Assembly (NCBI GenBank): GCA_964495235.1
Contig: CAZBVD010000003.1
Location: forward strand, 1 to 24,994
Direction: 5' to 3'
Source of the DNA: an uncultured Dysgonomonadaceae bacterium
GTDB lineage: Bacteria; Bacteroidota; Bacteroidia; Bacteroidales; Dysgonomonadaceae
Length of the DNA: 24,994 bases
A program made the position numbers and the translations under genes. The notes below the pieces were generated by a model, which was not told the origin of the DNA, did no database searches, and saw nothing but the letters and a program-made list of their open reading frames with translations. Positions 1-24,994 of this stretch are shown here, piece by piece. Position 1 is the first letter of the stretch. The number at the start of each line of letters is the position of its first letter.

Positions 1-5
1 AACAA

Positions 6-1865
6 GTGGCTAGCTTGTGGCGACATGAAGATGGTTCAGCCAAAGAATACGAAGCATTTTGTATAGAGAATTTTGTTGCAGATAAGGAGTTGCTATCTCA
101 GCTTTTTAATAAGTTGGAACACAACTTTGAACTCTTCAATGGCTATTTTCATAGAATAAACCTAAAGTTGAAAGAACCCTTGCACTTAGATGGTCCTGCC
201 ATTCAGCCCATTGATATGATGTTTGGTGGATACGATGTGTCGGCTCACTTAAACGATGATATGTATAGCTCTAAAATTGCTTTCATAACTGCTCTCAATT
301 TCCCATTCTACTCATTGGAAGAGAAAACAGAGTTTGGTAAAGATTGGACCAGACAAGAGTGGGCATTTGCTAGAATGGGCGACAGGTTTATATCGCGTGT
401 TCCTGCTGCATTGCAACAACATATTTCGCGCACTCTTACCAATGCAGATACCTATATATCAGACTATAATATATATATGGGGCAATTGTTGAACAAAGAA
501 GGCAAAAAACTATTCCCCCAAGATATGAAATTGATTACTCACTGGGGACTGCGCGACGAGTTGAAATCTAACTACGCTGACACTGAAAATGGTTTAGAGA
601 AACAACGCATGGTGTATAAAGTAATGAAGCGTATTGTAGATCAAACTATTCCGCAAGAGGTAATAAACAAGGGAGCATATGAGTGGGATTTAGAAAGCAA
701 TAAAATATATGCTGATGGTAAAGAGGTTGCTTCTACACCTGAGTTTGATAAGCGATATGATGTGTTGCTCACAAACTATCACGCCATGAGACAGCTCGAC
801 CCTTATTCAACTCACTACCCCACACAGCTATCGCGCGCTTTTGATGCAAGAATGGAGGTTCCGCAGAAAGATGTTGAGAAACTGTTTACAGACTTGGTTT
901 CATCGCCTATGGTAAAAGAGGTAGCGGCATTTATCGAAGCAAGATTGGGCCGTCCGTTAGAACCTTTTGATATTTGGTACAATGGTTTTAAATCGCGCGG
1001 TGGGGTTTCAGAAGATAAACTAACAGCCCTTACATCAAAGAAATATCCCAATCCGGCAGCATTAGAAGCCGATTTGCCTCGCATATTACAAGATTTGGGT
1101 TGGACACAAGAGAAGGCTGCAGAGATATCCTCACTTATTACAGTAGATGCATCGCGCGGTGCAGGACATGCTTGGGGAGCAGGTATGCGCAACGATGTTG
1201 CTCATCTGCGAACACGCATTGGCGAAGATGGAATGGATTATAAGGGATACAATATTGCAGTGCATGAGCTTGGACATAATGTTGAGCAAACCATTACACT
1301 CAATGATATTGACTACTATATGCTAAGCGGTGTGCCCAACACATCGTTTACTGAAGCAATTGCGTTTTTGTTCCAAAAACGAGACATGGAGCTATTGGGT
1401 TTGCAAGAGACTAATCCACACGATGATTATTATTTGGCATTGGATAATTTCTGGTCAAGTTACGAGATAATGGGTGTGTCACTTGTTGATATTCAAGTGT
1501 GGGAGTGGATGTATGCAAATCCCGACGCTACACCCGTGCAATTGAAAGAAGCAGTTATGAACATCGCCAAAGATGTTTGGAACAAGTATTATGCCGATAT
1601 ATTGGGAGGAAAAGACGAAACTCTATTGGGTATCTACTCTCACATGATAGACAATCCGCTTTACCTGCCCAACTATCCAATGGGTCATCTTATAGATTTT
1701 CAGATAGAGCAACAAGTAAGTGGCAAAAGCATGGCCAACGAGGTTGAGCGAATGCTCACACAAGGTAGTATCATTCCACAACAGTGGATGAAGGGTGCTG
1801 TGGGGCAAGAGATTTCTATAGACCCATTATTAAAAGCTACTAAAAGTGCGTTGGAAGCTTTATAA
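6..1865 (+). CDS. Zinc metallopeptidase-like protein (gluzincin; M3/M2/M32-like), 5'-truncated by window edge
   Basis: 619-aa ORF whose frame is open to the window start. HExxH motif AVHELGHNVEQ, a downstream third-ligand-like Glu in NTSFTEAIAF, and a later YLPNYPMG segment like the gluzincin Tyr motif. Exact family not recognised. Confidence 0.65.
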   Translation: MASLWRHEDGSAKEYEAFCIENFVADKELLSQLFNKLEHNFELFNGYFHRINLKLKEPLHLDGPAIQPIDMMFGGYDVSAHLNDDMYSSKIAFITALNFPFYSLEEKTEFGKDWTRQEWAFARMGDRFISRVPAALQQHISRTLTNADTYISDYNIYMGQLLNKEGKKLFPQDMKLITHWGLRDELKSNYADTENGLEKQRMVYKVMKRIVDQTIPQEVINKGAYEWDLESNKIYADGKEVASTPEFDKRYDVLLTNYHAMRQLDPYSTHYPTQLSRAFDARMEVPQKDVEKLFTDLVSSPMVKEVAAFIEARLGRPLEPFDIWYNGFKSRGGVSEDKLTALTSKKYPNPAALEADLPRILQDLGWTQEKAAEISSLITVDASRGAGHAWGAGMRNDVAHLRTRIGEDGMDYKGYNIAVHELGHNVEQTITLNDIDYYMLSGVPNTSFTEAIAFLFQKRDMELLGLQETNPHDDYYLALDNFWSSYEIMGVSLVDIQVWEWMYANPDATPVQLKEAVMNIAKDVWNKYYADILGGKDETLLGIYSHMIDNPLYLPNYPMGHLIDFQIEQQVSGKSMANEVERMLTQGSIIPQQWMKGAVGQEISIDPLLKATKSALEAL

Positions 1866-1904
1866 TAAACTGCCTTTCTGCTTTTAAATTTTCATAAACA
1901 TGAA

Positions 1905-1949
1905 GTGTGTTGTTAGAGTGTGTGTTATCTCTAGCAATACACTTTTTTT
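1905..1949 (+). terminator. Rho-independent terminator
   Basis: gtgtgttgttagag (1905-1918) pairs with ctctagcaatacac (1929-1942): 14-bp stem with 2 G-U pairs, followed by T7, 40 nt after the peptidase stop. Confidence 0.8.
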
Positions 1950-2155
1950 ATGAGATAAATGTTGAATCTACTGCGAGGGATTGAAGAAAGATTATATAAA
2001 AGTCAAATCTACTGCAAAGGATTTAGAGAAGATGAGATGAAAGTCGAATCCAACCCTGAAGGATTGGGTAAATATGAGATTAAAGTCGAATCCACCTCGA
2101 AGGATTCAAAAAAGATGAGATTAAAGTTAAATACAACGTAATGAATTTGAAAAAT
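1950..2155. repeat. Degenerate tandem array of five 41-42-bp units, most with an internal aatc...gatt hairpin
   Basis: Units start at 1950, 1991, 2032, 2074 and 2115 (consensus ~ATGAGATTAAAGTCGAATCYACNNCGAAGGATTNAANAAAG). A partial sixth unit (atgacatt) starts at 2156. Confidence 0.8.
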
Positions 2156-2176
2156 ATGACATTCGTGTTTAAAAAA

Positions 2177-2439
2177 CCTCCGAAAGCATGAGTCTTTTTT
2201 ATTTAAACTCTCGGAGCCTTTTTGCCTGTAATTTGTTTTTTAGACTGTTTCATAAAAGAGAGTATCGTGGTATATAGATCCTGTCGAAATACAGTATCTG
2301 TCGTTTTCTTCTAAAAACTATCCATTCTTTTAGCTTCTCAACAGCATTAAACTCTTGTTTTAATTGACAGATAAAGTATAAATTAGTATTTTTGTTAATC
2401 AGATATAAAATTTAAACAACATTTGTTTGAATTGTTTGT
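2177..2439 (+). repeat. 263-bp direct repeat, copy 1 (left border of SusCD island)
   Basis: Ungapped alignment with 12767-13029 gives 15 mismatches (248/263, ~94%), counted by hand. Confidence 0.97.
2364..2394 (+). promoter_or_regulatory. Bacteroidetes housekeeping promoter (-33 TTG / -7 TAnnTTTG) inside repeat copy 1
   Basis: TTG 2364-2366, 20-nt spacer, TATTTTTG 2387-2394. Matches the established Bacteroidetes consensus. Confidence 0.55.
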
Positions 2440-2497
2440 TTAGAAAATAGCATGGTAATGCTATGGGATTTTTTAACGTACGATGCGTTATATATAA

Positions 2498-2505
2498 TAT
2501 ATTTG
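2498..2505 (+). promoter_or_regulatory. Second possible -7 element upstream of the ECF sigma gene
   Basis: TATATTTG about 70 nt upstream of the ATG. No clear -33 element. Confidence 0.3.
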
Positions 2506-2574
2506 TGGATAAAGAAACTTCGCTAAATTACGTGTGATTGCAAAAAAAACACCACATAATTTGAAAAGAACTAT

Positions 2575-3156
2575 ATGACTCTTTTGTCAACAGAAATAAT
2601 CAAACTCTTAAATAATAAAGATGAGTCATCATTCGAAGTGATGTTTCATCTTTATTATCCCCGTTTGGTCTATTTTGCAAAAGAATATGTCTCCTACGAA
2701 GATGCAAGAGAAATAGTACAAGATGCTTTTGTTACATTCCTAGAGAAAAACCCAACTTTTTCTAACGATTTTCAAATAAGGAGTTATTTATATACTCTTG
2801 TTAAAAACAACTGTTTGATTCATCTTAGACATCAGAAGGTTAAAAACAACTTCATAAATAAAACAAATGAAGATCATGTTCAAAATCAAGTATATCAATT
2901 AGCATTAGAACAATTAGACACCTCTGAATTTACTTTTAAAGAGATAGAGCATATTATAAAAGATACAATTGAATCACTTCCTCCACGCTGTCGTGAAATT
3001 TTCATCTTGAGTCGTATAAATAATAAGAAAAACAGGGAAATAGCTGACGATTTAAATATATCTATAAAAGCAGTTGAAGCACAGATAACGAATGCCCTCA
3101 AAATATTTCGTGTTGCTTTAAAAGATTTTTTGCCTTTTATCATCTTCATTTTTTAA
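2575..3156 (+). CDS. ECF-type RNA polymerase sigma-70 factor (Bacteroidetes expansion family)
   Basis: Region 2 LYYPRLVYFAKEYV...AREIVQDAF and region 4 LPPRCREIFILSRINNKKNREIADDLNISIKAVEAQITNALK. Followed by a fecR-like gene. Confidence 0.95.
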   Translation: MTLLSTEIIKLLNNKDESSFEVMFHLYYPRLVYFAKEYVSYEDAREIVQDAFVTFLEKNPTFSNDFQIRSYLYTLVKNNCLIHLRHQKVKNNFINKTNEDHVQNQVYQLALEQLDTSEFTFKEIEHIIKDTIESLPPRCREIFILSRINNKKNREIADDLNISIKAVEAQITNALKIFRVALKDFLPFIIFIF

Positions 3157-3313
3157 CTAGTATTTAATGCCGATATAATTGATCTATAAATCATTAGAGT
3201 TTAAATATAGGTGCTAATAAACTCAGGTGTATTATTTCGCAAAGAGTTAAAAAAAGATTTCCACATAGGGTTTTTTGTTTCATAAGCATTATATGTTATA
3301 TAAGTTAAACCGC

Positions 3314-4306
3314 ATGAAGATCCAGGATATAATAAATAAAGTAATTTCTAATAAAGATTTAAAGGATTCTCCATCATTGATGTTTTGGATTCAAAAATCT
3401 CACGAAAATAGGAATGAATATATAGCTTATAAAAACATTAAAGCATTACTTCAAAGTGGTGCTGAGATGCCAGATAGGGTTATTAAGAAAGATCTAGAAA
3501 CAGTATATAAAACTAACGGTAAGTTTAAAAGTAGCATTTCAAGAAATATATTTTTAAAATATGCTGCTATTTTAGCTTTAATTATAATTGGAGGATACAC
3601 CTATTACTTAACTTCTGTTGATTTTGATCCACAAATTTCCATGAATAAGATTTCAGTATCTGAAGGCAATCGTAGCACAATCACACTACCAGATGGAAGC
3701 GAGATAATTTTAATAAATGGTTCAAAAATTATTTATCCTTCTCAATTTATTAATGGAACACGAGAAGTTTTTTTAGAAGGAGAGGCTTTCTTATCTGTGA
3801 CACCCAATAAAAATAAACCTTTTAAAGTGCATTTAGGCGATCATCAAATAGAAGTCATAGGAACCGAATTCTTAGTTACGGCTTATCCTCAAGATGATTT
3901 AGTGATACTGGATTTAATTTCGGGTGAAATAAATTTGAATGTTTCTAAATCGAATGATAATACAAATTACGATTCTTATACTTTAAAGCCAATGGAGAGT
4001 TTTATTCTTAATAAAACGGATAGGTCGGTTAAAAAATTAAAAGTTGAAAATAATCTTCATAAGTTTTGGACAGAAGGCGCATATTCTTTTAAAAAAGAAT
4101 CATTCGCTAGTCTTGCTAATGATTTAGAAAGAATATATCACATCTCAATCAAATTTGAAGACGAAGCATTGAAACATTGTGAGTTTACTGGAGCAATCTA
4201 TTCATATTCCACAATAAAGACAACTCTTGAAACGTTTAAAAAAGCATCAGGTGTACCATTTGATTATAAGATAGATAATAACATAGTTTATATAAAAGGC
4301 TTATGA
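3314..4306 (+). CDS. FecR-family anti-sigma factor / transmembrane sensor
   Basis: One TM helix (KYAAILALIIIGGYTY), FecR motif TITLPDGSEIILINGSKIIYP...REVFLEGEAF, and a C-terminal F..ESFASLANDLERIY domain. ATG 3314 preferred over the ORF-track TTG at 3275. Confidence 0.92.
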   Translation: MKIQDIINKVISNKDLKDSPSLMFWIQKSHENRNEYIAYKNIKALLQSGAEMPDRVIKKDLETVYKTNGKFKSSISRNIFLKYAAILALIIIGGYTYYLTSVDFDPQISMNKISVSEGNRSTITLPDGSEIILINGSKIIYPSQFINGTREVFLEGEAFLSVTPNKNKPFKVHLGDHQIEVIGTEFLVTAYPQDDLVILDLISGEINLNVSKSNDNTNYDSYTLKPMESFILNKTDRSVKKLKVENNLHKFWTEGAYSFKKESFASLANDLERIYHISIKFEDEALKHCEFTGAIYSYSTIKTTLETFKKASGVPFDYKIDNNIVYIKGL

Positions 4307-4447
4307 TGAAACATCACCTTGAGGTATATTAATTTTACTATTAAACAGTAGTTCTATAAAAAATATTATTAAAAGAGATTTATTAAATATCAACATATCG
4401 ATCAAAAACAAACTCAATATTTTTTAAACAATTTAGAATAGAATAAT

Positions 4448-7400
4448 ATGAAAAAAAACAGATGTTTTAGTACTAGTCCTGTCAGGTATAAATTCATTCG
4501 AAATTTATTGCTATTTTGTTTTCTTACAACGTTTTCAATCACACAGCTTTATGCTAAAGATTATGCGCAATCAAAGAAAATATCCATAAATGTTAATGAC
4601 GCTACTTTTGCTAGTATATTTAAAGAAATAGAAGAAAAATCGGAGTTTTATTTTTTTTATGATGATAATGAAATAGATGTATCACGCAAAGTTTCACTTT
4701 CCATTAATAAATCAGATATTCATGAGATACTGAATATACTGTTTGATGGTTCTGAAATAAAATATGAAACAGAAGATCGTTCTATTATATTGAGTAAACA
4801 AAAGATTGAGCGTGAAACTGAACTTAATACACAACAGGAACAAAAAAATATTTCGGGTATAGTTAAAGACCAACAAGGAGTTCCGCTAATAGGAGTAAAT
4901 GTGTTAATAAAGAACTCCAAAAAGGGTACTGTTACAAACTTAGAAGGAGAATTTGAAATCATTGCTAATGATGATGATGTTATTATATTTAGTTATGTTG
5001 GTTTTCAAACTAAAGAAATTCAGATCAAGGAAAGCCTTGGAATAAATAATAAAATAAATGTAACCCTTGAAGAAGCTGTTGATGCTTTACAAGATTTAAT
5101 TGTTACTGGTTATAATACTGTTATTGAGAAAAAGGTAACTGGCTCTGTGTCAAAATTGGAAACTGAAAATCTACCATCTATTGAAACTAAAATAGATGAT
5201 ATGTTACAAGGACTAATTCCAGGATTAGCTGTAATTAATACTTCTGGAGAGGTTGGATCAGTTCCTGTTGTTAAAATACGCGGTACGCCTACTTTAACGG
5301 GAAATAGTTCTCCTTTATGGGTGGTTGATGGAGTTGTGCTCGAGGACCCTGTTCCTTTAACTCCCACTGAATTAAACTCTCCGGATATTGTGAATAGGAT
5401 TGGGAATGCGCTTTCAGGAATTAATCCTCAAGATATTAAAACCATTACAGTGTTAAAAGATGCTTCTGCTACTGCTATATATGGAGTAAGGGCAGCAGGA
5501 GGCGTTATAGTTTTGACTACAAAAAGAGGAGTTAAAGGAGCTCCAGTAGTAAACTTAAGTCTTTCAACTACGCTTGCCTTAAGACCCACTTATGATGATT
5601 TTAATTTGATGAATTCAAAGGAAAGAATTGATATAGAAAAATTCTACTTTGAATCTGGCCTGCAATATTATAATGCTGATGCCAATATCAATTCTGTTGG
5701 CCTTGCAGGAGCTTACGCTAGATACAAAAGCAGAGAATTAGAGACTTGGGATGAGTTTCAAGAAGAAGTAAGAAAAGCTCAAGTTTATAATACAGATTGG
5801 TTTGATGTATTATATAGGGATGCGTTAGGATTAAATTCAAATTTCAATATTTCTGGTGGAAGCGAAAAAGTTAATTATTATGCTTCTTTGAATATGCTAA
5901 GCCAAGAAGGAAGTGATAAGTTAACGAGCAATAGAAGATACAACGGCTCAATAAAGCTTAACACGCAACTGACAGACAACTTTAATTTGGAATTCTACCT
6001 TAGCTTATATGCTACAAAAAGAAGTTCATATCCCCTTAGTTTGGTTCCTTCAGGAATTTCAAATTTTACGCGACAAACACCAACACCTTTTGATTATGCT
6101 TTAAATACAAGTAGAACATTTCCTCTGAAAAATTCAGACGGCAGTTATTACATGTATAGAGGTCATAATGATTTTTACCTCTTTAACATAATGCATGAGT
6201 ATGATAATTCTAACCAAACAGCCAAAACTAACGGCACAACTGCTAGAATATCACTTGATTATGATATTATGGACAACTTTCGAGCATTCGGTGTGCTCAA
6301 TTACACCTCTTCTAACCAACTTGATGAGACTTATTACAAAGAAAATACAAATCAAGTAGCTGGTATTAGACGATCTAATTTTGGTGAACCAGCTCCTGCT
6401 GATAGTAATTTACCTAAAGGTGGGGTCATCTTTTCGAACTCAAATATGCAGGAATATTATATGGGTAGAATTGCCTTAGAGTACGAACCTTTTTCAACCA
6501 ACTTTCATGAATTTAAAGTTTATACAGGGGGTGAATATAGGGTTAATAAATACAGAGGTGACAATGTTATCGGTTGGGGTTATTTGCATGACAGGGGTAA
6601 AGTTATCTCTACCGATGAGAATATAGGTGAAGAACTAGCTGGAGCACCCTATTTAAAAATACGAGACTTTTCTACTAAGTCTGCATCCTATTTTGGCGTA
6701 GCAACTTACTCTATTTTAGGTAGATATATTTTGAATTTTAACGTGCGCTATGATGGATCCAACCTTTTTGGTTCTAATCCAAAATATAGATGGGAACCCG
6801 CTAGATCTATTTCAGGAAGATGGAATATTATGGAAGAAGAATTTATGAAGAATTCACCATTTAATAATTTAGCCTTGCGTGGTTCGTATGGGTTACAGGG
6901 AACTACTAATACCCAAAGCACTCCACAGATTGTTGCTTCTTTTTTAAATCCTGCCCATTGGTCAAAATTGAATTTATTAGGAATTTCTTCACCTTCTAAT
7001 CCAAACTTAAGATGGGAAAAAACATACAATACAAATATAGGAGTAGATTTTGCGATTTTCAATGCAAGAATATTAGGAGCAGTGGATCTATACAACAGAA
7101 AAAGTAAAGATCTAATAACCAATACTCGAATATCAGAAGTTAATGGGTTTTCTACTTTACCTATTAATTTTGCAGATGTAAGTAATAAAGGCATTGAGTT
7201 CGGAATTACAACAAAAAACATTAGAAACCCTTCTCCTGGATTTAATTGGAGTACTACTATAAATTTTGCTTATAATAAAAATGAAGTTATAAAGGTGAAT
7301 ACAGATCCAGTAGTTTCGCGGCTACTCTCTCCTTATCCTTATAAACCAGATGCAGCAATAGTGGGAAAACCCTTAAATTCTTTATATTCAGTAAATTTTG

Positions 7401-8008
7401 ATTATTTAGACGATGAAGGAGTTGCGCATTTTAAATTGGCCAATGGTGAAACAACAGTGGCCAAAAGAGATTTGCAATTTAATTTTGAGGATTTAGTATA
7501 TAATGGACCTCTAGAAGCACCCTATCAGGGTGGAGTTTCTAATTTATTCGAGTTGGGAAACTTTAAGCTCTCTTCTTTATTTACTTATGGATTCGGAAAT
7601 TATTTCCGGAAAGAGGAAATACTAGAGTCTTGGATGTATTCTCCAGATCAAAATTTAAATAAAGAGCTAGTGAATGCATGGCGTGAGCCAGGGGATGAGA
7701 GTTTTACAAATATTCCTCATATTGTTAATGAAACGGGAGCTAGAAATCATAAATACTATTGGAATAAAAGTGATATTCGTGTTATTAAAGGAGACTATTT
7801 GAGATTAAGTAATGTGACCTTGCAGTATTATCTACCTGAAAGTTTATTAAAATCATTAAAGCTATCAAAAGCCTTTGTACAGATTGAAGGCAATAATTTA
7901 TGGCTTCTTGCAGATAATGCATTGGATGGATATGATCCCGAAACTTTTCCTTATAAATCATTACCAATACCTAAATCTTATCTTTTTAGCATAAATCTTA
8001 CCTTTTAA
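4448..8008 (+). CDS. SusC/RagA-family TonB-dependent outer-membrane transporter with N-terminal STN signalling domain
   Basis: STN-like N-terminus (ATFASIFKEIEEKSEFYFFYD), carboxypeptidase-regulatory-like domain (GVPLIGVNVLIK), plug SPLWVVDGV and INPQDIKTITVLKDASATAIYGVRAAGGVIVLTTKRG, NPNLRWEKT, C-terminal aromatic (INLTF). Confidence 0.97.
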   Translation: MKKNRCFSTSPVRYKFIRNLLLFCFLTTFSITQLYAKDYAQSKKISINVNDATFASIFKEIEEKSEFYFFYDDNEIDVSRKVSLSINKSDIHEILNILFDGSEIKYETEDRSIILSKQKIERETELNTQQEQKNISGIVKDQQGVPLIGVNVLIKNSKKGTVTNLEGEFEIIANDDDVIIFSYVGFQTKEIQIKESLGINNKINVTLEEAVDALQDLIVTGYNTVIEKKVTGSVSKLETENLPSIETKIDDMLQGLIPGLAVINTSGEVGSVPVVKIRGTPTLTGNSSPLWVVDGVVLEDPVPLTPTELNSPDIVNRIGNALSGINPQDIKTITVLKDASATAIYGVRAAGGVIVLTTKRGVKGAPVVNLSLSTTLALRPTYDDFNLMNSKERIDIEKFYFESGLQYYNADANINSVGLAGAYARYKSRELETWDEFQEEVRKAQVYNTDWFDVLYRDALGLNSNFNISGGSEKVNYYASLNMLSQEGSDKLTSNRRYNGSIKLNTQLTDNFNLEFYLSLYATKRSSYPLSLVPSGISNFTRQTPTPFDYALNTSRTFPLKNSDGSYYMYRGHNDFYLFNIMHEYDNSNQTAKTNGTTARISLDYDIMDNFRAFGVLNYTSSNQLDETYYKENTNQVAGIRRSNFGEPAPADSNLPKGGVIFSNSNMQEYYMGRIALEYEPFSTNFHEFKVYTGGEYRVNKYRGDNVIGWGYLHDRGKVISTDENIGEELAGAPYLKIRDFSTKSASYFGVATYSILGRYILNFNVRYDGSNLFGSNPKYRWEPARSISGRWNIMEEEFMKNSPFNNLALRGSYGLQGTTNTQSTPQIVASFLNPAHWSKLNLLGISSPSNPNLRWEKTYNTNIGVDFAIFNARILGAVDLYNRKSKDLITNTRISEVNGFSTLPINFADVSNKGIEFGITTKNIRNPSPGFNWSTTINFAYNKNEVIKVNTDPVVSRLLSPYPYKPDAAIVGKPLNSLYSVNFDYLDDEGVAHFKLANGETTVAKRDLQFNFEDLVYNGPLEAPYQGGVSNLFELGNFKLSSLFTYGFGNYFRKEEILESWMYSPDQNLNKELVNAWREPGDESFTNIPHIVNETGARNHKYYWNKSDIRVIKGDYLRLSNVTLQYYLPESLLKSLKLSKAFVQIEGNNLWLLADNALDGYDPETFPYKSLPIPKSYLFSINLTF

Positions 8009-8019
8009 AAAAAATAGAA

Positions 8020-9462
8020 ATGGAAAAAATAATAAAAATAATTTTGTCTTCTCTTCTTGTTGTTATTTGTTTTTCATGTAACGATTTACTTGAAGAGGAA
8101 CCACAGAATAAGCTAAAACCGGAAACTGCAACAGACTACGATGAACTTCTAAATTATGGATATCCTACTACTAGAGATTATGGCACTGTAGTTCCTCTCG
8201 ATTATTATGTTGAAATGATGACCGATGATCAAGATATAAGGTATTTTAATCAAGTTAGTAATGAGTATCCTATACACCCCTTTTCTTTTGAATCAACACA
8301 TGAGCATTCCTCAATGATGGGAGGGTATGATATGGCTTGGAAAAATTTTTATCAAGCAATCTTCTATGCTAATGTTGTCATTGAAGACATAGACAAGGCA
8401 CAAGGGAGCGAGAGCTTTAAAAAATATATAAAGGGAGAAGCTATGGCTCTAAGAGCTTTCTCTTACTTTAAACTGATTAATTTATATGCTATGCCATATG
8501 ATGAAGATTCAGCTGATTCAGACTTAGGAGTACCACTAAAGTTGAGTAGTACTGTTCAGTCAGAATCTTATAAACGTAATAGCGTTAAAGAAATATATGA
8601 GCAAATAGATAAAGATTTGAAAGAGGGTATTAGCTTGATGGAGGGTAATAATCAAAATGTAGAGTCTAAATTTAAATTAAAACCTATTTCTGCTAATTTG
8701 CTTGCTTCAAGAGTAGCATTATATAAAAAGAATTACGAAGAATGCATTACATATGCTTCGAAGGTAATTGACGTTAACTCTCAAGTTTTTGATCTTTCAC
8801 ATAATTCAATAGAATTTGCTCAAACCAGATGGGGGTATGGTCAAGGTGTTCATTACTTTGGAATCAATAATGAAAATGTGCTTTTCTTATATGGATCTAA
8901 TGAATATTATACATACTCTTTCTTGCCTGGAGCATTGGCATTGTCAGACGACATTATAAATACGTTTGAAGAAGGTGATTTACGTTTTTATTATTTTTCT
9001 TATGTGAAAGGAGCCTTGGGAAGAGCATATTTTAAATTCAGGCCTTTTCCAAATCGTCCAGGTGAACCTGTTCGTGGATTTCGTGTAGAAGAAGCTTATC
9101 TTAATCGCGCAGAAGCATATGCTCAATTAGGAATGCTAGATAAAGCTATTGCAGATATTAATACTTTAAGGAGTTTCAAGTTCTCTTCTACCTTTAGTGA
9201 GGATGAGAAATATTATGAATATAGCACCTCCAAATTTCCCACAAAAAATGATTTAATAAAGGGAGTAAGAGAAGAAAGAAGAAGGGAACTATTCGGAGAA
9301 TTTCACAGATGGTATGATTTAAGACGTTATGGAATGCCCGAAATCGTACATCAATACAATAATGAAACTTATGTTTTGCATGAAGGTGATCCCCGATATG
9401 TTCTCCAAATTCCTCAAGTAGAGCTAGATTTTAATCCAAGTATGCAGAAAAACCCACGCTAA
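8020..9462 (+). CDS. SusD/RagB-family surface lipoprotein
   Basis: Lipobox (ICFSC), ANVVIE, GEAMALRAFSYFKLINLY, EEAYLNRAEA, VREERRRELFGEFHRWYDLRRY. Directly follows susC. Confidence 0.95.
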   Translation: MEKIIKIILSSLLVVICFSCNDLLEEEPQNKLKPETATDYDELLNYGYPTTRDYGTVVPLDYYVEMMTDDQDIRYFNQVSNEYPIHPFSFESTHEHSSMMGGYDMAWKNFYQAIFYANVVIEDIDKAQGSESFKKYIKGEAMALRAFSYFKLINLYAMPYDEDSADSDLGVPLKLSSTVQSESYKRNSVKEIYEQIDKDLKEGISLMEGNNQNVESKFKLKPISANLLASRVALYKKNYEECITYASKVIDVNSQVFDLSHNSIEFAQTRWGYGQGVHYFGINNENVLFLYGSNEYYTYSFLPGALALSDDIINTFEEGDLRFYYFSYVKGALGRAYFKFRPFPNRPGEPVRGFRVEEAYLNRAEAYAQLGMLDKAIADINTLRSFKFSSTFSEDEKYYEYSTSKFPTKNDLIKGVREERRRELFGEFHRWYDLRRYGMPEIVHQYNNETYVLHEGDPRYVLQIPQVELDFNPSMQKNPR

Positions 9463-9474
9463 GCAAATAACAAT

Positions 9475-10368
9475 ATGAAAACATTAAAGAATTACAAGAA
9501 GTATTTGATGATGTTGCTTTCGCTCATCTTTATTTTATCATGTTCTCGCAAAGAAGAAGAGTTAATAGCAGATTATACTGCTCCCCAAGAATTACCAGCA
9601 AATTTAGTGCCTGGTACTCCGTTAAATGATCGAATTCTGAAATTGTATAAAGATTTTGGTGTAATAGTATATGCGGATACTATTATTGGTGCTCGATTAT
9701 ATAAGGATCTAGTTTCAGAAGAATCTTTACAAATAGCAAATCGCAGACCCCCTCATACTGAGGCAGCTTTGCTCTATGTAAATATGATTGAAGATGAATT
9801 TATTGATGTTTTACCTACAAATAAAAGGAATCTTATATTTAGGAATTTTTATCTATTTGAAAATAAACTTTCCAGTGGAACTAATCCAGCTTCAAATACA
9901 GATTATATATCTTATGTTTGGTACAATTCAAACTCTGATCTTACTGTTGGCGGATTAAATATGGAAACACTAGATACCATTCAGCTAAAGCAGACTTTCT
10001 TCTATGGATTGTCTAATGTTTTACGTAATCGTCCACAAAACACTCAGAATTACTACCAACCTTTCATACAACTTAAAACTAATGCAGGAGTTTATTATTG
10101 GCAAGTAACTGATTTAACTTCAGCATATAAGATTGGTTTTCTTAGTGATAATCAAAATCTAATTAAATCAGATCAACAGGATTTCGATCTTTTTGCAGCT
10201 TGGGCGGTAACAACTGCACCTCAGCAAAGAGATAGTATATTGAATGAAAACTCCTTGCTTCGACAGAAATATAATTTGGTAACTGCAATGTTTAGACAAG
10301 AGGGTATACTTTTAAACGATATAAATAATGCTTGGCAAATGAGTCCTTATAATCCATTAAACAACTAA
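9475..10368 (+). CDS. Lipoprotein resembling the SusCD-associated putative zinc-binding metallopeptidase family but lacking HExxH
   Basis: Lipobox (FILSC). ILKLYKDFGVIVY, AYKIGFLS, QDFDLFAAW and LRQKYNLVTAMFRQEGI resemble motifs I recall for that family (by eye only). Confidence 0.5.
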   Translation: MKTLKNYKKYLMMLLSLIFILSCSRKEEELIADYTAPQELPANLVPGTPLNDRILKLYKDFGVIVYADTIIGARLYKDLVSEESLQIANRRPPHTEAALLYVNMIEDEFIDVLPTNKRNLIFRNFYLFENKLSSGTNPASNTDYISYVWYNSNSDLTVGGLNMETLDTIQLKQTFFYGLSNVLRNRPQNTQNYYQPFIQLKTNAGVYYWQVTDLTSAYKIGFLSDNQNLIKSDQQDFDLFAAWAVTTAPQQRDSILNENSLLRQKYNLVTAMFRQEGILLNDINNAWQMSPYNPLNN

Positions 10369-10382
10369 CTAAACATAAAATA

Positions 10383-11891
10383 ATGATGAATATCATTAAG
10401 TACTTCTTGATTTTTTACTGTGCTTTAATATCATTAAGTTCATGTAACAGTGTTGAGGATAATAAAAATAAACCTCCGAAAAATAATACTTCATGGATTA
10501 CGGGTCAAGTTTCTAATTTTGTAGATACATCGTTGGTTTTTTCTTATTATCCTTATGAATTTCTAGAAAATCTTAAAACAGAAGTGGTGCAATTTGATAA
10601 TAACGGCAACTTTAAAGTGAAATTTAATTTGTCCAGTCCTATCAAAGGTTGGTTTTCATTCGGTAAAGTGCCTATTACAGAAGAATTTACTTATAAAACC
10701 ATATATGATAATGATACTATAGCAAAGACAGGAACTTTTGATTTTAGGATGGTTTACGTGTATCTTGAACCTGGAGATAGTCTAAATTTAAAAGTTGATA
10801 CCGAAAATATAAGCAAATCATTGTCTTTCTCTGGGGATGGTGTGAGTAATAATAAATTCGTAAATGCGGAAGAAGGTTTGTTCAATAGTTACAAGCATAA
10901 GTTTCTTAATAACTACTACGATTTAACTTTTAGAAAACCAAATGATTACAAAAAAATTGTAGATCTAAATTTAGAAAAAAAACTAGCATTTATAGAATCT
11001 TATAATGATACTAGTGAATTAAGTCCATTCTTAGTTGACCATTACAAAACCAATTATTACGCAAATGCAATTGGCGCTAAAGTAAACTATCCAAAACTTC
11101 ACTCCAGTTATAATAACAACAGCGAAATTAAACTTCCTGATGATTATTATGATTTTTTGGATAAAGTAAATCTAGAAGGTGAGATCAGCAAATATGGAAT
11201 AGGTTATTTTTATAATCTTAAAGCTTATCTTCAGAAAAAATTTGAAGTTTCTTCAGAAAAAACAAAAGAGGAAATGGATTTCTATGAATGGACTAGTACA
11301 GAATTGCCAGAAACCTCAAGATTCCAGTTTATGGCTTATTCTCTAGGCAACGATTTTTCTCGTAGGCTTTACGATGAATTTGGTGAAAACAGTCCTTTCC
11401 CGGAAATCTCAAAAGTTGTAAAAGAAAAGTATAGCCATTTAGAGGGTATGTTAGAAGGTAGTCTTGCTCCTAATGTGACCTTCCGAGACATAAATAACAA
11501 TCCAGTTTCTTTAGCTCAATTTAAGGGTAAATACACCTATATAGATCTGTGGGCAACTTGGTGTGGGCCATGTATTAATGAAATACCAAGCCTAAAAGGG
11601 TTGGAGGAAAAATATGGAGACAAAGATATTCATTTTGTCAGTGTAAGTGTAAATGATAAAAAAGATATTGATAAATGGAAGAAATTCATCATTGACAATA
11701 ATCTCACTGGCATACAATTAATTTCAAGCAAGGAAACATATGATACTTTATCTACTGCTTTTAATATAAAGATGATTCCTCGGTTTGTGCTTTTAGATCG
11801 AGATGGAGCTATTGTTAATGCAACAGCGCCATTCCCTTCAGATCCTGAATTAATAAAGCTTTTTGAAGAGTGTGGAATTCGTGCTAAATAA
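10383..11891 (+). CDS. TlpA/ResA-like thiol-disulfide oxidoreductase lipoprotein with a long N-terminal domain
   Basis: Lipobox (SLSSC). C-terminal APNVTF...GKYTYIDLWATWCGPCINEIPSL...IPRFVLLDRDGAIV (CxxC, cis-Pro). Confidence 0.9.
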   Translation: MMNIIKYFLIFYCALISLSSCNSVEDNKNKPPKNNTSWITGQVSNFVDTSLVFSYYPYEFLENLKTEVVQFDNNGNFKVKFNLSSPIKGWFSFGKVPITEEFTYKTIYDNDTIAKTGTFDFRMVYVYLEPGDSLNLKVDTENISKSLSFSGDGVSNNKFVNAEEGLFNSYKHKFLNNYYDLTFRKPNDYKKIVDLNLEKKLAFIESYNDTSELSPFLVDHYKTNYYANAIGAKVNYPKLHSSYNNNSEIKLPDDYYDFLDKVNLEGEISKYGIGYFYNLKAYLQKKFEVSSEKTKEEMDFYEWTSTELPETSRFQFMAYSLGNDFSRRLYDEFGENSPFPEISKVVKEKYSHLEGMLEGSLAPNVTFRDINNNPVSLAQFKGKYTYIDLWATWCGPCINEIPSLKGLEEKYGDKDIHFVSVSVNDKKDIDKWKKFIIDNNLTGIQLISSKETYDTLSTAFNIKMIPRFVLLDRDGAIVNATAPFPSDPELIKLFEECGIRAK

Positions 11892-12766
11892 TATAATACT
11901 AACATGAGTTTTACTATATAGATTTTGCTTTTCGAAAACTCGAAAACTCGAAAGAGAGTGAGAGAGAGTAGATAGTTGATTCATCTGGTTTGAATAGATC
12001 AAATTTATGAGAAATCGTTGTCTTTGTTATAGCTGTGTTTTGACAATCAGATAACTATCAATATCATTTTTCGACTTGCTGCTCTTTAGAGTTTTATGAA
12101 TTAACTGCATTGTTATAATATGACAAAGCATGTCAGATTATTATGGGTAACGCTCATTAAAAATAGCAATGTTTTTCATACAAGAAAGAGATTGATAAAG
12201 AACTGAATAAATATAATGCACGAGGTTTTAATCTCAAAAAAGTAGGGTAACAAAAGCAGTCCAAATTTGCTGTAATTTGTATACTGAGGTGCAACAAGTT
12301 GAAGAATCCTTATCTTTTATCTAAAATTTTGGGGAGCTTATAAATCTAAAAATTGTTTCAATCTCTCTTTCATCCGAGGTAAAAAGTCTTTATCTCTGAA
12401 AGTATTATTCTGCATTTGTGTTGCAGCATATTGTCTAGGTTTTATTCTGCCGCCCAAATCTTTAGAGTATTACGGATTTATCTAAATAGAGATGCTGTTT
12501 TTAATCTAAAGCAGCAATAAATCTTTGCACATAAAACTATTAAAATAAGTTTTGTGTGCTTCTTCTTCTTCTTCTTATTATTATTAAAGTTTAAATTGCT
12601 GTACATATTCTATAATCGGACCAAAAACACATGCAAAACTATGAGTCTTTTTATATCTTTTATTGAATCTCTCTTCTAACTGATTTTTTCTAACAGAATA
12701 ATCATGTAAATAGGTCTAAACAATATATCTTACTTGCGAAAGTTGAGATATATTAACTGTAAATAT

Positions 12767-13029
12767 CCTCCGAAAGCATGAATCTTTTTTATTTAAACTC
12801 TCGGAGCTTTTTTGGCTGTAATTTGTTTTTTAGACTGTTTCAAAAACTTGAGTATCGTGGTATATAGATCCTGTCGAAATACAGTATCTGTCGTTTTCTT
12901 CTAAATACTATCCATTCTTTTAGCTTCTCAACAGCATTAAACTCTTGTTTTAATCGACAGATAAAGTATAAATTAGTATTTTTGTCAATCAGATATACAA
13001 TTCAAACAACCATTGTTTGAATTGCTTGT
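12767..13029 (+). repeat. 263-bp direct repeat, copy 2 (cysS upstream region)
   Basis: Matches 2177-2439 at 248/263 and ends 32 nt before the cysS ATG. Confidence 0.97.
12977..13024 (+). promoter_or_regulatory. Probable cysS -7 element plus a 12-bp perfect inverted repeat
   Basis: TATTTTTG at 12977-12984. caattcaaacaa (12998-13009)-cca-ttgtttgaattg (13013-13024). Confidence 0.55.
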
Positions 13030-13061
13030 AACGGTGCTATTAACTATTAAGGTTATTTATT

Positions 13062-14534
13062 ATGACACAACAATTGGTTATTTATAATACGCTCAGTCGC
13101 GAAAAAGAAGTTTTTAAACCCTTGCATCCAACTCATGTTGGGTTGTATGTATGTGGTCCAACAGTATATGGCGACCCACATTTGGGGCACGCTCGTCCAG
13201 CAATAACATTTGATTTACTATTCCGCTATTTGCAACACATTGGCTACAAAGTGCGCTATGTGCGCAATATTACCGATGTGGGTCATCTGGAAAATGATGC
13301 AGATGAGGGTGAAGATAAAATTGGCAAGAAAGCACGCCTTGAAGAGTTAGAGCCCATGGAGGTGGTGCAGTTTTACACCAATAGTTATCATAAGGCAATG
13401 GACTCTCTTAATGTGTTGCGCCCTTCTATAGAGCCAAGTGCTTCGGGTCATGTGATGGAACAAATAGAGATGACACAAGATATACTTGACAAAGGCTTTG
13501 CATACGAAAGCAATGGGTCGGTATATTTTGATGTTGAAAAATATAACAATGCACACAACTATGGCATTTTGTCTCGCAGAGATATTGATGAGTTGTTGGA
13601 GTCTACACGTGAACTTGACGGACAAGATGAAAAACGGAGAAGAGCCGACTTTGCACTCTGGAAAAAAGCATCGCCCGAACATATTATGCGTTGGAAAGCA
13701 CCTTGGAGTGTGGGTTTTCCGGGATGGCACATTGAGTGCTCCGTAATGAGTACACGCTACTTGGGCAATGAGTTTGATATTCATGGTGGTGGACTCGATT
13801 TATTGTTTCCTCATCACGAGTGCGAAATAGCGCAGAACACTGTAGTTAATGGCAAACCATCGGTTCGTTACTGGATGCATAATAATATGATTACTGTAAA
13901 CGGAACAAAAATGGGCAAGTCGATGGGTAATTTCATCAACCTCGAGGAGTTTTTTAACGGCACTCATCGCCTCTTAGACAAAGCCTATGAGCCAATGACT
14001 ATTCGTTTCTTTATATTGCAATCGCACTATAGAAGTATCGTCGATTTTAGTGTTGATGCTTTGCATGCTGCAGAGGTTGCACTTAAAAGATTGCTAGATG
14101 CATCAAACCATATTGCCAATATACCTGTAAGCGATGCTTCAACTGTTGAGGTAAAAGAATTGCGTCAGAAATGCTACGATGCAATGAACGACGATCTGAA
14201 CACACCCATAGTGCTTTCGCACTTGTTTGAAGCTACACGCATAATTAACTCTGCAATTGCTGGTATAGAAAAGCTATCGCAAGAAGATTTGGATGAATTA
14301 ACCGAACTGTTCAAGATATTCTTACACGAATTGCTAGGCATTGAAGACAGATCTGCACTAAAAGACAGCAACTACGAAGCTTTTAAAAAAGCTGTGAATA
14401 TGTTGTTGGAGATGAGACAAGAGGCCAAATTGAACAAAGACTGGGCTACATCGGATAAAATTCGTGACGACCTTACTAAAGCAGGGTTTGTTATAAAAGA
14501 CACAGCTACAGGATTTGAGTGGAGTTTGGCGTAA
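13062..14534 (+). CDS. cysS: Cysteine--tRNA ligase
   Basis: [18 protein letters not shown] (HIGH), [48 protein letters not shown] (KMSKS), and C-terminal [11 protein letters not shown] anticodon-binding helix. Confidence 0.99.
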
Positions 14535-14538
14535 TTGA

Positions 14539-14589
14539 GAGTTAAAAGATAATACTTCGACAAGCTTAGTAACCGTAAGTTAAAAGTTG
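14539..14589 (+). repeat. 51-bp dispersed repeat (tacttcgacaagctYagtaacc core), inverted relative to 24729-24779
   Basis: 47/51 identity to the reverse complement of 24729-24779. Confidence 0.9.
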
Positions 14590-14601
14590 CAACGTAGTGA
14601 A

Positions 14602-15010
14602 TAATACCACCCCTTTCGGGGTTTGGGTAACTCTTAATTGACGTATTACTATAATAATGTCAGCCCTCTGGGCTTTCAAGCAGAAACCTTATTGGGGCGA
14701 TAAAATTATTGTATTAATATAACTCCAAGAGTGGGGTTGTCATTTTAGCATTTTAGAAATATAAGAACAACAGAACCCCTACAAAGGTGCAGTTATTGTA
14801 GCATTTGTTGATATAAGAATAACAGAAACCCCGCAAAGGATGTAATTATTATAGCATTAGGTGATATAAAAAAACAGAAACCCCGCAAGGGGTGTAATTA
14901 TTATAGTATTTGGTATTATATAATTAACAGAACCCCGCAAGGGGTGATATTATTATAGCAATCAATGATATAAGAGCAACATAAACCTCACAAGGGGTGG
15001 CATTATTAAA
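14602..15010. repeat. Left hairpin array of the TnpA locus (REP/BIME-like)
   Basis: Two reverse-oriented hairpins (14609-14622, 14662-14674), two degenerate units, then forward units at 14771, 14823, 14875, 14928 and 14980 (period 52-53 bp). Core cagaaACCCC-gcaa-GGGGTg followed by an AT-rich TATTATAGCA linker. Confidence 0.93.
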
Positions 15011-15021
15011 ACAAATCTATC

Positions 15022-15486
15022 ATGCCCAGAACATTTTCACAAATTTATGTACAAGTGGTTTTTGCTGTACAAGGCAGACACAATCTAATTGGTAAATCTT
15101 GGAAAGATGAACTGAATAAATACATATCAGGTATTATAACTAATAAAGGACAAAAGTCAATCATTGTAAATGGAATGCCTGACCATATACATGCCTTTAT
15201 TGGATTAAAACCTTCTATGGCTGTTTCAGACTTGGTTAGGGATATTAAAAACAATTCCTCAAATTTTATCAATAAAAATAGATTTGTAAAAGGTCGTTTT
15301 GCATGGCAAGAAAGTTTTGGTTCATTTTCATATTCACACTCGCATATTGAACAGGTTTATAATTATATCCTCAATCAAGAACAACATCATCAAAAGAAGA
15401 CATTTAAAGAGGAGTATTTTGAATTCCTTGACAAATTTCAAATTGAGTTTGATGAAAAGCATTTATTTGATTGGATAGAAGAGTAA
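15022..15486 (+). CDS. HUH/Y1 tyrosine transposase (IS200/IS605 TnpA-like or REP-associated), no TnpB partner
   Basis: 154 aa. HUH motif MPDHIH, VRDIKNNSS, FAWQESFGSFS, catalytic YILNQ (YxxxQ). Confidence 0.92.
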   Translation: MPRTFSQIYVQVVFAVQGRHNLIGKSWKDELNKYISGIITNKGQKSIIVNGMPDHIHAFIGLKPSMAVSDLVRDIKNNSSNFINKNRFVKGRFAWQESFGSFSYSHSHIEQVYNYILNQEQHHQKKTFKEEYFEFLDKFQIEFDEKHLFDWIEE

Positions 15487-15840
15487 TGCCACCCCTTGTG
15501 GGGTTTGGGTAACTCTTAATTGACGTATTACTATAATAATGTCAGCCCTCTGGGCTTTAAATTGAGAGACCATGTAATAATTTTTAGTCATATTTCTGAC
15601 AACGGTGTTTGTGTTATAAGATAACTTTGTAGAGAACAAGTTTATTGCATCAAGATAACCCCCAAGAGTAGGGCAATTATCGCAGCATTTGTTGATATTA
15701 GAATAACAGAAACCCCGCAAAGGATGTAATTATTATAGTATTAGGTGATATAAAAAAACAGAAACCCCGCAAGGGGTAATATTATTATAGCAATCAATGA
15801 TATAAGAGCAACAAGAACCCCATAAGGGGTGATATTATAA
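15484..15840. repeat. Right hairpin array of the TnpA locus
   Basis: Two reverse-oriented hairpins (15491-15504, 15544-15556), about 95 nt of unique sequence, then units at ~15655, 15707, 15759 and 15812. Blocks are near-identical to the left array. Confidence 0.93.
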
Positions 15841-15887
15841 AATGAGCTCTATTCTTATTAAACAGCAACTTTAATATATTTGTATTT

Positions 15888-16691
15888 ATGCAACTACTGC
15901 TCTCCCCCGCTAAACTGATGAGTTTTAAAGATAAAACAGAATCTGTGACAGGAGCAACCCCTCTGTTTACAGATAAAACAAAACACTTGGTAGAGTTTTG
16001 TCAACAGTTATCGGTAAACGAAATTGCAAAGCTGCTAAAGGTAAACGTGAAGATGGCACACGAGGTGTATGGCCAGTTTCAGACGTTTCATTTAGATAAT
16101 GATGTGGAGCGCAGCGCGGCTTTCACATTCAATGGTATTGCTTATCAAGGACTCAATATTCATGATATGTCAGCCTCAGAATTGCAGTTTACACAAGAGC
16201 ACCTCAACATTCTATCGGGTATGTACGGATTGTTGCGACCTCTTGATACAATTAAGCCCTATCGGTTGGATATGAACACACGTATATCTCCTGATGATGG
16301 CATCAACAGTAGTGACAATCTAAACACCACCTATCCAAAATCTAACTATTTGTATGGATATTGGCAAGAGACTGTTAATAACTATCTGTCTGAAAAGCTG
16401 AATGATGACGATAATATAATTATCAATCTTAGCTCCTCAGAGTATTACAAGCTTATTGTGCCCACACTTCTACCCAGTAAAACAAGGATGATAAATATTG
16501 CTTTTAAAGAGCAAAAAACCGATGGCTTGAAACAAGTAGTAGTGTATGCAAAGAAAGCACGCGGAATGATGGCGCGCTATATTATCAAAAACAAAATCAC
16601 CAAGGTTGAAGATATTAAAGGGTTCGATATGGAAGGATATTTCTATTCTCCCGCCCAATCTTCTCCTGCCCAGTGGACGTTTGTAAGATAG
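15888..16691 (+). CDS. yaaA: YaaA / UPF0246 peroxide-stress DNA-binding protein
   Basis: LLSPAKLM, FNGIAYQGL, ILSGMYGLLRPLDTIKPYRLDM, IINLSSSEY, YAKKARGMMARYI. Confidence 0.93.
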   Translation: MQLLLSPAKLMSFKDKTESVTGATPLFTDKTKHLVEFCQQLSVNEIAKLLKVNVKMAHEVYGQFQTFHLDNDVERSAAFTFNGIAYQGLNIHDMSASELQFTQEHLNILSGMYGLLRPLDTIKPYRLDMNTRISPDDGINSSDNLNTTYPKSNYLYGYWQETVNNYLSEKLNDDDNIIINLSSSEYYKLIVPTLLPSKTRMINIAFKEQKTDGLKQVVVYAKKARGMMARYIIKNKITKVEDIKGFDMEGYFYSPAQSSPAQWTFVR

Positions 16692-16754
16692 TATTGCAAC
16701 TGTCTTTTCTATGAAATAATAGTTCTATTCTTCATCTATATCCTTACAATAATT

Positions 16755-18089
16755 ATGATTGAAAAAAGAATAAAGTTTGCCTCTAAGTTAGGCCTTATAG
16801 CAGCGGCTGCTGGTTCGGCTGTGGGGTTGGGTAATATATGGCGATTTCCTAGTCAAGTAGCCGATGGGGGTGGAGCACTGTTTATACTTCTCTATGTTGC
16901 TTGCATTCTCTTTTTTGGAATACCATTGATGATGGGCGAGTTTATTATTGGTCGCTCGGGTAGGGCCAATGGCTCGGGGGCTTTTGAGAAACTTGCGCCA
17001 GGCACTTCGTGGAAGTGGGTTGGCAGATTGGGAATACTCACCGCTTTCTTAATCCTAGGCTTCTACATGGTAGTGTGTGGATGGACCATGGAGTATATTA
17101 TGCAAAGCGTGTCGGGACAATTGATGGCGGCCGATAGTTTTGCCAATAACTTTGACTCGCTGCTCAATAACTCTACTCGCCAAATTACCTGGATGCTCAT
17201 CTTTACAGTGCTCACTGCATTCTTTATTCTTTCAGGAGTGAAACGAGGCATTGAGCAATCGGCAAAGATATTAATGCCTGTTCTCTTCTTGATATTAATT
17301 ATATTGGGTATTCGTTCTATTACCCTTAGTGGCTCGGCCCAGGGGTTGGTTTTTCTTTTCAAACCCAATATAGATTCTATAAAGTCAACTGTTTTTTTAG
17401 ATGCTATGGGGCAGGCATTCTTCTCACTCTCTATTGGGATGGGGGCTATGACTACATATGGCTCTTATTTTCGCGACGACTCTAACTTGCGCCAAACTGC
17501 AGTGCAGGTTTCAGTGCTTGATGGCTTGGTTTCTATCTTGGCGGGTATTGTTATATTTCCCGCTGCTTTTGCTTTAACACAAACCCCCGATACCATTGTA
17601 TCGTCTCTTGTAGCAGGAGGTCCGGGCCTTTTGTTTATCACCATTCCTGAGCTGTTTAATCATCTCCCTCTTTCTAGCCTGTGGTCAACTCTATTCTTTG
17701 TGTTATTGGCTGTAGCAGCGCTCACATCCACTATTTCGCTTATGGAGGTAGTCACCTCTTATTTACACGAAGAGTTTGATATGTTGCGACGAAATGCAGT
17801 AACATTAGTAGCAATGGGTGTGGCCGTGTTAGGAGTTGTATCTTCTATGTCGCCACAGTTTTTCAACATACTCGATTATTCTACTGCTAAAATAATGTTG
17901 CCTTTGAGTGGGCTCTTCATCTCCATATTTATTGGGTGGTATTTAGACAGACGTATAACTGCTACACAGCTCACTAATGATGGAACACTCACTGTATCTG
18001 TGCAATTTATTAAACTCTATATCTTTATTCTTAAATATGTAGCACCTGTAGCTATTGTGGTCATATTTGTGTATGGTATTTTGTTTTAG
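16755..18089 (+). CDS. Sodium-dependent transporter, NSS/SNF (LeuT-like) family
   Basis: AAGSAVGLGNIWRFP, GQAFFSLSIGMG, GPGLLFITIP, AALTSTISLMEV; multiple TM segments. Confidence 0.95.
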   Translation: MIEKRIKFASKLGLIAAAAGSAVGLGNIWRFPSQVADGGGALFILLYVACILFFGIPLMMGEFIIGRSGRANGSGAFEKLAPGTSWKWVGRLGILTAFLILGFYMVVCGWTMEYIMQSVSGQLMAADSFANNFDSLLNNSTRQITWMLIFTVLTAFFILSGVKRGIEQSAKILMPVLFLILIILGIRSITLSGSAQGLVFLFKPNIDSIKSTVFLDAMGQAFFSLSIGMGAMTTYGSYFRDDSNLRQTAVQVSVLDGLVSILAGIVIFPAAFALTQTPDTIVSSLVAGGPGLLFITIPELFNHLPLSSLWSTLFFVLLAVAALTSTISLMEVVTSYLHEEFDMLRRNAVTLVAMGVAVLGVVSSMSPQFFNILDYSTAKIMLPLSGLFISIFIGWYLDRRITATQLTNDGTLTVSVQFIKLYIFILKYVAPVAIVVIFVYGILF

Positions 18090-18096
18090 AGAAAAG

Positions 18097-18124
18097 TAAC
18101 AAGAAACCAGAGACAAGAGTCAAG
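18097..18124 (+). repeat. Four degenerate heptamers (taacaag aaaccag agacaag agtcaag)
   Basis: 7-nt periodicity starting just after the transporter stop codon; short and degenerate. Confidence 0.4.
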
Positions 18125-18197
18125 CTGTTGCCCATACTTAACAAAAAGCCTTTGATTTTTATTTCAAATAGTAGTACTTTTACAACAAAAATAGAGC

Positions 18198-19430
18198 ATG
18201 GCATACAAAATATACCCCCCTAATTCTTTATACAATACGGTAACACTTCCGGGTTCAAAAAGCATTAGCAATCGTGCGCTCATTCTTAATGCTTTAAGCT
18301 TGAGTAAATATGAAATCGATAATATATCGCTAAGCGAAGATACACGTGTAATAAAAGATGCATTTGCATCTAACACAAATGAGTTTGATGTGCGCGGGGC
18401 GGGAACAGCTATGCGTTTTTTAGCAGCCTTTTTGGCTTGTGTTGAAGGTGAGTGGATTTTGAAAGGGTCGGAACGCATGCACGAACGACCTATACACCCT
18501 TTGGTGGATACACTTATTTCACTTGGTGCAGAAATTGAATACCTTGGCAATAAAGGATATCCTCCTCTTAAAATAAAAGGTAGAAAACTAGAGGGTGGCG
18601 AAGTATATCTCTCGGCCAATATAAGCTCACAATTCATTTCAGGGCTTATGATGATAGCGCCTACTATGAAATTTGGGTTGACATTGCATCTTGAGCATGA
18701 GATTATTTCAAGACCATACATTCATCTTACCCAAAAAATGATGGAAGACTATGGTGTAAGCGTAAAATGGGAGGAGAAAACTATAAAGATAGACCCTCAG
18801 CCATACAAAGCAATTCCATACAGTGTTGAGGCTGATTGGTCGGCAGCATCTTACTGGTATTCGCTTGTAGCACTTATGCCAGAAGCAGAAGTGAAATTGA
18901 AAGGACTTAGAAAAGAAAGCTTACAAGGCGATGCCAATATCATTCATTTATTTGAAGATTTGGGGGTTTCAACTACTTTTGTTGAAGATGGAGTAGTGTT
19001 GAAGAAAAAAGAGAGTGCAAAAGGTAAGTTTTTTCACAATTTTATAAACGAACCCGATTTGGCACAAACTTTTGTGGTTACCTGCTGTTTACTGAAAAGG
19101 CCATTTTTCTTTAGCGGTTTACAAACGCTAAAGATAAAAGAGACAGATAGAATAGTGGCGTTGATAACTGAGCTTGAGAAGCTGGGCTATGTTTTAAAAG
19201 AAACCGAAAATGGAATATTGGAGTGGGATGGCGAGCGATGTCTCACAGATGAAACAGTTGTAATAAATACATACGACGATCATCGAATGGCCATGGCCTT
19301 TGCTCCAGTATCTATTAAATTTAAGGATTTATATATCAATAATCCCGAAGTCGTTGCAAAATCATACCCCTCTTTTTGGGAAGATCTGCAGCGAGGCGGA
19401 TTTAAGTTAAACGAAACAGATAATTTTTAA
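18198..19430 (+). CDS. aroA: 3-phosphoshikimate 1-carboxyvinyltransferase (EPSP synthase)
   Basis: LPGSKSISNR, AGTAMRFL, RMHERPI, SSQFISGLMM, KETDRI, TYDDHRMAMAF, KSYPSFW. Confidence 0.98.
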   Translation: MAYKIYPPNSLYNTVTLPGSKSISNRALILNALSLSKYEIDNISLSEDTRVIKDAFASNTNEFDVRGAGTAMRFLAAFLACVEGEWILKGSERMHERPIHPLVDTLISLGAEIEYLGNKGYPPLKIKGRKLEGGEVYLSANISSQFISGLMMIAPTMKFGLTLHLEHEIISRPYIHLTQKMMEDYGVSVKWEEKTIKIDPQPYKAIPYSVEADWSAASYWYSLVALMPEAEVKLKGLRKESLQGDANIIHLFEDLGVSTTFVEDGVVLKKKESAKGKFFHNFINEPDLAQTFVVTCCLLKRPFFFSGLQTLKIKETDRIVALITELEKLGYVLKETENGILEWDGERCLTDETVVINTYDDHRMAMAFAPVSIKFKDLYINNPEVVAKSYPSFWEDLQRGGFKLNETDNF

Positions 19431-19433
19431 GAT

Positions 19434-19847
19434 ATGAAAAGTCTACTTGTTTTTATAGGAATCGTTGTTGTATTTGCAATAGCAACGTATGTTTGGAATA
19501 CCATACAACGTTTAAAAGGTGTGCCCGAAGCCGACCCTGAAAAATATGTGCGACCCGAGGGTTGTTGCGGTGCTCATGCTGTGTGCGAACATCCAGCAGA
19601 TGAGTTGAACTCTAAGCCCGAGTATTTTGATGATGAAGAACTTGATCGTTTTGAGCGAAAGCCTTCGCATGAGTACTCCGATGAAGAGGCCGATGAGTTT
19701 AGAGATATTTTCTACACACTCATGGATGAAGAAAAAAATCTTTGGTTAAGAAGTTTACGCATGCGTCATATTAGCTTGCCTCAACAAGTAAAGAAAGAGA
19801 TGCTTGATAAGATGAAATCGCTTCCAAAAAAACATCAATCTGCATAG
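19434..19847 (+). CDS. Hypothetical membrane-anchored protein with CCGxHxxC motif and acidic domain
   Basis: N-terminal TM helix, GCCGAHAVCEH, EYFDDEELDRF. 3 nt from the aroA stop and 9 nt from the next start. Confidence 0.75.
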   Translation: MKSLLVFIGIVVVFAIATYVWNTIQRLKGVPEADPEKYVRPEGCCGAHAVCEHPADELNSKPEYFDDEELDRFERKPSHEYSDEEADEFRDIFYTLMDEEKNLWLRSLRMRHISLPQQVKKEMLDKMKSLPKKHQSA

Positions 19848-19856
19848 AACAACAAC

Positions 19857-20678
19857 ATGGATGTTATAGAACTTTTAAACTATGCCTTCTTTCGCAATGC
19901 GTTGTTGGGCAGTTTGCTTGCCAGTATTGCTTGTGGTATTATTGGCAGCTATGTGGTGGCAAGGCGCATGGTTTTTATTAGCGGAGGTATCACACATGCA
20001 TCGTTTGGTGGCATTGGTATAGGTTTTTTCTTTGGCTTTAATCCTATTCTGTCTGCTTTAGTTTTCTCTGTATTGTCTGCTTTTGGCATTCAATGGTTGT
20101 CTAAAAATCAGGATGTGCGCGAAGACACGGCTATTGGCGTGTTTTGGTCGTTGGGCATGGCATTGGGTATTATTCTTATATTCCTATCGCCGGGTTATGC
20201 ACCTAATCTATCCGAATATCTTTTTGGGAATATACTTACCATTAACCAAATGGATATTAGACTATTGGCAATGCTGAGCTTAGTGTTGATACTATTCTTC
20301 ACCTTTTCCTATCGTTCTATACTCAATGTTTCTTTCGATAAAGAGTTTGCTAAAACTCGAGGTCTTCCTGTAGTTTTTCTTGAGTACACCCTTATTATGT
20401 TGGTGGCAGTAACTATTGTGCTAAGCATTCGTTTGGTGGGTATAGTGTTGCTTATATCACTGTTGACAGTGCCGCAAATGACAGCCAATATCTTCACCAA
20501 TAGGTTCTCTAAAATAATGATTGGATCGGTAGCAATTAGTTTTGTGGGATGTGTAGCTGGCCTGCTACTGTCTTATTCTTTAAATGTTCCTTCTGGCGCA
20601 TTTATCATATTTGTGTTGATAGCGATATACATGTTGGCTAAGTTGGGGGTGTTTTTGCGGAAAACAGTTAAGAGTTAA
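19857..20678 (+). CDS. Metal (Zn/Mn) ABC transporter permease, ABC-3/ZnuB family
   Basis: GSYVVARRMVFISGGITHASFGG, EYLFGNILT, FDKEFAKTRG, SIRLVGIVLLISLLTVP, NVPSGAFII. Confidence 0.93.
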   Translation: MDVIELLNYAFFRNALLGSLLASIACGIIGSYVVARRMVFISGGITHASFGGIGIGFFFGFNPILSALVFSVLSAFGIQWLSKNQDVREDTAIGVFWSLGMALGIILIFLSPGYAPNLSEYLFGNILTINQMDIRLLAMLSLVLILFFTFSYRSILNVSFDKEFAKTRGLPVVFLEYTLIMLVAVTIVLSIRLVGIVLLISLLTVPQMTANIFTNRFSKIMIGSVAISFVGCVAGLLLSYSLNVPSGAFIIFVLIAIYMLAKLGVFLRKTVKS

Positions 20679-20706
20679 GAGTTAATAGTTAACAGTTAAT
20701 AGTTGA
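20665..20706 (+). repeat. Heptamer array (NAGTTAA)x6 overlapping the permease stop codon
   Basis: cagttaa gagttaa gagttaa tagttaa cagttaa tagttga. Confidence 0.9.
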
Positions 20707-20766
20707 AAGCCTTAGAGAGTAGGTTAAAGGTTTGCTACGGATTGTATGTTGAACTATGTATTTGTT

Positions 20767-21174
20767 TTATAGTAAACCTTTTAATTCATTGATCGTAAGT
20801 ATCTTTGTCCTTTTTATCTTTCCTATTTCCAACAAATCTTTGTCGCCAGTAACAAGATAATTAGCCTTACTATCTATTGCCAAGTTTAAAAGAAAATCAT
20901 CTTTGCTATCACGGCATAATTTAATGTTTGATGTAACATTAATTACAGTTCCTATATAGTAAAAAACACTGAGTAAGTTCTCTATGTCTTTATTTGTAAA
21001 ATATTTTGCAAACTTTGGTCGTGAAGAAACTGCTATGAATTCTTCTATTAATTCTTTAGAGAATATAAGCTTAACTCTTCCACTTTCCACAAATTCGTCT
21101 AAGAAAGACATGTTTTTAGTTATAAGAAAGCTAACCCATAAGTTTGTATCAAGAATTACTTTGCGACTTCTCAT
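20767..21174 (-). CDS. PIN-domain toxin (VapC-like putative TA toxin)
   Basis: VILDTNLWVS, KELIEE, CRDSKDDFLLNLA, VTGDKDLL: conserved acidic PIN residues. Confidence 0.9.
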   Translation of the reverse strand: MRSRKVILDTNLWVSFLITKNMSFLDEFVESGRVKLIFSKELIEEFIAVSSRPKFAKYFTNKDIENLLSVFYYIGTVINVTSNIKLCRDSKDDFLLNLAIDSKANYLVTGDKDLLEIGKIKRTKILTINELKGLL

Positions 21175-21379
21175 GTCTGTCTTTCCTAACCGATTCTACT
21201 TCTTTGGTAATCTCTTCTAATGATGGTGCATTCTCAGATTTACTTCTTAGTTTATCAAGTATTTCAGACAAGCCTGACTTAGTCTCCTCTTCAGTAATCT
21301 TTATCAATCCTATATCGGCTAAGTTTTTTAGTAAACGCTTAGCTTTTGGGTTTATTATTTCAACTCTTATTGATTCCAT
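21149..21379 (-). CDS. Putative antitoxin
   Basis: 76-aa ORF upstream of the PIN gene and overlapping it by 26 nt; acidic C-terminal helix (APSLEEITKEVESVR). Confidence 0.7.
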   Translation of the reverse strand: MESIRVEIINPKAKRLLKNLADIGLIKITEEETKSGLSEILDKLRSKSENAPSLEEITKEVESVRKDRHEKSQSNS

Positions 21380-21395
21380 CTTAATTTGTTTTTCT

Positions 21396-21403
21396 CAAAT
21401 ATA
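21396..21403 (-). promoter_or_regulatory. -7 element of the TA operon
   Basis: Minus-strand TATATTTG, 16 nt upstream of the antitoxin ATG. Confidence 0.45.
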
Positions 21404-21593
21404 CAATAAATATATAGAATTATGAATCTTAGAGGATTTATAAATGTATGTGTCAAAAAAAACAATCAGAACACCTATTATTACAAGTGAACCTTTAACT
21501 GATACGCAATTAACCATTTACCCAGTGTTTTAAAATCAAAGATTTTAAGGCGTGGCCGTATTCCATAGGGTTAACCATTAAGGGTAGTATTCA

Positions 21594-21782
21594 CTAATTT
21601 AAATAAGCAGTATAAGGGTCAACCTCTTCGTCTTCTTTCCAATCTTTTGACAAAGCACAACCAGTGCAACCTCCACAGTATCCGTTTTTATTCTCTACAA
21701 AGAAAAAACGATATATACCGCGCAGTAGTATTGCAGCTACAGCTATGCCAATGATTATTACTATAATTAGTTGTATGTCCAT
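21594..21782 (-). CDS. FeoB-associated Cys-rich membrane protein
   Basis: TM helix followed by CGGCTGC, 30 nt downstream of feoB. Confidence 0.88.
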   Translation of the reverse strand: MDIQLIIVIIIGIAVAAILLRGIYRFFFVENKNGYCGGCTGCALSKDWKEDEEVDPYTAYLN

Positions 21783-21812
21783 ATTATAAAAACAACTTTA
21801 AGTGTAAAATGT

Positions 21813-24287
21813 TTAGAACAGCATTCCAATTTGATAAGCCATAAATGCTATAACCCATGCAAGCAATGTGGTGTAAACAATGGTGAATAAGCCCCATTTC
21901 CACGACCCCGACTCTTCTTTAATAGCTACAATAGTAGCAATACACGGAAAGTAGATCAACACAAACAACATAATGGCAATAACAACACTGGTTGTAAACA
22001 CCGGTGTACCATCGCTATACTTTTCATTCTTTATGCGCGTTTGAAGCGATTCTTGTTTTTGTCCATCGCCAGGATAGAGCACTCCCAATGTGCTCACAAC
22101 AATCTCTTTAGCGGCCATTCCTGTAATAATGCTCACAGATATTTTCCAATCGAATCCTAACGGACGCATTACGGGTTCAATAAAATGGCCTATTTTGCCA
22201 ATATAAGAGTTCTCCTGATGTGCAGAAGTTCGCATAATCTCTATTCCAGATACAATGCTATCTTTTCTTTGTTCGGTTATCTTATTTTGTGAAAACAGCA
22301 GTGAGGTTTGTTCTATTTGCTCATCAAACACAACTTCTTTGTCGGCATTGCGAGGGAAATAGCCCAGAAACCATATTACAATAGAGGCAATAAGAATAAT
22401 GCCTCCCATTTTTTGTAAATACTGGCGCGATTTGTCCCACATATGTGTAACAGTAGATTTTACTGTGGGCATACGATAGGGCGGCAACTCCATTACAAAC
22501 GGAGTGTTCTCCTTTTTAAACAATGTTTTCCTAAACAGTTTCGACATTAGCACCGCTAATACAATTCCAAAGAAGTATATTGCAAATAGAGCCGTGCTTG
22601 CATGTTTAGGAAAGAAGGCACTCACAAAAAGAATGTAAATGGGCAGTCGGGCACTACAAGACATGAGCGGATTTATTAGCATTGTAATCATTCTGCTGCT
22701 ACGGCTCTCAATGGTGCGTGTAGCAAGAATGGCGGGAACATTGCAACCAAAACCCATAATAAGGGGGATAAACGATTTGCCATGAAGCCCTATCTTGTGC
22801 ATCACCTTGTCCATTATAAATGCAGCACGAGCCATATAGCCCGAATCCTCCATAAAGGAGATAAATGCATAGAGTATAACAATGTTTGGCAAGAACACAA
22901 TTACACCGCCAACTCCACCTATAATACCGTCAACTAATAAGTCCTTTAAAGGACCATCGGCCATATTGGCGCGAATAAAGTTACCTATCACTTGAACCAG
23001 TGCTTCAATCCACTCCATTGGGTAAGCACCAAGGGTGAATGTAGCCTCAAACATAACCCACATAAACACAAAGAAGAGCGGGAAACCAATAAACTTGTTG
23101 GTAACTATTGTATCTAAAATACGCGTAGTTTCTGACGATGTTGTTTTCTCTTCTAAAGTTTCGCGCAGTCCGCCTGCAATAAAACCATAGCGTGCATTGG
23201 TAAAGGCCGACTCGGGGTCTTCGCGCAATAGGTTCTCAATATAGTTGCGTTCTCTTTCAGCTCTTGCAAAAATGCTTTCGTGATTGTGAAGCGTTTTTAT
23301 ACTTTCTCTCACATCTGTGTCATTCTCCAACAGCTTTATGCACATATAGCGCAAAGGCATATTTAGGTGAGAAATATCAGACTCTGCAAACTGTTGCTTC
23401 AATCTGTAAATGGCTTTTTCTAAAACCCTACCATAAGAAATTTGCACATTGGTGCTCTCCTCTTTGGGTTCTGCTTCATGCATCTCAATAATTTTATCGA
23501 GCATGGCAGGTATTCCAAATCCGTTTTTACCAATGGTGGGGATGATAGGAATATTAATCATCCTAGACAATGATTCATAATCAAACTCTCTACCGCTCCC
23601 TTGCAGCTCATCATACATGTTGAGGGCAATAACCATGGGCACTTTAAGCTCCATTAGCTCTGTAGTAATATACATATTGCGTTCAAGCGATGAGGCCGAA
23701 ACCACATTTATAATTACATCGGGCTCTTCTTTAAGTATATGCTTTCTCACAAAAAGCTCTTCGGGTGTGTATGCCGATAAGGAATAAGTACCAGGCAAAT
23801 CCACCATTTTAATGGTGTAGCCTTTGTGTTTTACTTTGCCTTCTTTTGAGTCAACAGTTACACCACTATAATTACCCACATGCTGGTGAGAACCCGAAGC
23901 TTTATTAAATATAGAACTCTTTCCAGAGTTGGGATTGCCAACTAAGGCCACAGTTATTGTTTTGCTATCTTTTTTTATAGCTCGCTGTTTAGGTTTTGTT
24001 TTTACAAAGCTCTTTTTAGCATGTTCTTCCTCTGTTGCAGGTTCATATTCAGAAACGTCAGATTGCACCATAGATATCTCAATCATCACAGCCTCGCTAC
24101 GTCGCAGCGAAACCTCGTACTCCATAATCTGATATTTTATAGGGTCTTTAAGGGGTGCATTTAAAATAGATTTAACCTCTTGTCCACGTATAAAGCCCAT
24201 CTCTAGCAAACGTTTGCGAAAAGCACCGCTTCCGTTCACTTTTATAATGTAGGCTTTTTCACCTGTATGTAGTTCCGATAAACGCAT
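21813..24287 (-). CDS. feoB: Ferrous iron transporter FeoB with fused N-terminal FeoA domain
   Basis: FeoA (MRLSEL...RKRLLEMGF...APLKDPI...LRRSEA), G1 GNPNSGKS, GVTV, DLPGTYS, NMYD, gate motifs GFGCNVPA and MSCSARLP, YFPCIAT. Start taken at ATG 24287 rather than the ORF-track start at 24329. Confidence 0.97.
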   Translation of the reverse strand: MRLSELHTGEKAYIIKVNGSGAFRKRLLEMGFIRGQEVKSILNAPLKDPIKYQIMEYEVSLRRSEAVMIEISMVQSDVSEYEPATEEEHAKKSFVKTKPKQRAIKKDSKTITVALVGNPNSGKSSIFNKASGSHQHVGNYSGVTVDSKEGKVKHKGYTIKMVDLPGTYSLSAYTPEELFVRKHILKEEPDVIINVVSASSLERNMYITTELMELKVPMVIALNMYDELQGSGREFDYESLSRMINIPIIPTIGKNGFGIPAMLDKIIEMHEAEPKEESTNVQISYGRVLEKAIYRLKQQFAESDISHLNMPLRYMCIKLLENDTDVRESIKTLHNHESIFARAERERNYIENLLREDPESAFTNARYGFIAGGLRETLEEKTTSSETTRILDTIVTNKFIGFPLFFVFMWVMFEATFTLGAYPMEWIEALVQVIGNFIRANMADGPLKDLLVDGIIGGVGGVIVFLPNIVILYAFISFMEDSGYMARAAFIMDKVMHKIGLHGKSFIPLIMGFGCNVPAILATRTIESRSSRMITMLINPLMSCSARLPIYILFVSAFFPKHASTALFAIYFFGIVLAVLMSKLFRKTLFKKENTPFVMELPPYRMPTVKSTVTHMWDKSRQYLQKMGGIILIASIVIWFLGYFPRNADKEVVFDEQIEQTSLLFSQNKITEQRKDSIVSGIEIMRTSAHQENSYIGKIGHFIEPVMRPLGFDWKISVSIITGMAAKEIVVSTLGVLYPGDGQKQESLQTRIKNEKYSDGTPVFTTSVVIAIMLFVLIYFPCIATIVAIKEESGSWKWGLFTIVYTTLLAWVIAFMAYQIGMLF

Positions 24288-24688
24288 ATATGATATGATG
24301 GTTGAGTTCTGATGAAATAGCTCAAACACAATAACTGTGTAATTTTTTTGAAATACAAAGATGGCTATTTTTATTGAGTTTTGTGTGTGAAAAAGCTCTT
24401 TATTTACAACTGTTTTGAATAGTAGAAATGATGATATGCTATGCTGATTTAGTTTAACACGTTGTATTGCAGTTTGGTATGGTTTGTGTTTTGCTGTTTT
24501 GTTTTATTGCACATGTCGTTTTATTGCTTCTCTTTATATTTATTTGTTGATTTTTTTAAATGATTTATTGTGTGTTGATAGGAGGTGGTTTGTGATTTTG
24601 TTGTTTTTGTTTGGCTGATTGCTCTTGTTTTTTAACCACAGATTACACGGATTTCTTTTTCAAAGAATGTTTATTTTGATTGGTTTAA

Positions 24689-24933
24689 TGTTATCGAGAC
24701 GCGATAAATCGTCGTCTCTACAGCTGCTCAACTTTTAATTTACGGTTACTGAGCTTGTCGAAGTATTAACTCTTAACTCTTAACCTCTTAACTCTTAATT
24801 CTTAATTCTTTACTGTGTTTAATTGTTATCGAGACGCGATAAATCGACGTCTCTACAGCTGCTCAAACTTTTTACTTTTCACTCTTAACTCTTAACTCTT
24901 AACTCTTAATTCTTCATTCTTAACTCTTAACTC
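24689..24933 (-). repeat. Compound repeat: two 43-bp GTAG-type REP-like palindromes 135 bp apart, each preceded on the minus strand by a (GAGTTAA)n heptamer array
   Basis: 24689-24731 and 24824-24866 are 42/43 identical (minus strand ctGTAGAGACG(a/t)cgatttatcgCGTCTCgat). Heptamer arrays at 24766-24815 (6-7 units) and 24871-24933 (9 units). Confidence 0.9.
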
Positions 24934-24994
24934 TTCCACAATAAAACATCATTTAAGCACTCTGTTTTCTATTCGTCCTTTTTTCTTTGTATTT

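Follow-up and report, generated by a model that had tools for sequence, protein, structure and literature searches.

The window analysed here, a stretch of 24,994 nucleotides, carries between cysS and yaaA an intact gene, tnpA, for an HUH/Y1-type protein of 154 amino acids that is surrounded on both sides by short GC-rich hairpins. These hairpins belong to repeat units that occur either in forward orientation, i.e. that of tnpA, or as inverted pairs, here termed doublets. The parts of the locus are as follows:

13062–14534, + strand: cysS, cysteinyl-tRNA synthetase (Pfam tRNA-synt_1e, 2e-104); left flank, outside the element
14599–14679, − strand: left inverted doublet (direct repeat D4, 94% identical to 15481–15561)
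14680–14758, + strand: two decayed forward units, read from the sequence (repeat family D5)
14759–15015, + strand: five forward units of 52–53 bp (Tandem Repeats Finder period 52, 4.8 copies; unit-profile matches of 1e-12 to 2e-15)
15022–15486, + strand: tnpA, predicted subclass 1.2 HUH/Y1 transposase-like enzyme (Pfam, NCBIfam, alignment, AlphaFold)
15481–15561, − strand: right inverted doublet (hairpins H1 at 15491–15504 and H2 at 15544–15556; repeat analysis and unit profile)
15562–15659, no strand: spacer, about 100 nt long and lacking clear units; relative G011 has a homologous spacer in its tnpA-less remnant
15660–15857, + strand: four forward units, the first decayed, with perfect hairpins at 15764–15777 and 15817–15830 (Tandem Repeats Finder, 2.8 copies)
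15888–16691, + strand: yaaA, peroxide stress protein family (Pfam H2O2_YaaD, 1e-72); right flank, outside the element

At E<0.001, a unit-profile search recovered 12 units in the locus, which together with two to three decayed ones amount to the approximately 15 hairpins around tnpA counted in an earlier, sequence-only reading of this DNA. That reading had also described arrays of ACCCC-N4-GGGGT hairpins at 52-bp spacing on both sides of the gene. The 52-bp period was recovered by Tandem Repeats Finder (4.8 copies at 14759–15008 and 2.8 copies at 15693–15838), whereas the arrays proved not to be uniform: only six hairpins are perfect ACCCC-N4-GGGGT, the others being variant or decayed, and each block opens with an inverted doublet that is then followed by forward units. 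A doublet consists of two different hairpins, ACCCC-N4-GGGGT (H1) and AGCCC-N3-GGGCT (H2). On the left side, H1 (ACCCC-TTTC-GGGGT, 14609–14622) and H2 (AGCCC-TCT-GGGCT, 14662–14674) are 53 nt apart, with unit-profile matches on the minus strand at 1.8e-12 and 5e-4, and doublets of this type are also present in relatives G003, G006, G008, G011 and G022. The two doublets of the window lie 882 bp apart, and the left one is a copy of the one 3′ of tnpA, the flank of which extends over the final codons of the gene and its stop codon.

The left forward block (14759–15015) contains perfect hairpins at 14880–14893 and 14932–14945, a G-T variant at 14985–14998 and decayed stems at about 14776 and 14828. 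Its final unit forms the left arm of a 66-nt inverted repeat that brackets tnpA (14940–15005 versus 15484–15549, 79%) and overlaps the stop codon. The right forward block (15660–15857) is a paralogous copy of 14776–15015 minus one unit (D1, 161 nt at 83% identity; unit-by-unit comparison) and ends at a point equivalent to the junction between the left block and the ATG of tnpA. The density of GC-rich 5-bp hairpins exceeds chance, with 9.0 per kb in the non-coding DNA of the locus compared with 0.30 per kb genome-wide.

An assembly artefact as the source of the arrays was ruled out by two independent ENA contigs with matching layout, one 100% identical over 14228–15518 and the other 95% identical and colinear over 14670–16692 with no more than 4 gap positions. 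The DNA on the cysS side of the left doublet was considered as a remnant of a tnpA 3′ end and rejected, being mostly the conserved flank of the unit, TATAATAAT-NN-C; real tnpA remnants were found only in G011 (45 nt) and in the third copy of G003 (first 33 nt plus tail). YaaA had an exact-protein match on one 960-bp contig.

Hairpin units and selection on their structure

In each unit, a G(N)NA loop is closed by a GC stem of 5 bp, and the 3′ side has a conserved flank, TG-NN-ATTATTATAG; the consensus reads A-ACCCC-loop-GGGGT-G-NN-ATTATTATAG. Neither a GTAG nor a CGTC tag is present at the hairpin foot in this consensus, in agreement with the earlier observation that the hairpins lack a REP-type tag. 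Pairing was counted with a script anchored on the right arm, since loops of 3 nt and 4 nt fall out of register in the MAFFT alignment. By this count, pairing is complete in 41 of 48 units, and 16 of the 23 variant units pair compared with 5.0 in shuffles (0 of 2000 shuffles reached 16). Five different complementary stems were found among the units, which implies four independent double (compensatory) changes, and pairing has been kept despite saturated synonymous sites (dS > 1.3). The hairpin structure is selected.

Hairpins of this kind might serve mainly as RNA or transcription signals, i.e. as stacked weak terminators or insulators shielding tnpA and yaaA against read-through, as 5′-UTR structures or as processed small RNAs, the last of which the earlier reading had suggested, in which case their link to the enzyme would be regulatory. 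Nine terminator-like sites on both strands of the locus, where 0.8 are expected, would fit this role, as would loops of the GNRA type, which upstream of tnpA lie on the sense strand, and the position of the proximal hairpin 8–40 nt from the ATG in many loci. Salmonella IS200 has a terminator hairpin at its left end and a stem that occludes the RBS. Secondary structure of the mRNA is described as suppressing IS200 transposition (PMC4513863). However, the stems at the locus comprise 5 bp only (approximately −5 kcal/mol), both unit orientations occur on each side of tnpA, and a role as terminators would leave the conserved 13-nt flank unexplained. A search of 14400–16000 against Rfam (E up to 10) returned no family near its gathering score, the best match being CRISPR-DR21 with 23.9 bits against 48 (E 0.26), and HUH/Y1 enzymes are known to bind hairpins in single-stranded DNA. 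We consider it very unlikely that RNA or transcription signalling is the main role of the hairpins. Among public runs, none of RNA was listed for this stretch.

Affiliation and constraint of the enzyme

The tnpA protein matched Pfam PF01797 (Y1_Tnp) with 87.9 bits (cut-off 23; E 7e-25) over profile positions 2–121 of 121 and contains the motifs DHIH, WQ and YILNQEQHH. Its neighbours are cysS and yaaA and there is no adjacent TnpB, which bears out the initial description of an intact 154-aa TnpA-like gene (DHIH, YILNQ) without TnpB. Residues H55, H57, Y115 and Q119 are invariant in an alignment of 29 homologues and were also aligned with ISDra2 TnpA; H122 and H123 are invariant too, and the signature Y---Q--HH is present in 29 of 29 relatives. 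An AlphaFold2 model (pLDDT 91.7) predicts the fold of an IS200-type TnpA, the top 29 matches in a PDB comparison being the TnpA proteins of ISDra2, IS608 and archaeal IS200 (E down to 1.6e-8).

The gene is assigned to TnpA-Y1 subclass 1.2, which it fits in its signature and length, the presence of the WQ motif, its few genomic copies and its host taxon. Members of this subclass have Y---Q--HH, DH[IV]H and WQ motifs, a length of around 150 aa with a conserved C-terminal tail and a host range of Bacteroidetes, and occur in about 1.7 copies per genome that are approximately 36% identical (Quentin, Siguier, Chandler, Fichant 2018, BMC Genomics 19:475, PMC6006769). The enzyme and its relatives share this motif set, the length with its C-terminal tail, the low number of divergent copies and the occurrence in Bacteroidetes; the window's own genome encodes three tnpA paralogues with only 35–38% identity. 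The same survey enters 'no' for associated secondary structures and describes subclass 1.2 as generally without IS200-type ends (PMC6006769), whereas the gene in the window and most of the relatives examined have conserved inverted ends made of double hairpins, which in many cases have grown into arrays. Membership in the subclass stands because the lack of end structures is a descriptive rather than a defining trait.

The protein passed the NCBIfam IS200 model NF033573 (64.9 bits, cut-off 55) and remained below the cut-off of the REP_Tyr_transpos model NF047646 (28.4 bits, cut-off 80). The tree included classical IS200 references, drawn from genomes in the same order, and E. coli RayT (NC_000913.3). 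RAYT class 2, comprising E. coli RayT and the class 2 genes of the window's own genome, split off with a support of 99/96, and 29 rows were placed on one side of a branch versus classical IS200, with a support of only 55/92. Profile scores and tree split both agree with the sequence-only view of an IS200-like enzyme with YxxxQ rather than a RAYT with YxxxNP. NF033573 scores are bimodal, with 96–147 bits for classical elements of the same order versus 40–81 bits for the tnpA group. The protein is neither a RAYT nor a classical multi-copy IS200.

The gene is under strong purifying selection (dN/dS 0.06–0.11). Its protein is 100% identical in a strain with 5% DNA divergence, and orthologues retain 70–78% protein identity across phyla. 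This constraint, the intact reading frame with invariant catalytic residues and the compensatory changes that keep the stems argue against a decaying relic, in which gene and repeats would have no present function and the arrays would be neutral satellite DNA. Such decay would be in line with the two losses of tnpA at the cysS–yaaA site described below, the absence of the element from this site in two congeners and the decay of several units; overall, we regard it as extremely unlikely.

The gene–hairpin package in relatives

Many relatives carry a compact element of about 700 bp consisting of two forward units, tnpA and two inverted units; the inverted units overlap the tnpA stop codon, and the outer ends of the element are the feet of the outermost hairpins. 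The window contains an expanded version of this element, and the 52-bp arrays on both sides described in the earlier reading are an expansion of this compact form with its double-hairpin inverted ends. Orthologues with 68–84% identity are flanked by the window unit family in 58 of 80 loci, found in Dysgonomonadaceae, Chitinophagaceae, Flavobacteriales, Cytophagales, Ignavibacteria and one Nitrospirota bin, such that the arrays do accompany tnpA across genomes, as had been anticipated; the window unit profile had no match in 22 of the 80 orthologue loci. In 11 of the 58 unit-bearing loci, the double-hairpin inverted ends can be aligned with one another, and sequence conservation does not extend beyond the hairpin feet. 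More distant paralogues have other stems at equivalent positions, with a significant inverted bracket in 17 of 28 paralogue loci (not significant in 11 of 28) and H1 located 7–24 nt 3′ of the stop codon in most of them. By these sequence comparisons, the hairpins belong to the tnpA gene, and the gene-plus-hairpin package recurs across Bacteroidota and Ignavibacteriota.

Strong unit-profile matches in the window's own genome, a fragmented bin, are restricted to the locus, with weak unit relatives on three short contigs. In G022 (99% complete, 50 contigs), all six unit-pattern matches are located at the tnpA locus. The claim that the hairpins are private to the locus rests mainly on G022, most of the genomes used being fragmented bins from metagenomes, where repeats are incompletely assembled. 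The package resembles REPtrons (Nunvar 2010; Bertels and Rainey 2011; Ton-Hoang 2012; Bertels 2017, PMC5581495) in its single-copy Y1 gene with inverted GC hairpins on both sides, the co-variation of hairpin and enzyme lineages, a largely vertical inheritance in families and unit clusters of variable copy number. However, the protein is of class 1, has YILNQ instead of YxxxNP and falls below the NF047646 cut-off, the GTAG/CGTC tag is missing, and the arrays are tandem units of the same orientation whereas REPtron BIMEs alternate. The genome-wide unit search found units confined to the locus and no dispersed REP population, and the REPtron-like character suggested for the system is not upheld.

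Relatives share the adjacency of cysS and yaaA, and comparison of this interval among Dysgonomonadaceae genomes revealed filled sites, tnpA-less remnants and empty sites. In G000 and G003 the element is present at this site. G011 has kept the right block together with 45 nt from the 3′ end of tnpA, and G006 a solo block only; G001, G012 and G022 have an empty site. Loss of tnpA has occurred twice at this site. In G022, the package lies between hsdS and hsdM, and in G008 it adjoins a DUF438 gene, giving at least three different genomic sites among close relatives. With this mobility, the two losses and a site empty in two congeners, the earlier term 'domesticated' is too strong. Tandem copies of tnpA and block occur in G035, G008 and G003, with a copy size of 720–726 bp in relatives, and a 271-bp block is repeated approximately 2.5 times on contig C141, beside another paralogue of the window's own genome.

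The expectation that the arrays gain and lose units is borne out by the right array, which has one unit fewer, and by a metagenome contig (X9 record 27) that lacks exactly one 52-bp unit (14879–14930). This exact one-unit skip was the only joint used from four metagenome runs, which consist of short contigs from several related strains; most joints were left out owing to short sides or ambiguous letters between them. Joints that go back (15559 to 14799, with 33 other letters between) derive from an abundant relative with a shorter spacer and are no evidence of circles.

An alternative is an IS200-type insertion sequence of the ordinary kind that is active to this day, with the hairpins as its left and right ends and the arrays and extra blocks as debris of repeated insertion beside, or excision from, earlier copies. 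The element shares with IS608, ISDra2 and Salmonella IS200 the fold, the HUH and Tyr-Gln residues, a size of approximately 700 bp in its compact form, the presence of hairpins at either end and the lack of a visible target duplication. The passed IS200 model, the close orthologues at several sites, the patchy distribution within the genus (5 of 12 genomes), a quick tree of 81 orthologues that is poorly resolved and mixes phyla in places, and the head-to-tail tandem copies would likewise fit an active element. However, classical IS200/IS605 elements occur in many identical or near-identical dispersed copies and are frequent on plasmids, whereas here there is one copy per lineage. Relatives have one to seven matches per genome (matches, not strict copy numbers), near-identical copies are tandem only, and no identical dispersed copies were found in any genome examined, the paralogues being 35–60% identical. 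Plasmid matches to the family are limited to 3 of 72,556 records. These data and the dN/dS values support the sequence-only inference that this is not a normal multi-copy IS, as does the bimodality of the IS200-model scores. The ends differ as well: IS200/IS605 elements lack terminal inverted repeats and have two different subterminal hairpins on the same strand that lie 19 nt and 10 nt from their cleavage sites, whereas the two ends here are inverted copies with hairpins at their tips, and TnpB is lacking. Between G000 and G003, which carry the package at the same site, dN is 0.088 for tnpA and 0.084 for cysS, as expected for vertical descent. An active IS200-type element is therefore unlikely in our view.

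Proposed mechanism and significance

We propose that the hairpins are probably the cognate single-stranded DNA sites of a rarely mobile, strongly constrained enzyme, with arrays that change by slippage, recombination or strand transfer. By analogy to the TnpA proteins of IS608 and ISDra2 and to E. coli TnpA-REP, a TnpA dimer would bind the unit hairpins as single-stranded DNA and would cut in or near the conserved flank TG-NN-ATTATTATAG. Several points weigh against this proposal, including the loci without a unit match or a significant bracket, the fragmented bins and the weak unit relatives on three short contigs described above. Array changes need no enzyme, since slippage and RecA-type recombination would suffice, and the G(N)NA loop lies on the top strand upstream and on the bottom strand downstream of tnpA, an arrangement at odds with the peel-and-paste scheme of IS608, which uses one and the same strand. 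Inferring a cleavage site from the borders of tandem units and arrays (G008, G035, C141 and the window) was abandoned, as these borders lie at no constant distance from a hairpin.

In the lineage of the window, forward units have multiplied in 52-bp steps, and the whole block of inverted doublet plus forward units lies on both sides of tnpA. Since these blocks are repeated directly, tnpA can be deleted or duplicated by exchange between them. Unequal recombination and replication slippage are candidate processes, as is strand transfer between equivalent sites catalysed by TnpA. Solo blocks in relatives would be the deletion products and the 720–726-bp tandem copies the duplication products of this exchange. 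The package would reach new sites only rarely, and stays at one copy per lineage per genome.

A more far-reaching and, in our view, doubtful possibility is that subclass 1.2 enzymes represent a distinct kind of HUH/Y1 element with inverted double-hairpin ends recognised on opposite strands, in which 52-nt hairpin cassettes, as well as whole units of gene plus block, would be copied or transferred by the enzyme between sites that are equivalent. If true, this would account for the private arrays, the terminal redundancies of 1.x units and the head-to-tail multimers, and the mechanism would differ from both the peel-and-paste transposition of IS608 and the dispersal of REPINs.

Hairpin ends on a subclass 1.2 gene are new with respect to the sole published survey (PMC6006769), which lists none. 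Subclass 1.2 enzymes are the closest relatives of IS200 transposases and are common in Bacteroidota. The conserved unit, with its 5-bp stem, G(N)NA loop and TG-NN-ATTATTATAG flank, provides a concrete oligonucleotide for binding and cleavage assays. Moreover, the cysS–yaaA site offers a natural allelic series of filled, empty and two kinds of tnpA-less remnant sites, which, together with the tandem multimers in relatives, tells of the system's effect on DNA over time. The gene–hairpin package stands between a selfish insertion sequence and a domesticated system of the REP type, and as such bears on how transposases are tamed.

The tnpA locus and its enzyme

The interval between cysS and yaaA holds one open reading frame, tnpA, set among the following features.

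Features of the cysS-yaaA interval and its neighbours
13062-14534: cysS, left neighbour of the interval
14599-14679 and 15481-15561: 81-nt direct repeat, 94% identity, 882 bp apart (repeat finder)
14759-15008: array of 52-bp period, 4.8 copies (Tandem Repeats Finder)
14940-15005 and 15484-15549: 66-nt inverted repeat (79%) bracketing tnpA (repeat finder)
15022-15486, forward strand: tnpA, 154 aa, intact (Pfam Y1_Tnp, 7e-25)
15693-15838: array of 52-bp period, 2.8 copies (Tandem Repeats Finder)
15888-16691: yaaA, right neighbour of the interval

The direct and inverted repeats had not been set out in the sequence-only reading. Read unit by unit from the left, an inverted doublet of two unlike hairpins (H1, ACCCC-N4-GGGGT; H2, AGCCC-N3-GGGCT) precedes seven forward units, of which two are decayed, and then tnpA. 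On the 3' side, a second copy of the doublet overlaps the stop codon and leads through a ~100-nt spacer to four forward units, the right array being a copy of the left array minus one unit. Short GC-rich hairpins reach 9.0 per kb at the locus versus 0.30 per kb in the genome (30x). The layout recurs in two independent ENA assemblies, one 100% identical across 14228-15518 and the other colinear over 14670-16692 at 95% identity, with just 4 gap positions, which confirms the initial observation of a Y1 gene amid hairpin arrays on both sides and excludes an assembly artefact.

The sequence-only reading had also described the enzyme as IS200-like rather than RAYT-like, and this was correct. TnpA scored 64.9 bits against the NCBIfam IS200 model (cut-off 55) and 28.4 against the REP-associated tyrosine transposase model (cut-off 80), and the phylogeny proposed at that stage, a maximum-likelihood tree, separated class 2 (E. 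coli RayT and three class 2 genes of the window's own genome) from class 1 with support of 99/96. The best structural matches of an AlphaFold model (pLDDT 91.7) were the ISDra2 and IS608 TnpA proteins, with E. coli TnpA-REP (4ER8) at rank 30. Nor is the protein a classical IS200 transposase: IS200-model scores across 81 genomes of the same order were bimodal, at 96-147 bits for classical elements and 40-81 for the window's group. The enzyme is conserved and its catalytic residues are intact, with Y---Q--HH present in 29/29 collected relatives and H55, H57, Y115, Q119, H122 and H123 invariant. Subclass 1.2 of TnpA-Y1 is characterised by Y---Q--HH, DH[IV]H and WQ signatures, a length of ~150 aa, a conserved C-terminal tail, few divergent copies and Bacteroidota hosts (Quentin et al. 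2018, PMC6006769), and by these traits the window protein is a member; in the tree, a branch of weak support sets the subclass 1.2 rows to one side. The class 2 (RAYT-like, YIxxNP) Y1 genes of this genome lie on contigs C472, C577 and C17 (L049-L051) and score 74, 66 and 28 bits against the REP-associated model, all under its cut-off.

The hairpin unit and its association with tnpA

Across 48 units from six genomes, the consensus is A-ACCCC-G(N)NA-GGGGT-G-NN-ATTATTATAG, and 41 pair fully. Five complementary stems (ACCCC/GGGGT, AGCCC/GGGCT, ACCTC/GAGGT, ACTCC/GGAGT, ATCCC/GGGAT) imply four independent double changes. The hairpins are conserved, with compensatory changes in their stems, and so is the flank. 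Full pairing was found in 16 of the 23 variant units, compared with an average of 5.0 after shuffling of the arms (0/2000 shuffles reached 16), and was kept despite synonymous-site saturation among these genomes. That the hairpins act as RNA or terminator elements appears improbable: nine terminator-like sites versus 0.8 expected speak for it, whereas weak stems and the lack of a matching Rfam family speak against it.

Gene and hairpins co-occur across phyla, the window's unit profile detecting units adjoining tnpA in 58/80 orthologue loci (the best 80 of 303). An alignment of eleven simpler loci yielded a basic element of ~700 bp, matching in size the tandem units found elsewhere, with two forward units on the 5' side, the nearer lying 8-50 nt from the ATG, and two inverted units ~52 nt apart on the 3' side, the first overlapping the stop codon. 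In these loci conservation ends at the feet of the outermost hairpins, to within 2-3 nt. A significant inverted bracket around tnpA was present in 17/28 loci, and distant paralogues carry other stems at equivalent positions. Judged from the pairing, the flanking in orthologue loci and the shared element layout, the hairpins belong to tnpA. In L125, a long-read Chitinophagaceae locus (JADJBP010000012.1) whose orthologue shares 76% identity, eight forward units lie upstream and ten (one inverted, nine forward) downstream, a large expansion independent of the window's within one unit family.

The proposal of a REPtron-like system was not upheld in its key respect, a dispersed repeat population. 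A profile search of the entire genome gave strong matches at the tnpA locus only, and three weak relatives elsewhere, on 1-1.7-kb contigs; in G022, a relative's genome that is 99% complete in 50 contigs, 6/6 ACCCC-N3-4-GGGGT sites lie at its tnpA locus, as do the majority in relatives G003, G006 and G008. Restriction to the tnpA locus is what chiefly separates these hairpins from REP, BIME and REPIN systems. Four short contigs of the window's genome (C450, C548, C631 and C612; 1-1.7 kb) are mosaics of several hairpin types with no Y1 gene, for example CACGGGGT-ATAA-ACCCCGTG beside AACCCC-N4-GGGGTG-NC-ATT. Such contigs may represent dispersed solo blocks at which the assembly breaks, and repeat counts for this bin are therefore lower bounds. 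A second hairpin array in the window (1950-2127; 41-bp period, 4.3 copies) has (G)AATCC ... GGATT(C) stems; since three GAATCC/GGATTC stems also stand in the hairpin block flanking a second subclass 1.2 paralogue on contig C141, and one on C26, the array may belong to the repeat family of that paralogue and have become detached from it.

Copy-number change and history of the cysS-yaaA site

Both units and blocks change in copy number. One metagenome contig differs from the window solely by the absence of exactly one 52-bp unit, and tandem copies occur in relatives G035 (726 bp, 2.3 copies), G008 (720 bp) and G003 (contig C250; 834-873 bp, 3 copies). On C141, the second paralogue (L002; 148 aa, YVKNQVEHH; minus strand, about 640-1309 of the reverse complement) is followed by ~2.5 repeats of a 271-bp multi-hairpin block. 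Each repeat holds five unlike hairpins and begins ~10 nt before the gene's stop codon, and the contig starts with the end of such a block.

The suggested comparison of the interval across relatives, in which cysS adjoins yaaA while the content between them varies, revealed empty sites as well as filled or remnant ones.

States of the cysS-yaaA interval in relatives
G001 and G012 (same genus): empty, ~75-100 bp
G022 (same family): empty, 67 bp
G003: tnpA and blocks after cysS, followed by a tnpA with an internal deletion and another block, reaching the contig end
G011: last 45 nt of tnpA and a block, with a spacer homologous to the window's right spacer
G006: solo left-type block, sharing a decayed AGGAT unit with the window
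G005 (same genus; L036, 717-1501): unrelated insert with a gene for a 136-aa four-helix-bundle 23S_rRNA_IVP protein

The interval seems prone to acquiring small inserts; in G005 it also holds a partial second 23S_rRNA_IVP copy and TTGACA-rich direct repeats. tnpA has been lost between direct blocks, and, from the filled, remnant and solo-block states, an ancestor of G000 (the window's genome), G003, G006 and G011 probably carried block-tnpA-block here, with tnpA lost twice through different deletions. Relocation is rare. Close orthologues stand at other sites: the G022 package, tnpA with its hairpins (L042, contig C3, 5433-6336), fills the entire 904-bp hsdS-hsdM gap, co-oriented with the surrounding type I restriction-modification operon, and that of G008 adjoins a DUF438/hemerythrin/PAS gene. 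An rve-type integrase gene lies 2 kb from the G022 package.

Copy number, plasmid records, dN/dS and strain comparison show that tnpA does not behave as a proliferating IS, and an ordinary active IS is an unlikely description of the locus. The window's genome encodes three paralogues (35-38% identity) with no identical tnpA copies found; relatives have up to seven matches each, to divergent paralogues, and near-identical copies in tandem only. Among 72,556 plasmid records, three carry a relative. Orthologues show dN/dS of 0.06-0.11, a strain with 5% DNA divergence encodes the identical protein, and dN between G000 and G003, with tnpA at the same site, equals that of neighbouring cysS (0.088 and 0.084); a functionless relic is very hard to credit. 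Scanning one genome per species gave 303 relatives, the best 80 (68-84% identity) coming from Dysgonamonadaceae, Chitinophagaceae, Flavobacteriales, Cytophagales, Ignavibacteria and one Nitrospirota bin, and the two closest of those listed being named as Dysgonamonadaceae, the family of the window. Orthologues cluster partly by taxon in their tree (10 label changes versus 15.2 in shuffles, minimum 3), which places the G022 orthologue with a Chitinophagales bin, apart from the window's clade, but this tree is poorly resolved, so that slow vertical evolution and occasional transfer are both compatible with these sequences.

Proposed mechanism and novelty

We propose that a TnpA dimer would bind the hairpins as single-stranded DNA and cut near the conserved flank, and that array dynamics may be partly enzyme-driven, beyond slippage or recombination alone. 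Cleavage sites sought from repeat borders were not located. The G(N)NA loops lie on the top strand upstream of tnpA and on the bottom strand downstream; if the strand bearing them is the substrate, the two ends of the element would, unlike those of IS608, be handled on opposite strands.

The sole description of subclass 1.2 found in a literature search records no associated structures (Quentin et al. 2018, PMC6006769), and conserved hairpin ends and arrays are thus new for this subclass. The window adds an allelic series at a single chromosomal site, a compact 700-bp form bounded by the hairpin feet, strain-level unit variation, and a connection of tnpA loss and tandem copies with the direct blocks on either side.
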